DNA of 64,000 nt, taken from IMG/VR virus record IMGVR_UViG_3300034012_003212, positions 124,001-188,000 of that record, one strand, 5' to 3'. The notes under the pieces were generated by a model. That model was given only the letters and a program-made list of their open reading frames with translations, had not been told where the DNA came from and searched no databases. Numbering within the stretch: position 1 is the first letter of the stretch; every line of letters starts with the position of its first letter. Positions 1 to 64,000 of this stretch are shown in pieces. The translations under genes were made by a program, and so were the position numbers.

Positions 1-304
1 TCGGCTTATTGTTCAAAGGAAGCAAATTAAGAGCATAAACAGGGCCTGTGCGAAGACAGGTGATCAAGGAGCGATGGAAAAATGATCCACGGCTCTCGAG
101 AAATTTATCTGTATCGCCAAAAACCGTCTTCATTTCCTTCACATCACGAAGGAAAACTGGTGTGTTAAAGGGTCCCTTTCTTGAGAATCCAACAACCAAT
201 CTGAGAGTGTTTGTGTTGACGACTATTCTCTCACTAGCGTCGAACTCGACGGTGTAGACTCCGCTAGCTTTAAACCTATTTAGATCAAGGGTTACATTTG
301 CCAT
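1..304 (-). CDS. Tail sheath protein (gp18-like), N-terminal part, runs off the window edge
   Basis: Not in the ORF track. Manual translation from ATG at 304 gives MANVTLDLNRFKASGVYTVEFDASERIVVNTNTLRLVVGFSRKGPFNTPVF..., matching the sheath N-terminal GVY.xE.D and G...GP...P motifs. GATATATAG lies upstream. Confidence 0.8.
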   Translation of the reverse strand, partial: MANVTLDLNRFKASGVYTVEFDASERIVVNTNTLRLVVGFSRKGPFNTPVFLRDVKEMKTVFGDTDKFLESRGSFFHRSLITCLRTGPVYALNLLPLNNKP

Positions 305-333
305 TGTTTGAGATTATTTTCTTGCTTTGCTTT

Positions 334-342
334 CTATATATC
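334..342 (-). promoter_or_regulatory. Putative late promoter motif GATATATA(G), representative copy
   Basis: The same motif recurs just upstream of many genes (see findings) and resembles the T4 late promoter TATAAATA. Confidence 0.6.
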
Positions 343-356
343 AAAAAAATCTAAAA

Positions 357-2255
357 TTACATAGGGTATGTCAGACCTTTTGGAATTTCCGGCTTAAAAT
401 TTGTATCAAAGAGATTAAAATTTATATCCAGCATATCCCCGTCCTCATCTTTTGCATCAAGAGTCTGAAATATTTTGCTTTGCATCTTAGTTTTTACTGT
501 TTCGTCTATATTATCATAGAGCTCTTCTACCTGGTACATTAGATCCTCTCCAGCTGGGTCGCCATCTATGTCAAAATCAACGAGATATGGGCACAAACAT
601 ATGCATGTCATTGCTGCATCATCATGGTGATAAACATCTGCATTATAGGACGTTTCGGTCTTCTGGAAGTTTATGAGCTCTTCGCATGTAACACGTTCAT
701 TGACTATAATCCTCTTTGACTGCTCGAGCCTTTTAAATGTCACACAGAATAGGTTTTTGTTGTCCTTTTTTATCCTAACGCCGGGTTTTTTCTTACGAGC
801 ATCTTTTGTATGTTTTGTGTGAACAAAAACATCATCATGTATTTCATCCTGATTTTTTGCATCATTGAGTACCCTCGATATGAAATAATCTCCCTTGAAG
901 TTTATCTCAACAATTGCTTTTGTGTTATCAACATTGGTGTAATTCTTCACAAGTTCAGAGAATATCCTTGCTGCATTCTCAATTGAACATTTATTATCCC
1001 TGAAAATTCCTATCTGTTTTAGGTAGAAAAAGTCACTATCCTGCGTGGGATTTGTTACGGAGTTCATCATGCTAATGTCCATGAGCTTGAGCTCAAATAT
1101 GTTCATCACGGTAGAATCCCTTCCATTTCCATCGGAAAGATCCACAGATATAACGAACTTCTTATCTGAAAAATCAAAATCAAAATCCGGGTCCCAAACT
1201 AGATTGTCATGGTTTATTCCAAGATCGTGGAGTTCTGGTATCTCTCTCCATTCATAATCTATGCAGCTCTTCTTCAATCTTTCTATCTGTTCCTCTGAGA
1301 GAAGCACGCTGCTTCCAACAAAGAAATTCAGACCATATTCACGGTCAAACTTATCCTGCCCTAGGTTGGCTATCTCATTTTTCTTCCAGTTCTCATCCCG
1401 GCCTTCAACCTCCCACCAATCCACACGGAGTGAACGATACTCGTTGGTCCCGTCGACTCCTCCAAAATATATGTCATGGAATAGATTCTTTCCATTAGGA
1501 GTTGATGTTAATATTATCTGAGCGACCTTTGATGATGAAAGCGTCGGATATATGGAGGTATAAAACTCTCCTGCGACGTTATCCGGAATGAACGCAAACT
1601 CATCAGCATACAATAAGTGCACGGTTTTTCCGCGGCCAGAACTCTTTGTTGTCGTCTCGGCATATATTTTACATCCATTATCAAAATAAAGGGTGTTTAC
1701 ATTATTTACCGTTATTCCGGGTTTTAGGAAGTATGGTACTTTATCATATACATCCTTTATCTTTTCCATGATCTCTTTTGCCGTGTTGCCCTTGTTTGCA
1801 AGAATCAACACATTGCGATCAATGTTAAAACATATGTACCAAACTATGTAGATCGACGATGTTACCGTCTTACCGACCTGTCGGCTTGCGAGCAGTGCAA
1901 CATATCGGTTCTTCTGGAATTCTGCAAGCATCCTTTTCTGGTATTCCCTTAGTTGCAGCTTTGCGATTCCAAAGTCCGTCATTGAATGTGCATGTCCATT
2001 TGCAAAATGGGTCACATCATCCATACACATTTTGAACTCAAACAGTTCATCTTCAGTGAGCCTGAATGGAAGATTTGGCGCTTTTTTTCCTATGTCACCA
2101 TCGATGAACGGCTGGTCTCCGGGTAAAATGTCACCTCGGCTGTACTTCTGGAAATAATCATCTATCTTTTCAGACGTCCATGCATTAGAGATTGATACCT
2201 TCCTCTTGCTGTCCTCTGCTTCTGCTATATCTATTTTCTTAAACAGTTTTGACAT
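357..2255 (-). CDS. terL: Terminase large subunit (T4 gp17-like)
   Basis: Walker A ASRQVGKT, Walker B LLYADEFAF, coupling motif TSTPNG, nuclease VDLSDG and HDDAAM motifs. Confidence 0.95.
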   Translation of the reverse strand: MSKLFKKIDIAEAEDSKRKVSISNAWTSEKIDDYFQKYSRGDILPGDQPFIDGDIGKKAPNLPFRLTEDELFEFKMCMDDVTHFANGHAHSMTDFGIAKLQLREYQKRMLAEFQKNRYVALLASRQVGKTVTSSIYIVWYICFNIDRNVLILANKGNTAKEIMEKIKDVYDKVPYFLKPGITVNNVNTLYFDNGCKIYAETTTKSSGRGKTVHLLYADEFAFIPDNVAGEFYTSIYPTLSSSKVAQIILTSTPNGKNLFHDIYFGGVDGTNEYRSLRVDWWEVEGRDENWKKNEIANLGQDKFDREYGLNFFVGSSVLLSEEQIERLKKSCIDYEWREIPELHDLGINHDNLVWDPDFDFDFSDKKFVISVDLSDGNGRDSTVMNIFELKLMDISMMNSVTNPTQDSDFFYLKQIGIFRDNKCSIENAARIFSELVKNYTNVDNTKAIVEINFKGDYFISRVLNDAKNQDEIHDDVFVHTKHTKDARKKKPGVRIKKDNKNLFCVTFKRLEQSKRIIVNERVTCEELINFQKTETSYNADVYHHDDAAMTCICLCPYLVDFDIDGDPAGEDLMYQVEELYDNIDETVKTKMQSKIFQTLDAKDEDGDMLDINFNLFDTNFKPEIPKGLTYPM

Positions 2256-2273
2256 TTAAAACCTCAAATTATT

Positions 2274-2861
2274 CTACATTTCACGCATGCGAAGAAGAAG
2301 ATCTTTCTGGCCGCGACTAACAACATCATTAAGAACCTCTGTTGCACTCATGGAATGACTAGCATCAGGGGTGGCGAGTGCCCTCTCCCCGTCCGTAGTC
2401 CTCTTCATCTCGTACTGATTTTTTATCGCTTTATAGCTATCATTAAGATACACTTGCATGAGGGCTAATTTCTCATTGTAGTCCTTCTTTTTATTCAGGA
2501 GGGCGGTCTGTGTATCTATAAGCCTTGGATTTATATTACCGGTATCTATCTCACATAATACCTTTTTTAAGGAATACATCGAACTCCATATGGAAAAGAG
2601 CATATCCGATAAATTAAGTATGTCCATCTTCCTCTTGTTCTGTATAACATCATTTGTGCGAAGCGATTCATCCATGATCCAAAAATCAACATAACTGTCT
2701 ATGACTTTCTGCGCATGGTCATGCATTTCATCCTGTACTTTATCAAAATCCACATACACTTGTGGTTTCTTCAATGGATTTCCATCTTCTATTGGATTGT
2801 TGCTTTCAGAAAATCCTTTTGCAATATCCTCTAAATTCCTGAGGTCCAAGTCCTTTCTCAT
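2274..2861 (-). CDS. Hypothetical helical protein, possible terminase small subunit
   Basis: 195 aa, coiled-coil character, immediately upstream of terL; positional inference only. Confidence 0.35.
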   Translation of the reverse strand: MRKDLDLRNLEDIAKGFSESNNPIEDGNPLKKPQVYVDFDKVQDEMHDHAQKVIDSYVDFWIMDESLRTNDVIQNKRKMDILNLSDMLFSIWSSMYSLKKVLCEIDTGNINPRLIDTQTALLNKKKDYNEKLALMQVYLNDSYKAIKNQYEMKRTTDGERALATPDASHSMSATEVLNDVVSRGQKDLLLRMREM

Positions 2862-2870
2862 TTATATCTC

Positions 2871-4904
2871 CTAGATAGTCTTTCCAATATACGGTGCCCT
2901 GGACTGTGGAACCGCATTGTCTATTATTATTCCAAGATCTGCATCTTGAACGATTGTTTGATTTAAAAATAGTTGTTGTTGATCTATACCAACGATTGTG
3001 TCCATCAATCGTATGTTCGATAGTTTTATTGGAGCAGCACGAAGAACATAATTGGAATCTGTGTCGATTTCCAAGCTCTTTCCATCTATATTCCTCAATT
3101 CAGTGAATACCTGTCGTATATCTAATGTATTCTGACTTAATTCCTGTGAATAGATCGTGAGTGTTACTTGATTAAATTCGCTGCTCACTGTTGCACATAT
3201 GGCATGGAACCATTCAGGATCTAATGCATACCCTAAATCAAACCATTCATCAACTTCATTGACATTTATACGAAAATACCTGAAGTCTCTTGAACTGATT
3301 TCAAAACTAGTATCGCCTGTTATATAATTACACACATATGATTTTGTGAACTTTGGCCTTGTTGTTGAGAATGTTGTCTCCCACGATGGGTAGAGGTCTT
3401 CTATCCATCCAGTCCAAGATGAAGTGGATGTATCATAGTGTAGTATAGAGTCTGATACGCTTTCACATGTATAGGTCCATGATGCACCCGCCTTTACTAT
3501 AGTGTTCACTAATAAAGGAAGTGAGAAGCCATTCCTGGAAGATCGTATGCTAATCTCATCCCCTTCTTTTACATTCTTGATCGGCTGGTTTAATGTCAAC
3601 GATATCGTACCTGATGGGGTATTTTTTGTTATCGACGTGAAATTTGAATCGTATGATTTTACTTGAAGTTCTGGCACCTGAGGCTTGAACCATGCAGCAA
3701 ATGTTCGATTTGATGCAGCAGGCCATGAACAATTTTGTTCATACTCAACTGCAACGTCATACGCATATCCTGGTTCAGGAAGTATGGAAGAAAGATCATA
3801 CCTAAAATTGGTGAGTACGTTGAAATTGTTCAGTAGATTCTTCTCTTCTATTATCAGATTCGGATTTATCGTAGTCCTTAACACATCGACCCTGATGGTC
3901 TTCTTCTTGAGTTGCTGTTTATTGGTCACTTTCTTTTCCTCACGATCCTGTTCAGAACCAAATTGTGTCTCAGTATTTCTTGTGATCTCAGCCAGCTGTG
4001 CAAGGCCATTTTCTTCCGTAGGAGTTCCAGTAGGAACAATGACGTTTGTGGGTTTTGGGGACCATTTGTATAGTTTGACTTTATAGAACAACTGGAGCTG
4101 CATTATGTTCCTATGCAGGAACGAATCCATGATCTCAAAGATCTTATCCATCATAGGGATGAATATGATGTCGCGCTTCTGGGGTCTTGTGCCTTCTCCG
4201 AATATCTGTTCAAAGTACATTTTATCTATGTGAACTTCAAATGGAAGGTCAGAATAATCTATCCCAAAGGGCGAAAAACTAAAATTAGCATCAGGGAACT
4301 GGTTATTCGGGACAACAACTTTTATGCACTTAGCAGGTTGCACATTCTGAAGGGTGTATTCTCTCATGATGACGTCCGTCCCAAAGGAATCAACCGTCGC
4401 CCTGTAGTAATTAGTCTCTATCCCCCATTGGCGATTGATCATTCGAGAAAGACCCTGTGCCATCTGCTTTAATTCATCTACTGCATATGGGTTATATCCA
4501 TCTGCATTGAGGAACATGGTCCCCTTTATGTTACCTATTCGGTATGGATTATAGACTGGATTAGGCCTTGACACTTCAGGGGTGATAGTGTGTGTGACAC
4601 TCATGGAAACTGAATCTATGACTGCCGGACCGGATGACTCTAGAGTATAACGGAATTTGAACCATATCTCAGATGCTGGAAGATTGACTGCATTTATATT
4701 TTCAGGGACAGATGAGTCGAAATACTCAGAGTACGTCTTATTGTCAAAAGACCATGCGAATTCCTTCTTCACGGAAGCTGAACTAGTAACTATGTCACTA
4801 ATTCCTGTGATGGTCTCCACGTCCTTCAATGGACTGTCAGAAACAAATATAGCGTAATCGCCTTCGTTTTGCAGGGTTGTTGCCATGCATTTATATATCT
4901 CCAT
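2871..4904 (-). CDS. Virion structural protein with central gp14-like neck/head-completion domain
   Basis: RPQKRDIIFIPMMDKIFEI matches the gp14 RPxxGDLIYxP..LFEI motif; long beta-rich extensions on both sides. Confidence 0.6.
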   Translation of the reverse strand: MEIYKCMATTLQNEGDYAIFVSDSPLKDVETITGISDIVTSSASVKKEFAWSFDNKTYSEYFDSSVPENINAVNLPASEIWFKFRYTLESSGPAVIDSVSMSVTHTITPEVSRPNPVYNPYRIGNIKGTMFLNADGYNPYAVDELKQMAQGLSRMINRQWGIETNYYRATVDSFGTDVIMREYTLQNVQPAKCIKVVVPNNQFPDANFSFSPFGIDYSDLPFEVHIDKMYFEQIFGEGTRPQKRDIIFIPMMDKIFEIMDSFLHRNIMQLQLFYKVKLYKWSPKPTNVIVPTGTPTEENGLAQLAEITRNTETQFGSEQDREEKKVTNKQQLKKKTIRVDVLRTTINPNLIIEEKNLLNNFNVLTNFRYDLSSILPEPGYAYDVAVEYEQNCSWPAASNRTFAAWFKPQVPELQVKSYDSNFTSITKNTPSGTISLTLNQPIKNVKEGDEISIRSSRNGFSLPLLVNTIVKAGASWTYTCESVSDSILHYDTSTSSWTGWIEDLYPSWETTFSTTRPKFTKSYVCNYITGDTSFEISSRDFRYFRINVNEVDEWFDLGYALDPEWFHAICATVSSEFNQVTLTIYSQELSQNTLDIRQVFTELRNIDGKSLEIDTDSNYVLRAAPIKLSNIRLMDTIVGIDQQQLFLNQTIVQDADLGIIIDNAVPQSRAPYIGKTI

Positions 4905-4947
4905 AAAAAAATAAGCCCAATGAATTTCTTCAAAGGGCTCATTTTTT
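4905..4947 (-). terminator. Probable intrinsic terminator after endolysin
   Basis: AGCCC...GGGCT stem flanked by A and T tracts. Confidence 0.5.
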
Positions 4948-4962
4948 ACTTTTCTGTTCCTA

Positions 4963-5757
4963 CTAAAGGAGGATTTTTGCGTATTTTGAGAATTTATCTA
5001 TCCTGTCGCTCAATCCTATTTTTCCACCGTTTATCCTTAAAGTAACTTCCGTGATGACGTCTGTACTGGATCCTTCATCACATATTGCCCATATTCCACT
5101 CCTAGTGAAGAAGTATGCGGCAGACACAAGAGGGTATTTGGTTGATACCAGATCAGGATTTGATACAACATCCTCTCCTATGAATTTAGAGAAGTTAGTG
5201 TAATTATTCTTCCCTGTCAACTGGATGTATCCTCTTCCACGAAACTTAAATCCTTCTCTGGATGATTCATCCCCGTTTCCCATACGGTTTGCGTAAACCC
5301 TAGAACCTATTTCTGTGTCCTTAAATGCGTATGATTCACTGAGATTTCCAGGGAAATACTTTGAGAATGTGCGTTTTAATCCAGAAGAAGAATATTTAAG
5401 GTTCTCTGAGACATTCTTAAAATTTGAAGATTCATGGGCGCATTGTGAGAGGAAATGACATGCACGGAGACTCGTGTTCATGCCAAAATTCATCTGAACA
5501 TTTCCAAGCTGAGCATAAACATTGTCTGGAATGAAACCTTTGAGCTTCTCTATGAAACTCGGGTGTTCTTTCTCTATTATTCCCATAGCCGTGAGCGTGT
5601 CGGATCCCGCTATCCCATCTACTTCCAATCCATTCTTCTTTTGCCATTCCTTAAGTTTTGCTTCAGTTCCAGGACCAAAATCCCCATCGGCTTTTATGCC
5701 CAATTTCTCTTGTAGGAGTTTTACAACAGCTCCAGATGAACCATTCTTTAGTACCAT
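4963..5757 (-). CDS. Endolysin: peptidoglycan-binding domain plus GH19 muramidase
   Basis: N-terminal DGDFGPGT/DGIAG PG-binding repeats; HFLSQCAHES, YANRMGNG and RGRGYIQLTGKNNY GH19 motifs. Confidence 0.92.
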   Translation of the reverse strand: MVLKNGSSGAVVKLLQEKLGIKADGDFGPGTEAKLKEWQKKNGLEVDGIAGSDTLTAMGIIEKEHPSFIEKLKGFIPDNVYAQLGNVQMNFGMNTSLRACHFLSQCAHESSNFKNVSENLKYSSSGLKRTFSKYFPGNLSESYAFKDTEIGSRVYANRMGNGDESSREGFKFRGRGYIQLTGKNNYTNFSKFIGEDVVSNPDLVSTKYPLVSAAYFFTRSGIWAICDEGSSTDVITEVTLRINGGKIGLSDRIDKFSKYAKILL

Positions 5758-5770
5758 GACAATTATTTTT

Positions 5771-6097
5771 TTAGACTATTTCTTGTAATTTTTCCCCGTC
5801 GGTTGGATTCACATTGTTCATCTCAAGATTGAAACTCTTCTTCTCTTTCTGTATCTGTGTTATCATATAGCCTGCTGCGGCGAGTTCCATTCCTGCCCAT
5901 ATACCAAAATCGGATGTTCCCATCACATTGATTTTTGTAATGAGCCAAAATATCATCCCCCATTGGCTTATGACGAATGCTATACCAGACTCTATCCTCT
6001 TTTTAGAAAAGAATGATGGCCTGTCACTGTATATGTTGAGTATCTCATTGAAAAGCCATCGGATGCTTGAGAAAATACCCTTAAAGAAATTTTTCAT
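5771..6097 (-). CDS. Putative holin
   Basis: Small protein with two hydrophobic segments directly upstream of the endolysin; start moved to MKNFF (6097), downstream of GATATATAG at 6114-6122. Confidence 0.5.
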   Translation of the reverse strand: MKNFFKGIFSSIRWLFNEILNIYSDRPSFFSKKRIESGIAFVISQWGMIFWLITKINVMGTSDFGIWAGMELAAAGYMITQIQKEKKSFNLEMNNVNPTDGEKLQEIV

Positions 6098-6137
6098 GAC
6101 CGTCTTTTTTTGACTATATATCAAAAAAATGATGATA

Positions 6138-6542
6138 TTAGTCTTTTTTGATCATGGCTTCTATTTCCTTGAGCTCCTTTAGAAGTTCTTCCTGGTACAA
6201 TTCTTGCATGGATTCCATGTCCTTTGTTGATAATTTATTGAGCGTCATAAACTTATCAATCGCCTCCTTTGAGACTTTCTTCTTCTCCTTCTCATGCTTC
6301 TTGGTCTTTGTGTACATCCACACAGGAACTTTTGTGTAGAGCCGTGACATGGCATCTTTCCACACATCGACAACAATCCTGGGGTCAATGTTACGATTAT
6401 TCAAAACATTGGCATGCACCGGGAACTTTATACTCATGAACCTGTTCACCATGAATGAGTTCCTTGATTTATCCATATTGGAAACTTCATTCCAATTCGA
6501 ACCGCGATCGAATAGTCTTTTTGTGAGATCAAACAGCTCCAT
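6138..6542 (-). CDS. Clamp loader small subunit (gp62-like)
   Basis: SFMVNRFMS motif, size, and a gp44-like gene nearby. Confidence 0.6.
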   Translation of the reverse strand: MELFDLTKRLFDRGSNWNEVSNMDKSRNSFMVNRFMSIKFPVHANVLNNRNIDPRIVVDVWKDAMSRLYTKVPVWMYTKTKKHEKEKKKVSKEAIDKFMTLNKLSTKDMESMQELYQEELLKELKEIEAMIKKD

Positions 6543-8241
6543 GTTTAGTCCTCTTTATTATTATACGTTTTAGATATGATTCTGGTAGGTACCTTGCGCT
6601 CGCCAGTTGATCAAAACACTCATCGAGTATGTATGTAATGGCCCAATCGTCATAGTTCCTTATACTCCTTCCTATGCCTTGTATGACGCTGTTAGCCGTA
6701 CGCGACATGTACTTCTCGGGATATAATTCCAGGAGCTTCTTGATAAACTCATCTGATATGTTAGGAAACGGAACTTTAAAGAACACCTGGAACCTTGAGA
6801 GGTCGTCGTCAAAGCTCAGACCTTCTAATAATGATGGTCCAATGAGTATACTCGACTTCTTGCTCTTAAAAAGATCTATGGCAAATGATTTTTCTTTTGA
6901 CGAGTCATATGTGATCATCCTATGGCTCTGTGAACTTCCTTGTATTATCTGTTTTGCCATCGAAAAACTACCTGTATGTATTATACCACGATCCTCCGAG
7001 TGTTTATCGATGATTGCATCACAAATCTTCAAAACCTTCGGGAAGTTCTCTTCCCGTTTTCCATAGTTCATCTTGAAGCCTCGTACGTAGAATATCGGGC
7101 TCTTTGAATGATCGAACTGGTTATCTATCGAAATGTATTCGTAGTCGTCGAGGCCTATGAACTTTGCAAAATTTTCAGGATTCCCCAGAGTCGCACTCAT
7201 GAACACGCGGAATTTTGAATTATCGATGAGTGTCTTTCGTATGAGCCCAGTTTCTTCTAGATTCTTAAAAGATGCAGATGTGTCATCTCCTGGCTCAATT
7301 ATCCGAACAAGGTTTTGTTCATCTGTGATGAATTTCACATAATCTTCTATCTTGCAGTGAACATCGCTTATTCGGTCTATCTGCCATTGCGCCTTTGATA
7401 TGTGCCCAGGAACAGGGGTACCGAATGGCCATTTATTAGAACAATGATATTTAAACTTTTCTTTTGTTGAGCTCAGCATGTTTTTTAACACACCATCAAG
7501 AGAACTGAGTGATTTTAGTATGTCCCCGTTCAGCTGGGTCTTCATACATGTTTCTATGAGCTTCCTTGAATCGCCCGAAAAGTCCTCAGTAGAATACAGC
7601 TCTTCCGAGAATGTGGTGAGAAAATCTCTGATCATGTCGGCGAACTTATATCCAATCCTCGGCGTGTAATGGGATTGTACTATAGACTCGATCTTATGAG
7701 CCTCATCAAAAAAACAAAAATCTCGAATGCCAAAATCTGTGTTGGTTTGTAGGTAGTTGAGCTGCAGGAGCCAATAACTGTAATTCAAGAGCGCCGTATT
7801 GGATGTGGCTGCGATTTCCTTCTTACTGTAATATGAGCAATCACCATAACAACTAAGAAACCTAGGGTTCTTTGCCTTCATCTTACACTCCCCGAGGGAA
7901 ATCTGCATCCCGTTGATTTCGCAATTGTAATTATCCATTCCACGTACGCTCGGGATTCTAAGACCTAGCCTCTCGATATCACGCTCATACTGATCCTGGA
8001 GTCCAAGGTCAGATGTTAGGATGTAGCCGGTCTTTCCCATCTTATTGAACAGGAGACTACCGATGAGGGACAATATGCTTTTTCCTGTTCCAGTGGGTGC
8101 ATCTATAAGGAATGATGCGCTTGGATTCCTGTCCATCCTTTCGGCCAGGCGCATTATCGTTTCTTCCTGGAATGGTCTGAATCTGAACCCCTTATCACGG
8201 AGTTCAGATATCGCGGCATGCAGCTGTGTTTCTATATTCAC
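6529..8241 (-). CDS. DinG/Rad3-family SF2 helicase
   Basis: APTGTGKS, DEAH, MSAT, EGLSF and QGIGRSIR motifs; Cys cluster consistent with an Fe-S domain. Confidence 0.9.
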   Translation of the reverse strand: MNIETQLHAAISELRDKGFRFRPFQEETIMRLAERMDRNPSASFLIDAPTGTGKSILSLIGSLLFNKMGKTGYILTSDLGLQDQYERDIERLGLRIPSVRGMDNYNCEINGMQISLGECKMKAKNPRFLSCYGDCSYYSKKEIAATSNTALLNYSYWLLQLNYLQTNTDFGIRDFCFFDEAHKIESIVQSHYTPRIGYKFADMIRDFLTTFSEELYSTEDFSGDSRKLIETCMKTQLNGDILKSLSSLDGVLKNMLSSTKEKFKYHCSNKWPFGTPVPGHISKAQWQIDRISDVHCKIEDYVKFITDEQNLVRIIEPGDDTSASFKNLEETGLIRKTLIDNSKFRVFMSATLGNPENFAKFIGLDDYEYISIDNQFDHSKSPIFYVRGFKMNYGKREENFPKVLKICDAIIDKHSEDRGIIHTGSFSMAKQIIQGSSQSHRMITYDSSKEKSFAIDLFKSKKSSILIGPSLLEGLSFDDDLSRFQVFFKVPFPNISDEFIKKLLELYPEKYMSRTANSVIQGIGRSIRNYDDWAITYILDECFDQLASARYLPESYLKRIIIKRTKHGAV

Positions 8242-9350
8242 GATAATAGGGAGAATATGTCAGATTGGATGTTGATCTTTTGCTTCTGGTTTATCTTCAA
8301 TTCAGGTCTCAGTGATTCAATACGTCTTTCTGTGATATCGATGTGCCCAGGGGAAAGAAGGTTCACATCTACCGAAAGATCACTTGGAATCATATGTTCA
8401 CTGAGCCAGATTATCTTTGAATTTTCCCTAAAATTATTAATCGCATCTGACACAGGAAAATCAAGTGACCCTGAATTTTGGATGAGCCTTTCGCAGAACA
8501 CACGGAGTTCATTTTCATCTTCAAGGAGGTCGGACACTAAAGGAAATGCTTTTGAACTCACACCAGCCTTTTCAATCATCCGTTCTGTCAGCGAAAATGT
8601 CCTATCTCCGGATGCAGACTTCCACTGGATTATGGACTGTATGTTATCTGATTTATCCCCGGTCAGGATCTTTAGCATGAGTTCCCATTCAGGATCGATA
8701 TGCTCTATCACATATTTCGCAGCAATTGAAATTAGTTGGTCGTAACCGTTTGTTCCCCTGCGATCGAATAGATCATCGATCTCATCCCTATCAGACTCAT
8801 TCATTGGACTGAAATCCTGGAATGAAAATGTCTTGGATTTTGATAGAGGATTGAACATACACACAACGCTGTCTTCTGATTTAGTGCTAACAAGCTGCTT
8901 GAGGTCGTTATCTCCGCTGACTATGACAACCGAATCCCCCTGGTCTCTAAATATCTTCGACCACATGAAGACTAAATCGTCTGCTTCTGCTCCATCTACC
9001 TTTGATGCTGTGATTCCACACTCGGTTAGTGTATTCCTAATGCTATCACAGACTTTGCGGTACGATTCCCAATCGATGTTATCGTCTTCAGGTTTTTTTC
9101 TCTTGGCTTTATAGCTGGCCCCTATGAGTGTTTTCCTCCATGATTTGGAATCAATGCACCAGACGCAATTGACTAATGCGCTCTTGGGAAACATGTTCAC
9201 AACCTGGCGAACATCGTCTATTGTCTTCTTCTCGAATGCCAATTGGTCTTCTTCCTTGGAAAGGAAACCCGAACCCCTGTGCTCTCGTAATAGCAGATAC
9301 AGATTTCTGATCAACATGAAATTAGCATCGAATAGTATGTTAAGTCTCAT
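8238..9350 (-). CDS. rnh: T4 RNase H-like 5'-3' exonuclease/flap nuclease
   Basis: ILFDAN, SWRK..YKAKR, EADD, SGDNDL and GDKSDNI motifs. Confidence 0.88.
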   Translation of the reverse strand: MRLNILFDANFMLIRNLYLLLREHRGSGFLSKEEDQLAFEKKTIDDVRQVVNMFPKSALVNCVWCIDSKSWRKTLIGASYKAKRKKPEDDNIDWESYRKVCDSIRNTLTECGITASKVDGAEADDLVFMWSKIFRDQGDSVVIVSGDNDLKQLVSTKSEDSVVCMFNPLSKSKTFSFQDFSPMNESDRDEIDDLFDRRGTNGYDQLISIAAKYVIEHIDPEWELMLKILTGDKSDNIQSIIQWKSASGDRTFSLTERMIEKAGVSSKAFPLVSDLLEDENELRVFCERLIQNSGSLDFPVSDAINNFRENSKIIWLSEHMIPSDLSVDVNLLSPGHIDITERRIESLRPELKINQKQKINIQSDIFSLLS

Positions 9351-9360
9351 TTTTGGTGTT

Positions 9361-9620
9361 TAAGAAAATTTAACAAAAATTAACAAAAAAATTTTAGAAT
9401 TCCGTTAACAAATCCCCCGGGCGAGATTATAATAGGGTAATGGCCCTGTCTGGGGTTTTAGCATTCATATATACTTATATACTTAAGTACCTAAGGGCCC
9501 CTGAGGGCACTCCTGAGGCACCCTGAATAACATCACAAGGGCCCCTGATAAAACACTACAAAGAGAACACAAGGGTAGAGCCCAGCGAGCTTTTGCAGAA
9601 ATTAAAAACTTCACTAAATA
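9361..9620. repeat. Non-coding region with short direct repeats (origin or ncRNA candidate)
   Basis: TAACAAA x3, ATATACTTA x2, AAGGGCCCCTGA x2, CCTGA x4. Confidence 0.4.
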
Positions 9621-9628
9621 TGAGCTGT

Positions 9629-10396
9629 TCATTGGGCAGATCCATCTAATATGAACATCTTGGGATCCTGTATGTTTACTTTCATTCCGTGGACATCGAC
9701 ATCAAAATACCCTAGTCTCATGAACAACTTCATTTCAGCCGTCACACCCTTAGTTGTTTCTGATGATATTGTTTCAAAGTTGCGGTCATAGTACAATTCG
9801 GTGACCTTCTTTCCAAAATCCGGATCCCTTTCATTCTCTATTCCAAGAACCTTGCACACTGTATGAACATTGCTGTGCTGCGAGTTATTCATTGAACCGT
9901 ACTGCCAGATGGATTTTGTATCGAGAATTCTCACATCCCACGGTTTTTTTCCAGTGTTGTTTATGCATTCCGGTATCTTAAGTCCATTTATGATACACCT
10001 CTTTGAGTAATATGGAACATCAAAGTTCTTTATGTTGTGTCCCGCTGCCCAGCTGTACTTCCCGATGATGCGGTTTGTTGCTTCGAGCAGGCGCTTCTCG
10101 TCATCTCCGGTAAATGCTATACTGTATATCGAATCTGTTTCCTCTTCTTTTCCGGGGCGATACACTGATATCCCGACGCTCACGATCCTTCCAAACTCTG
10201 CATATAAACCGGTCAAATCCGATGAATTCTGTTCATCTTGTGTATTCACGAGGCTTCCGTGCCATGTATTTCTCAGGTTCCTCTGCCATTCTTCATACAT
10301 TTCAGGGGATTCTTCTTTCATTGAATCCATACTACGGTGACATGCTGCAGTTTCCACCCGGAAAACTGCCACGCGATCGAGGTCCACGTTATGCAT
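9629..10396 (-). CDS. PolB-type 3'-5' exonuclease-like protein, probably catalytically inactive
   Basis: AEFGRIVSVG, GHNIKNFDVPY and KKPW motifs of this family are present; ExoI reads FRVET rather than DIET, and the ExoIII YCxxD motif is absent. Confidence 0.7.
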   Translation of the reverse strand: MHNVDLDRVAVFRVETAACHRSMDSMKEESPEMYEEWQRNLRNTWHGSLVNTQDEQNSSDLTGLYAEFGRIVSVGISVYRPGKEEETDSIYSIAFTGDDEKRLLEATNRIIGKYSWAAGHNIKNFDVPYYSKRCIINGLKIPECINNTGKKPWDVRILDTKSIWQYGSMNNSQHSNVHTVCKVLGIENERDPDFGKKVTELYYDRNFETISSETTKGVTAEMKLFMRLGYFDVDVHGMKVNIQDPKMFILDGSAQ

Positions 10397-10481
10397 AATA
10401 GGTCCTTTCTAAATTATTGGTGGTTGAAAATGAAATACGGTACATTCCATGAATATATAGATACAACATTATACACTGAAA

Positions 10482-11678
10482 ATGATCCGTTTTTCTGATT
10501 TTGAAAAAATATTTGAGAGTGAGATAGACAAATCGCTCCCCTCTTTCGTAAAGGAACTGATATCCGAATTCTCCGAAAGAGAAGATGTTTTTATTGAACC
10601 ATGGTACGAAGTCGTGATGAAACACTCATCGAAGTCGAAACTCCATGGAATACGATTGTACATCAAGGATATCCTTTTTCGCATAAACTGGAAGAACATT
10701 AACAGCAATTCCATAACGATAGATGTTTGGTTAAAATCAAAGGACGAGAAACAGTCACCAGAGTGGACGATATCTGGAACAGCGAGCATGTTCGCTTCGA
10801 TCCCTGGAATGATCCTTAAAATGATAAATGAATTGTCGATGGATAAACCTGTGACAAAGAGGTTGCAATTGGCTGAATCCATGGATGAGTACTCGCAGGA
10901 AACTCCGAGAGTTGTGAGATCTGAACCCGAGAACACAGTAGACCCTGCCACCATAAGCGAAGAAGAGATACAGGGACTCAATGTACTCGACGACCTCAGA
11001 AACATGCTCATGCTGATAATAGATAACATAAACCCATCTCTCATAGTGTGTGGCCGAGGCGGTGTGGGAAAAACACACACCGTGACAAAGACGTTTGAAG
11101 AATTCGGAATGGATGAAGGAGATGACTATGTGATGATAAAGGGTGCATCCAGTGCTCTTAGCATGTACAAGGCACTGTATTACAACAACGGAAAAACGTT
11201 AGTGTTCGACGACTGCGACAGTGTGTTCAGAGATGAAGATGCTGTTAACATCCTCAAAGCTGCCCTTGATAGCAATGACAGAAGGAAGATAAGCTGGCTC
11301 AGTCGATCAACCTACGATCCTGCTACGGAGACTCCTACGAAAACGAGACCAGTTCCCAACACGTTCGAGTTCGACGGTTGTATAGTGTTCATATCAAACC
11401 TTCCAATAGAATCAATAGATGAAGCAGTGAGAACTCGCAGCTACATAATCGATGTTTCTTTGAACCAAAAGCAGGTGTTTGTGCTCATAGAAAGGAACCT
11501 CGCTGAGATACTTCCTACCGTCAGCTCATCCATAAAGGAAGAAGTTCTCGATTATATGAAAACTTCATACAAATCAAAGCATGGTGAGATGGTGAACTTC
11601 AGGACGTTCATAAAATCTGTGAAGATACGCATGTCCGGCCACCCAAATTGGAAATCCCTCATCAATAAATACGCCTAG
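10482..11678 (+). CDS. AAA+ ATPase with capsid-targeting-like N-terminus
   Basis: GRGGVGKT Walker A, LVFDDCD Walker B, ILKAALDS, AVRTRS; starts MIRFSDFEKIFES. Confidence 0.8.
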   Translation: MIRFSDFEKIFESEIDKSLPSFVKELISEFSEREDVFIEPWYEVVMKHSSKSKLHGIRLYIKDILFRINWKNINSNSITIDVWLKSKDEKQSPEWTISGTASMFASIPGMILKMINELSMDKPVTKRLQLAESMDEYSQETPRVVRSEPENTVDPATISEEEIQGLNVLDDLRNMLMLIIDNINPSLIVCGRGGVGKTHTVTKTFEEFGMDEGDDYVMIKGASSALSMYKALYYNNGKTLVFDDCDSVFRDEDAVNILKAALDSNDRRKISWLSRSTYDPATETPTKTRPVPNTFEFDGCIVFISNLPIESIDEAVRTRSYIIDVSLNQKQVFVLIERNLAEILPTVSSSIKEEVLDYMKTSYKSKHGEMVNFRTFIKSVKIRMSGHPNWKSLINKYA

Positions 11679-12643
11679 GACGTAGCATATATCTCCTGGA
11701 GCTTGAATACAAGAGCAGACAGGTTCAGCGCCTGATCTATCACGTGCACACGTTGCGCCTGGTATTGCGAAACACATTCGGCTATCTTCGGTATAGCCTT
11801 CGTCTTCTCCGGGCGGTTCTCGCGTATCCATTGAATGAATTCATGGCCGCACGCAACCATGACCTCGTCGACTTTGTCCGAATACGAACCTATAACTTCC
11901 TGGTAATTCTTCACTGGATCACACGGGGACGATATGAGGTCAAACAGTTCGGCGAACGACCAATTCATGGCCTTTACATCATCTAACTCGACAGTCTCTA
12001 TCCCCTTTATATGCCAGCTCTGCATGCGGTTGTACATTTTCCTCATATCAGGGAAATTCCTCCGCATGAACTCAGCGAGTGCATCGTCTGATACCCCAAT
12101 TCCCAACTTTGTCGACAGGAGCCTCATTCTTTTCATCTGAGACTCATACATCCATTCTTCTTCTTCCTTGTTAACAGGGTCAAACGATATGACCTCAAAC
12201 CTTGATTGGATTGTGTCAGGAACCTTTGATATGAAATTGCATGTCCCTATGAACCGTGAGTTTGCGGCAAACATCTCGACTGTTGCCCTGAGGGCCTTGT
12301 AGAACTGATCACTCGCCCCGTCCATCTCATCGAGAATGACGACTTTCGTCCTGTCATCAGAATCACTCAAAAGTGATGCAGTACTACAGAAATCTATAAT
12401 GCTGGTCCTCACTGTCTCGACTGAACTTTCGTTCGAAACGTTTATGTATATGTGGTCATACCCCTCGGCTAATATCTTCGCGAGGGTTGTTTTACCGGTT
12501 CCTGGGTTTCCGGTGAGTAGTATGTTCTGATGGACTTTCATGTCCTTCACTTGTTCGCGTATCCTTGGGAGCAACAGCATGTGCTGTAGATCCTTTGGCC
12601 TAAATCTTTCCGTGAACATCTTCTGTGTGACTGCGCTCGGCAT
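11675..12643 (-). CDS. Clamp loader large subunit (gp44/RFC-like)
   Basis: ERFRP, GNPGTGKT, ILDEMD, SRF and PDMR RFC boxes. Confidence 0.93.
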   Translation of the reverse strand: MPSAVTQKMFTERFRPKDLQHMLLLPRIREQVKDMKVHQNILLTGNPGTGKTTLAKILAEGYDHIYINVSNESSVETVRTSIIDFCSTASLLSDSDDRTKVVILDEMDGASDQFYKALRATVEMFAANSRFIGTCNFISKVPDTIQSRFEVISFDPVNKEEEEWMYESQMKRMRLLSTKLGIGVSDDALAEFMRRNFPDMRKMYNRMQSWHIKGIETVELDDVKAMNWSFAELFDLISSPCDPVKNYQEVIGSYSDKVDEVMVACGHEFIQWIRENRPEKTKAIPKIAECVSQYQAQRVHVIDQALNLSALVFKLQEIYATS

Positions 12644-12671
12644 AACGGTTCCTTGATTGTTGAACGATGCT

Positions 12672-12688
12672 CAAAAATAACAAATTTA
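12672..12688 (-). promoter_or_regulatory. Bacteroidota-type -7 promoter elements (TAnnTTTG x2) upstream of clamp loader
   Basis: TAAATTTG and TATTTTTG on the minus strand. Confidence 0.45.
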
Positions 12689-12746
12689 CAGATCCCATGA
12701 AAATTTTTTTTGCGTAGTGTGGAACAATAGATATATAGATACGCAT

Positions 12747-13436
12747 ATGAAAACAAAGAGCACCATAAATATCAAAAAATGCAGCAAAACAGTCCTAGCG
12801 GATCTCGAAAACACATTCAAGTTCAGTGGGCAGGTAGTTAGATTTATGATCGGAGAAAGGGTTCTATATTGTTTCGATAAGCTACCTTCTGGGTCCATGA
12901 TCTTGTGCAATATTTACGATAATTCGAACAGTGAAGTTATACTTCCCGATGGGTTTAAAGTGGGAGGCTACCTAAGTCTGTTGTCTTGTGCCATTACATT
13001 TTCAGACGAACTCATCGTCGCAGGGGATACATACATTGAACATTGTGACATAAATTCCATATCCAGAAGGTCAAGAATAACATCAGGGGGGCGCTTTACA
13101 TGGCAGGCATTGCCAAACGATTGGATTCAATCTGATATGAGTAATCTTGAGATATGTGCAAATGAGTCGATTGATATTCAAATCAGAAACATGAAGATTC
13201 CACCGAAGGTCATGCGAACAAATGGGCCGCTTAGCCTTTCTGGATGCATCAGTCTCAGTAAACTTCCTGATGATTTATCCGTCGGTGGAGATCTCTTTTT
13301 ATGGGGGTGCGAAAACATAACGGAAATACCAGAGAATGCACGGATAGATGGAGAGATATACACAAGAGATACCGGTATTTCTGAAGAATATATCAGGTTA
13401 CACGATCAGTGGAATTGGAGACGTAGAGTTGAATAA
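12747..13436 (+). CDS. Degenerate leucine-rich-repeat-like protein
   Basis: LPDGFKVGGYLSL, LPDDLSVGGDLFLWGC and IPENARIDG repeats; start moved to MKTKS after GATATATAG at 12730-12738. Confidence 0.65.
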   Translation: MKTKSTINIKKCSKTVLADLENTFKFSGQVVRFMIGERVLYCFDKLPSGSMILCNIYDNSNSEVILPDGFKVGGYLSLLSCAITFSDELIVAGDTYIEHCDINSISRRSRITSGGRFTWQALPNDWIQSDMSNLEICANESIDIQIRNMKIPPKVMRTNGPLSLSGCISLSKLPDDLSVGGDLFLWGCENITEIPENARIDGEIYTRDTGISEEYIRLHDQWNWRRRVE

Positions 13437-13438
13437 GT

Positions 13439-13657
13439 TTAACCCTTCTTTCCCGTGCTCGAGAGGTAGCTCTCTCCATTCACTGAATATCGATCCTTGT
13501 ACTTCTTTAGCCATTCTTTATAACTAAGGGCGACAAAATCTCCTTTGTCCTTTGACTTTTTCATCTCCTTTGCTATAACATAATAGAACTCACTATCATC
13601 GTGAGGCTGCACTACAAATTTTGGTTCTTCTAATTTTTTCTCTTTCTTCTTAGCCAT
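13439..13657 (-). CDS. Small basic hypothetical protein
   Basis: 72-aa ORF filling the gap between genes. Confidence 0.6.
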   Translation of the reverse strand: MAKKKEKKLEEPKFVVQPHDDSEFYYVIAKEMKKSKDKGDFVALSYKEWLKKYKDRYSVNGESYLSSTGKKG

Positions 13658-13739
13658 TTCACTGTGTAAATTTTATATCGAACCCTATGTATAACAGTAG
13701 GGATATTCTACAGAATCATGGGATATTCGAAGTACTATA

Positions 13740-14400
13740 TCATTGATCAACATCCATAGGAACCAAGAAGTTACCATTTGGCACAACAGCAGAAATAGAG
13801 CCAACATCTTCGCCAATGTTCAAATAGAAGTATCCTCTTTTTGCATTTCCTAAATTTAGATTCCTAATCATCATCCTATTTGCAACCTCATCTGTGTGGG
13901 GATTACTCTGTGTGTTTGACATTGGACCAACTATCTTTACTGGGAATATAATAGGACGACAATCAAAGGGAACAGGTTCTCCGTTTGAGTATGTCGCCCT
14001 CCTTTCTTTTCTTTCTGTTACATAATAATCCTCATATGGAACGTCATTTCCAGCGTTAAACCCCGACTGGGTATAAATGTTTTGCTCTTTTTCCAATTTT
14101 TGCAATGTTCTTTTGCCTGCTATAAGTTTTTCTTGGTATTCTACACTTCCATCCCATATTCCGTCTGCAGGATATCCTATTCTTGCAGAGAGCGCTTCAA
14201 AACATGCTTTGTATGTACCGATATGAATGCCTCTCCCACCTGTAAAATTTTTGTCTGTTGATCCATGATAAAATTGGGAAGTGAATTTTTTTTTCTTTGA
14301 ATCTGTTAATTTCATATGAATCTACACCTTTCTTTTTAAGAAATGATACGGTTTCATCAATGAAACTTTCATTAACATATTGATTATAAGTCTTTACCAA
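13740..14400 (-). pseudogene. ADP-ribosyltransferase-like protein split by a frameshift in an A9 run
   Basis: ORF 14197-14400 (MVKTYNQYVNES...) and ORF 13740-14315 (FYHGS...GIHIGT) join if one A is removed from the run at 14286-14294. Confidence 0.55.
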
Positions 14401-14409
14401 AACCTATTA

Positions 14410-15168
14410 TTATTTCATCTTCTTCTGCGGTGCAACATTCGCGCTATTTGGATTATTATCCTTCCAGTCTTCGTATCTTTCAACTATGTCTATAATGATT
14501 TTGTTTCGCACAACATCATTCTTATCAAAATTGAATGTTCCTACACTGTTAATGCCTGATATCATCTTGACAAAATCCGGGAGTGCAACCGTGCTGTGTT
14601 TTATATCGTACTGACTCACGTCTCCGCAGATTACCATGCGGCTTGAGTCCCCTAACCTTGTGATATATGTCATCAGTTGATGAAAACTCATATTTTGAGC
14701 CTCATCGAGTATCATGAACGAATTGTTGAATGTTGAACCCCTCATGTATGCAACGGGTCTCATCTCTATCCTGCCTCGTTCCTTTAACGATTCGAACGTC
14801 TTCTTTCCTATTATCTTATGGAAAGTTGTAACAAAACTCTCCATGTATGGTATTATCTTCTCGTCAACTGATCCTGGTAGGAATCCCAAATTCTCTCCGG
14901 CTTCAACGATAGGCTTCGTGAGTATCACGTTTTCTATGGGCAGCATTCCTGTTAATGCATTCACTGCAGCATAGCACGCTGTGAATGTTTTTGACGTTCC
15001 CGCGGGGCCTGTCGCTATTGTTATTGTATTGTTCTGTATAGTGTTAAAGAATTCCTTTTGTTTGTCTGTTAGTTTTACTTCTCTTAGATATTCCTTGTAC
15101 TCATCTGTATTTCCGACCGATTTGGTTCCTGCCTTCTGACCAGCTTTCTGAGATGATTTCTTAACCAT
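14410..15168 (-). CDS. phoH: PhoH-family ATPase
   Basis: GPAGTSKT, LGFLPG, YMRGSTF, DEAQN and GDVSQYD motifs; start moved to MVKKS. Confidence 0.93.
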   Translation of the reverse strand: MVKKSSQKAGQKAGTKSVGNTDEYKEYLREVKLTDKQKEFFNTIQNNTITIATGPAGTSKTFTACYAAVNALTGMLPIENVILTKPIVEAGENLGFLPGSVDEKIIPYMESFVTTFHKIIGKKTFESLKERGRIEMRPVAYMRGSTFNNSFMILDEAQNMSFHQLMTYITRLGDSSRMVICGDVSQYDIKHSTVALPDFVKMISGINSVGTFNFDKNDVVRNKIIIDIVERYEDWKDNNPNSANVAPQKKMK

Positions 15169-15176
15169 ATATTTCC

Positions 15177-15644
15177 TTATTTTATTTTTTGGACGAATGA
15201 CATAAAAGCCCTCATCATTTCCCTCTGATTCGGCATTATGACCCCGACTGCCTCTTTTACATTGAACCACTGCCAGGATCCTATCTCCGGAATCGTCATT
15301 TTCCTTCCATTTATCAACAGAGTTGTGTGGTTACTACTGAATTCGAAGTCTTTTCCAGGATCGTGTTTCATCGCCCATGCGCTAATCGTTTTTTTCATTG
15401 ACTTGTACGAAAAGGTCCCTATGAAAAACATTGGCTTTTTAGGCACACGGATTCCGGTCTCCTCTTCAAATTCCCTGATCGCAGCATCAAGCTTTTCCTC
15501 ATTATCATTTATCCTTCCCTTTGGTATTCCCCACACCTTCGGCTTTTTATTGTCGAGTGAGAATGGTGAACACAGGAGCACTTCGGTCTCTGGGTATGTA
15601 TTCTTGTGCATTATTATTCCGGCCGAACGAACAACTTTCACCAT
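15177..15644 (-). CDS. NUDIX hydrolase
   Basis: PKGRINDNEEKLDAAIREFEEETG Nudix box. Confidence 0.9.
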   Translation of the reverse strand: MVKVVRSAGIIMHKNTYPETEVLLCSPFSLDNKKPKVWGIPKGRINDNEEKLDAAIREFEEETGIRVPKKPMFFIGTFSYKSMKKTISAWAMKHDPGKDFEFSSNHTTLLINGRKMTIPEIGSWQWFNVKEAVGVIMPNQREMMRAFMSFVQKIK

Positions 15645-15653
15645 CTTTTCCTC

Positions 15654-16133
15654 TTATTTTCCTTCTATCATTGTCGAAGAAAGCCCTATTGCAAAATCAC
15701 TCTTTTCGATCGCAACATAATCTCCATCTGCCGCAGTTGCATACAACATTTGACCATTCTTCAATTTAAGACTAGCCACAGCGAGTTCCTGATCGTTAAA
15801 ACATATGTACATAGTGCCCTGCGCTTCTTTTCTTACGTTGTCTACCTTCATTTTAAGAAGTATAGATGCACTATCAGCAAAAAGTGCTATCAGGCCGAGT
15901 TGTGAAGATATGATGTCAGTAGACCTAACAAGTGTGATATCTCCATCACGGCGCTCAAAATTAAGGCTGTTTATCTTAGATTTGACCTGCTGGAGGACAT
16001 TCTTATTGAGGAATTTCACGAATTTTGTCATGTCCTTCTTGATGGCCTCCGGCCATTCATCAAAAAGCGGTTGGCCTTCTGTTTCTTCCTTCTCTTCAAA
16101 AATTTCCCGATATGATTTCAAAAATTTTTTCAT
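15654..16133 (-). CDS. Hypothetical protein with capsid-targeting-like N-terminus
   Basis: Starts MKKFLKSYREIFEE; GATATATA upstream at 16165-16172. Confidence 0.65.
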   Translation of the reverse strand: MKKFLKSYREIFEEKEETEGQPLFDEWPEAIKKDMTKFVKFLNKNVLQQVKSKINSLNFERRDGDITLVRSTDIISSQLGLIALFADSASILLKMKVDNVRKEAQGTMYICFNDQELAVASLKLKNGQMLYATAADGDYVAIEKSDFAIGLSSTMIEGK

Positions 16134-16205
16134 AATGCTGCTTGATTTTGTTTGTTGTTTGGATTATATATCAATGAAGCTAATAATAAAATAATCACAA
16201 GCGCC

Positions 16206-16595
16206 ATGTCAAAAGAATACAAGAGCAAAAGTTTTGAGGAGTTCGTTTCGTCTTCGAAGGAATATCAGACTCCCAAAAAAATGGGCGATAAGAACATCGA
16301 GCCTAAAACTGGTAAAATGGAGAAATTCCTCGATGATACAAAGACCAACAGCAACATCATGAGCAAGGCTAAAAGCGCAACAGAGTACGATCCTAAGGCC
16401 ATTGTGTTCTCCGATTTCACAAGCAACAAGAAAGCAGAGAAGATGCAATCCATGGTGAAGAAGAACACTGCAGACGGTTCGAGTACAGCAAAGGGTGAAA
16501 AACCCGGTCTTGAGACCATGCCTAATGCAAAGAAAACCAAGAGTTTTGACATAGATGTTACAGAATATAAGCCCAAGTACCTTTCAAAGAAGTAA
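16206..16595 (+). CDS. Lys-rich hypothetical protein, probable internal head protein
   Basis: Starts MSKEYKSKSFEEFVSS; low complexity. Confidence 0.6.
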   Translation: MSKEYKSKSFEEFVSSSKEYQTPKKMGDKNIEPKTGKMEKFLDDTKTNSNIMSKAKSATEYDPKAIVFSDFTSNKKAEKMQSMVKKNTADGSSTAKGEKPGLETMPNAKKTKSFDIDVTEYKPKYLSKK

Positions 16596-16638
16596 CATAG
16601 AAGCAAAGACATAGAAGACGATCAGCATTTCAGCCGAC

Positions 16639-16666
16639 AGGCGCCCTTTTTGGGCGCCTTTTTTTT
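16639..16666 (+). terminator. Intrinsic terminator
   Basis: AGGCGCCC-TTTTT-GGGCGCCT hairpin followed by a T tract. Confidence 0.85.
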
Positions 16667-16767
16667 CCGACAAAGTCGATAAAAAAAATATCAAGAAGCT
16701 AGAAACAATGTGAAATTGTTTGATATAAATGTCATAACTAAACGATCACACCATCCAAGGTACCGCA

Positions 16768-17268
16768 ATGCAGACTGATTTCTATTTCACGCGAGTGCGA
16801 GATGTGAAAGCACCTTCCCGTGGAACGAGCGAGAGCGCAGGCCTCGATTTCTTTGTACCCAATGATTTTGCCGGAAAAACCATAAACCCAGGGGAGTCTG
16901 TCCTCATACCTTCTGGCATAAAATGCGCATACCAAAAGGGTCATGCACTCATATTTTTCAACAAGAGCGGAGTCTCGACAAAGAGGATGCTCACAGCACT
17001 CGCATGTGTGTGCGACTCTGACTATCAGGGAGAATTGCATATCTCTCTGTGTAACGTTGGGACTGAGCCACAGGAGATAAAACCAGGGGAAAAGATAGCC
17101 CAGTTTCTTCTGATGCCAATACAGCTTCCGAATCCAATGGAAGTCAGTTCAGAACAAGAGTTGTTTGACCAATGGACATTGATGCGTTCGCACGATGAAA
17201 ACACACAGGTCTTTTCAGAAAGAGGATCCGGCGGATTTGGTTCAACTGATAATAAGGCGGATCAATGA
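16768..17268 (+). CDS. dut: dUTPase (trimeric)
   Basis: SAGLD, KSG, DSDYQGE, KIAQ and RGSGGFGST motifs. Confidence 0.95.
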   Translation: MQTDFYFTRVRDVKAPSRGTSESAGLDFFVPNDFAGKTINPGESVLIPSGIKCAYQKGHALIFFNKSGVSTKRMLTALACVCDSDYQGELHISLCNVGTEPQEIKPGEKIAQFLLMPIQLPNPMEVSSEQELFDQWTLMRSHDENTQVFSERGSGGFGSTDNKADQ

Positions 17269-18650
17269 TCGATGTTGAACAACTCGATCACAGACTCGTC
17301 ATATCTCATTTCACAGAAAACGGCAGCATAGATTTTAAGGAAATAGAAGTTCCTGAATCTGAGATGTTCGAATGGGAACACGCAACACAGTTGAAACACG
17401 TGCACCCAGGATGGGAATCGTGGAATGGTAAAAAGATAAAAAAGAGGAAGAGCCGCTTCTTGTCCAGGTACAGGATAGAGGAATTCCTCTTTGGGCTAGA
17501 TGAATCTGTGACACACGGCCTTTACGAAGGCAATATGCCAAAGGTTTGGTACTGTGACATTGAAGTTGAGGTGACGGATGACGGGTTTCCCGAACCTTCT
17601 GTTGCGCCAAATCCAGTGACAACGATATGTCTCTGCTCCAAAGGGAGTATCGTTGTCATGATGACAAAAGAGCTCAACAGCTCAGAGATGGATGAGTGCC
17701 GGAAAGAAGCAAATGAATATTTCTCCAAATGGGAAGCTGACTTTGACATAAAGTTCAGATATTTTCCATCGGAACGGGAAATGCTCTATGTGTTCTTCCA
17801 CAAATACATGCAGAAGATTTCTCTGCTAACTGGTTGGAATTTCATAAATTTTGACTGGTTGTATCTAGTCAACAGAGCTGCTAAGTATGGAATAGATGCC
17901 ACCGTATCGAGCCCATCTGGGAAGTACATCGATGAAGAGTTGAAGCTCCCTCAACACAGGCCGATTGTGGACTACATGCAGATTTACAAGAAATTTGACA
18001 CAAAAGTCCTTGTAAAGGAGAGTTCAACGCTTGATTATGTGAGCGAGCAGGTGTTAAATGTTAATAAACTCAAGTACAACGGAACACTCCAGGATCTGTA
18101 TAAGAACGATTTCAAGAAGTATGTGCTCTACAACATAATAGACACGCTTCTTGTGGAATATATAGACCGTCATATTTCTGTACTCGGAACGTACATACAG
18201 CTCGCAAACACTGCTCGTGTGGAATTATCCGGGGCATTCAGTCCAATCAGGATGACTGAAGCTCTCCTCATTCGTGAGTTCTATCAGAGGAACAAGATCC
18301 TTGTTCGAAACAAATCAGAGGTGGTTAAAAACAAATACGAAGGTGCCTTTGTAAAAGATCCCAAGCCAGGGATGTATGAATGGGTCGTCACATACGACTT
18401 TGCAAGTCTGTATCCAACGACAATGAGGCAATTCAATATATCTCCAGAGACGTATCTTGGTAAACGGGATGACCTATCAGGAGACGGGTATATTAAAACT
18501 TCATCCGGGGCGGTGTATAAGTCCAATGAAGATTCAACGACAAGAAAGATTCTCACCGGTCTTTTTAACCTCCGGGTTCAGAAGAAAGAAGAAGCAAAAG
18601 ACATAGAAAAGGCAATAGAAGCGATGAAAGATTTAAAAAAATATGTTTGA
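17265..18650 (+). CDS. Family-B DNA polymerase, N-terminal subunit (exonuclease plus motif A) of a split enzyme
   Basis: ExoI DIE, ExoII GWNFINFD, ExoIII YNIID, YEGAFV and motif A YDFASLYP are present; the ORF ends in the fingers helix with no motif B or C. Confidence 0.88.
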   Translation: MIDVEQLDHRLVISHFTENGSIDFKEIEVPESEMFEWEHATQLKHVHPGWESWNGKKIKKRKSRFLSRYRIEEFLFGLDESVTHGLYEGNMPKVWYCDIEVEVTDDGFPEPSVAPNPVTTICLCSKGSIVVMMTKELNSSEMDECRKEANEYFSKWEADFDIKFRYFPSEREMLYVFFHKYMQKISLLTGWNFINFDWLYLVNRAAKYGIDATVSSPSGKYIDEELKLPQHRPIVDYMQIYKKFDTKVLVKESSTLDYVSEQVLNVNKLKYNGTLQDLYKNDFKKYVLYNIIDTLLVEYIDRHISVLGTYIQLANTARVELSGAFSPIRMTEALLIREFYQRNKILVRNKSEVVKNKYEGAFVKDPKPGMYEWVVTYDFASLYPTTMRQFNISPETYLGKRDDLSGDGYIKTSSGAVYKSNEDSTTRKILTGLFNLRVQKKEEAKDIEKAIEAMKDLKKYV

Positions 18651-21139
18651 TTATGGAAAATAGAATACACACGTACGACGAAGCATTCGAAGCTTCAAAA
18701 GAATATTTTAACCAGGATGAGCTCGCTGCAAAGGTCTTCCTTGACAAGTACTCACTCAGGGATAATGATCAGAACATACTAGAGCCCACTCCCAGGGAGA
18801 TGCACAGGAGAATAGCATCAGAATTTGCGAGGATAGAAAAGAAAAAATTCAAGAAACCCCTATCAGAGGACGAGATATACTCACTCCTCGATGGGTTTAA
18901 ATACATCATACCGCAGGGAAGCCCGATGTTCGGAATCGGCAACTCACACCAGCTCGTATCACTTTCGAACTGTTATGTTGTTGATTCCCCTAAAGATAGT
19001 TACGGTGGAATTTTAAAAACGGACGAGGAACTCGCCCAGATCTCAAAGAGGCGTGGTGGTGTAGGGGTCGATATATCGACGCTCCGCCCCCAGGGATCCG
19101 GGGTGAAGAACGCAGCCCGAACAAGCACGGGGATAGTATCATGGATGGAAAGATATTCCAACACGATACGAGAAGTCGGCCAGTCAGGCCGCAGGGGCGC
19201 GCTCATGCTCACTGTAGATGTGGCGCACACAGATATAGAGAAATTCATAACGATAAAGAATGACGAGACGAAGGTTACAGGGGCTAACATTTCAGTCAGG
19301 CTATCGAACGAGTTCCTCAATGCCGTTGAGAATGGTGAAAAATTCAGATTGCGTTATCCAGTAGACGCACCTCCTAGCGATTCTGATAGATGGGTTGATG
19401 CAAAAGAATTATGGAACAAGATCATCCATAATGCATGGATGAGGGCAGAGCCGGGGCTCCTCTTCTGGGATGAGATAACATCACACAATATGGTCGATTG
19501 TTACAAGGAATTTGGGTTCCAGACGGTATCCACAAACCCATGTTCTGAGTTGCCATTGTGTACATACGACTCATGTAGGCTCATGGTTGTTAACCTATTT
19601 TCCTATGTTGAGAATCCTTTCACAAGCTCTGCTAAATTCAATTTCGAACTCTTTGAGAAGCACGTGTGGACATGCCAAAGGCTCATGGATGACATGATAG
19701 ATCTTGAACTTGAGAAGATAGATGGAATCTTGAAAAAGATAGAGTCAGATCCAGAGGATAATGAGACGAAAAAGGCAGAATATGACCTCTGGAAGAAGAT
19801 ACAAAAGAAATGTAAAGATGGAAGGCGAACAGGAACTGGAATCACTGCAACAGGGGACATGCTTGCTGCATTGGGTATTGCCTACGGAAGTGATGAAAGC
19901 ATTGATGTTGTTGATAGCATCCATAAGACGATGATGGTTGCATCATTTAGATCTTCGGTTGATATGGCAAAGGAACTCGGAGCATTCCCTGTGTGGAATT
20001 GGGACCTGGAAAAGGACACTTCATTTGCTCATGTCATAAAGAATGCAGACCTAGATCTGTATAATGATATCAAGAAATATGGCAGGAGAAATATCGCAAA
20101 CCTCACAATAGCTCCTACTGGATCTCTGTCAATACTCTCACAGACGACATCGGGAATAGAACCATTGTTCATGTTGTTCCCGTACACAAGGAGGAAGAAG
20201 ATAAATCCGAACGATGCAAATGCAAAGACCGACTTCGTGGATCCGAATGGAGACCACTGGCAGGAGTTCGAAGTTTACCACCCAAAGGTTAAGATGTGGA
20301 TGGATGTAACAGGCGAAACCGATCTCAAAAAATCACCATGGTTCGGTTACTGCGCAGAAGATATTGATTGGGTGAGGGCAGTGAAGCTGCAATCGGTGGC
20401 ACAGAAGTACATCGATCACGCTATATCAAAGACAGTTAACCTCCCTGAAGAAGTTACAGAGGAAGAGGTTGCAAAGATATACGAAGCAGCGTGGAAGATG
20501 GGTTGCAAAGGAATGACTGTGTATCGTAAGAATTGTAGGACCGGCGTTCTTGTTGAAAAGAAGACTGAAGCGCCAAAGAATGATGCGGTCATACAGAAGA
20601 ATAATGCTCCAAAGAGGCCAGAGTCTCTTCCAGGGGAAGCACACATAAGTAATATAAAAGGCCAGCCGTACTATGTGGTTGTGGGTCTTCTTGGAACAGA
20701 GCCGTATGAGATATTCACTGGAATGAACGAGCATCAAGAAGAATCAGCCGATAAGGGATCGGTGAACAAGATAATCCCTAAAAATGGAATGAGCGGAACT
20801 GTTATCAAGAAGAGTCGCGGAAACTATGTATTCCGTACAGAATCAGGCGACCACAAACTCACGAATGGGCACAATGATGAGAATGCTGATGCATTGTGTA
20901 GGATGATATCAACATCACTGAGGCACGGATCTGACATAGGATTTGTTGTCCACCAGTTGGAAAAGACGAAGGGCGATCTCATGTCTTTTGCAAAGGTTCT
21001 TGCGAGAATCCTAAAGAAGTATATCAAGGATGGAACTAAGGTGCACGGAGAAGAATGTCCGTCTTGTAGCGCGAATGAGGTTGAACGCGGTGATGGCTGC
21101 GTTATATGTAAATCCTGTGGTTGGACGAAGTGCGCATAA
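18647..21139 (+). CDS. nrdJ: Class II (B12-dependent) ribonucleotide reductase with C-terminal TSCPD/Zn-ribbon
   Basis: SLSNC, RRGA, TNPCSE, IAPTGS, TSGIEP and ISKTVN motifs; C-terminal CPSC...CKSCGWTKC. Confidence 0.92.
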   Translation: MIMENRIHTYDEAFEASKEYFNQDELAAKVFLDKYSLRDNDQNILEPTPREMHRRIASEFARIEKKKFKKPLSEDEIYSLLDGFKYIIPQGSPMFGIGNSHQLVSLSNCYVVDSPKDSYGGILKTDEELAQISKRRGGVGVDISTLRPQGSGVKNAARTSTGIVSWMERYSNTIREVGQSGRRGALMLTVDVAHTDIEKFITIKNDETKVTGANISVRLSNEFLNAVENGEKFRLRYPVDAPPSDSDRWVDAKELWNKIIHNAWMRAEPGLLFWDEITSHNMVDCYKEFGFQTVSTNPCSELPLCTYDSCRLMVVNLFSYVENPFTSSAKFNFELFEKHVWTCQRLMDDMIDLELEKIDGILKKIESDPEDNETKKAEYDLWKKIQKKCKDGRRTGTGITATGDMLAALGIAYGSDESIDVVDSIHKTMMVASFRSSVDMAKELGAFPVWNWDLEKDTSFAHVIKNADLDLYNDIKKYGRRNIANLTIAPTGSLSILSQTTSGIEPLFMLFPYTRRKKINPNDANAKTDFVDPNGDHWQEFEVYHPKVKMWMDVTGETDLKKSPWFGYCAEDIDWVRAVKLQSVAQKYIDHAISKTVNLPEEVTEEEVAKIYEAAWKMGCKGMTVYRKNCRTGVLVEKKTEAPKNDAVIQKNNAPKRPESLPGEAHISNIKGQPYYVVVGLLGTEPYEIFTGMNEHQEESADKGSVNKIIPKNGMSGTVIKKSRGNYVFRTESGDHKLTNGHNDENADALCRMISTSLRHGSDIGFVVHQLEKTKGDLMSFAKVLARILKKYIKDGTKVHGEECPSCSANEVERGDGCVICKSCGWTKCA

Positions 21140-21176
21140 AAAATATCTTTAGATATATAGAAAAAAAACAAACAAC

Positions 21177-21884
21177 ATGAAATACGTAAAGCTCTACGAA
21201 CAATGGAAACAAAGCAAAAATGCAAATCAAAGGGTCTATGAAGAAGAGGCGAACTTAGATAATAAACTAGGAAGCGTTTCTCTCAGCAGTCCTGATGAGG
21301 AAATGCAGACCATCAAAAACATTGATGCTAGTGATATTGCAACAATTTCCCAGTTCCAGGGATTGGATGGAAAAAAACAAGCGGCATTCTTGTACAAGAT
21401 GTTGATAGGTTCTTTGAAGAAATATATTGAATCAACTGATGAAAAGATAAAGGTTCACTTAACAATAGATGGGGAGACAAAGAAGGGCGGGTTGATAGTT
21501 GGAACCGATGATACAAAAACTGCAGCCGTGTACATTCTGCCCGCAATAGCATCACAGGAAGATGTTAAGAAGAAGATCAGTAACCTTAATGTTCAAGTTA
21601 TGCGCGTTCCTCCTGGAAGGAATCTGGATCTCATTGACACAAAACGTTCATATGAAACTACGCTGGGTGCGATTGCTAAGTATTTTTCTGAAAATTCAGA
21701 AGATCTATCATCTAAGTTTATAAGTGGTAACACGAATTTAGATGCATTGGCATCGACTATGGGAAAAGCTAAAGATGACTCTGCATTCAGCATGTCTTCT
21801 TATATAGCGCAAATTTCCGATAATTTTGAATCAATGACAAATTCAAATAATTTTGCACCTAAAGAGACTAAGGTGAATCCTTAA
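21177..21884 (+). CDS. Hypothetical protein with capsid-targeting-like N-terminus
   Basis: Starts MKYVKLYEQW; GATATATAG at 21152-21160. Confidence 0.65.
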   Translation: MKYVKLYEQWKQSKNANQRVYEEEANLDNKLGSVSLSSPDEEMQTIKNIDASDIATISQFQGLDGKKQAAFLYKMLIGSLKKYIESTDEKIKVHLTIDGETKKGGLIVGTDDTKTAAVYILPAIASQEDVKKKISNLNVQVMRVPPGRNLDLIDTKRSYETTLGAIAKYFSENSEDLSSKFISGNTNLDALASTMGKAKDDSAFSMSSYIAQISDNFESMTNSNNFAPKETKVNP

Positions 21885-21920
21885 AATAAATTATTATTTA
21901 GGAAAAATGGGTCAAGGAAA

Positions 21921-22490
21921 TTAATCCTCGACCCATTTTCCGTTTTTATCCTTTACCCAATTACTGAAGAATACTATGTAGCATGACATTGCTCTATTTT
22001 TTTCACTATAATAGTATCCAAGACAAAAATATCTATATTTAGAGTCGTTTACCATAATTTCTTTGTGTCTTGGAGATCCATCAAATCCTACAATAACTGT
22101 TTCATAGTCTAATTTATTGAAATCCTTTTTATAGGAGGAAAACGCTACTATTTCTGCTATATAATTGAAATGATTGTATTTGTATATTGGCCCTTTGATC
22201 CTTTTATTAAAATCAAAATGTGGGCATGCCGAATCTTCTTCATTTAAGGTAAATTTCAGAGAAAGGTTTCGGTTTTCAATGAAGTCTTTGGCCCATTCTC
22301 GAATCAGATAGTTGTATTGATCCTCATACTTTTGCTCCTTAAGACCTCTGACTTTTCTATACTCTAATAGTCTCACGGCAATACTATCTTCCATTGACTT
22401 GAAAACAACGGTATCGATACCGCGTGGATCGATCTGGGAGAATAGTGGAGCGCTACAGAGCGCCAAAATGAATACAACTATCTTTTTCAT
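21921..22490 (-). CDS. Secreted CAP/SCP-like domain protein (paralogue 1)
   Basis: Signal peptide MKKIVVFILALCSAPLFSQ; YR...GL, CPHFDF, AEI and SPRHKEIM CAP-like motifs. Confidence 0.6.
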   Translation of the reverse strand: MKKIVVFILALCSAPLFSQIDPRGIDTVVFKSMEDSIAVRLLEYRKVRGLKEQKYEDQYNYLIREWAKDFIENRNLSLKFTLNEEDSACPHFDFNKRIKGPIYKYNHFNYIAEIVAFSSYKKDFNKLDYETVIVGFDGSPRHKEIMVNDSKYRYFCLGYYYSEKNRAMSCYIVFFSNWVKDKNGKWVED

Positions 22491-22508
22491 AACATCCTCG
22501 CATGATCT

Positions 22509-22590
22509 TGGTTGAACCATCTAGTGCAAACATAAGAAACTTCACACAAGAAAAAAACTTTTTTTCAGCTTTTTCAAAAATATTTTTTCT
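22509..22590 (-). promoter_or_regulatory. Repeated promoter cassette copy 1 (TATGTTTG -7 element)
   Basis: About 75-bp block near-identical to those at ~23184-23252 and ~23971-24050. Confidence 0.75.
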
Positions 22591-23162
22591 GTTTTGGTGA
22601 AATCCGTTCTTCGTATCCGTACTCAGTAAAGAACAATACATAGCAGCTCCATACCCCCTTATCCTTATTATAGTAAAATCCAACGGAGAAAGAGGTTGGC
22701 CATGAAGATGACATAGCTTGTTTGTGTTTAGGGGAACCATCAAAATTATTTATGACGCTCTTGAATATCCTACTGCTAATCTTAGTGTTTTTGAGAGCGG
22801 AGAATTGGGCGATCTCTTGAACTCTTTCAAACCTTGTTATGTAAATTCTATTAGTTATCTCAGTTCTTTCATCAAAATTAAAATGAGGACATCTGCTATC
22901 ATATTTCTCCAGAGTAAAGTACAGTTCACCATTCCTTACTTCTAGGAAATTTTCACACCACTGACGAACTATTGGATTGTATTCTTCCTTATAGCAGATT
23001 GTGGTTAATCCAAGTTTTTCTCGGTAGTTCAAAACTCTAAGTGCAATACTATCCTCAACCTCCTTTGGATTTGTATACCCCCCATGTTTCATCCCAGCCG
23101 GCCCCAAATACAGGTAAAAGCATAATACTTTGTACTGCGATGTATAGTAATAACATTTTCAT
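22574..23162 (-). pseudogene. CAP/SCP-like paralogue 2 with frameshifted signal-peptide region
   Basis: Body (EDSIALRV, CPHFNF, SPKHKQAM) is intact in 22574-23107; the upstream ATG at 23162 (MKMLLLYIAV) is out of frame. Confidence 0.5.
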
Positions 23163-23183
23163 CGTATAGCCTTTGTTTTTGAG

Positions 23184-23252
23184 TGAACTATCTGGTGCAA
23201 ACATAAGAAACTTCACACTAGAAAAAAACTTTTTTTGAACTTTTTGAAAAAA
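23184..23252 (-). promoter_or_regulatory. Repeated promoter cassette copy 2
   Basis: TATGTTTG at 23198-23205 within the repeated block. Confidence 0.75.
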
Positions 23253-23382
23253 ATATCAAAGTATGTTAAGTATATGAAAAACAACATCTTAGCTTTTCGA
23301 AAGTTCAAAGTCGAACAGTTCTATGGAATTCATAACCCATTGGGGGTATATATCAATGGAATTTATCCATTGTTCCGTGTAA

Positions 23383-23952
23383 CTACTCTTTGACCCACTT
23401 CTTTACATCACCTCTAACCCACTCCGAAAAGAAGAAGATGTAGCACACATACGATCTTACTTTTTCACTGTAGTAATAACCGATTGTAAATTTGGAGTAA
23501 TCTTCACTCACCATGATCTCTTTGTGTAATTTTGAATGATCAAAATCTTCCACGAAAAATGAAATATAACGTTCATTAAAATCATCTCTGCATGAGCTGA
23601 ATATTACAATTTCTGCAACAGATGCAACCCTTGTAACCCTATTCATAGTATTCATAACTCTGTTTTCAAAATCAAAATGTGTACATGCAGTATCACCCTC
23701 GTTCCTGGTGAATCGAAGTTTTGGGTTTCTTCTGTCCAAAAAGTCTTTCCCCCAGTGCCTGATGATGGGATTGTACACATCCATATAGCATTGTTCCTTA
23801 AGACCTTTCTCTTTACGGTATAACATCAATTTCTTTGCAATGCTGTCTTCCATTCTTTTGAAAAGAGCATCATTGATGATAACAGAGTCCTGGGCAAATG
23901 AACCAACGCTCAAGGCGATGAAAGCAAGAATCAAGATTCCTTTGGTTTTCAT
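23383..23952 (-). CDS. Secreted CAP/SCP-like domain protein (paralogue 3)
   Basis: Signal peptide MKTKGILILAFIALSVGSFAQ; MEDSIA, CTHFDF, AEI and SKLHKEIM motifs. Confidence 0.6.
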   Translation of the reverse strand: MKTKGILILAFIALSVGSFAQDSVIINDALFKRMEDSIAKKLMLYRKEKGLKEQCYMDVYNPIIRHWGKDFLDRRNPKLRFTRNEGDTACTHFDFENRVMNTMNRVTRVASVAEIVIFSSCRDDFNERYISFFVEDFDHSKLHKEIMVSEDYSKFTIGYYYSEKVRSYVCYIFFFSEWVRGDVKKWVKE

Positions 23953-23970
23953 GATGATCTCCTGTATGAT

Positions 23971-24050
23971 TGGTTGAACTATCTGGTGCAAACATAAGAA
24001 ACTTCACACGAGAAAAAAAACTTTTTTTGAACTTTTTGAAAATTTTTTTT
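23971..24050 (-). promoter_or_regulatory. Repeated promoter cassette copy 3
   Basis: TATGTTTG at 23989-23996 within the repeated block. Confidence 0.75.
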
Positions 24051-24120
24051 CGGGTACATGCTAGAACAGATTCCATGTAACGCTGTGAACAAACACCCCA
24101 GTTTGTGATATATAGGAAAT

Positions 24121-25905
24121 ATGAGCAGTTTTGAACAAAAGGGAACAACACCTATGTCATTGGAAAAGAACAAGAAAGGCCTATACCACCTTGATGAACT
24201 CGTTCGCAATGCGTCCGAGGAATATCTCCACGACCTACTTGATTCGCATATTGTCGTCACCGAGAAACTTGATGCGGCAAGGATACTATTTGAGTTCACG
24301 GACGATGGTGTCCACATATGGAGGAAGGACGACAGGACTCCTATGTCAATCATAGACCGAACTCTCATGAGGTACTATGAGAAGGCTATAGATCACATAA
24401 CTAGAATAACAGATTCGGTAAATGTGCCCAAGGGAACTAAGTTCGGGTGCTATTATTTCACAGATTCTGCATTGAAACTCGGGTGGTACAGCAGGGCTCC
24501 GAAGAATAACATAGTACTCACTGATGTGAGGATGATACTTGATGGCGTTGAGCAGATATTCGATGATCCTCAGACACTTAAAAAATGGGCAGGAGAACTT
24601 GCAATAGAGCCCATGCCGCATATATTCATAGGAAGACTCAATGATTCTCAAAAGAAACGGATCATTGAGCTCGCAAAAATGACTCCACACGATCTTGAGA
24701 ATGCTCTTGACGGAAAGACATTCTCAGAAAAACTCATAAACATACTCAATCCGGACGCTGGTTCATCGTTCCTCCGAAAGCATGGAGTGTATAATGTTGA
24801 TGCACTTATATTCAGGTTCAAGACTGATAAAGGTAAAACGGTAACAGCAAAGTCGATAGATGATGCATTTCAGCGGTTGTCGTTCTACAATCAACCGAAA
24901 GAAGATAGAATCCCATCTGATTTATATTCTATAGCACTTATGGAAATATGTGCATTCGTGACAGAAAAAGGCCTCGAGGACTACACTCTTAAAGAGAGGA
25001 CAACCGACTTTAGGTACCTTGAACTCGTGTGCATGATGTTCAATGATTTCATAGAGGCTAATATGGAAAGATACGACGGGGTTGATTTCTCTGAGCCGGA
25101 GTTCATGAAATCCAATGATTTTGAGATGAATTCCCGTTTTATAGAAAATGAAAAGACACTGAAGTTCATAAAGAGTAGCAGGACATTCGAACAGCTTTTT
25201 AAGATCATGCTAGCGGGTATGAGGAAAAAAAGACGCAGACCATATGGTCTCATGACTCAGCGCATGGTATCCGAGATAAATCTCTTGATCGATGCTATAC
25301 AGGAAAAGGTGCAACCCCCTGTGGTGGAAGGGTTCATGGACTTCGCAACATTCAGGGTGTTCAGGGATGATAACATGCAGCCAGTTGTATTTGAGCCCGA
25401 TACTGTGTATGCGGATATGCCAGAGGTGAAAAACATATTGTTCACAAGAAGACAGTTCTTCACAAGTGAAATGGATGCGATTGCAAAGAATGAATGTGGA
25501 AAAAATCGACTAATGTGCGTGATGTTCCCGGATAATGAATCACTTGTTTTCCCCTTTGAGTGTGTTGAGGACCAAGTTTCATCAGCATCAGAGTCCCTTC
25601 CGAAAGAAGTCAGCATTGCATGTGTGAGAACTGAAGAGGAACTTCTGGAAACAATTGAGGACCAAAAGAAGGATTGTGAAGTAGGAACAATAATGTGTGA
25701 GACCGATGATATGGAATACCTGCAGAATCTCTTTCCTTGGGCCGAGATCAGAGACATTGGAAGGCTAACATCAGAGGATAACATCGTAAGCTGCATAGAG
25801 CGAGATGATTTCTCGAGATTCAAGACCCTTTGCCCTTCATTCATCTGTAAACTTTTCATAAGAATGCAGGGAAAGTACACTGGAAACATCCAGTATAATA
25901 TATAA
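24121..25905 (+). CDS. Ligase-like nucleotidyltransferase domain fused to a degenerate cytidylyltransferase-like domain
   Basis: VTEKLDA resembles ligase motif I KxDG; C-terminal TSEDNIVSCIERDDFSRFKTLCP resembles phage cytidylyltransferase C-termini; GATATATAG at 24107-24115. Confidence 0.5.
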   Translation: MSSFEQKGTTPMSLEKNKKGLYHLDELVRNASEEYLHDLLDSHIVVTEKLDAARILFEFTDDGVHIWRKDDRTPMSIIDRTLMRYYEKAIDHITRITDSVNVPKGTKFGCYYFTDSALKLGWYSRAPKNNIVLTDVRMILDGVEQIFDDPQTLKKWAGELAIEPMPHIFIGRLNDSQKKRIIELAKMTPHDLENALDGKTFSEKLINILNPDAGSSFLRKHGVYNVDALIFRFKTDKGKTVTAKSIDDAFQRLSFYNQPKEDRIPSDLYSIALMEICAFVTEKGLEDYTLKERTTDFRYLELVCMMFNDFIEANMERYDGVDFSEPEFMKSNDFEMNSRFIENEKTLKFIKSSRTFEQLFKIMLAGMRKKRRRPYGLMTQRMVSEINLLIDAIQEKVQPPVVEGFMDFATFRVFRDDNMQPVVFEPDTVYADMPEVKNILFTRRQFFTSEMDAIAKNECGKNRLMCVMFPDNESLVFPFECVEDQVSSASESLPKEVSIACVRTEEELLETIEDQKKDCEVGTIMCETDDMEYLQNLFPWAEIRDIGRLTSEDNIVSCIERDDFSRFKTLCPSFICKLFIRMQGKYTGNIQYNI

Positions 25906-25925
25906 TCAATGAAAGGGCACACACT

Positions 25926-26543
25926 ATGTTTTTAAACGCCAGATATAACCAGTTCAAGTTTTTCCTCCCGAAGGATTTTCTCTACAGATCAGTCGAAGAG
26001 AAATACGAGGATCACCTTAAGCAGATGTCAGTGCCGTACAAATCTGTGATAGATTTTCTCAATTCTACTATAAAGTCCATAACTTTTCCTGGAGTTCAGG
26101 GCGGGGGCACTGTTACGCAATACCAAGCAGCAAAACGCGTGAATTACCGGCAAGCGTTCAAGTTCAATCAGATAGTGAACCGAGATTTTACAGTAACATT
26201 CAGGATGGTAGATGCATATCTCAACTACTGGCTCATGTATGAACAGCTGATGAAATACACAAATTACGAGGACGAGGATGTGGCACAACAGCTTGATGTT
26301 CCGCTTATTAACAATGAATTCTTCCCCGACTTTGAGGTGCAATATCTGACGAGCGATGGGGAGGTTGGAATTCTGCAAAGGCTCAGGCAGATAGTGTACA
26401 CTGGAATAAGTGACTTGACACCATCGTACAACGATATATCAAATGCGACGAGGGACTTCACATGCAGGTTTTCGTTTAACTATCTTGAGCTCCAGGTCCA
26501 TCCGATGAGCTACGATTACAACAACATGAACATATACAAATAA
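25926..26543 (+). CDS. Tail tube/baseplate tube-like structural protein
   Basis: ITFPG, FTVTFRMVD..NYW and FTCRFSFNYLE pattern of gp19/gp54-like folds; AATATATA upstream. Confidence 0.45.
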   Translation: MFLNARYNQFKFFLPKDFLYRSVEEKYEDHLKQMSVPYKSVIDFLNSTIKSITFPGVQGGGTVTQYQAAKRVNYRQAFKFNQIVNRDFTVTFRMVDAYLNYWLMYEQLMKYTNYEDEDVAQQLDVPLINNEFFPDFEVQYLTSDGEVGILQRLRQIVYTGISDLTPSYNDISNATRDFTCRFSFNYLELQVHPMSYDYNNMNIYK

Positions 26544-26544
26544 G

Positions 26545-26787
26545 ATGCTAGAAGTAAACTACAGAGACTATGTGCTGCACAGGAAAGATAACCTACTGAA
26601 CCGAGGTTATGATTGGAGAGGGAACATACTCAAAAGGAGTATTAGTCCTTACTTTTTTTCAAGTCTTACTCGGACATTGACCATTCTTCAGCTCGAGAGG
26701 ATGCTTAATTACATACTCGATTCGGTGAAGATAATCAAAAAGAGCTTCTACTGGACGTATGAGAAAAGCTTCAGGGACTTCAATTGA
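26545..26787 (+). CDS. Hypothetical protein
   Basis: 80-aa ORF tightly packed in the operon. Confidence 0.6.
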   Translation: MLEVNYRDYVLHRKDNLLNRGYDWRGNILKRSISPYFFSSLTRTLTILQLERMLNYILDSVKIIKKSFYWTYEKSFRDFN

Positions 26788-26805
26788 TTTTAGAGGTGTT
26801 GGACT

Positions 26806-27366
26806 ATGAGAAAAAAGATACTGTTGTCCAAGAGTCAAGGGGATGTGACTATAGAACCCTGGCTCAGGGGTTTGGGGTTTGAGGTAGTGCCTCCTGGCAC
26901 AAGAGTGGATTCTTGGCTGCATGGAGTCGTTATAGGTGGAGGTTCTGATCCTAACAAGAAGGACGAGAAGAGGGACCGTTTAGAGCATGAACTTGTGATC
27001 ATGGCAGTAAAGGAAAGGATACCATGTCTTGGAATATGCCGCGGATCTGAAATCGTCTCGCTCTGGGGTAATGGAAGGTTGGAACCCATGTCAGATCAAC
27101 AGGCGCCATCACACAGGAATACTTGGCATGACGTTGTTGTGGATTACAGGACAATAAAGGGAGTCCTTAAACTATGGAGCAATCACCACCTTAAATTTGT
27201 AGATCCTGGAAAAATGAGAGCATGTGCCTGGTCCGGGGATGGTCTCATCGAAGCACTGATAAAAGAGGATGATAGAGTCCTAGGAGTTCTATGGCACCCT
27301 GAGAAGAGCGATGATGACGGAATAAGCAGTGTGGTTCCCTGGTTAGAATGGGTACACTCGCGTTAG
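26806..27366 (+). CDS. Class I glutamine amidotransferase-like protein (peptidase C26/PuuD family)
   Basis: IGGGSD, RD..E, LGICRG nucleophile elbow, WHPE. Confidence 0.88.
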   Translation: MRKKILLSKSQGDVTIEPWLRGLGFEVVPPGTRVDSWLHGVVIGGGSDPNKKDEKRDRLEHELVIMAVKERIPCLGICRGSEIVSLWGNGRLEPMSDQQAPSHRNTWHDVVVDYRTIKGVLKLWSNHHLKFVDPGKMRACAWSGDGLIEALIKEDDRVLGVLWHPEKSDDDGISSVVPWLEWVHSR

Positions 27367-27378
27367 TACTAATGCGTC

Positions 27379-28191
27379 CTAGTAGTCTTCATCTTCTTCT
27401 TCTTCATCATCGTCGTCTCCCACAGAAAATCTACCCTGCATAACATCCCTACAGAAACCATATTGGTTCATCTCATAATCACCGAAGAAGAAACTATCTG
27501 TTTTTATTTGTTCCGTAGATAGCAAAGATGCCAGTTCTTCAAGCTGCCAATCATCATCTCTACGATATATGTCTTCCATTGCCCTTTCATAATCACGTGC
27601 ACTGTGGACTTCTTCAACTACATTAAAAATTGTGCATGATACTATTGTGCCATCTCCTAGATCAATTTTTTCAATAAAAATGTAATCAAAACTAAGTGAA
27701 AGATCCCCTATGAATGATTGTCTATCTATGATCAATTTATTTCCAGAAAATTCTAACTCTAGGCAGTAACAAACGTCCATCCTAAGAGAACCCGATGATA
27801 TTATGGTATTTGCAACTATTGGGAAATCAAAACTGTGAGTCCTATTTCCCACATATACCTCTCCATGCACACCCATTGTTTTTGGGACTGAAAAATTACT
27901 TCCTGTGTTTCTTAAATTAACACGGGTGCCCTGACGCACTTTAATAGTATTGACTTTGTTTTCAGATATGTTTTTCATCTTTCGGTTTACCCTACTTTTT
28001 TTTGAATTCCATGGAAAGTTTTTAGCTGATATTCCCTTAGGACCCAATCCCCTTTCCATCCAACTTGCATACTCACCTGCAATTTTCTTTTTCTTTTTAC
28101 CTTTTATGTCATACAGTGATTTTTCCAGATCTATCTCATCATTTTTCATTCCAATATTTATGAGTCTTGATTTCTTTGGTCTACTTTTCAT
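27379..28191 (-). CDS. Hypothetical protein with basic N-terminus and acidic C-terminus
   Basis: Likely start MKSRPKK at 28191, since the longer ORF overlaps bS21. Confidence 0.55.
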   Translation of the reverse strand: MKSRPKKSRLINIGMKNDEIDLEKSLYDIKGKKKKKIAGEYASWMERGLGPKGISAKNFPWNSKKSRVNRKMKNISENKVNTIKVRQGTRVNLRNTGSNFSVPKTMGVHGEVYVGNRTHSFDFPIVANTIISSGSLRMDVCYCLELEFSGNKLIIDRQSFIGDLSLSFDYIFIEKIDLGDGTIVSCTIFNVVEEVHSARDYERAMEDIYRRDDDWQLEELASLLSTEQIKTDSFFFGDYEMNQYGFCRDVMQGRFSVGDDDDEEEEDEDY

Positions 28192-28263
28192 GATCTGTTT
28201 GTTTTTTGGGATACGCTGCTGGCAATTAACAATACATTCTGTTTTGAATAGAATCGTTATGTG

Positions 28264-28273
28264 GATATATATC
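28264..28273. promoter_or_regulatory. Palindromic GATATATATC, putative bidirectional late promoter
   Basis: Perfect palindrome containing the late motif on both strands, between divergent genes. Confidence 0.5.
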
Positions 28274-28303
28274 ACCAGATGTACAATATAACAGAAATAG
28301 TAT

Positions 28304-28522
28304 ATGAACGATAGATCGATGGGCAACATGGGCGTTACTGTTGCAAAAGGGGAATCCATAGATAAAGCGCTTCGCCGGTTTAAGCGTAAGGTAGATTCAA
28401 CAAAGGTACTTAAAGAATACAAAGAAAGACAAGAATACACAAAACCTAGTATTAAGAAAAGACTGAAGAAGATGAGAGCAAAGCAGCGTCAGAGGGAAAT
28501 CGATATGTACTCTGCTGATTGA
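28304..28522 (+). CDS. rpsU: Ribosomal protein bS21 (phage-encoded)
   Basis: GESIDKALRRFKRK...ERQEYTKPSIKKR signature; the true start may be 28328. Confidence 0.93.
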   Translation: MNDRSMGNMGVTVAKGESIDKALRRFKRKVDSTKVLKEYKERQEYTKPSIKKRLKKMRAKQRQREIDMYSAD

Positions 28523-28556
28523 TGTGGTGTTTACCGAAAAATAAAATAACAACTGT

Positions 28557-29630
28557 ATGTCAATAGGATTCACTAAAGATTTTGATACATCGCATTTTAA
28601 TGAACAGGAGTTCGTCAGGGCGTGGGGGTCTATATCTTCACTTGGAAAAGATTTCGTAAAGGAGATGAAGAGCAACATCGGAACCGATATTGTTCTCAGA
28701 GAAGGTATAAGCAATAATTCCGTGATCTATGCGAAAGCATCTCTTTTCCTATTGGGGTACAGCCAGGTAAATGATGGGGATTCTGAGAACTACTTTGATA
28801 AGTATACCGGAGATGCGGTTGAAAAATTCAAAAAGCTGTATAGTGATGAGTTCGAGACGATAGACGTCAATAGGAACATAGACTCTGAATTTTTTAACGC
28901 ATTGTCGAACGTGTTTTCGATGACAGATTCAAATGCGGTCACGATGTTAAAAAAGGAACTTGATTCAAGAAATCCTGTAAATCAACAAGACCAGGGATAT
29001 AAAGGAGATTCAGGGGATTTAGAGAAAATAGGAAAGAATGATTCGACTGCTTTGCAGAAGATGATTTCGACCGGAGTGATTGCCCATCCAGACTTTCAAC
29101 AAACGAGGATAGTTTTACCAAAACCGTCTGGAAAATACGAAGAAGAATTAGTATATGGGGATAATTATCCTGCAAAAGATGAATATTTTTACTACGCAAA
29201 GCAGTCTGTTATATACAGTTACACGTACGATGGTGAAACACAAGTTAGCCCTAATTTTAAGGTAAAGGAATTCCGCTGTCCTATAACAGATATCATACTC
29301 ATAAATCCATTTCTTGTTGAAATACTTGAAAGGCTGAGGACCACATTCAATGGCAGATCTGTTAATATATTGAGTGGATACAGGAGCCCAAAATACAATG
29401 AAATTATCCGTAGGGATAGCATCCGTAAAGACGCAAACAAAAAGGGGAACGTCGCTATAAACTCTCAACATAAATTTGGAAATGCTGCAGATATTTTGAT
29501 AGATGGTGTTAAGCCTAGCGCAGTGTTTAAATTCCTTAACCCGTGGTGGCAAGGCGGTTTGGGGAAATATCCAGGTTTCACACACGTAGATGTAAGAAAT
29601 GAATTGGGATCTGGCCGATCCAGATGGTAA
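28557..29630 (+). CDS. Peptidoglycan-binding domain plus M15A zinc peptidase
   Basis: FKVKEFRC, LSGYRS..YN, SQHKFGNAADI and FTHVDVR motifs. Confidence 0.85.
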   Translation: MSIGFTKDFDTSHFNEQEFVRAWGSISSLGKDFVKEMKSNIGTDIVLREGISNNSVIYAKASLFLLGYSQVNDGDSENYFDKYTGDAVEKFKKLYSDEFETIDVNRNIDSEFFNALSNVFSMTDSNAVTMLKKELDSRNPVNQQDQGYKGDSGDLEKIGKNDSTALQKMISTGVIAHPDFQQTRIVLPKPSGKYEEELVYGDNYPAKDEYFYYAKQSVIYSYTYDGETQVSPNFKVKEFRCPITDIILINPFLVEILERLRTTFNGRSVNILSGYRSPKYNEIIRRDSIRKDANKKGNVAINSQHKFGNAADILIDGVKPSAVFKFLNPWWQGGLGKYPGFTHVDVRNELGSGRSRW

Positions 29631-29890
29631 TTAATAACGACTCTCATGATATGGATTTAGAAAAGGCCATAGACGCATACTATTCTGAAGATTCAAATCA
29701 GACATCCGAAAATTTTCTTGAGGCCTGTCAAATACTTATAGACACAGGTTTTTGGCTATTGATGGATAAAAATGTTGCACAGACGTGCACAATACTCATA
29801 GAAAAGGGAGTACTGCTACCCCCGGAAAAAGATCAGCGCATAGGCGATAGTGAATTTTTTGTAAAAGGTTTTCCACGCATCTTCCACTAA
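29624..29890 (+). CDS. Hypothetical protein
   Basis: 88-aa ORF in the operon. Confidence 0.6.
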   Translation: MVINNDSHDMDLEKAIDAYYSEDSNQTSENFLEACQILIDTGFWLLMDKNVAQTCTILIEKGVLLPPEKDQRIGDSEFFVKGFPRIFH

Positions 29891-29891
29891 T

Positions 29892-30167
29892 ATGAACATA
29901 ACAGTAAAAAGGTTCTATTCCAGCAGTTCATCACCGTGCAGTCTCCTGTCTCCTGTATTTGACCTCCTTCGAACGAGATTCCAAGGAGAAGTACAATTTG
30001 TTGACATCGATGTAAACATAGATAAAAATGAGAGTAAAATCTATGATGTTCGCGGTGTTCCTTTCGTTGTTGTAGAATCTTCAGGGAAAAAACTGAAGCA
30101 ACTTTCCGGAAAGTATGACTACCAATACTACGAGCAACATATACTAGAGTCGCTAGAATCCATTTAA
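29892..30167 (+). CDS. Thioredoxin-fold protein (SxxC)
   Basis: FYSSSSSPC, IDVN and VRGVP cis-Pro loop. Confidence 0.75.
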   Translation: MNITVKRFYSSSSSPCSLLSPVFDLLRTRFQGEVQFVDIDVNIDKNESKIYDVRGVPFVVVESSGKKLKQLSGKYDYQYYEQHILESLESI

Positions 30168-30188
30168 CCTACGTGTAGTATCAATAAT

Positions 30189-30884
30189 ATGAATGTAAAG
30201 TTTGTATCCATAACTTCTTCTGATGTGCAGGATGAGGACGGAAACCATTTCTCTCCGGAAGAATTCATAGTATACATCGCAAGGGTTAGTAATCCTTCAA
30301 ATCAGATGAACAGGGAAACCTCTGATAGGCTACTACGATATCTCATACAGCATAAACACTGGTCTCCGTTTGAGTTTGTTGATATGACCGTCGAGATAAC
30401 AACAAGAAGAAGTATAGCAGCTCAGATATTACGGCATAAGAGTTTTTCTTTCCAGGAATTCAGTATGCGATATAGCAATGCTCAGGAGATAGAAGAAATT
30501 GAGCTCCGCAAACAGGCCGAAAAGAATCGACAGTCTTCGACTGAATCCTTCGATCCTATACTTGATAATGTGGTTCTTGGAGAACATGGTAGTGAAGGGG
30601 GGATAAAGGCATCCGATGCCATAAGCACATTCCTTGAATCTTCCATGAAATTATACGCAGAATTACTAAGAGCGGGAGTTGCGCGGGAAGTTGCAAGAGA
30701 CATTCTGCCTCTTGCGACAGAGACTCGAATGTACATGAAAGGGAGTGTGAGAAGCTGGATACACTACCTCGAGTTACGAATGAAGAGCGATACACAAAAA
30801 GAACACAGGGAGATTGCAGAAAGCATCTACTCGATATTCAAAGAAAAGTTTCCTATCATACACAGATCTTTATCCAAAGACTGA
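30189..30884 (+). CDS. thyX: Flavin-dependent thymidylate synthase
   Basis: HWSPFE, QILRHKSFSFQEFSMRY, AREVAR and TQKEHR motifs. Confidence 0.95.
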   Translation: MNVKFVSITSSDVQDEDGNHFSPEEFIVYIARVSNPSNQMNRETSDRLLRYLIQHKHWSPFEFVDMTVEITTRRSIAAQILRHKSFSFQEFSMRYSNAQEIEEIELRKQAEKNRQSSTESFDPILDNVVLGEHGSEGGIKASDAISTFLESSMKLYAELLRAGVAREVARDILPLATETRMYMKGSVRSWIHYLELRMKSDTQKEHREIAESIYSIFKEKFPIIHRSLSKD

Positions 30885-30914
30885 TTTTTTTTGTAATTTA
30901 TACAGGATTACCTT

Positions 30915-31175
30915 ATGCTAGACATTCAGCAGCTTATTGCCCTAGAATTCTTTATCGGTGTATTTGCATTTTTGGCATGGAAATGCTACAGCTATGTAAA
31001 AAGTTTATCGGAAGATATCATCAAAATCGAAGGTATCTTATACGATTTTTCTGAGAAACTCACTGAAATCTCAGATATCGCTAGTAAGGATCGCAAAGAA
31101 TTGCTAGATATAATACGGAACACAAATCAGGATGTATATGAGAGGATAATACACATAGAAAGAGAATTACGATAG
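30915..31175 (+). CDS. Small membrane-anchored coiled-coil protein
   Basis: N-terminal hydrophobic helix. Confidence 0.55.
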   Translation: MLDIQQLIALEFFIGVFAFLAWKCYSYVKSLSEDIIKIEGILYDFSEKLTEISDIASKDRKELLDIIRNTNQDVYERIIHIERELR

Positions 31176-31231
31176 TAGATTTAGGATTTACCATAAAAGA
31201 ACAGATCATTTAACAAAATTTTTATTAGTAT

Positions 31232-31468
31232 ATGCACTACTTAGCTAAAGTGAAGTTTGAGTTCACAGACGAGAATGAAAAGAAGAAGACAAAGACGAGA
31301 AAATACATCGTCGAAGCTGTGTCAGTTGGTGATGCCGAGATGATTGTACACGAAAACCTTAAGGATATGGCGGTCATAGGTTTTACTGTTACGACAATCG
31401 GAGAGTTTGAGATCGAGGAATACCTCACAAAGGAAACTGCTAAAAATAGAAAGTACGGACAATCATGA
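31232..31468 (+). CDS. DUF4494-like protein
   Basis: AKVKFE...KKTK..KYIVEAVSVGDAE pattern, typical of Bacteroidota and their phages. Confidence 0.65.
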   Translation: MHYLAKVKFEFTDENEKKKTKTRKYIVEAVSVGDAEMIVHENLKDMAVIGFTVTTIGEFEIEEYLTKETAKNRKYGQS

Positions 31469-31641
31469 TTACGGTAATTTTTGTAATAACGATCGTTATG
31501 CTGTACGTTACATGGCAAGATTCCCGTGAAACGTACAGATGTATCAAGCAACTCGAGGATAGGATCCACGCGCTGGAACAAAAAGAAAAATCCGATATGT
31601 CGATGAGGTCATCGTTGCATGCAGATATACTAAAATCATGA
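31465..31641 (+). CDS. Small membrane protein (58 aa, not in track)
   Basis: MITVIFVITIVMLYVTWQ...; ATGA overlaps at both ends. Confidence 0.55.
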   Translation: MITVIFVITIVMLYVTWQDSRETYRCIKQLEDRIHALEQKEKSDMSMRSSLHADILKS

Positions 31642-32348
31642 TGCACAACCCATCCATTTATTACCATATATTCTGCCACGATGGATGGAAGGATATGTTC
31701 CAGGAACAGCTGTTAAAGATCGTATCAAGCGGCCTGTTGTACGAGTGCAGATCCTTATGTTTTTCCGTTGTCGGCTACACAGAAGATGACCTTAAATGGA
31801 TAAATGGAGTTTCTTCGAACATAGAAAATTCCAGGGTCCATGCAGTCGATAGTAGTATATGGCATCTGCAAGAACGCGCAACACTTCTAAACATGCACAG
31901 AGAATGCGGAAGCGATAGAGATGGAGACTGGCCAATTCTTTACATGCACATGAAAGGCCTGACTCGAAGGGGGTATAATAGCGATATGTGGAGGATCTAT
32001 ATGGATCATTTCAATATCTCTGAATGGAGAAGAGCCGTAAAGAAATTGCAGGAAGGTTTTCTTGCGTATGGGGTCAACCTCAGGGATGATACCGAAGAGC
32101 ACTTTCACAAAAAATACCTCCACTATAGCGGTAATATGTGGTGGTCCAGGGCATCTCACATACGATCACTCAATACGGATTTCATAAAAGATCAAAGCAC
32201 CTGGCTTTCCAGGTGGAATTCTGAATTTTGGATAGGAACCAACGGGGATCGTGAAAGGTTCTTCTGCATACATGAATCAGGCGTCGATCACTACAAAGAA
32301 CCATACGAAGTGTGTAATTACATCTCTCTAAAAAGATTGGAGATATAG
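31638..32348 (+). CDS. Glycosyltransferase-like protein
   Basis: IYYHI, ERATL, LYMHMKG, HYSGNMWWSR and EFWIG motifs seen in viral GT-like proteins. Confidence 0.55.
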   Translation: MMHNPSIYYHIFCHDGWKDMFQEQLLKIVSSGLLYECRSLCFSVVGYTEDDLKWINGVSSNIENSRVHAVDSSIWHLQERATLLNMHRECGSDRDGDWPILYMHMKGLTRRGYNSDMWRIYMDHFNISEWRRAVKKLQEGFLAYGVNLRDDTEEHFHKKYLHYSGNMWWSRASHIRSLNTDFIKDQSTWLSRWNSEFWIGTNGDRERFFCIHESGVDHYKEPYEVCNYISLKRLEI

Positions 32349-32349
32349 A

Positions 32350-32580
32350 GTGTACAACAATTTCATCTCAGTTGACGGAAAGAAACTGGAGGTAAAGTTC
32401 ACAGTCAATCGTCCCATAACAGACGAGGAAAAAAACATGCTAATGGAAAGAAACCCTCTTGTGAACATAGTTGTCAGAGATGTTGCGGGTAGCATGTATT
32501 TCTGCCGTGAATGCGAAGATGCAGATTTCAGGGAAATCACAGAAGATAGTGTACCCCAGAAAATTTTGCAAGAAGGCTAA
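32350..32580 (+). CDS. Hypothetical protein
   Basis: 76-aa ORF in the operon. Confidence 0.5.
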   Translation: MYNNFISVDGKKLEVKFTVNRPITDEEKNMLMERNPLVNIVVRDVAGSMYFCRECEDADFREITEDSVPQKILQEG

Positions 32581-32609
32581 AAATATTTTTTTTGTATTCG
32601 TGGATGTGT

Positions 32610-32617
32610 TATGTTTG
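32610..32617 (+). promoter_or_regulatory. Bacteroidota-type -7 promoter TATGTTTG
   Basis: Same TTATGTTTGCA core as the 22.5-24 kb cassettes, preceded by A/T tracts. Confidence 0.6.
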
Positions 32618-32652
32618 CATCAACATTTTTCCACAACCAAAGGAGTATTTTT

Positions 32653-33777
32653 ATGGAAAAGCAAGAAGCCTTGAGCATCCTAGAATCAAATAAGGATGCA
32701 TGGTTCAATGACGATTCTTCATGCAAAGTGCTGAAAGGATCTGACATTCATCTCGTAGAGAGCGGTATTGCGATAAGCGGAATGCCTGCGACAAAAAAAG
32801 CCATCGACAAACTCTTATCCAGGATGGGCTTGAATAACAAGTTCATGGATTACAAGAATCTGAGCGATGTCGGAGTAAAAAGATTCAATGAGACGATGGA
32901 CAACATCGTTGATTGGAACAAAGACCGGAAATTGTTGGCATACATAGACAACAAAAAAATTGTTGACATTGTTCCATGTAACCCGTCCCAAGATTTTCAG
33001 AAGAACGAACACCTCAATGTCATCTACAATGAGATCAGGGAGAACATAGAACTTCTCACTGATGATAAGATTGTCGATAATTTCAAAATTGACACAGAAT
33101 CAAAAGAGATAAAGGTTTCCCTTGTTTCTCCTGATTCAAAATTCGCAATGTTGAAAGAAGATGAGTGGGTTCTTGGGTCCCTCATAGGTGCGAGTCTATC
33201 GGGCGTTAGTTATTCTCCGTATTACGGAAGACTCGTCTGCATGAATGGGATGATTGACGGAATAAAACTGAGGAATAGTGTGATAAACGGAAAAAATCAC
33301 ACAACTGATGTTATGCGGACGTACATCGGAAGAGGCTTCAGGATGTCCGAAGCATCTAATGATCACATCCAGAAGATAGGAAGATCTTCGATAGAAACCC
33401 CGGCAAGTCTTGCGGAATATATGATGTTCAGAAATTTGATGTCTTCTCTCATGGATGATCGTGACGTCGAAGAAAGACAACCATTCCTCGATAAGGTATT
33501 TAGTATCCGTGAGGCGATCAATGCGTACGGATGCGATGTCACTAGCAAGAGCCGCACGTGGCAGCAGAGTGCACTTTCAGGACTTTCAGTATACGAACTA
33601 CTCAATGATATAACAAAATTCACGACACACGATAATACATTATCTGAAGAGAACCGTGTGATTATGAACAAAGAAGCTTCCAAGTGGTTCTTGCGATCAG
33701 CGTGGCACAATTTAGATGTAGCGCCTCGTGTTAACTTTTCAAAAAGTCCTACGTATAATGATAGTGTCCTTGTGTAA
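32653..33777 (+). CDS. DUF932/DUF945-like protein
   Basis: RLVCMNGM motif and C-terminal YELLNDITKFTTH; AGGAG upstream of the start. Confidence 0.5.
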   Translation: MEKQEALSILESNKDAWFNDDSSCKVLKGSDIHLVESGIAISGMPATKKAIDKLLSRMGLNNKFMDYKNLSDVGVKRFNETMDNIVDWNKDRKLLAYIDNKKIVDIVPCNPSQDFQKNEHLNVIYNEIRENIELLTDDKIVDNFKIDTESKEIKVSLVSPDSKFAMLKEDEWVLGSLIGASLSGVSYSPYYGRLVCMNGMIDGIKLRNSVINGKNHTTDVMRTYIGRGFRMSEASNDHIQKIGRSSIETPASLAEYMMFRNLMSSLMDDRDVEERQPFLDKVFSIREAINAYGCDVTSKSRTWQQSALSGLSVYELLNDITKFTTHDNTLSEENRVIMNKEASKWFLRSAWHNLDVAPRVNFSKSPTYNDSVLV

Positions 33778-33791
33778 TAGGACTAAGATTT

Positions 33792-33876
33792 AAAAAACCC
33801 AGGGGTCCATTCACGATTCGGCTCCTTTGATCGTTGTAAAAAGTTATACCAACGAATGGACCCTGAAGGTTTTTTT
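33792..33876 (+). ncRNA. Structured RNA element/complex terminator
   Basis: GGGTCCATTC pairs with GAATGGACCC, enclosing internal hairpins; followed by a T7 tract. Confidence 0.45.
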
Positions 33877-33903
33877 CTGCAATAAAAATACAATTCAAAT
33901 AGC

Positions 33904-34080
33904 ATGGCAATAACATTCATCTTTTCGTTAATCGGCGTCCTCTTAATAGCAGCAGGTGCCGCTTTTTTAGTAGATCTCGCATTTTATAACGACGATGAAT
34001 ACATCGAAGATGTTATTATTCATGATGATCCTTATGATCAGGATGAAAGATTTGCCAATGTAGGAGATCCCGAAGAATAA
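33904..34080 (+). CDS. Small membrane protein with acidic tail (58 aa, not in track)
   Basis: MAITFIFSLIGVLLIAAGAAFLVDLAFYNDDEY... Confidence 0.5.
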   Translation: MAITFIFSLIGVLLIAAGAAFLVDLAFYNDDEYIEDVIIHDDPYDQDERFANVGDPEE

Positions 34081-34115
34081 TATCCCCTATTCACTCCAGC
34101 AACACTTACCTTACA

Positions 34116-35120
34116 ATGCCCCACATGGCGAACTACCTCGTCAATACCCCCGATTGGTCAGACACACCAGAATTAAAAGAATATGTGCTTTCAGAAATGA
34201 AGGCCGAAAGATGGGGAAGGGCTCTAAAAGCTCTACGCATTCTTCAACAACGAGGTGAACATGAGTTTGTCGAAGCTCGGTTCGATTTTGTCCTTCATTA
34301 TGCAGCAGTGAGCGATGATCTGCTCACTGGATTTACTATACCTAGGCCACCGGAAACTGATACGCTTGTATTTGGGCCTCCCGCAGGATTAGCGGGGATA
34401 GGAGACAATCTTATTTTTTCAACCGTTCCTGCTGCCGCAAGAGCTTCCGGATATAAGAAGATTCTACTTACCAATACCCACGGACTTTCAGGTGAAGTCT
34501 TTGATTTCGTATGGGGGAAAAAGGAAGGAATCCATGCTATTGATGGTGTGACAGATGAACCTCCAACGAATAACCAAGTCTGGATGTGGGATATACTACA
34601 GTCTGTATACAGCCCAAAGCGTAATTTGAGTATGTTGCAGAGGGTATGTATGAGTTATGGCCTTGATCCCAATCTCTCGCATGACACGCCCATAGTTGAT
34701 TACTACTATAGATATAACAAGGAATTGCACGATCGAGTAAAGAATCGTGTGGTCATAGATGTTGGCACAAATAGTGCATCTGGGCGATTTTCGTCTATTG
34801 ATCCGTCCCGTGTTATTGCTGCTCTTGAAGATATAGGAATAGATGACTTCTGTATAGTTAAACCCAAGGATCCATCAGAAAAATGGGGATGCATTGAAAT
34901 ACCTGATAGAGAAGTAATAGAGTGTGACAATATAGAAGACTACGCAAATGTTGTAGAGTTTTCGGATAGATTCTTGACGATATCGAATGGCGGGTACTGG
35001 ATAGCTGGTGCACTAAGAAAGGGTGATCAGGTGAAGAAAACTTGGCACATAGAAGTTAAAGGGGCGGAACAAGGATACCCGAGTTGGATGACACTCCCCT
35101 TTTCACTGATGACCTGTTGA
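34116..35120 (+). CDS. GT9/heptosyltransferase-like glycosyltransferase
   Basis: GIGDNLIFS motif and C-terminal FLTISNGGYWIAGAL motif. Confidence 0.55.
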   Translation: MPHMANYLVNTPDWSDTPELKEYVLSEMKAERWGRALKALRILQQRGEHEFVEARFDFVLHYAAVSDDLLTGFTIPRPPETDTLVFGPPAGLAGIGDNLIFSTVPAAARASGYKKILLTNTHGLSGEVFDFVWGKKEGIHAIDGVTDEPPTNNQVWMWDILQSVYSPKRNLSMLQRVCMSYGLDPNLSHDTPIVDYYYRYNKELHDRVKNRVVIDVGTNSASGRFSSIDPSRVIAALEDIGIDDFCIVKPKDPSEKWGCIEIPDREVIECDNIEDYANVVEFSDRFLTISNGGYWIAGALRKGDQVKKTWHIEVKGAEQGYPSWMTLPFSLMTC

Positions 35121-35147
35121 TATATACAGTGAAAAAATAATTTCACG

Positions 35148-35726
35148 ATGAAGGTACTATCATTCTTAGAATTTCTAAAGGAATCTGAGGAAGCAGAAAC
35201 ACCAATAGATTCTATTGAGCCGATTGAAGATGATGTGGAAGGGGAAACCAATGAAGACCTCCGCGCATGGTTCGGAAAAGGAAAAAAGGGTGGATACGGC
35301 GGCGGGGGCTGGGATAGGTATAGCACAACAGGAGAAAGGATTGGTAAATGCGGAGGCGCAGATGAAGGCGATCCGTATCCAGTGTGCATGTCCAGAGAAA
35401 TGGCCGAGAAGCTAGGAAAAAAAGGAATAGCTGCATATGTTAAAAAGAAGAGGGCAGCAAAGAAGAAGGGCGGAGATTCAAAAAAAGGTCTCGAGAGATC
35501 TAAAGGACAGTCTCCTATATGGACTAAGATAAAAATAGATGAATCCTCGATAGAGCAGATTGAGCTAGTATTAGAAAAGAACGTCCCCACTGATAAGAAA
35601 AAATGGGCATACTATATCGCACAGGCAAAGAAAAAGTTTGATGTGTATCCATCTGTTTATGCCAATGCTTGGGCGGCTAAGATGTATAAAAAAGCTGGGG
35701 GCGGTTGGAGGAAGATAGAGAAATAG
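35148..35726 (+). CDS. Basic Gly/Lys-rich T4-like head protein
   Basis: Starts MKVLSFLEFLKES; EDLRAWF, AKKKFDVYPS.YAN and YKKAGGGWR motifs; GATATATAC upstream. Confidence 0.65.
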   Translation: MKVLSFLEFLKESEEAETPIDSIEPIEDDVEGETNEDLRAWFGKGKKGGYGGGGWDRYSTTGERIGKCGGADEGDPYPVCMSREMAEKLGKKGIAAYVKKKRAAKKKGGDSKKGLERSKGQSPIWTKIKIDESSIEQIELVLEKNVPTDKKKWAYYIAQAKKKFDVYPSVYANAWAAKMYKKAGGGWRKIEK

Positions 35727-35762
35727 TTACACTGCTAGTGATATATAGAAAAAAAAACAAGT

Positions 35763-36404
35763 ATGAACGTATTAACATATTCCGAATTCCTTCTTGAAGC
35801 AGAAGAACACAAAATGGGAAGTTCTAGCAAGATTCAAGAAGTCTATAAGAAAGGCACAAAAGAAATCGATCGTCTTATAATGGAGGCGTCAGGAACAGAT
35901 TCAGAAATTATAGATTCTATGATGGATGAATTCATCAAAACTAAAGCCCTAATGGAAGAGGCGGTTACCACGCATGAGTTGGTAAAAAAGCAGACAAAGG
36001 GAAAGATCAATGAGGCCTTTGATGCCGAACAAAGGTTTATAACAAGAGTTATTCAGACGGTGAAATATACGTTCACCTTTAGCAAATACATAAAGGGGCA
36101 TGAAAAGGAACAGAAGACTGTGAACTACGAATCTGTTTTGAAAGATTTGACATCCCTTTTTCCCCAAATCAATGAAGCTTTACAAGAGATCATAGAAAAA
36201 CACACTGAAGTTAAAACAGTCACAAAATCTGAGATCGAGGGCAGTTTGGATAGATCTCGCATAGAGTTAAATGAATCTCTTGCCGATATTTTAGAGTCAA
36301 TTGCAAAGAAGATAAGAGGAATATACGTGAAGCTCGCAAATAAGTTGAACAAAGTGTCAGATAAGATTGATGCTAAGTTGGAAAAGTACAAGGAACTCGT
36401 ATAG
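35763..36404 (+). CDS. Coiled-coil protein with capsid-targeting-like N-terminus
   Basis: Starts MNVLTYSEFLLEA; GATATATAG at 35740-35748. Confidence 0.65.
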   Translation: MNVLTYSEFLLEAEEHKMGSSSKIQEVYKKGTKEIDRLIMEASGTDSEIIDSMMDEFIKTKALMEEAVTTHELVKKQTKGKINEAFDAEQRFITRVIQTVKYTFTFSKYIKGHEKEQKTVNYESVLKDLTSLFPQINEALQEIIEKHTEVKTVTKSEIEGSLDRSRIELNESLADILESIAKKIRGIYVKLANKLNKVSDKIDAKLEKYKELV

Positions 36405-36428
36405 TAACATGACTTCATGATACATTGG

Positions 36429-36458
36429 GGTGCATTATGCAAGTAGTGCACCTTTTTT
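36429..36458 (+). terminator. Intrinsic terminator
   Basis: GGTGCATTA...TAGTGCACC hairpin plus T6. Confidence 0.6.
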
Positions 36459-36617
36459 ATGAAAAAATTAGAAGAATGCAAGAAAAAATTACAGTTTCAT
36501 TTTTATGCATCGTAATAACAAGTATGCTTACTGTATTTGTACATAGTATGGCAAACAGGAAACATAGAAAAACTTAACATCATCGTTTTTTTCAAATATA
36601 AGAAATAAAAAAATCCT

Positions 36618-37769
36618 ATGCAAAAAGAAAAAGAGATACCCCTTTTCAAGGTCTACATGTCAGATGAATCAATAGAGAGGGTGGATTCCGTCCTTAGCTC
36701 CGGATTCATAGGTCAAGGTGAAGTCGTAGATGAATTCGAGAACATGATAAAGGATATATTCCAGTGGGATTATATTCTTACAGTTAACTCAGCTACGTCT
36801 GCAGAACATCTTGCCCTCCACATGCTCAAGACCACTCGAGGGCTGAAACCCGGAGATGAGGTTCTTGCCACACCACTGACATGCACTGCATCAAACTGGC
36901 CGATACTTGCAAATGGATTAAAAATCAAATGGGTTGACGTTGATCCAAACACCCTTAATATGGATATAGATGATCTAGCGAGAAAGATAGGCCCAGAGAC
37001 CAGGGCAGTAATGCTAGTACACTGGGGAGGATTTCCTAATGATCTCGATCGTGTGAAACAGGTTATACAAAACGCCGAATCCATATACGGAAACAAAATC
37101 TATGTGATAGAAGATTGTGCCCATGCCATGGGGAGCACATACAAGGGGAGGAGAATTGGTACACATGATAACATCTGTACATTTAGCTTACAGGCGATAA
37201 AGCATGTTACATCCGGAGACGGCGGCATTCTGTTTCTTCCGTCAGATTCGGCTGACCTATACAAGAAGGGTAAACTCCTCAGGTGGTATGGAATAGACAG
37301 GGAGACCAACAGGAAGGATTTCCGATGTGAGGCAGATGTTGCAGAATGGGGATTCAAGTTCCATATGAATGACATAAATGCAGCAATTGGTATAGGTAAT
37401 ATGAAGCAGATGAGTCATATAATAGCAGGCCACAATAGTAATGGTAAATTCTACGATAGGGAGCTAAAGGGAATCGATGGTGTGACAGTTCTCAGAAAGA
37501 ACATACCATATGAATATGAGTCATCGTTCTGGATTTATAGCATACTCGTTGAGAGGAAGATGGACTTTCAAAGGGCGATGAAAGATAGAGGAATAGCATG
37601 CAGCCAAGTGCACGAGAGGAATGATATACACACAACAGTCAGGGAATACAAGTCTCTACTTCCATCGCTGGATACGATAACACCGAGGCTTAGTTCTATA
37701 CCCGTGGGTTGGTGGGTTACCGATGAAGATCGCGAAAGGATCGTAGAAGCGATAAAGAAGGGGTGGTAA
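36618..37769 (+). CDS. DegT/DnrJ/EryC1/StrS PLP-dependent sugar aminotransferase
   Basis: VNSATSA, VHWGG, EDCAHA, FSLQAIKH (PLP lysine) and GDGG motifs. Confidence 0.93.
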   Translation: MQKEKEIPLFKVYMSDESIERVDSVLSSGFIGQGEVVDEFENMIKDIFQWDYILTVNSATSAEHLALHMLKTTRGLKPGDEVLATPLTCTASNWPILANGLKIKWVDVDPNTLNMDIDDLARKIGPETRAVMLVHWGGFPNDLDRVKQVIQNAESIYGNKIYVIEDCAHAMGSTYKGRRIGTHDNICTFSLQAIKHVTSGDGGILFLPSDSADLYKKGKLLRWYGIDRETNRKDFRCEADVAEWGFKFHMNDINAAIGIGNMKQMSHIIAGHNSNGKFYDRELKGIDGVTVLRKNIPYEYESSFWIYSILVERKMDFQRAMKDRGIACSQVHERNDIHTTVREYKSLLPSLDTITPRLSSIPVGWWVTDEDRERIVEAIKKGW

Positions 37770-37770
37770 G

Positions 37771-38634
37771 ATGTTACATTACATCGCGTCGGTATATACG
37801 GGCGTTCGACAGAATAAATTCGTCAATGAGATACTTGCTAACGACCCGTCTCATTACGTGAAGATACATCTTGAACGGCTGAGGCTTTATGGTGATAGCA
37901 ACATACAACGTGTTACATTTGCCATAAGCCCATCATCTGATCCAGAAAGGGATCGTTCTGTCATGGAGTACGCATCTTCAGTTGATTTAGGCTTTGCCGT
38001 GACGGACTCATACATAAAAGAAAATAACAAGTATTTTTCGTATGGGTGTTGGGAAGACTGCGTTCGTAGGAATATGGGCGGACTTGATTTTTTCCTCATA
38101 GAGGATGATTACTTCCCGGCCGTAAAGGGATTCTATGAACCATTCGTCAATGGTTTAAATTCTAAAGAGGGGGTTGCGTATTCATGTCAGTGGTATAAGA
38201 ATAGACATGCTGCTATAAGTAATGGAGTTCTTTCAGTAAAGGCTGCAAAAAAACACATAGAAGAATTTGGAGAATCATTGCTTCTTTCTAAGTTTGACGC
38301 AGTAGTATATCCTCCGGAAATGCCAGAAGATAGAGACCGAATAGAGATGCTGTACATAAAGAAGAATTCCCCTCATCAGCAGAGGAGGCCGCTCATGAAA
38401 CAAAGGCCAAAACCGATCTCAATAAAAAATATGCCACCGCCTGGATTTAAGGTTATCCATCCTGGGGTTTTTGCACAGGAGAGGTTTCTACAGGGATACG
38501 AAGCCCTTGGTTATAGTTTTGTTGATCTGATGGATGAGTACATGCACCCATTTCTTTCGGATGCCAAAACTGTAAAAGAGTATGGAAAAAAGGGCGGGAA
38601 GGTTTTAATAGACTGTGATTTTTACAAGCAATGA
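37771..38634 (+). CDS. GT-A fold glycosyltransferase-like protein
   Basis: SYGCW and FLIEDDY motifs; paralogous to 39314-40138. Confidence 0.6.
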   Translation: MLHYIASVYTGVRQNKFVNEILANDPSHYVKIHLERLRLYGDSNIQRVTFAISPSSDPERDRSVMEYASSVDLGFAVTDSYIKENNKYFSYGCWEDCVRRNMGGLDFFLIEDDYFPAVKGFYEPFVNGLNSKEGVAYSCQWYKNRHAAISNGVLSVKAAKKHIEEFGESLLLSKFDAVVYPPEMPEDRDRIEMLYIKKNSPHQQRRPLMKQRPKPISIKNMPPPGFKVIHPGVFAQERFLQGYEALGYSFVDLMDEYMHPFLSDAKTVKEYGKKGGKVLIDCDFYKQ

Positions 38635-39317
38635 AATTCCTCATACTCCTCTTCTATTACGAGAGGCCTGAAATGCTAAATAGTGCAATCCAGTCTGTTC
38701 TACAGCAGGACTACCACGAGTGGGAAGTTTTTTTGATAGACGATGGCGTAAAATTCAAGGCAAGAGATCACGTGGACTTGAGATGTTTTTCGGAAAATAA
38801 ACTAACACTTGTTGAAATAGGAGACAACGAACAAGTAAAACTCAAGCGCCAGGAAAGACAATCATCATTCGGTGGTAGCATATTTGGTGCGTTCGCAAAT
38901 ACTGCTATGTCAACAACTGATGCGACTCACGCCATAATGTTATGTGATGATGATGAACTCAAACCCGATTATCTATCAAAACTTCGGGATTGGTATTCAT
39001 GTAATGATTCTAATTATTCATATTGCCACCTTGAATTCAAAGATCCGAACAATGGATCATCTGTTGAGAACGACTACACCAGATACTTGAATTCAAAATC
39101 ACACCCAATAAATCCAGTCAATGAGGTCGATTCATCTCAAGTATCTTGGTCTGTTGAGGCATGGAGGAATAGTGGAATACATTTCCCATACCCACAGACA
39201 TCACACCTAGATAGATCCATATTTCAGCAGATGTATTCCTCCTGGGGCGATTGCAGATTTAATGGCATAACCGGTCAGATAAAAGGAATACATAAAGAAC
39301 AATTGATACACAGATGA
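38631..39317 (+). CDS. GT2-family glycosyltransferase
   Basis: YERP, SVLQQDY, IDDG and LCDDD motifs. Confidence 0.85.
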   Translation: MKFLILLFYYERPEMLNSAIQSVLQQDYHEWEVFLIDDGVKFKARDHVDLRCFSENKLTLVEIGDNEQVKLKRQERQSSFGGSIFGAFANTAMSTTDATHAIMLCDDDELKPDYLSKLRDWYSCNDSNYSYCHLEFKDPNNGSSVENDYTRYLNSKSHPINPVNEVDSSQVSWSVEAWRNSGIHFPYPQTSHLDRSIFQQMYSSWGDCRFNGITGQIKGIHKEQLIHR

Positions 39318-40138
39318 TAAATTATATAGTTTCTTTATATTTTGGGCAGCGCAGAAACACAATGGTTCAATCATGTGTTGATGCAGATCCATACTATCTT
39401 TTCAAATGCCACCTTCAAGCGATTGCCAGGTATTCAATGAAAGATGTCCATAAATTCACATTTGTGGTCAATCCATCAGGAGACCAAGAACTCGATGAAG
39501 GTTCTAAAAAAATCCTGGAAGTTTTCAGTAACACGCCAAAACTAAAAGAAAAGAACATAGAAATATTGTTTAACCCAGACAACCGGCACATATCATATGG
39601 TGCATGGAATTTTGGTGTTGAGAATGGCCTAGATGATCCAAAGACGAAATACTTTTTCTTGTTAGAGGATGACTATGTTCCTACTGGAGATGAATTCTAC
39701 GAACCATACGTTAAAAAATCACAGGATGATATAGCATACGTTTGTCAGATGTGGTCTCCGTCAAAAAATCCAAAGGCAAAAACAGCAGGTCGCGTTGCCA
39801 TAACAAATGGCCTATTGAATGCAGATGCAGCCAGAAAATCAAAAGAATTAAACGGGTCATGCTTTGATCTTCCAGAAACACCAGATTATAAGCAGCTCTC
39901 AAATTCAAAGGTTATGTCTGATATAAATAAGAAGTACATATTATGCGGTGTTGCGCAGAACTTCTTCATAAGGCATTTCCTCAATATGGGGATGAGAATA
40001 GTTGACCTAGGCGAAGGGTGGTCTCAATTATTCTTGGATTCAACTGGGGTTAAGCCATATAAAGAAGGCCAAGTATCATACATAGCCCCGATACATGAAT
40101 ATAGGGAGATAGACATGGGGGAATTCCATGGAGATTGA
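39314..40138 (+). CDS. GT-A fold glycosyltransferase-like protein
   Basis: SYGAW and FLLEDDY motifs. Confidence 0.6.
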   Translation: MINYIVSLYFGQRRNTMVQSCVDADPYYLFKCHLQAIARYSMKDVHKFTFVVNPSGDQELDEGSKKILEVFSNTPKLKEKNIEILFNPDNRHISYGAWNFGVENGLDDPKTKYFFLLEDDYVPTGDEFYEPYVKKSQDDIAYVCQMWSPSKNPKAKTAGRVAITNGLLNADAARKSKELNGSCFDLPETPDYKQLSNSKVMSDINKKYILCGVAQNFFIRHFLNMGMRIVDLGEGWSQLFLDSTGVKPYKEGQVSYIAPIHEYREIDMGEFHGD

Positions 40139-41111
40139 TGAAATAAAACTCAATGAACAAAGACAGATTTTCAGTGAGATGATTCATGGATTTAAGGAGT
40201 ATGAAGAGACGATATTCGCACCGAGTCCCGTGATATGGAGCGCACTATCTGATAGGTTCACTGAGGATATCAATAATTTTGGAATAGGCGATTTCCAGGC
40301 AGATTACAAGAATGATTTTTTTGGCACCACCTTTGGATTTGGATCAACCATAACTCCAGGAAGGACGACTGAATTTGATTCTATGTTATGGTCCGTGTGG
40401 AACAATATCCTTGAGCGCGATTCGAAGATATCAAAAAAACTTGGAATTGAGAGTATAGTATCGAGGACGATGCCGCTTGAGACTTCTCCGAATCGAACAC
40501 TCGACCCATCTAAGATTTCCGGGAGACCGGGCCGTGGAATGAAAGACGTTCCCATCAATTGGGACTATCTATTTTCACTCGACACAATACTTTACATTTC
40601 TGAGAGAATTCCTGAGATATTAACTGGAAGTGTGGCAGTATGTGAACTCGGTGCCGGCTGGGGTAGAATTGCACATTATCTATCACAGATAAATCCAAAA
40701 ATACGGTACTACATATTTGACATACCAACATCATTGATTGTTTCATACTGTTACCTAAAGGATTCGGGTGCAAATGTTCATGATTTCAGCATAACAAAGA
40801 GTTCAGAATTCAATGATCTTCGTGATCCAGGAATTTATTGTATGCTCAGCGGGGATTTGGATAAGATACGCGGAAAGGAATTCGCGCTCTTTGTGAACCA
40901 GGCTTCTTTTCAGGAGATGACCCCTGAACAAGTTTCTGGGTATTTCGATATAATCGATAGGACCTCTGAAAATTTCTACACGTTCCAGAGGTATATGGAT
41001 CTTTCTATGTCATATGAATCATATCCGGTTAAGAATAACTGGGAAGTTATATCAGACGGTGATAGCATTTTTAATCCGTTGTGGTTTGAACAATTTATTA
41101 AAATAAACTAG
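40128..41111 (+). CDS. Putative sugar O-methyltransferase
   Basis: ELGAGWGR SAM motif, FDIP and NQASFQEM...YF. Confidence 0.8.
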   Translation: MEIDEIKLNEQRQIFSEMIHGFKEYEETIFAPSPVIWSALSDRFTEDINNFGIGDFQADYKNDFFGTTFGFGSTITPGRTTEFDSMLWSVWNNILERDSKISKKLGIESIVSRTMPLETSPNRTLDPSKISGRPGRGMKDVPINWDYLFSLDTILYISERIPEILTGSVAVCELGAGWGRIAHYLSQINPKIRYYIFDIPTSLIVSYCYLKDSGANVHDFSITKSSEFNDLRDPGIYCMLSGDLDKIRGKEFALFVNQASFQEMTPEQVSGYFDIIDRTSENFYTFQRYMDLSMSYESYPVKNNWEVISDGDSIFNPLWFEQFIKIN

Positions 41112-41119
41112 AGGTACGT

Positions 41120-41809
41120 GTGTTGGGTAACATAGAAAGAGAAATGGATATACAAATAAGACCGATGATCGAATCCGATCTTCCTGTTGTAAATCATATA
41201 AGGAACCAGTCCAGATCATTTTTGCACAATGAATCTGAGTACACATTAGATCAAACAATATCGTGGTTCTTCGATACAAACCCAGAATGGTATATCATAG
41301 AAGCAAACGAACGAGTTGTTGGATACTTTAGAACATCTGAACACTCGCATGAAAACAGGAGCATGTGTATAGGAGCTGACATAGAAGAAGAATCCAGGGG
41401 AAAGGGAATAGCGAAGCAGGCGTACAGGAAAATGATGAGGTTCCTTTTTGAGAAACATAAATTACAAGTAATACGCCTCGAGGTTCTAGAGACGAACACA
41501 AGGGCTATTTCGCTCTACAAAAAACTCGGATTTACTGAGAATTGCACAACTAAGGTGTGGAGGAAATCAGAAAAAAGATGGATAGATTCCATACATATGA
41601 GTATGCATAGGGTCGATTTCATATCATACCAGTTAAATGGAAGAGATGGAATTCCCCTTAGCCCATGCAATGGAATATGTTCAAAGGGAGAGAGTATGTG
41701 CTTATCATGCGGAAGGACATTGGAAGAGATAAGCCAATGGAAAAATATGGAGATTGGCAGTAAGATTGCATGCATCGATAGAATATCAAAAAATAAAGGA
41801 ATTTGGTAA
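41120..41809 (+). CDS. PseH/RimJ-like GNAT acetyltransferase fused to a C-terminal DUF1289-like Cys domain
   Basis: RGKGIA and NTRAISLYKKLGF GNAT motifs; SPCNGIC...CLSCGRTLEEISQW. Confidence 0.8.
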   Translation: MLGNIEREMDIQIRPMIESDLPVVNHIRNQSRSFLHNESEYTLDQTISWFFDTNPEWYIIEANERVVGYFRTSEHSHENRSMCIGADIEEESRGKGIAKQAYRKMMRFLFEKHKLQVIRLEVLETNTRAISLYKKLGFTENCTTKVWRKSEKRWIDSIHMSMHRVDFISYQLNGRDGIPLSPCNGICSKGESMCLSCGRTLEEISQWKNMEIGSKIACIDRISKNKGIW

Positions 41810-41903
41810 AAAACCAATAGGTTTTTCATATACCTTTTGCAAGTATAGTCAAGAATAACAAAGGCGCATGACGCGAGTATAATACAAAAAACAAGGAGAT
41901 GCT

Positions 41904-42116
41904 ATGGATAGAAATATTTTAATGGATAAAATCAGAGATGCATTTGAGACTTCATCTGAAGATGTGAAATGTGTAGAATGCGATAGTCTTCACTTTGTTG
42001 CCAGAATTCGCCTCAGGAGATTGAGTCCAATAACGAGCCCAACTGGACAGGAAATCATACTACCTCAGGAAATCTACGTGTGTTCGAAGTGTGGCACATC
42101 ACTACCCGAGGCATGA
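41904..42116 (+). CDS. Small Zn-ribbon protein
   Basis: CVEC...SPTGQE...CSKCG. Confidence 0.65.
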   Translation: MDRNILMDKIRDAFETSSEDVKCVECDSLHFVARIRLRRLSPITSPTGQEIILPQEIYVCSKCGTSLPEA

Positions 42117-42150
42117 TTTTTTAGCCTAGCATTTTGATATATACTTGAAT

Positions 42151-42654
42151 ATGAATTTGAACTACTCATTAGATTTTAAGAATAGGTTACATGTATTATG
42201 TTGGGGTTTCATACTCATTTGTATGGTATCAGTAGCATATGTAAATCCTCTTTTAATACTGGTAATTGAGTTCGCTAGAATAACATTCTATGATGATTTA
42301 ATTTCATTATTCGTTGATAGTTTAAGCAAAAAGATAATCGAGCCGATAAATTCTGTAATAGATTTACAACAGAATGATCAGCAGAAACAGCCAAATAACA
42401 AAGAAAATATCGTCAACACTTCTGCAATAGAAGTGCTAGAACCACAGTTAAATATACTTTCCAAATCGGCAACTTCAAAAAAGTCCAGCGATAATCCACC
42501 AACTCGAAGAAAGAACCGTGAGCCCATTCCTACGGCTGCGGCGATTTCTCCTGCAATCACCAGGGAGACGCGAAAGCGCAAGCCTAAAACTCCCGTAACC
42601 CCCACCACAAGTGGTTCAAAGAGACGATCTCGAAAGGGAAAGAATTCAAACTAG
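42151..42654 (+). CDS. Membrane protein with basic disordered C-terminus
   Basis: N-terminal hydrophobic segment; GATATATAC at 42136-42144. Confidence 0.55.
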   Translation: MNLNYSLDFKNRLHVLCWGFILICMVSVAYVNPLLILVIEFARITFYDDLISLFVDSLSKKIIEPINSVIDLQQNDQQKQPNNKENIVNTSAIEVLEPQLNILSKSATSKKSSDNPPTRRKNREPIPTAAAISPAITRETRKRKPKTPVTPTTSGSKRRSRKGKNSN

Positions 42655-42738
42655 TGTTTTCATACTAGAAATTCTTTTCTTATTTTAGATCGGAATCTGA
42701 GGATTCCTTAACATTTTTGTTAAAAATAAGGAAAACAT

Positions 42739-43212
42739 ATGATAAGAACCAACGTACATGGTCGGTTTATGGCCATTTTCATTTTTTTACTGATGACAGA
42801 CCTCACCGCATTGGAGGTAAATGTAGATGATCTGGCATGTAATGCTTTTGTTGAATCCATCATCCAGATCGAAAGCAAAGGAAACGACAAAAGCATAGCG
42901 AAAGACGGGTCCGCTGGACCATTACAGATAAAACCCGTTCTCGTAAAAGATGTCAACAGAATTTTAAGACGCCGCGGAGACAGCTCACTATTCACACTCG
43001 CCGATAGGTTTGATCGAAAGAAAGCCATAGATATGTTCTGGATTTACCAGAATTACTACGGATCTGAAAGTGATTCATTTGAAGTTATGGCCCGTAGATG
43101 GAATGGAGGGCCGGCTGGGCCAAGATCTAAGAAGACCAAGAAATATTGGCAGAAGGTCCACAAGGTGTTCGGAGGAAATGTACAAAAGAAGCTGTCACGG
43201 AGTAACACGTGA
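42739..43212 (+). CDS. Lysozyme-like protein (i-type/transglycosylase) with N-terminal hydrophobic anchor
   Basis: IIQIES catalytic Glu, AGPLQI and ARRWNGGP motifs. Confidence 0.8.
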   Translation: MIRTNVHGRFMAIFIFLLMTDLTALEVNVDDLACNAFVESIIQIESKGNDKSIAKDGSAGPLQIKPVLVKDVNRILRRRGDSSLFTLADRFDRKKAIDMFWIYQNYYGSESDSFEVMARRWNGGPAGPRSKKTKKYWQKVHKVFGGNVQKKLSRSNT

Positions 43213-43218
43213 CAGCAT

Positions 43219-43728
43219 TTAACGATCAGGGCATTTCTGTGCAAAACAGGTAAATGAGTTATACGCATCCACGCCGGATACGAATAAATTCCTTATGTTT
43301 GGATGGTCCTCTAAGAAATCGCGAATCATCTCAGGCCTAAATGAATGTATGTGTTTTCTGTTATTCCACGGTCTCCAGTATTTCTGAGAATAGTCCGGAA
43401 GATAGAGGAAAAGAACGCCCCCGAATTTTAGAGAATCTATCCAGTAGTCCAGAGCTTCTGTCCAGTTAGGCACGTGTTCCAAGCAGTGACTGGAGAATAC
43501 GTAATCTAGCTCCTTCTGTGGAAAATTAGTCGCATGGAATCTATCATCTATTGCTGGATCCACGGGAATCGATCCTGGTAGGCTCCATTCAATCCTATTG
43601 CATCCAACATCTACTCCAACTCCTTTGCACACCTCAGAAGCAAATGGGAACGCGAATCTCGCAGCAAATCCTTCTGTCTGAAATTTAGGGTACAGTTGAC
43701 CCTTGAATTCTACCGTTTCTATTGGCAT
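43219..43728 (-). CDS. SAM-dependent methyltransferase
   Basis: VDVGC, FSSHCLEH and GGVLFLYLP motifs. Confidence 0.85.
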   Translation of the reverse strand: MPIETVEFKGQLYPKFQTEGFAARFAFPFASEVCKGVGVDVGCNRIEWSLPGSIPVDPAIDDRFHATNFPQKELDYVFSSHCLEHVPNWTEALDYWIDSLKFGGVLFLYLPDYSQKYWRPWNNRKHIHSFRPEMIRDFLEDHPNIRNLFVSGVDAYNSFTCFAQKCPDR

Positions 43729-43778
43729 AGTTTTCTCGATAAAAGTAACAACGAATGCATAGTATTATATAATATGGC

Positions 43779-44363
43779 ATGGTGAAGGTTTACTGCACAT
43801 TTATCAAAAACGGCGTCTATACGAAGGAATGGGTGTATAAACTTCGTGACAGGATATCAAGGAATTCTACGGTTCCCTTTGAATTTATATGCCTAACAAA
43901 TGAGAAATTGCTGGGAATAGATACAATAGCCATAAAAAATGTCGACGAACAATGGGCCAAAATTGAATTATGCAACCCATCGATAGATGGAAGGATCCAT
44001 CACATTGGTCTGGATTCTTTCATCATAGGAAATATAGACTTCTTCCTAAGAGAAGAAGAGTCGCTTCTATCATATGATTCCACCGAAGAAACCATCAAGA
44101 GCTCCTCAATATTCATCCTCAATGAGCACGAGAGATCACTCGTGTGGAATTCTGCGTGTAAATTTCATGAATGCATTGATGTATATGCAGATTGTCTGGA
44201 CGGTAAGTTGAGGACTATTCAAGAGAAACATCCAGGAAAAATTCAACGCTGCAAGTCCCCGGATGATGTGCTACTGTTTGGAACGAAGATACTGAATTTT
44301 TCAGGAGAAGCAAGACCTTCTGACTTTAAGGATAAACACTGGCTTAAAACATACTACTGGTAA
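43779..44363 (+). CDS. GT8-like glycosyltransferase (degenerate)
   Basis: FICLTN, WAKIEL, GLDSFIIGNID (DxD altered) and FSGEARP. Confidence 0.55.
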   Translation: MVKVYCTFIKNGVYTKEWVYKLRDRISRNSTVPFEFICLTNEKLLGIDTIAIKNVDEQWAKIELCNPSIDGRIHHIGLDSFIIGNIDFFLREEESLLSYDSTEETIKSSSIFILNEHERSLVWNSACKFHECIDVYADCLDGKLRTIQEKHPGKIQRCKSPDDVLLFGTKILNFSGEARPSDFKDKHWLKTYYW

Positions 44364-44364
44364 A

Positions 44365-45114
44365 ATGGCACTTTGGTTCTACGATAAAGATAGGTGGAAG
44401 ACCATAAACATGCACAAGAAGGAAAACAACCTAACCGCATTCATATGCGGAGGCGGACCTTCGCTGTCTTTGGTGGACCCCCTTGTTCTTCAAGGAAAGA
44501 ATAGATTGATCGTGGGAATGAATAATACGTACCCGTTTATACAGCCGGACATATGGGTTGGAATGGATATTCCAGAATGTTACGATTCCTCTTTGTTCTG
44601 GGAACCCTTTCCTAAAATTATGAGGGGGAATTATGGTTCAAGGATTCACCGAGGGTATGAAGTCAGAAACCTCAACTCTATGTATTTTGCTGATGTTGTC
44701 GAGGGAAAATCCGATGAAACCTTCTTTGACATGACGGAAGACATGAAATTTTCATGGAAGAAAAACACCCTCGCATTTGCCCTTCAATTTACTCTGTGGT
44801 TAGGTGTAAAAAACATACGCCTCGTGGGAGTAGACCTAGACAATTCAAAGAAGGATTATCATGATGGGACGTATTTATCAGATGCTCAACGGGCATCTAA
44901 TTCATTGTTGTATGATCAACTCTTTCCATTTTTGAAATGGTTCAATGTAGAATCACAGAAGAGAGGAATAAATGTTGCATCATGCTCCCATAATTCCAGA
45001 ATAAATGAAATATTCCCATACATCCATTACATGGATGCGATAAAATACCTTGAAATAGATGTTCCAAGGGGAAGACTAAAAACCCATGTTCTCGAAAAGG
45101 ATGAAAATGAATAA
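44365..45114 (+). CDS. DUF115/Maf-like (sialyltransferase-fold) glycosyltransferase
   Basis: ICGGGPSL, GMNN, PDIWVGMD and LGVKNIRLVGVD motifs. Confidence 0.7.
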   Translation: MALWFYDKDRWKTINMHKKENNLTAFICGGGPSLSLVDPLVLQGKNRLIVGMNNTYPFIQPDIWVGMDIPECYDSSLFWEPFPKIMRGNYGSRIHRGYEVRNLNSMYFADVVEGKSDETFFDMTEDMKFSWKKNTLAFALQFTLWLGVKNIRLVGVDLDNSKKDYHDGTYLSDAQRASNSLLYDQLFPFLKWFNVESQKRGINVASCSHNSRINEIFPYIHYMDAIKYLEIDVPRGRLKTHVLEKDENE

Positions 45115-45775
45115 AAATCTAAACGCATTTTTTGATCGAATATACTGCATAAATCTCGACAAACGAAAGGATCGATGGGAAAAATCAAGCGATCTGTTCA
45201 ATGAATATAGCATTGATGTAACAAGGGTTTCTGGAATAGAAGATCCGACTCTTCCCTGGGATGGCCTCAGGAGAACGATAATCGGTGTATTTGATACTGC
45301 CATAAAAGAGGGGCTCAATCGAATCCTTATATTAGAGGATGACATCGATTGGACCAATGATTCTATTTCAGGATTCGATCCATGCAAGAATTCCCTTCCT
45401 GATGATTGGGATATGTTCTATTTCAGCGCCGCCCATCAATTCTGGCCAGTAAAACACAATAATCACTTGTTTAAACTTTCATGGTCTACTGCAGCTCATG
45501 CCATAGGATTTAATTCAAAGTGTTTTTCGTTTATCAGGGAATCATTACAAGATAATAAAAAAGCTATAGATGTGACATACTCCGATTTGCAGAAAAAATT
45601 AAATGCGTACTGTGCGATAGATCCCATCGCATGGCAGAGGAGAGATTACAGTGACATAGAGCACCAGGAAAAATGGTACCCGTATCTCAAGAACTTGAAC
45701 TTTTACGAAGAATATATGTATAATAAAGTGACTGTTGACGGAAGGGATACTATCACTGGCGAACAGAAATTTTAA
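45086..45775 (+). CDS. GT25-family glycosyltransferase
   Basis: YCINLDKRKDR, ILEDD and DWDMFY motifs. Confidence 0.85.
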   Translation: MFSKRMKMNKNLNAFFDRIYCINLDKRKDRWEKSSDLFNEYSIDVTRVSGIEDPTLPWDGLRRTIIGVFDTAIKEGLNRILILEDDIDWTNDSISGFDPCKNSLPDDWDMFYFSAAHQFWPVKHNNHLFKLSWSTAAHAIGFNSKCFSFIRESLQDNKKAIDVTYSDLQKKLNAYCAIDPIAWQRRDYSDIEHQEKWYPYLKNLNFYEEYMYNKVTVDGRDTITGEQKF

Positions 45776-45786
45776 AGGCATTTGCA

Positions 45787-46740
45787 ATGAAAATTCTTCT
45801 AACAGGCGGAGCTGGTTTCATAGGAAGCCACATAGCAGAGATGTATTGTTCACATGGTTTTGACGTCGTAGTGGTCGATGACCTCTCGACTGGAAAACTT
45901 GCAAATCTTGCATTTGATTCCAGCCACCATCTGAAATTTGTGCATGAAGATATAAGGGACCCCGAAGCGATGGAACGGGTGTTCGATGAATACGGGCCTT
46001 TCGATATCGTGAACCACCAGGCGGCACATGTGTCCGTATCTGAATCAATGAAGTCCCCGGTTCATGACATAGAAACTAATATCATAGGGACATTGAATGT
46101 TCTTTCGATAGCGAGAGGTTGCTCTAAATTCATATTCTCTTCATCCGGGGGAACAGTATATGGAATGCACACAACCCCGAGGGATGAGAGTCATCCAACG
46201 GAACCATTATCCATCTATGGCGTTTCGAAACTTGCATGCGAAAAATTGGTAAAGTTGAAGGCAGGGGAGATGAATTTCTCTTATGCTATACTCAGGTACG
46301 CTAACGTATATGGCCCAAAACAAACACCGCACGGAGAGGCTGGAGTAGTCTCTATATTTCTCGAAAAGATGTTATCCGACCAAGTGTGCACACTCTACAG
46401 CGGAGGTCAGTGCAGTAGGGATTACATCTACGTGACAGACGTCGTTAAAGCCAATGAAATATGCACGCTAACACCGGGAGCAAATGGAATATATAACGTC
46501 TCGACAGGTAAGACTATAAGGACAAAAGAGGTGTATTCGTTTCTTTCAGAAAAACTTATAGAAAAATCTATTGTTGATAGCACGAAAAAGGAATTAGCTC
46601 CTGATAGAGCGGGAGATATTCCATACTCGTGTTGCATACCTGGTTGCATACCCAGCTGGAAACCGGAAGTTGATTTTGAAAGAGGTCTTGATAATTTGCT
46701 GGCGTACGCAAACTGTAAGGAGGATGTATGCGTGAAATAG
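45787..46740 (+). CDS. NAD-dependent epimerase (UDP-glucose 4-epimerase-like)
   Basis: TGGAGFIG, YGVSK, RYANVYGP and RDYIYV motifs. Confidence 0.93.
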   Translation: MKILLTGGAGFIGSHIAEMYCSHGFDVVVVDDLSTGKLANLAFDSSHHLKFVHEDIRDPEAMERVFDEYGPFDIVNHQAAHVSVSESMKSPVHDIETNIIGTLNVLSIARGCSKFIFSSSGGTVYGMHTTPRDESHPTEPLSIYGVSKLACEKLVKLKAGEMNFSYAILRYANVYGPKQTPHGEAGVVSIFLEKMLSDQVCTLYSGGQCSRDYIYVTDVVKANEICTLTPGANGIYNVSTGKTIRTKEVYSFLSEKLIEKSIVDSTKKELAPDRAGDIPYSCCIPGCIPSWKPEVDFERGLDNLLAYANCKEDVCVK

Positions 46741-47009
46741 TGCTTGTCGCGGAAGAAAATAACCGCAAGGAGGCCGAGATGATAGAAAACAGAAAGGTGA
46801 TTGCTTTGTCTGAGAAATTCAATATAGACAAAGATGCACTGAAGAACATATCGTTCGAAGATTGGTCACGTGGATACATCTGCGTAATATCAAAATCAAG
46901 AATCGAACAGATGGATTCAAATGATCATATAGTACATCAGTATGGAGAGGTTAGTAATAATCATTACTACTTTGTCAAGAATGAGGCAATTTTCAATAAG
47001 GATGAATAA
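46728..47009 (+). CDS. Hypothetical protein
   Basis: 93-aa ORF with AGGAGG upstream. Confidence 0.55.
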   Translation: MREIVLVAEENNRKEAEMIENRKVIALSEKFNIDKDALKNISFEDWSRGYICVISKSRIEQMDSNDHIVHQYGEVSNNHYYFVKNEAIFNKDE

Positions 47010-47299
47010 TGGGTAGCACAAAAAGCGCAGAAAAAATAATATTCTTGAAGTCAAATTCACCCGGGCCTTATGATATACCCATGAATGTTGTCGACGAGAA
47101 CGAAACAAGATACCTCTTTGAAATTGAGATCGACGATGCTTTCCATAGTTTTCCGATACTCAAAGAGGATATAGTCAGTAGTATATCCCTTCCGAGTGAA
47201 GATAGCACTATAATGGTGGAACTGAAGAAGGAAGCAATGGAAGTACTATATCGAGACATAGTGAGTATGGTTCGTTCCAATAATAACGATATATTCTGA
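47009..47299 (+). CDS. Hypothetical protein
   Basis: 96-aa ORF coupled to its neighbours. Confidence 0.55.
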   Translation: MGSTKSAEKIIFLKSNSPGPYDIPMNVVDENETRYLFEIEIDDAFHSFPILKEDIVSSISLPSEDSTIMVELKKEAMEVLYRDIVSMVRSNNNDIF

Positions 47300-48009
47300 T
47301 GAATCTCAACAATTACTTTGATCATATCTATTGCTTGAATCTCCCGGAATGCAAAGAAAGAGCAGCGGATACTCAGAAGAGGTGTGATGATTTCGGTATA
47401 TCCTTCTCATTTTTTCCTGCCATATCTGGAAAGTTGTTCTCAGACATACATTCCGGCTATTCTGGCGCACGAAGCACAAGGGTGTCTAACCCTAATTACA
47501 TGGCATGTGCATTGGGTCACCTGTCAATATACAGACACGCTCTGAGCAATTCATACGATAGGATACTTGTCATAGAGGACGACCTTTTGTTCAACCGTAA
47601 CATGGATTCCATTTTGGTTTCTGCAAAAGACGAGATACCCGACCAGTGGGACCTATTATATCTTGCATTCATACCGCTGACCGATGATCTCATGTTCTGG
47701 AATTACGGGATAATCGATGACAGATTCATCGGAGATAAGGTGTTTAGAGCAAAGAACCTGTGGTCGGCAATGGCGTATGGAATATCGGCCGACACTATGA
47801 GATGGATGGTTGATAGGTTCAACGGTTCTTTTGACAAGGAACTCGATCGTGTATTCGTTGAAGAGGTCCAGCCTAGGGGGAATTCTTTTGCTGTGTGCCC
47901 CCAGATTTTTGCAGGATACGATAATATGTCGAACAACTCTGAGCGTTTTGACACGATATTCGTAAAGAGCTTCGATTCCCGCAGGGCAAGGCCCGAGGAT
48001 TATGTTTAA
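47299..48009 (+). CDS. GT25-family glycosyltransferase
   Basis: YCLNL, CALGH, IEDD and WDLLYL motifs. Confidence 0.85.
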   Translation: MNLNNYFDHIYCLNLPECKERAADTQKRCDDFGISFSFFPAISGKLFSDIHSGYSGARSTRVSNPNYMACALGHLSIYRHALSNSYDRILVIEDDLLFNRNMDSILVSAKDEIPDQWDLLYLAFIPLTDDLMFWNYGIIDDRFIGDKVFRAKNLWSAMAYGISADTMRWMVDRFNGSFDKELDRVFVEEVQPRGNSFAVCPQIFAGYDNMSNNSERFDTIFVKSFDSRRARPEDYV

Positions 48010-48020
48010 CGTTACACTAT

Positions 48021-48302
48021 ATGGATATGGATTCTAGAATTCAGATGGAATTTTTGGATAGATTCACTATTATGACAAAACTTGATTTCTGTTTTGGCAT
48101 ATGCACACTCATCCTTGATATTTTAGAAAAGGATGAAAGGGATAAATTCAAGAAGGTTAAAATTGAGTGGGAAAAGGCGATCAGGGAAAGATTTGAGTTG
48201 GGAATAAAGACCATCCAGGAGTATGAGACCGTGACTGAAGATGACATCAAGAACCTTAACCTATTCTTGGATGCAACATTAAAGGAGATGAATCTAAAAT
48301 GA
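48021..48302 (+). CDS. Hypothetical protein
   Basis: 93-aa ORF. Confidence 0.55.
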   Translation: MDMDSRIQMEFLDRFTIMTKLDFCFGICTLILDILEKDERDKFKKVKIEWEKAIRERFELGIKTIQEYETVTEDDIKNLNLFLDATLKEMNLK

Positions 48303-48565
48303 TGACGAGTAAAGATGAGATATGGAAAAGAGCTAATGCAGCAAATGCAATTAGGTGTATAGCGCTTCTCGAGAGGATTTTTCCTAGTATGGCATCAGAT
48401 GCTATCATAGAATCTGGCAGCGTGTCGTCTGTTGAGAAGGTATCAACGAAGGAAAGAGCCCTTGAAAAAATTCGCCTCGGCCTCCAATCAATAACGGAAA
48501 CCGAGGCGAAAAATATACTGCTCGCACTCGACGAGAAAAAACCACAAAGATCTATAAAATTCTGA
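48299..48565 (+). CDS. Hypothetical protein
   Basis: 88-aa ORF with ATGA overlap. Confidence 0.55.
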   Translation: MMTSKDEIWKRANAANAIRCIALLERIFPSMASDAIIESGSVSSVEKVSTKERALEKIRLGLQSITETEAKNILLALDEKKPQRSIKF

Positions 48566-48567
48566 TC

Positions 48568-49047
48568 TTAGAGAATCGGGCACTGGAAGTTATTCGTTCC
48601 AGTGAACTCAGCACACGCAAGATCATACATGCGTTTTGACATTTCTGGATCATTTACCGTCTTCCACTTTGCAGTATCAGCTCCCTGTGCAGCAAAGCTA
48701 GCTTCAAGTTCTAATTTATTTTTAGAGACCATGTAGTCTACTGCTGAATCCATCCATGATTTGAAACTGCTCATCTGTGACTGAGATAGTTCTCCTTGTT
48801 TTTGGGTGAACTCATCCAGATCTTTCATAACCTCATCCTTCTTTTTCTCCATTTCGGCGTAGATACGAGAACGCTCATCTGCGCTCTTCGCTTCCTTTAG
48901 AAGTTTTGTGTAAGACAGTTCTATATCCACCAACTTCTTTGCCTGGGTTTTTACCATCGTAACAGAAGAATCAACGATCTTTTTGAAATCGTCTACTGTC
49001 ATCTCGGACTCAAATATGAAATCCTTGAATTTTTTTACAAATGCCAT
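48568..49047 (-). CDS. Helical protein with capsid-targeting-like N-terminus
   Basis: Starts MAFVKKFKDFIFES. Confidence 0.65.
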   Translation of the reverse strand: MAFVKKFKDFIFESEMTVDDFKKIVDSSVTMVKTQAKKLVDIELSYTKLLKEAKSADERSRIYAEMEKKKDEVMKDLDEFTQKQGELSQSQMSSFKSWMDSAVDYMVSKNKLELEASFAAQGADTAKWKTVNDPEMSKRMYDLACAEFTGTNNFQCPIL

Positions 49048-49060
49048 AGTCTAATTTTTT

Positions 49061-49432
49061 TTAGTCTTCGTCTTCTCCCATGTCCTCATCATCTTCATCG
49101 TGGCGATGATGTTTCTTGGAATGATGCTTTTCTTCCTCATCTTCATCATCATCTTCTCCCCTTTCTTCATCATAGCTCTCTTCGCCTTCTTCTGACTCAC
49201 CCTCTTCTTCGTCTTCATCAATCTCGATAACTTCTTTTGCCTTCATTACAAGGTCTTCAACCTTTTCCATGAATGCATCATGCAATTCCTCTGGATCTGC
49301 ATCTTCGTCATCGTTATCTTTCCATTCGTTCCATGCATTCACCAGTTCTTCAAGCATCTCATAGAGATCTTTGTGGCTCACAACCTCTTCGGTTTCTTCT
49401 GTCCACTCTTCAAAAATTTGTACGTACTTCAT
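49061..49432 (-). CDS. Highly acidic protein with capsid-targeting-like N-terminus
   Basis: Starts MKYVQIFEEWTEE; D/E-rich; GATATATAC at 49449-49457. Confidence 0.65.
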   Translation of the reverse strand: MKYVQIFEEWTEETEEVVSHKDLYEMLEELVNAWNEWKDNDDEDADPEELHDAFMEKVEDLVMKAKEVIEIDEDEEEGESEEGEESYDEERGEDDDEDEEEKHHSKKHHRHDEDDEDMGEDED

Positions 49433-49455
49433 CTTGATCTATTTTTTTGTATATA

Positions 49456-50181
49456 TCATTCTGTTGGCAAATTTAGAGTCGTTAAGTACCACCATTTTGT
49501 TGGATTTTTGAAATCATTACAGGTAAACATCGACACGAAATCAGCTTTATAGAATCCTTCCTTTTTAACACGCTTTAATTTCTCATGTATTTTACAAAAA
49601 AGAACTGATACTCCGTATACGCCGAGATCTTTTAACGTTGTCACATTCTTTGTTGGGAATCTATTTGATAAGTTAATTTCAATGTTCTCGAATTCACTCC
49701 ATGGAACAGAATTTCCTCTAGCTAAAAACATACCAGTAGAACGATCATATGTTACTCTTTTACCAGGATTTTCAAGGTCTTGTGAGAATATTACTGTTTT
49801 AACTTCAACTATTTTCCCCTCATTGTTTCCTTGTGTTATGATGAGATCGTTGTACAGGGAATCATTTTTTGTATCATCTCCCATAAATTGCAATCGTCCG
49901 TTGTGTCGATTTTTTAACCACAATTCAGGAGCCTTTCCAACCAATGTCGTTGAACGAATCTCCTCATAACTGCGATACGATCCAGTGTATCTATCAGTCC
50001 TTGCCGCATTACTTCTAAATAACCTTAGTGCCTGGCCTTCTATTTCATCATTAAATGATTCTATCGCAGATAATTCATCTACAGTAAACGATTCTTTGTT
50101 TATTTCTGGACACAGTGCTATTTCCACAAATGCTTTGGCCATTCCGCGGATGTCTGAATAATCGACAGAGATTTTTTCCAT
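49456..50181 (-). CDS. PD-(D/E)xK nuclease-like protein
   Basis: GKAPE...YNDLII...IVEVKT motif. Confidence 0.45.
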   Translation of the reverse strand: MEKISVDYSDIRGMAKAFVEIALCPEINKESFTVDELSAIESFNDEIEGQALRLFRSNAARTDRYTGSYRSYEEIRSTTLVGKAPELWLKNRHNGRLQFMGDDTKNDSLYNDLIITQGNNEGKIVEVKTVIFSQDLENPGKRVTYDRSTGMFLARGNSVPWSEFENIEINLSNRFPTKNVTTLKDLGVYGVSVLFCKIHEKLKRVKKEGFYKADFVSMFTCNDFKNPTKWWYLTTLNLPTE

Positions 50182-50182
50182 T

Positions 50183-50575
50183 TCAAACTTTCTTTCGATG
50201 TGATGAAAATTTCTTCACCCATTCTGGGTACACGTCTGCCAATCTAAGACATTCATCAATGGAGCCCAATTTAACAGTAGATGCGTCAACTGCATGTTCT
50301 GATTGGTTGATGATTATATCAATGAATTGTTCGTGTGTGTGGAATTTGTAGGAGGGTATTTGAGAAAGGCCAATGCTGGCAACGAATGATAGACTTTCGT
50401 TGCTTTGATAGACAAGAACAAGGACTATTGTTTTTTCAGTCCTTTTGTTCTCTGGATCTGTCATGTAATAGATCTCTTCTATCTGACCGTCGACGAAATC
50501 AACCCGGTCAATAAACTCGAGAACTACCCCTTCTCTCTTCTGGATCTCCTGGGCGAGATCAATCAATTCTTTCAT
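50183..50575 (-). CDS. Hypothetical protein
   Basis: 130-aa ORF. Confidence 0.55.
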   Translation of the reverse strand: MKELIDLAQEIQKREGVVLEFIDRVDFVDGQIEEIYYMTDPENKRTEKTIVLVLVYQSNESLSFVASIGLSQIPSYKFHTHEQFIDIIINQSEHAVDASTVKLGSIDECLRLADVYPEWVKKFSSHRKKV

Positions 50576-50661
50576 GCTGCTTAGTGATTTTATCCCTGAA
50601 TTAATCAGAGCATGCTAAAATACTAAATTTCCCCTTTGTAAAAAATAATTTTACATTAGGT

Positions 50662-50925
50662 CTACTTTTTTTCTGATAGGCTCTGCATGAGTTCGTCGGT
50701 TATCTTTCCGTCGCACTTCATCCCATTATCTGCCTGATACGCAAGAATGGCAGACCTCACAATATCATCGTACAGATCAATCTCGCTCTGGTCCGGATTC
50801 GACGGTCCTGTTTCAAGATATCCTAGATCCACTAAAGATGATTTTACTTTCTTCATAATCTCATCAGATGTGGCTTCAGGTTTTTTGGAATCCTTTACAT
50901 ATTGTGCAAACTTCTTGACTTTCAT
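50662..50925 (-). CDS. Peptidoglycan-binding domain protein with capsid-targeting-like N-terminus
   Basis: Starts MKVKKFAQYVKDS; LVDLGY...AILAYQADNGMKCDG. Confidence 0.7.
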   Translation of the reverse strand: MKVKKFAQYVKDSKKPEATSDEIMKKVKSSLVDLGYLETGPSNPDQSEIDLYDDIVRSAILAYQADNGMKCDGKITDELMQSLSEKK

Positions 50926-51035
50926 TACGTGTATTTTTTTATTAAAAATAAGTCTTGAGCGTACAGATAAAAGTAAAGGGAATGTAATTACACATTCCCT
51001 TTATATTTACATACATTTTTTTCTGTTCACTCGAT

Positions 51036-51533
51036 TTACCACTCGGATCCACCGATGAAACGATTAGCTGCGTTTCGGCCTTCGATGTGTGTCTGCATTG
51101 CTTCTTCTACGCCAATACATTCTGCCAACATCTCTCGCCAATTGGGCCAGATGCTTTCATCGATGAAGCTAAGATCGCAACCGGTGAAATTTGTCCCCTT
51201 TCCGTACCTAGAAAGATAGAATGAAGGGATATTATCTGTTCCCGGCTGTGTTGCGTCTAATCCCTTACAGTAGGAAAAATCAGCACCGGAGAAATCACAA
51301 CCTTCCATTTTAACATTGGTGAAATCAGAACCGGAGAATTTTGCGTTTACAAAAGGACCGCTAAGTTCAGCACCATCAAGTATAGCACCTTCGATCTCCG
51401 TAACAAAGTCCGGGCCGAAGTATGTTTCCATGATTTCTTCCTTTGTCATAGCCTTTACCGGGGGTGTTGTTTCTCCCATTTCATTTTCGTTCATGCGGAT
51501 GAATGAACTGAAAGTTTTTACGTGTTTTGCCAT
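51036..51533 (-). CDS. Pentapeptide-repeat protein with capsid-targeting-like N-terminus
   Basis: Starts MAKHVKTFSSFIRMNEN; AKFSG SDFTN CDFSG ADFSY repeats. Confidence 0.7.
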   Translation of the reverse strand: MAKHVKTFSSFIRMNENEMGETTPPVKAMTKEEIMETYFGPDFVTEIEGAILDGAELSGPFVNAKFSGSDFTNVKMEGCDFSGADFSYCKGLDATQPGTDNIPSFYLSRYGKGTNFTGCDLSFIDESIWPNWREMLAECIGVEEAMQTHIEGRNAANRFIGGSEW

Positions 51534-51591
51534 TGTATACCTCTATTATTTTTTTGTATATATTAAAACAATTGTCATTTTTTACATGCTA

Positions 51592-53643
51592 TTATGCTAA
51601 AACCCTCGGAACATTAACAACCTTAGATCCAGCGCCTGGTAAAAAGTTCTGAAAAGATGCATTGTCCCAAACAACCCATATAGTATTTCTAATCCACGAT
51701 CTGTATCTCTTATTACTACATTCTGTCTGGTCTCCTATGTAACCATCGGTAAAAATAAACACGAGATCTGCCTTTTTGAATTTTTCATCTATGAAATCCA
51801 TCGTAGGAGCAAAATCAGTGCCACCTCCTCCTTGTACCTTTGAATCAAGCTTTTTGAAGAAATTGTATCTCGAAAAGTTCGATTTGTTATCAAATTCAAC
51901 CACACTTTCAGTATAAACCCCGCTATCCCAACAGAAAACCGTAACCTTAGATGTTATTTTCTTCGATTCTAGAATAGCAGATAGCTCTCTCATCAAATCA
52001 TGGACAATTCCAACCATAGAACCAGATGTGTCCAATGCCACTACAATATGATCAAGGTTTTTACGATCAGGTACGATCTGAGATCTAACCATCCTGGAAT
52101 TTCCTAAGAATTTCTTGTTAGGTATCCTAGATCTTTCATCGGATATTGCATTTCCTATGTATCGTGCTAATTTTTTCCTCCAATCTATATCAGTTTCAGC
52201 TTTTCTCCTATTAAGAAGGTCTATACACATATTAATGAAGCTTATGCCTCCCATTCCCCGTCCAGCCTTCCTGGTAGATGTTTTTGACCTCTGGCCTATC
52301 TCAACAGCTTCTCTGGCTATTTTTTCCCAATCGGATTTGTCTTTTATTTGCTCATTCGGTATTTCTCCTAAAATTTTACAAAGTGCGTTTCCTTCTTCTT
52401 GCGATATTACTTCGCCAGGCGCAAAAATCTTAATTGGAATAGGTTTACGCTTATCGTTAAGCTTAGATTTTGGTTTTCCTTGGCCACCAGGGGTTCCTTC
52501 AGTTCCAGGGGTTCCTTCAGTTCCAGGGGTTCCTTCAGTTCCAGGGGTTCCTTCAGTTCCAGGGGTTCCTTCAGTTCCAGGGGTTCCTTCAGTTCCAGGG
52601 GTTCCTCCTTCTCCATCTCCTTCTCCATCTGGTTCTTCGTGATCCCCGCTACTTAAACAATACCACCCAGTATCTTCATCATTACCACCAAAAACGATTG
52701 TCTCGCTTAACGTGCTGTGTTCAGCAGACACAGTTTTTTCGAACGAATTAAATGTGAGCAGCGCATCGCGATGTTCTTTAATCTCTTTGGTCTTTTTGCG
52801 ATTAGCCACCGGGTTTACTGCCGTACTACTAGATGAACCTGATATCCAAGAATTGTCAATCTTCGGGATTTCCATCTGGAGTTCTTTTACTTTAGGGTAT
52901 ATTTCTTCAGCAGGAGCATCGCCAAATTTATCACTATACCATCCTATGCCTAGCCATTCATCTTTAATGTAATCGCTTTCGGTCATTCCTAGTGCTTCTG
53001 CCACCCTTACGTTTATCTCTATGTCTGTTGCGATATTCCACTTGTGGCTATCCCTGCCGCCCATGCGCAAAAAGTGTTCCTGTATGCAATGGTACAACTC
53101 ATGGATGAGGATGAATGCTGATGTCCTCTTGGGCATGCCATAAAAGAACAGAGGACATATGAATATGTGTCTTCCATCAGTGGCCGCAGTTCTTATCCCT
53201 TCATTGTAACCATAGATCATCTTCATCTTAAGAAATGCAGGCGCAAGGGGAAACAACTCCGGTTGTCTCGATATGAGTAGGATCGTGTCCTGTACATCAT
53301 TTTCCACTGAATCCTTAATTTGCTGGAGTTCTTGTTTTGTGAATATACTGAACAGCATGACACCTATTCCCTTGAATGATCTCATTATATCACACCTTTC
53401 TTCAAGGGAATACTTCTTTATCGTCTCAGCATGATTTACCTGTATCCACCTGGCATTATTTTCATCAACACCGTCCTGCAGGATACACCCCTTTTTCTTC
53501 ATGTCGTCTATTAAAAGGCCCACTTTCTGGGCCTTTTCCTTCAGTATAGAAGGATCTATGGATTCATTTACGGCCTGGGATTCAAGAACACTTCGGTTCT
53601 TGAGAAAATCGCTATAATTGAATATGGAACGAATTTTTGACAT
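51592..53643 (-). CDS. DUF2201-type metallopeptidase plus vWA domain protein
   Basis: TAATDG, HELYH (HExxH), WNIATD, DTSGS MIDAS, GGGGTDF and FTDG motifs. Confidence 0.9.
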   Translation of the reverse strand: MSKIRSIFNYSDFLKNRSVLESQAVNESIDPSILKEKAQKVGLLIDDMKKKGCILQDGVDENNARWIQVNHAETIKKYSLEERCDIMRSFKGIGVMLFSIFTKQELQQIKDSVENDVQDTILLISRQPELFPLAPAFLKMKMIYGYNEGIRTAATDGRHIFICPLFFYGMPKRTSAFILIHELYHCIQEHFLRMGGRDSHKWNIATDIEINVRVAEALGMTESDYIKDEWLGIGWYSDKFGDAPAEEIYPKVKELQMEIPKIDNSWISGSSSSTAVNPVANRKKTKEIKEHRDALLTFNSFEKTVSAEHSTLSETIVFGGNDEDTGWYCLSSGDHEEPDGEGDGEGGTPGTEGTPGTEGTPGTEGTPGTEGTPGTEGTPGTEGTPGGQGKPKSKLNDKRKPIPIKIFAPGEVISQEEGNALCKILGEIPNEQIKDKSDWEKIAREAVEIGQRSKTSTRKAGRGMGGISFINMCIDLLNRRKAETDIDWRKKLARYIGNAISDERSRIPNKKFLGNSRMVRSQIVPDRKNLDHIVVALDTSGSMVGIVHDLMRELSAILESKKITSKVTVFCWDSGVYTESVVEFDNKSNFSRYNFFKKLDSKVQGGGGTDFAPTMDFIDEKFKKADLVFIFTDGYIGDQTECSNKRYRSWIRNTIWVVWDNASFQNFLPGAGSKVVNVPRVLA
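52487..52606. repeat. 18-bp tandem repeat (GTPGTE)n in the vWA-protein linker
   Basis: CCAGGGGTTCCTTCAGTT x6 plus a partial copy, perfect. Confidence 0.95.
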
Positions 53644-53665
53644 ATCTCTTTGTGTAGCGTAATTT

Positions 53666-55408
53666 TTACTTAACGTATACTGCAGTATCGCGTTGTACGA
53701 TTATAGCCGTCTTGTTATCGAATATGTCAGAATACTTCTTTGTCAATTTTTCGATGTATTCATCCAGTACAGGTTTATATACCTTCACGTCGTACGTTGC
53801 TCCGCCTCTGAGGCTAAGCTCAGGGTGCTGTTTCAGGAAGTCGAGTGCAAGGCACACAGTTGATGTCTTATCGCCTATGTTAAGGATGTATGTCAAGAAG
53901 TTCTTGATTTCCTGCGGCGTACAAACTTTACCCAATTTCATGCGAAGTATTGAAACCCTGTAAGCAAATCTCAGCGCATTGATATCGTATTTTTCAAATT
54001 CAGACTCAGAAGGATTGATGGATCCTGTGTCCATGGTCTTCTCGTCGTTTTCTCCCTTTTTCTTTGGCCAAGGAGCAGCATTTTTGGGATCTGTATACAC
54101 CTTCTCGAGGGATTGCGTATCAACTATGCTCATCAATTTAATGAACGCAACGTATTCGGATGCTATTTCAGTTCCGAGTTGCATCGCAATAATATCCTCT
54201 ACTTCGGTCATTTTCAATTTCCTTCCGAGGCGAACGGCTCTTCTGTGCAATTCGCGTGCTGCACTCTCCCATCCGCGGGGATCTGCTTCCACTGTGTTCT
54301 CTGCATCAGGGTCCATCCTGTGCCAGAACTGAGGATTGAGGTTGAGGAAGTCGAGCATCTCTTCAGGGAAGAACTTTTCCAGTTCTTTTGTCTTCGGATT
54401 ATATGCAGTGTTCTGCTTTTGATACTCTGCCCAGTTTTCCATCGTCGGAACAAAGTTAAAGTGCCTGAACCTCGCCTTTTGAGCAGGTGAGCGAAGTATA
54501 TCCATCGGGGTATCAGGTTCATCCTGAGGCCTGTTGGAAGCAGCGACAATGATCCATTTCGGAGCGAGCCTAAAATTCTCAAACACCCTCTCGGATGCCA
54601 AATTCATTATCGCAGTGATGGAACTCTTCGGTGCGCGGCTGATCTCGTCAAAGAATATGATACCACCGCCGCCACAGTTCGCTTTCTTTATTGCTTCTTT
54701 TCTCGCCTCGCCCGTCAGCGTATCATCGAACAGAGGCAGTGACGACAGAGGAACAAGCTGCTGTTTAGTTGTTCCGAACTCGTCCTGACCTATCGTCGGG
54801 AGCATGAACAAATCTTTATCGATGATGTTCAGGTTGCAATAACGTGCTCCCATGCCTGCTTCTTTTGTCTTCCAGTTAACTATACCAGTCTTTCCTATAC
54901 CAGGAGCTCCCCATACGAGCAAGGGCTTGGGATACTGCGAATAAGGAAGTTCTTCTGTTTCATCAAGGCTCTTGACGAATTCAATCATCGCATCGAGCTC
55001 TTCCTTGAAGAACTCAGGCCCTTTGTTCGGAAGAGATGGGTCTATTGATTCAAATTTTATGTATGCTTCTGTGATCGCAACGGGATTCTCATTGGGCTCC
55101 TCTGTTGGGACTTCGGGTTCCTGCACGGGTGATTCATCAGAAGCTGCATTGATGATGCTCTTCTCAACTTCTCCTGGGTATATCGTCAACCCTTTGATCT
55201 CCCCGTTCTGTACTTGCATGTATTTGTTCAGGACCCATGAGTTCGGGCCTTCGAATTTATCCCCCAGCCAACGAAGTCCAGGGATCTTGCTCATCGCGCG
55301 GCGGAGTGCTTCTCCTATCTTCGAGACAGCGTCCTTGAAGAATCCTTCGTTGAGGTTCTTGGATTCACTTATGAAATCCGAATATCTTTTTACGTGGTAA
55401 CGTTTCAT
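53666..55408 (-). CDS. MoxR-like AAA+ ATPase
   Basis: WGAPGIGKT, FFDEISRA, AASNRP, ARFRH and DPRGWE motifs; paired with the vWA gene; GATATATAG at 55424-55432. Confidence 0.9.
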   Translation of the reverse strand: MKRYHVKRYSDFISESKNLNEGFFKDAVSKIGEALRRAMSKIPGLRWLGDKFEGPNSWVLNKYMQVQNGEIKGLTIYPGEVEKSIINAASDESPVQEPEVPTEEPNENPVAITEAYIKFESIDPSLPNKGPEFFKEELDAMIEFVKSLDETEELPYSQYPKPLLVWGAPGIGKTGIVNWKTKEAGMGARYCNLNIIDKDLFMLPTIGQDEFGTTKQQLVPLSSLPLFDDTLTGEARKEAIKKANCGGGGIIFFDEISRAPKSSITAIMNLASERVFENFRLAPKWIIVAASNRPQDEPDTPMDILRSPAQKARFRHFNFVPTMENWAEYQKQNTAYNPKTKELEKFFPEEMLDFLNLNPQFWHRMDPDAENTVEADPRGWESAARELHRRAVRLGRKLKMTEVEDIIAMQLGTEIASEYVAFIKLMSIVDTQSLEKVYTDPKNAAPWPKKKGENDEKTMDTGSINPSESEFEKYDINALRFAYRVSILRMKLGKVCTPQEIKNFLTYILNIGDKTSTVCLALDFLKQHPELSLRGGATYDVKVYKPVLDEYIEKLTKKYSDIFDNKTAIIVQRDTAVYVK

Positions 55409-55464
55409 GCGTATTATTTTTTTCTATATATCATTTGTTTTGGGAAAAAAACGGAGCAATACAG

Positions 55465-56124
55465 CTAGCGGATCTTCACGAGTTTTGTTCCTTTTTTTCT
55501 TTTTGATCTGTGCGCCTGAGTGCCACAGAATCCAGACTCCGAATTCTCTTCTTTTCTGACAGGGACACTAACATCATCGCAGCCTGGGCTGCTTGAGTCA
55601 TATCTGATCTGATAAAACCAAGGTGTGAGAGCACCATCCTCCTGGCAGTCCTCAGGTTCTGTTTCACGCTTCCTGATATATCCTGCTGTGTCTTCTCTGT
55701 TCCACGATCCATTTGTCTCATCTTTCACTGTTATAGTTGTTTCCTCTTGTTCTTCGTCAGGCATTATCCTCTTTGCGAAGAAAGAGAAAGAATCCACGAC
55801 CATTGAATCAACCGATTTTGTCACAACACCGAGCGTCATTGCTTGATACATCGTCATATGCATATCATACTGAACTCCGTTGTTCCACGCCCTGCAGAGC
55901 ATGTCCTCGGGGTCAACTGTGATGGTTTTCCACGAGATGTTGAACGCGATCACAGAATCTTCTGACACAACGACCTCAAAATCCCCGGCTCTTTGAGAGC
56001 TGCAGGACCATGTGCCAAGCCAAATCTCCTGATCGTTTGCATCAGTGGTCATGCAAGACGTTATGGTCAGTGCTAAAATAGCAAAAAAGAAGTTTTTGTA
56101 AAAAATATTTTTTAGGGTCTTCAT
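55465..56124 (-). CDS. Putative lipoprotein
   Basis: Hydrophobic stretch ending in the lipobox LTITSC. Confidence 0.55.
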   Translation of the reverse strand: MKTLKNIFYKNFFFAILALTITSCMTTDANDQEIWLGTWSCSSQRAGDFEVVVSEDSVIAFNISWKTITVDPEDMLCRAWNNGVQYDMHMTMYQAMTLGVVTKSVDSMVVDSFSFFAKRIMPDEEQEETTITVKDETNGSWNREDTAGYIRKRETEPEDCQEDGALTPWFYQIRYDSSSPGCDDVSVPVRKEENSESGFCGTQAHRSKRKKGTKLVKIR

Positions 56125-56131
56125 AAAATTT

Positions 56132-56611
56132 TCATACGATTGGTTTTCTCACAGACGCGTTGTCTGCCTTTCGGGCGTCGGCATTATCACATCCTGTGAG
56201 GTTTATGTATTCCATCACGACTGCGTCATCTGGAACACCCCTTATGTTTTCGCAGTCCTGCGCGTCCAGGCAGCCGCCCACTCGCAGGAAGTCTCCCGAT
56301 AGGGAAAGTGATGTGCATCCTCTTGCCAGTATGTCAGAGAGCACGACTGTGTTCCTAGGAAGGCTTTCCACGCTCCTCGATCCAGAGATGTACAGACCAT
56401 CTCCCACGATCATTCTTTCGGGCATTGTTTTCAGGTTCTCACACCTGAAGAATATGGCCGCTTTTGAGACCATGACATTTTCAGGGAGCATGCGTAGATC
56501 ATCGTTCTCCCAGCACCAGAGCTCTCCGAGGATGTTCATCCTTCCGCCGATGGAGTCAAACACTCCTTGTGGGCACTTTCTCATGTTCACTATCGCATTT
56601 CTCGTGTGCAC
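56132..56611 (-). CDS. Degenerate LRR-like protein
   Basis: LPENVMV, MPERMIVGDGL, LPRNTVV and VPDDAVV repeats. Confidence 0.6.
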   Translation of the reverse strand: MHTRNAIVNMRKCPQGVFDSIGGRMNILGELWCWENDDLRMLPENVMVSKAAIFFRCENLKTMPERMIVGDGLYISGSRSVESLPRNTVVLSDILARGCTSLSLSGDFLRVGGCLDAQDCENIRGVPDDAVVMEYINLTGCDNADARKADNASVRKPIV

Positions 56612-56622
56612 TGTCTGGGTCC

Positions 56623-57090
56623 TTATAATTTGTACTCGATTTTGTCCTTGAACTTTTCAGGTATGGGAAGTTTTTTAGGAATTACACTCAGTTTAACGCC
56701 CTGGCAGAATCCGGTGCCTTTCGAGCATATGATTTTTCCGTTGATGACTGATCGTTCATCGATTTCTTTTATTCCGGCGCAGTTCTGAATGTCCAGGTCC
56801 TCGCATATGATGAGTTCTTCCGGAAGTTTTTTCACCCCGCGGGAGTAGGCCATTATCAAGCTGCCGAGGGTGATCAACGTTCTGGGTAAAAATCCTGACA
56901 CATGGAAAAACCAGAACGAGCCACTGCATATCACCGTCTTCCTCGAAAATGATTCAGGAAGGTCTGCGACGTTGGCATGGATCGACCCATCGATCTTTAT
57001 GGTATCAGGGAGCAAATCGAGCGTACTTTTGCTGCAGAACGAAAGCGTCACCTGAGCGTATTTTTCTATCTTTTGATTCCGAATATTCAT
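56623..57090 (-). CDS. Degenerate LRR-like protein
   Basis: LPDTIKIDG, LPRTLITLGSL and LPEELIICEDL repeats. Confidence 0.6.
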   Translation of the reverse strand: MNIRNQKIEKYAQVTLSFCSKSTLDLLPDTIKIDGSIHANVADLPESFSRKTVICSGSFWFFHVSGFLPRTLITLGSLIMAYSRGVKKLPEELIICEDLDIQNCAGIKEIDERSVINGKIICSKGTGFCQGVKLSVIPKKLPIPEKFKDKIEYKL

Positions 57091-57107
57091 TTCTTATGTG
57101 TTGATTT

Positions 57108-57557
57108 CTATGGCATTGGCATTATGAACTCTATCCAAAAATAATCCGTTCTCGTCACGTCGCGGTTAATCATCGAACTTTCTTTTCCTTTGCGTATTCC
57201 AGGGAAAATATCATCCAATTCCGTCTTCAGTAAATTTATGTCCATGTGTTCAGGAAAATTTATGATGCCAGGGTCATTTGGGAATATGTAGAGGGATTTC
57301 ACGATCTTAATGAGTTCCCATAACACACTTCTGGTCTTTTCCTCCTTAAATTTATAGATCGACAGAACCGGGCAGGTCAAAGGCCCATGGGGCTTTAAAA
57401 GAGAATCCATGTTGATCCCAAGAGATGAATCACACATGATTCCAAATGGGGCGTCTCCTTTAATCTCAAGGACTCCTTTCACTTTTATGGTCCTCGTGAT
57501 TCTAGATGTCTCAGGAAGCTTCACGAGAGTGAACGTACGTGTGGTTTTTTTGAACAT
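57108..57557 (-). CDS. Hypothetical protein (divergent member of the LRR-like family)
   Basis: Shared N-terminal ..hKVKG motif; GATATATA upstream. Confidence 0.5.
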   Translation of the reverse strand: MFKKTTRTFTLVKLPETSRITRTIKVKGVLEIKGDAPFGIMCDSSLGINMDSLLKPHGPLTCPVLSIYKFKEEKTRSVLWELIKIVKSLYIFPNDPGIINFPEHMDINLLKTELDDIFPGIRKGKESSMINRDVTRTDYFWIEFIMPMP

Positions 57558-57571
57558 GGTTATTATATATC

Positions 57572-58006
57572 TTAAGAGTCCCTCTGTATATTCAGCAGGT
57601 GGTCCTCTCGAACGATGCTGAACTTTCCTGGATTCATCGAATGGTTCAATTTCATGATCAACTCACCTGCGATGGATGATCTTTTTTCTCGAATGATGAT
57701 CATCATCTTTTCTGCGAAGATGTGGTTCTCGATTATTCTGATGTAATCAGGGATCTCCCGTTCGTGTAGGTCGTACCTGTGAGTCTGATCCATCACGTTT
57801 ATCGATATGGTCCTCAATTTCGGACAGTGGTCCCCTTGCGTGCTAAAAATTCCAGGAACATGGGAATTGCCCTTCACGATGGCGAGTGAATCAAGGTCCG
57901 ATTTCCACGGGGATTCAAATTCCCCTTTTACCTTGAAAACCTCCGGAAGTGATATGTTTCCTGCGTGCTTGATGCTGAATTTGGAATTGGTTTTGATTTT
58001 TAGCAT
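57572..58006 (-). CDS. Hypothetical protein (divergent member of the LRR-like family)
   Basis: LPEVFKVKG motif. Confidence 0.5.
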   Translation of the reverse strand: MLKIKTNSKFSIKHAGNISLPEVFKVKGEFESPWKSDLDSLAIVKGNSHVPGIFSTQGDHCPKLRTISINVMDQTHRYDLHEREIPDYIRIIENHIFAEKMMIIIREKRSSIAGELIMKLNHSMNPGKFSIVREDHLLNIQRDS

Positions 58007-58065
58007 GCCCTATTCTCTGTGTTTTTCCCTCTTTTGAGATCATCCGGCTTCACGTTTCACACTGA

Positions 58066-58554
58066 TCAGTCCCTCCTGATCAACTCAATCCTGTAGCTTT
58101 GCTTGATAATCGATTCCATGGAATCATATAGGTCCTCATAACGAGCGCCCGTGGCTGAATGTATGATCCTCTGCATCACTTTCGAGTCTTCGTTTGTCGG
58201 AGGATTCATAATAGTATGCATTGAAAAAGAATCTGAGATGATCATACGAGATAGGATCTGGTGGTACCTCTTCTGGAGCACTCTGTTTGAAGATATGGAA
58301 TTCAAAGATTGGTACAGAAACATCGTCCGGCAGACGATGCTTGGAGACTGGCTGTCGTTCATGATAAAATCCATGCAAAACACCCGGCAGACGGATCCAT
58401 CAAGTTTACCGATGACTCCACTGGACTGATCATGCACATAAATGACGCCTGACACTTTCATGGGCTTCTTCAGCCTCAGTGATCCAATGTCACGGAGCAC
58501 CACTGTTGCAACGGCTCTTTTGATGTTATTAAATCTTGTAACTCCAGAATTCAT
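58066..58554 (-). CDS. Hypothetical protein (divergent member of the LRR-like family)
   Basis: KPMKVSG motif; GATATATAC at 58559-58567 precedes MNSG. Confidence 0.5.
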   Translation of the reverse strand: MNSGVTRFNNIKRAVATVVLRDIGSLRLKKPMKVSGVIYVHDQSSGVIGKLDGSVCRVFCMDFIMNDSQSPSIVCRTMFLYQSLNSISSNRVLQKRYHQILSRMIISDSFSMHTIMNPPTNEDSKVMQRIIHSATGARYEDLYDSMESIIKQSYRIELIRRD

Positions 58555-58840
58555 ACTCGTATATATCAAACAGTGTCAAAAGTAAGTTCTCGTGGATCCA
58601 GGAGAAAGGTGTTCAAAATCTGGACAAGCAGGAGAAAAAAAAATTTTCCAGGGAAAAAAACAGAGGAGCTCTTCTGCAGAAGAAAGGGGAAATAGAACCC
58701 AGGGAGAAAAAAAAAATTTTCCGGGCTGAAAAAAAGGATTCCCTTTTCCTGGCAGGAACTGGATACTGTTGGGCCCCTTTTGACGGATATGTGATGATCA
58801 GATGGAGCATGGGAAGTGGGAGATCTGATGGAGCTGATGT

Positions 58841-58905
58841 AAAGGGGAAAAGGGTTCTGGAAAGGGAAAAGGGAAAAGGGTTCTGGAAAGGGAAAAGGGA
58901 AAAGG
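58841..58905 (+). repeat. Purine-rich GGG-tract repeat (G-quadruplex-forming pattern)
   Basis: GGGAAAAGGG/GGGTTCTGGAAA units giving seven G3+ runs. Confidence 0.75.
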
Positions 58906-58962
58906 ATTTTGCGGAGGGGTTAAGGCCCACCCTACCATAGTGAGCCTCCCGGGCGATAGTCC

Positions 58963-59051
58963 TTTTAGCCTCCCTGGGGCCCTCCCTGGGGCCTCGTTTT
59001 TAGCCTCCCTGGGGCCCTCCCTGGGGCCTCGTTTTTAGCCTCCCTGGGGCC
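58963..59051. repeat. 35-bp tandem repeat with five CCTCCCTGGGGC cores
   Basis: TTAGCC recurs at 58965, 59000 and 59035. Confidence 0.9.
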
Positions 59052-59135
59052 TATCCCCTGCCGCACTCTGGGAGGCCTGCCACGCGCTTTCTGGCCGCTT
59101 CTGGCCTCTCCTGGCTGTGGAATGCACTGGAATCA

Positions 59136-59540
59136 TCACTCCTGGGAGCTTCGAGCGAATGTGACGTATTCCCCTGCTATCCCTATGAGCCCGTCCAGCG
59201 AAAGTTTAACGTCAGAAGACCTGTCCAGGAACTCGTCAAGTTCACGATGCATCCCAGAGGACTCGAGAGCGTTCATGACGCCCAGTATTATGGCCGCTTT
59301 GGAATTGTAGAATTCCCCTGAGGGGTTCATCACGTCTGCGCTTGGTTTGTTCATTTCTGCCTCCTGGTGTTCTTCTTTGTTCACGTAAGGTTCCGGCGTT
59401 TCCAGAACCATCCAGGCCTGCCCTGGGAGCACATTGTAGTAGTACGTCATGACTAGCATGTTCCTCGACCATGTCCAGACGAGGTCGCACCACGGAGCGT
59501 CTTCCCTCGACGGAGGTCTGTCGGTTATCCACTCACTCAT
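59136..59540 (-). CDS. MSEWITDR-family (DUF551-like) protein fused to an unrelated C-terminal domain
   Basis: Family N-terminus and PEPYV linker. Confidence 0.7.
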   Translation of the reverse strand: MSEWITDRPPSREDAPWCDLVWTWSRNMLVMTYYYNVLPGQAWMVLETPEPYVNKEEHQEAEMNKPSADVMNPSGEFYNSKAAIILGVMNALESSGMHRELDEFLDRSSDVKLSLDGLIGIAGEYVTFARSSQE

Positions 59541-59913
59541 TGTTCAGCTCCTTATGATAGTTGAGTAAAAGTTTACGCACACGGCGTGCGGCTTCGATGG
59601 CCTGTTCTGAGGTTTGAAAGCAGTTGCCGAAGTTGTATTGTTTATCATCAATTTCCAAAAAACTATACCGCCAAAGTACTCCTCCGGTATAATCTATTTC
59701 CCAGTAATACTGATTGGGGGAAGGTTTCCACCGCTTAGGCTCTGAATTTCCGCCTGGCGCGGTCTTGTTTCTTCTAATCCAAGGATTTCCTAAACAAAGA
59801 TCGGAGTAAAAAATATCGTATACATATGATTCTTCGTCAATTGTCCAAACCATTCCATCATCATCCGCATCCGCCTCCGTCGGCAGCCTGTCGGTTATCC
59901 ACTCACTCATCAT
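59533..59913 (-). CDS. MSEWITDRLP-family protein (two-domain form)
   Basis: WKP...GNCFQT.EQA.EAARRVR.LLLNYHKEL C-terminus. Confidence 0.75.
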   Translation of the reverse strand: MMSEWITDRLPTEADADDDGMVWTIDEESYVYDIFYSDLCLGNPWIRRNKTAPGGNSEPKRWKPSPNQYYWEIDYTGGVLWRYSFLEIDDKQYNFGNCFQTSEQAIEAARRVRKLLLNYHKELNNE

Positions 59914-59923
59914 CGCCTCCTTG

Positions 59924-60379
59924 TTAAAACTGTGTTGAACTATTTATTATTGCATTGTTCAAGTTTGCACCACTCAAGTCTGCATAAATCAAGTATGCGC
60001 CACTCAAGTTTGCACCACTCAAGTTTGCACCACTCAAGTCTGCACTGACCAAGTCTGCACCACACAAGTCTGCACCATCCAAGTCTGCACTGACCAAGTC
60101 TGCGCCACTCAAGTTTGCACCACTCAAGTCTGCGCCATCCAAGTCTGCACCACACAAGTCTGCACCACACAAGTCTGCACCTCTCAAGTCTGCACCTCTC
60201 AAGTCTGCACCTCTCAAGTTTGCACCTCTCAAGTCTGCACTGACCAAGTCTGCACCTCTCAAGTCTGCACCACACAAGTTTGCACCTCTCAAGTCTGCAC
60301 CATCCAAGTCTGCACTGACCAAAGTATCTGTGTCAACTGTGTGGATTACTGTACCAAGCGTGTTCTTTATCTCAATCAT
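59924..60379 (-). CDS. Pentapeptide-repeat protein
   Basis: Over 20 A(D/N)Lxx repeats encoded by 15-bp DNA repeats. Confidence 0.92.
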   Translation of the reverse strand: MIEIKNTLGTVIHTVDTDTLVSADLDGADLRGANLCGADLRGADLVSADLRGANLRGADLRGADLRGADLCGADLCGADLDGADLSGANLSGADLVSADLDGADLCGADLVSADLSGANLSGANLSGAYLIYADLSGANLNNAIINSSTQF

Positions 60380-60391
60380 TGCAGTAGCTCC

Positions 60392-60610
60392 TTATGATAG
60401 TTGTGTAATGTCTCGCGCACACCGCTTCGGCTCTGGCTTGACGTATGGCTTCGGCGGAACGGGCTTTGGCTTTGGCGCCCAAACTTCGCCAGTCTGTATA
60501 TCCTCGTAATGACATCGCATTACCTCACCATTACTGCCTGCCAACCACACCTTATATTCCTCATCCGCATCTTCTTTCGTCGGCAGCCTGTCGGTTATCC
60601 ACTCACTCAT
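60392..60610 (-). pseudogene. MSEWITDRLP-family protein with an internal out-of-frame deletion
   Basis: EPKR is joined directly to DNA encoding VRETLHNYHKELLQ in another frame. Confidence 0.6.
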
Positions 60611-60980
60611 TGTTCAGCTCCTTGTGATAGTTTAACAATGTCTCACGCACACGTTGTGCGGCTTCTTCGGCTTGGGCTTGGGTTTGAAAGCAGTTGCCGA
60701 AGCTGTATTTTTCTTCATTAATTTCTGTGGGCAAAAAGCATTTGCACACTTCTCCATTGGTATTCACCATCCAATGATGTTCATACGGGAGAGGCCTCCA
60801 CCTCTGCGGCTCTGGCTTAACGTATGGCGCGGGTGTTTGCATCGGCATCCATGGCATCCGAATTAGCACGCGGGTATAGTGTATACTTATAACAGTGCCG
60901 TCATTACACGACGCCCATACATATCCTGAATTGCCTGCGTCCGCTTCGTTTGGATGTCTATCTGTTATCCATTTGGCCAT
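60603..60980 (-). CDS. MSEWITDRLP-family protein (two-domain form)
   Basis: MAKWITDRHP...LLNYHKELNNE. Confidence 0.75.
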   Translation of the reverse strand: MAKWITDRHPNEADAGNSGYVWASCNDGTVISIHYTRVLIRMPWMPMQTPAPYVKPEPQRWRPLPYEHHWMVNTNGEVCKCFLPTEINEEKYSFGNCFQTQAQAEEAAQRVRETLLNYHKELNNE

Positions 60981-61350
60981 TTAACAACTCCTTGTGATAG
61001 TTGAGTAAAAGTTCATGAATGCGACGTGCAGCTTCTTCTGCTTGTTCTAAGTTTTGAAAAACATTGCCGAAGTCGTATGCTCTACGAGCATCTTGGCCGC
61101 CATAATAATTCGTATTGAGCGTCTCGCCGAACCAGCTGATGTAATAGTACAAACTTTCAACCTCAGGCTTCCACCTCTGCGGCTCTGGCCTGACGTATGG
61201 CTTTGGCGGTGATATTTCCATCCAGGGCATGCCAAGTTTAATTTCTGAACGTCTTCTTAAACATGGCGTGCCTTTTTTTACCTGAGACCACACAAGACCT
61301 GAAAATCCCTCTTCGTATTCAGGCAGCCTGTCGGTTATCCACTCAATCAT
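60958..61350 (-). CDS. MSEWITDRLP-family protein (two-domain form)
   Basis: MIEWITDRLP; GGAGG upstream. Confidence 0.75.
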   Translation of the reverse strand: MIEWITDRLPEYEEGFSGLVWSQVKKGTPCLRRRSEIKLGMPWMEISPPKPYVRPEPQRWKPEVESLYYYISWFGETLNTNYYGGQDARRAYDFGNVFQNLEQAEEAARRIHELLLNYHKELLNGQMDNR

Positions 61351-61582
61351 TGTACCTCCGTGATACATTATTTGCATAATATGAAAAAGAGCCTGGGTCT
61401 ATGCCATCGCGAGACGGTACGTATGGATCGGGTTCATCGATAATCATCCATGGCTGACCCTCGTAAACACATGTAAAATGAGTTTGCTCCACCGTACCTT
61501 CGTTAGTTGTTACCCAAACAGTAGTGCCTGTATATTTTATTTCATCTTGATTTGGCAGCCTGTCGGTTATCCACTCACTCAT
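61343..61582 (-). CDS. MSEWITDRLP-family protein (single-domain form)
   Basis: Family N-terminus and PDPYV linker. Confidence 0.7.
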   Translation of the reverse strand: MSEWITDRLPNQDEIKYTGTTVWVTTNEGTVEQTHFTCVYEGQPWMIIDEPDPYVPSRDGIDPGSFSYYANNVSRRYND

Positions 61583-61660
61583 TTGTTTCTCTCCATATTT
61601 TTTAAGACGTAAATTATTGATGCAAATACACATATAATGAATACTGATACGACATCATGT

Positions 61661-62044
61661 TCATTCAGCATTATTTAACTCCTTATGATAGTTGAGTAAA
61701 AGTTCACGCACGCGGCGTGCTGCTTCCTGGGCTTGGGCCTCTGTTTGAAAGCAGTTTCGACTGTGGTAATAACTCATATCGGAGTTATTACCTGTCCATT
61801 GTAACAGTATCACCCCGGTGTGTTCCACTGCCCAATAACTCTGATCAGTCTTAGGCTTCCACGGATCTGGTTCTACACTGGGTTTGATGTAAGCATCAGG
61901 CTCTTTTATTGGCATCCAAGGCTGATTTACTTCCACTGTAGTGTAGTCTGCCCAGTAAACAAACCCATTTTCCGTTATCCACACTTTCTTGAGTATGTCA
62001 CTGTCCCGATCCGTCGGAAGTCGGTTGGTTATCCACTCACTCAT
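61661..62044 (-). CDS. MSEWITNRLP-family protein (two-domain form)
   Basis: AGGAGG upstream; conserved C-terminal block. Confidence 0.75.
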   Translation of the reverse strand: MSEWITNRLPTDRDSDILKKVWITENGFVYWADYTTVEVNQPWMPIKEPDAYIKPSVEPDPWKPKTDQSYWAVEHTGVILLQWTGNNSDMSYYHSRNCFQTEAQAQEAARRVRELLLNYHKELNNAE

Positions 62045-62273
62045 CTGTTTTCCCTCCTGGATTGTCGCGACTTCCAAATTTCAGCTCATGTAACTCGTGG
62101 TATATTTTAGCGTGTCGTTCGAATAAATGTATGGCAGTATTTAGCATCTCTCTGAGGTACAACTCATTCATAATATCAAGGTCGTGAGAATATGATCTGG
62201 CCTCAATCATGATGGCCTGTACATGTTCCATCACGGCGATCGAGAACGAAGGTTTATTCTGAGTCATGATCAA
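62037..62273 (-). CDS. Hypothetical protein
   Basis: 78-aa ORF coupled to its neighbours. Confidence 0.55.
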   Translation of the reverse strand: MIMTQNKPSFSIAVMEHVQAIMIEARSYSHDLDIMNELYLREMLNTAIHLFERHAKIYHELHELKFGSRDNPGGKTDE

Positions 62274-62424
62274 ACTCCATTATTTTAAAAATGATGAACA
62301 CGATGAACTTCCCTATCCAGTATAGCCCACATGTGATTCCAGCAATTCTGAAAAAATGCATGAAATCACTGGACACTTCCCATGCGATCGATGCCATGAG
62401 CACACCCATCAATATGTACATTAT
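62254..62424 (-). CDS. Small two-TM membrane protein
   Basis: MYILMGVLMASIAW...GLYWIGKFIVFIIF; start uncertain. Confidence 0.45.
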   Translation of the reverse strand: MMYILMGVLMASIAWEVSSDFMHFFRIAGITCGLYWIGKFIVFIIFKIMEFDHDSE

Positions 62425-62533
62425 GGTGTAGTGTATCGCTTGATCCGTTCCTCTCGTACGGGCCTTGCTATTCCGCGCATGACGCCTCCAAAAAATTAGT
62501 GTGAAACGTTGAACTGTTGCGATCTGTCTTGTG

Positions 62534-62541
62534 CAAAAATA
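62534..62541 (-). promoter_or_regulatory. Bacteroidota-type -7 promoter TATTTTTG
   Basis: TAnnTTTG followed by CA, with AT tracts upstream; heads the paralogue array. Confidence 0.55.
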
Positions 62542-62661
62542 CAAAAAAAACGTGAAAGTTTTCAATTTTTTTATTTTTTGGAAAAAAAATATCCGCACGG
62601 AAGATCAGGCCAGTAGCTCCTTTTTGTAGTTGGAGCGCAGTTCACGAATTCTGTGCCTGGC

Positions 62662-62877
62662 TTATTCTGCGTGATCCTCAAACCACTCGATCCCGCAGAA
62701 GTAGATTTCCCCATCTTCTGCCAGAAAATGGGTTATCCCGTGTGACCAAGATGGGTAGTGAACTTTCATGAGTTCATGATCCTCTCCGTTTATTGGCGTC
62801 ACATCCCCGAAATCTTTCAGGTGGAATTTCCTGTTCTGGAGATACTTCGGAGTTGGACCTTTGTGCCATTTTTCCAT
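62662..62877 (-). CDS. Hypothetical protein
   Basis: 71-aa ORF. Confidence 0.55.
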   Translation of the reverse strand: MEKWHKGPTPKYLQNRKFHLKDFGDVTPINGEDHELMKVHYPSWSHGITHFLAEDGEIYFCGIEWFEDHAE

Positions 62878-62895
62878 GATTCTAAAGTATTTGTG

Positions 62896-63174
62896 TTACA
62901 ACCGTCCTTTGACCTTCCACCCATATTGGAGGTTAAACATTCTCACGGCTTCTTTGCTCTTGTACTTTGGCTCTCGGAAAGTCTTGGAATATGAATCAAT
63001 CATCCACTCCATGAAAGACCTTTCTTCCTCTAGTGTCCACTCTCGGAGCGCGTACCACTTGTCCTGCTCAGTGAACGCAGGGTCATAGCCGCTGAACCCC
63101 ACACGGCGGAACATCTCGTCGAGGGCTATTTTGCGGAAGTCTTCGATCTTCTTCTTTACATCGAGTGTGCTCAT
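62896..63174 (-). CDS. Hypothetical protein
   Basis: Likely start MSTLDVK; W-rich small phage protein. Confidence 0.55.
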   Translation of the reverse strand: MSTLDVKKKIEDFRKIALDEMFRRVGFSGYDPAFTEQDKWYALREWTLEEERSFMEWMIDSYSKTFREPKYKSKEAVRMFNLQYGWKVKGRL

Positions 63175-63179
63175 ATAGT

Positions 63180-63839
63180 TTATTCCCAATTGTTGTTCTC
63201 TACACGTGATTTTGCAGACTCCCTATCCACAAAAGTTCCAACATACTTAAACGAACGTTCTGCTCGAGACCATAATGACACGCTACATTTTCCGCTGTTT
63301 CGTTCCATACTTAGTTCTGCAATGACCTGTCCTTTTGCGTCTATTGCGAACATATTAAATAATCCTTTTTCTTTCCAGGTGATTGTGCCCGGATACTCAG
63401 GATCTGTGGTAAATTTAGTGGGTTTACTTTGTGCATAGCGAAGATTGTTGTTGATTGCGCGGATCCACTCTTTGCACTGAAATATGATGTACTCCCTCAA
63501 TTCTGGTGTTAAAAGACCTAAACCATGGTCGTAGCTCAGACAAACGTTCCCGATAAAATTATCATCAGTAGGAACGCTATAGGGCGTCTCCGTATTGCTG
63601 TTATCTTTTGTTTTTTGTGGTTGTTGATCTTCGTTAATTACATGGCCCTCTGGCGGTACCGGAGGCTCTGGCTTGACGTATGGCGCGGGTTTATTTGCAA
63701 TAGTTTGCCACGGTGTACCAAGTTTTACTTGATCAAACTGCTCAACATATACGTATCCGTCGCAATCTGAGATCCATACCTGTCCGTGAATATCAGAATT
63801 TTCTACATTTGGCAGCCTGTCTGTTATCCACTCACTCAT
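63180..63839 (-). CDS. MSEWITDRLP-family protein fused to unrelated domains
   Basis: Family N-terminus, PAPYVKPEP linker, AGGAGG upstream. Confidence 0.7.
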   Translation of the reverse strand: MSEWITDRLPNVENSDIHGQVWISDCDGYVYVEQFDQVKLGTPWQTIANKPAPYVKPEPPVPPEGHVINEDQQPQKTKDNSNTETPYSVPTDDNFIGNVCLSYDHGLGLLTPELREYIIFQCKEWIRAINNNLRYAQSKPTKFTTDPEYPGTITWKEKGLFNMFAIDAKGQVIAELSMERNSGKCSVSLWSRAERSFKYVGTFVDRESAKSRVENNNWE

Positions 63840-64000
63840 TTTCGCCTCCTAAAAAATTAAATTCTTTTGTTTCTTGCCTATTCCATCTGTCAATGAGCAT
63901 ATTGATATGCATCAGATGAAATTCGCCTTTTGTCCCTCTGAACCTGTCTGCACTCATCATACTATATCTCGTGGATAAACGCTTAGTCCCGACGTTTTGT

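Follow-up and report, generated by a model that had tools for sequence, protein, structure and literature searches.

Background

Phage genomes are mosaics. In the modular theory of lambdoid phage evolution, short conserved sequences flanking exchangeable modules are proposed to serve general homologous recombination, but this classical proposal has few clear examples, because such sequences are usually not found at mosaic joints (PMC3029335). A constant-variable-constant layout within a single phage gene is seen in the T-even tail-fibre adhesin gp38, in which conserved glycine-rich motifs delimit hypervariable segments and are proposed to mediate swaps. In polymorphic toxin loci (CdiA-CT, Rhs) a conserved motif-coding sequence precedes variable C-terminal modules, truncated orphan remnants sit downstream, and exchange is by homologous recombination at the conserved sequence. 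In integron cassette arrays, co-oriented small genes are separated by a recurring junction. DUF551 (Pfam PF04448) is a portable phage domain found in Ea22 variant V2 of Stx phages, in YfdS of prophage CPS-53 and in MazZ-type pyrophosphohydrolases (PMC10834534).

Here an array of eight small genes that resembles each of these systems in part is analyzed. It lies within a 64,000-nucleotide stretch (the window; positions 124,001 to 188,000) of IMG/VR record IMGVR_UViG_3300034012_003212, a virus record of 260,658 bp that is 88% complete and comes from lake or freshwater samples. TerL, PolB, RNR and helicase genes identified it as an uncultured jumbo phage. A preliminary description from the sequence alone had proposed a recombination-driven diversifying array, in which conserved junctions act as both crossover sites and translational couplers, with no dedicated recombinase visible in the window.

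Results

Organization of the array

The array that the preliminary description reported was confirmed. Eight genes beginning with MSEWITDRLP or a variant of it were found on the minus strand at 59136-63839, and a profile HMM of the N-domain detected exactly these eight in the whole 260,658-bp genome. Each full gene had the layout constant 5' block, variable N-core, constant linker (PYVKPEPxRWKP), variable C-core and constant 3' block. The C-terminal types were as previously stated: four copies had a common C-domain, two had unrelated C-termini that gave no hit to the C-domain HMM, and two had none.

Copy 1 (63180-63839, 219 aa) contained a tentatively DUF551-like N-domain and the PYVKPEP linker, followed by an alternative C-terminal domain. 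Copy 2 (61661-62044, 127 aa) contained the N-domain and the common C-domain, and was modeled by AF2 with a pLDDT of 85; its ATGAGTGA also held the stop codon of the unrelated upstream 78-aa gene (62037-62273). Behind the 3' junction of copy 2 was a hydrophobic mini-ORF of 30 aa (61579-61671), whose ATG lay 7 nt after AAGGAG and whose stop overlapped the next start as ATGA; a homologous peptide forms the N-terminus of the family protein P0201. Copy 3 (61343-61582, 79 aa) contained the N-domain only, and ended in what looked by eye like a degenerate 3' junction (GGAGG-N4-ATGATTGA) that overlapped copy 4 by 8 nt. Copy 4 (60958-61350, 130 aa, MIEWITDRLP) and copy 5 (60603-60980, 125 aa, MAKWITDRHP) each contained the N-domain and the common C-domain, and copy 5 had the most diverged 5' block.

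Copy 6 (60380-60610; ORF 60392-60610, 72 aa) was found to be an internal deletion derivative of a B-type two-domain gene, in which the N-domain and linker are fused out of frame to a remnant 3' block (60380-60425), and its dN/dS was raised compared with its orthologues. The ATG of a pentapeptide-repeat gene (59924-60379, 151 aa) lay 7 nt after the remnant AAGGAG. The association with pentapeptide repeats recurred in a fusion protein (P0182) and in the neighboring gene of another contig (L006). Copy 7 (59533-59910, 125 aa) contained the N-domain and the common C-domain, and copy 8 (59136-59540, 134 aa), the last gene of the array, contained the N-domain and a second unrelated C-terminus. Four unrelated small genes interrupted the array at 62037-63189. 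The orphan 3' block of the preliminary description was also real: it lay at 62605-62661, read ARHRIRELRSNYKKELLA*, and sat in frame directly after the stop of an unrelated 71-aa gene (62662-62877), with no ATG following its AAGGAG.

Conserved blocks and junctions

The 5' block, ATGAGTGAGTGGATAACCGACAGGCTGCC, occurred three times exactly, five times with at most 1 mismatch and six times with at most 3, while shuffled sequences gave none. The copies at 62044 and 60980 were more diverged. The 3' block, CTCAACTATCATAAGGAG, occurred five times with at most 3 mismatches against 0.05 expected, these being the four full C-domains and the remnant in front of the pentapeptide gene. An example of the 3' block (GNCFQT...AARRVRxLLLNYHKEL, with AAGGAG) lies at 59541-59625, with further copies at 60611-60695, 60981-61065 and 61672-61756. 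The linker block (PYVKPEPQRW) is exemplified at 60799-60836, with further copies at 60420-60457, 61172-61209, 63655-63692 and, in diverged form, at 59729-59766.

An ATG lay exactly 7 nt after AAGGAG at all five 3' blocks counted above, and overlaps of the form ATGAGTGA or ATGA occurred at six of the eight copy starts; the same was seen in relatives. Across junctions the AGT, AAG and GAG codons were invariant. The junction AAGGAG-N7-ATGAGTGA holds an SD-like motif, a start codon, and a stop codon in each of the other two frames. SD-like motifs preceded only about 20% of crudely called ORFs in this genome, however, so that use of the SD by the host is uncertain, and translational coupling is inferred from sequence architecture only.

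Two conditions that would have counted against the proposed interpretation had been named beforehand, namely that junction identity is explained by protein constraint alone and that array order is fixed in relatives, and neither held. Among codon pairs encoding the same residue in the window copies, 89 of 148 were the identical codon in the 5' block against 49 expected from codon usage, compared with 64 of 215 in the N-core against 77 expected. In 40 pairs that were divergent in both cores, from five contigs (the window and four others), the same-codon fractions were 0.63, 0.65 and 0.66 in the blocks and 0.83 at the SD part, against 0.41 and 0.47 in the cores. Overall the blocks gave 60-66% and the cores 30-47%, where codon usage predicted 32-43%; in the three blocks synonymous codons were kept about twice as often as expected (63-66% against 32-36%), and in the cores they were near chance (41-47%).

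Some of this conservation, that of the SD, start and overlapping stops, is better explained by selection on translation signals than by recombination. It is possible, though unlikely, that the blocks are conserved only because of protein function plus translation signals, and that the mosaics arise by illegitimate recombination followed by selection for in-frame products, so that the blocks mark tolerated joints and do not cause them. Consistent with this, the SD, start and stop part of the junction was the most invariant, and the deletion in the 72-aa copy joined the linker to the 3' block probably at a short CGGTG/CCGTG microhomology seen by eye, rather than at a long block. In addition, junction sequences were no more alike within a genome than between genomes, which also argues against simple intragenomic concerted evolution. 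However, synonymous identity was also doubled in the linker and in the 3' block far from any start codon.

A regulatory RNA element at each junction, such as a hairpin that occludes the SD and start, was considered very unlikely. In an alignment of 14 junctions, a consensus 7-bp helix (TTACTCA with TGAGTGA) enclosed the SD and start, and one column varied C/U opposite G. However, the consensus energy was only -5.9 kcal/mol, there were no compensatory double changes, single junctions folded no better than shuffles (z from -1.4 to +1.2), and a search of Rfam gave no match. Such an element would also not explain the linker block.

Reassortment of cores and fluidity of the array

Seven related contigs each had a different set and order of array genes. 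In 51 family proteins from metagenomes, N-core and C-core identities were uncorrelated (r = 0.06): 49 pairs shared the N-core only, 22 the C-core only, and 2 both, although these pairwise counts are not phylogenetically independent. The C-core of copy 2 was 87% identical to those of P0002 and P0004, while the N-cores were 26-33% identical. The alternative C-domain of copy 1 was found, at 93% identity, joined to a different N-core in P0200. Between two other array contigs, gene A-c1 of L004 and gene A-c2 of L005 were 97-100% identical in nucleotides up to the linker and then 27-47% identical, and the converse was seen between L009 and L018. Reassortment was also seen in codon tables of the copies. 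These transitions from 97-100% to about 30% identity ran across blocks with no indels, which is evidence against the view that the blocks are merely tolerated joints. Array genes were up to 88% identical in nucleotides, as for copy 7 and copies in L020 and L022, in contigs whose flanks are unrelated or only distantly related, which was taken as evidence of horizontal spread. Within allele types, dN/dS was mostly 0.1-0.9, indicating purifying selection.

Two identical 33-nt 5' blocks, at 59878-59910 and 60578-60610, flank a 700-bp segment that was absent from a contig of a strain about 95% identical (record 26 of sequencing run X5; joint 59877 to 60578, with 33 letters fitting either side). This was read as a crossover inside a block, and the 33 identical nucleotides at the joint also count against the view that the blocks are merely tolerated joints. 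That contig comes from a k=31 assembly of a mixed sample and the 33-nt repeat is just longer than k, so a chimeric path cannot be excluded. Chimeric joining of paralogs from several phages was also considered for the array itself. The short-read contigs of the runs compared (X2-X5) all broke at the repeated blocks, and no independent contig spanned 59547-60594. However, an independent 2024 run contained 93% of the sampled words, its contigs were 100% identical across 60594-63950, 59022-59547 and 60068-60608, and arrays with the same 8-nt overlaps recurred in many independent assemblies, making an assembly artefact very unlikely.

Recombination genes

A RecA/UvsX-like ORF (G000:249319-249885) and a 5'-3' exonuclease were found in the phage. 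No tyrosine recombinase (PF00589), serine recombinase or resolvase, or reverse transcriptase (RVT_1) was found in the 260-kb record, which is 88% complete. The layout is cassette-like, with conserved junctions and an orphan remnant, but a dedicated diversification system was considered the least likely explanation. For an integron, the IntI-type recombinase was absent from the record and the junctions showed no attC-like structure, folding no better than shuffles and with a weak consensus structure. For a shufflon or invertase switch, no invertase was found and all copies lay on the same strand, with only direct repeats covered by the repeat scan. For a diversity-generating retroelement, in addition to the absence of a reverse transcriptase, the cores differed by saturated divergence and were old and under purifying selection, rather than mutagenised.

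Discussion

The interpretation given in the preliminary description was supported by these data, with qualifications. The best explanation, in which we have reasonable confidence, is a tandem, co-oriented array of paralogous small accessory genes that appears to be translationally coupled and to evolve by general homologous recombination at conserved boundary blocks. Comparison of sequences showed that the three constant blocks keep synonymous sites about twice as well as the cores, and that N-cores, C-cores, alternative C-termini and whole genes occur in many different combinations and orders in different phages. That the 30-90-nt blocks are used as crossover points, both within a genome (unequal crossing-over, deletion, duplication) and between co-infecting phages, is inferred from these comparisons rather than observed, and the dependence of downstream on upstream translation is inferred from sequence architecture alone. 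In this view the linker inside the gene is as much a crossover site as the gene-gene junction, and the outcome is reassortment of long-lived alleles, each under purifying selection, across a phage metapopulation. "Diversifying" in this sense does not mean in-situ hypermutation or an integron-like cassette system.

The second role of the junction is likewise inferred. The sequence AACTATCAYAAGGAG-N7-ATGAGTGA places an SD-like motif in the K-E codons of the upstream gene, and the first 8 nt of the next gene hold its start and a TGA in each of the other two frames. An upstream ORF arriving in either of those two frames would therefore terminate at the start codon, which favors termination-reinitiation, while in the third frame it would fuse; natural in-frame fusions of this kind exist (P0053-P0056 and P0182). 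This compact plug-in unit may explain how unrelated small genes get slotted into phage operons and still get expressed.

The family has 574 representatives at 50% identity, is absent from Pfam, PHROGs and NCBIfam, and is a defined and tractable piece of viral dark matter, whose pattern of variation points to a role in an arms race. Our tentative suggestion for its function is early accessory proteins that bind variable host or competitor targets. A more speculative possibility, considered unlikely but not excluded, is that the three blocks are maintained by selection because they recombine. The family would then be a self-shuffling, two-slot combinatorial library (N-core alleles times C-core alleles, plus alternative C-termini and slotted-in foreign genes), shared by a metapopulation of otherwise unrelated freshwater phages, which would supply each phage with a changing set of binders against polymorphic host defences or competitors, and the portable junction would guarantee expression of whatever lands behind it.

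Comparison with known systems

The N-domain appears to be DUF551-like in predicted fold. Both are small domains of about 55 aa that begin W-I-x-[DE]-R-L-P and end in a W-x-P...P motif, and like DUF551 the N-domain occurs joined to many other domains and has no known function. Foldseek searches returned DUF551 proteins for residues 1-58 at E 0.02-0.7, and an ESM Atlas DUF551 cluster gave a TM of 0.58 over 47 residues, but the domains are short and both sides are predictions. Profile-profile comparison (hhalign) with three DUF551 sequences taken from genomes gave a probability of 89.7% (E 1.9e-6), with only 18 N-terminal columns aligned. The Pfam model (gathering score 22 bits) matched none of the eight copies at E ≤ 0.1 and none of 81 family representatives at E ≤ 0.01, and a six-frame search of the genome found nothing at E ≤ 10. 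The N-domain has one or two fewer residues between WI and RLP and a shorter core, and it occurs in tandem arrays with inferred coupling and as up to five repeats within one polypeptide. The C-domain is predicted to be a small beta-hairpin plus a long helix.

The array resembles integron gene cassettes in its co-oriented small genes, recurring junction and slotted-in unrelated genes, but its junctions are coding and exchange points also lie inside the genes. Polymorphic toxin loci share the conserved sequence before variable modules and the orphan remnants, but here there is no toxin or immunity signature and no large delivery protein, every copy has its own start, and the variable parts include the N-terminal core. 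The gp38 adhesin, in which recombination at the constant motifs is proposed to swap specificity segments, is a single structural gene with a known receptor-binding role, while this is a multi-copy array of small non-structural proteins. The array is closest to the old conserved-linker model of phage mosaicism, of which it is a clean example: conserved nucleotide blocks flank the exchangeable units beyond what the protein requires, and the same unit is found joined to different partners with identity switching at the blocks. What is different is that the linkers are explicit and measurable at synonymous sites, the reassortment they would promote is nearly complete, and they lie inside coding sequence at domain scale (about 100-nt cores), with one of them also carrying the putative translation signals.

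Genome context of the array

The window is part of a single virus record of 260,658 bp (G000, of which the window is positions 124001-188000), with a GC content of 41.6%. The record encodes a T4-type large terminase, a family-B DNA polymerase, a ribonucleotide reductase, a helicase, and a 5'-3' exonuclease. Its terminase was at best 36% identical to those of uncultured huge phages, Sphingomonas phage PAU, and Tenacibaculum phages, and the record therefore represents an uncultured jumbo phage. The sequencing runs that contain the region are lake-water and freshwater metagenomes. Codon usage across the genome was unusual for a bacterial virus: ATA makes up 56% of the Ile codons, and AGG is the most common Arg codon (34%). 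The array region (54-64 kb of the window) had a GC content of 0.43-0.48, compared to 0.38-0.42 over most of the rest of the window.

The array lies in a long run of small minus-strand genes without database annotation, which also contains three pentapeptide-repeat genes, a BRCT-domain protein, and a muramidase. Pfam, PHROGs, and NCBIfam gave no family for any of the eight copies or for the neighboring small genes. Two adjacent minus-strand genes of about 157 aa downstream of the array (56132-56611 and 56623-57090) were weakly similar to each other (E 0.001), and had an internally repetitive, LRR-like appearance and no family match. At 58840-59067, the ~530-nt gap just downstream of the array holds G-rich GGGAAAAGGG repeats and 2.7 copies of a 35-nt tandem repeat. 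These repeats form GC-rich hairpins followed by T runs on the plus strand, in other words, terminator-like elements facing the 3' end of the array. Promoter-like and terminator-like sites in 58000-64000 were not above shuffled sequences.

Pentapeptide-repeat proteins recurred around this family (59924-60379 and 51036-51533 of the window, 6412-6816 of the sequence L033, metagenome protein P0182, and 8309-8887 of contig L006). This part of the genome has three such genes, and in L006 one lies directly after a family gene. Elsewhere in the record, outside the window (L034, equivalent to G000:7001-19600), there were about 55 tandem units of 182-206 bp. Each resembles a mini-gene with an SD-like AAGGAAACAAGG, then a segment beginning ATGAACTTAGAGAA (MNLExV..KIGNSV), then 12-nt repeats that encode (W/R/K)(N/D)SV tetrapeptides, with no long ORF and no tRNA. 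One copy of this unit was found beside the WITDRLP array of another viral contig (L001:1009-1209).

Eight related genes with constant and variable segments

All eight MSEWITDRLP genes (numbered here from the 5' end of the array) are on the minus strand, and an HMM of their first 56 residues found exactly these eight in the whole genome. The 29-nt 5' block occurred three times exactly, five times with at most one mismatch, and six times with at most three, while shuffled sequences gave none. The 18-nt core of the 3' block occurred five times, against 0.05 expected. Four copies carry the common C-domain (...GNCFQTxxQAxEAARRVRELLLNYHKELNNE), two carry unrelated C-termini, and two carry none.

The 72-aa copy is not a designed gene with the N-domain only, but a B-type two-domain gene in which a deletion has joined the linker to the 3' block out of frame, and the third frame still reads GVRETLHNYHKELLQ followed by a stop. 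The 79-aa copy ends in what looks by eye like a degenerate version of the junction. The orphan block is real: at 62605-62661, ARHRIRELRSNYKKELLA and a stop codon follow directly, in frame, after the stop of an unrelated 71-aa gene.

The junction between genes

In sense orientation the junction reads AAC TAT CAY AAG GAG YTG AAC A-ATG-AGT-GA. AAGGAG was found 7 nt before an ATG at all five of the 3' blocks that are followed by a gene, and this gene was another family member in three cases, the pentapeptide gene in one, and a 30-aa hydrophobic mini-ORF in one. The mini-ORF (MLNEHDVVSVFIICVFASIIYVLKNMERNK, 61579-61671, minus strand) sits between copies 2 and 3 and overlaps both neighbors. A homologous peptide forms the N-terminus of metagenome protein P0201, where it is fused to part of the alternative C-domain and to an N-domain.

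The first eight bases of the family gene, ATGAGTGA, hold the start codon plus a TGA in each of the other two frames (ATGA and the TGA at bases 6-8). Six of the eight copies have an upstream ORF that stops inside these eight bases, and two of those upstream ORFs are unrelated to the family: the 78-aa gene before copy 2 and a 42-aa ORF before copy 1. This explains why Ser-2 is always encoded by AGT, the only Ser codon that gives both stops, and why the K and E of YHKE are always encoded by AAG GAG. In the third frame an upstream gene would fuse, and natural fusions exist. Metagenome proteins P0053-P0056 each gave two hits of the N-domain profile, which were read as two whole units fused in one polypeptide, and P0182 is a pentapeptide-repeat protein fused to the N-domain. 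Metagenome proteins P0057, P0085, P0126, P0151, and P0157, which are apparently G+C-rich relatives (Pro/Ala/Gly-rich sequences), carry three to five N-domain repeats in one polypeptide (GEWRNDRPP...), separated by Pro-rich linkers, so the domain also exists as an intra-protein repeat.

Coupled translation is thus strongly suggested by the architecture, but this is an inference from sequence alone, and SD-like motifs preceded only about 20% of crudely called ORFs in this genome, against 9% in a control window. An RNA element at the junction was also considered. The consensus helix was weak and contained no compensatory changes, single junctions folded like shuffled sequences, and Rfam gave no match, so this reading was rejected.

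Synonymous conservation in the constant blocks

To investigate whether conservation of the DNA exceeded that expected from protein constraint alone, codon pairs encoding the same residue were examined for how often the codon itself was identical. Among the eight window copies, the codon was identical in 89 of 148 pairs (60%) in the 5' block (codons 4-10), where codon usage predicts 33%; in 64 of 215 pairs (30%) in the N-core, where 36% is expected; and in 80 of 158 pairs (51%) in the linker, where 36% is expected. The test was repeated on ten full-length genes from five contigs (the window and four others), using the 40 pairs that were divergent in both cores. The same-codon fraction was 0.63 in the 5' block, 0.41 in the N-core, 0.65 in the linker, 0.47 in the C-core, 0.66 in the 3' block, and 0.83 in the SD part, with expectations of 0.32-0.46 for this set. 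The codons kept in the 5' block (ACC, GAC, CTG, CCG) are minor codons of this genome. The cores are saturated and the three blocks are not. The excess is real but moderate, and the pair counts are not independent. When NG86 was applied to the four full window copies alone, little difference between blocks and cores was seen (pS of 0.79 for the 5' block and 0.72 for the N-core), but those four include the most diverged 5' blocks, and it was the same-residue codon test on all eight copies and on the wider family that gave the clear signal.

Array content and order in related contigs

The array was not fixed in its relatives. Close family members occurred in about 50 metagenome protein clusters, and the N-domain profile found 574 cluster representatives at 50% identity. 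Exact-pattern scans for the junction found only 2 viral and 4 metagenome contigs, and a scan of genome contigs found 5 bacterial loci, including Stieleria, Kapaibacterium, and Rhodobacteraceae, which gave no clear indication of the host. Seven contigs with arrays showed the same 8-nt overlaps but different members and orders. For example, with letters denoting N-core types, contig L004 has A-c1, B-c3, C-c6, E; L022 has E, B-c3, A-c5, C-c6; and L018 has E, B-c4, D-long.

Identity profiles switched sharply at the blocks. L004 A-c1 compared to A-c2 of contig L005 was 97-100% identical up to the linker, then 27-47%, then high again in the 3' block, while contig L009 compared to L018 was 20-40% identical in the N-core and then about 100% for the remaining 400 nt. 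A histogram of identity breakpoints also clustered at block edges, but this is largely tautological and was not used as evidence. Over 51 unique two-domain proteins, N-core and C-core identities were uncorrelated (r = 0.06): 49 pairs shared only the N-core (at least 80% against at most 35%), 22 shared only the C-core, and 2 shared both.

The window's own genes take part in this reassortment. The C-core of copy 2 was 87% identical to those of metagenome proteins P0002 and P0004, which have unrelated N-cores. The alternative C-domain of copy 1 was 93% identical to that of metagenome protein P0200, which has a B-type N-core. Copy 7 was 88% identical in nucleotides to genes in contigs whose flanks show no nucleotide similarity and only a few distant protein matches to this phage.

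Alignment of contigs from four independent runs to the region gave several alternative joints. The clearest was a 1285-nt contig of a strain about 95% identical that passes from 59877 to 60578, omitting the pentapeptide gene and the truncated copy, with 33 letters that fit either side. These are exactly the two identical 5' blocks. Because the repeat only just exceeds the k of the assembler, this joint is suggestive rather than proof.

Mode of diversification

Hypermutation or positive selection of the cores was considered, but within each N-core type dN/dS was mostly 0.1-0.9, and only one close pair exceeded 1, with the truncated copy being the more relaxed. The cores are therefore old, functional alleles rather than hypervariable sequences, and the diversity is combinatorial. 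Site-specific or retro-mutagenic systems were likewise rejected, as searches of the record, which is 88% complete, found no tyrosine recombinase (integrase), no serine recombinase (resolvase), and no reverse transcriptase. No RecT was found either, while a RecA/UvsX-like ORF is present at G000:249319-249885, and general homologous recombination at the blocks is the economical mechanism. Junction sequences were as similar between genomes as within them, which fits exchange in a shared gene pool, plus selection on the translation signals, better than purely intragenomic gene conversion.

Predicted protein structures

An AlphaFold2 model of copy 2 (from a 52-sequence alignment) had a mean pLDDT of 85 and showed two small domains joined by a low-confidence Pro-rich linker. 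The N-domain is predicted to be a beta-hairpin domain, and the C-domain is predicted to have a beta-hairpin and a 25-residue helix. The N-domain retrieved DUF551 proteins in fold searches, and shared the N-terminal W-I-x-[DE]-R-L-P motif in a profile-profile comparison (90% probability, but over 18 columns). However, it failed the Pfam DUF551 model completely, and it is therefore called DUF551-like here, not a member. DUF551 is itself a portable phage domain of unknown function (PMC10834534). The C-domain matched many unannotated viral clusters at TM 0.85-0.94. In some matching Atlas clusters other members carry Tad2-like, DUF3310, or HP1_YO09 domains, but the aligned part is not shown to be those domains, so no function was taken from this. 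Solved structures gave nothing: the best hit of Foldseek against PDB had E 1.1 and that of the exhaustive VIA search had Z 3.8, and no solved relative of the C-domain was found. The position among small accessory genes, the recurrent companionship with pentapeptide-repeat proteins, the extreme reassortment, and the horizontal spread make host-interaction or anti-defence roles the best guess, and this remains a guess from context alone.

Comparison with known systems

The observation made in the preliminary description, an array of eight genes with conserved DNA junctions and exchangeable C-terminal domains, was confirmed. Its interpretation, that of a recombination-driven diversifying array in which the junctions act both as crossover sites and as translational couplers, was supported in substance, as neither protein constraint alone nor a fixed order in relatives, the two outcomes that had been named as evidence against it, was found. 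This support is qualified in that the linker is a third crossover block and the diversity is reassortment of old alleles across phages. While the excess synonymous conservation and the reassortment were seen directly in the sequence comparisons, recombination at the blocks, coupled translation, and any role of the proteins are inferred.

What is new is an undescribed family, the constant-variable-constant-variable-constant layout at domain scale with near-complete reassortment, and the dual-purpose junction. The array works like the conserved boundary sequence model of phage mosaicism (PMC3029335). It also resembles motif-mediated swapping in T-even adhesins and orphan-module exchange in polymorphic toxin loci. 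It is not an integron, a shufflon, or a DGR.
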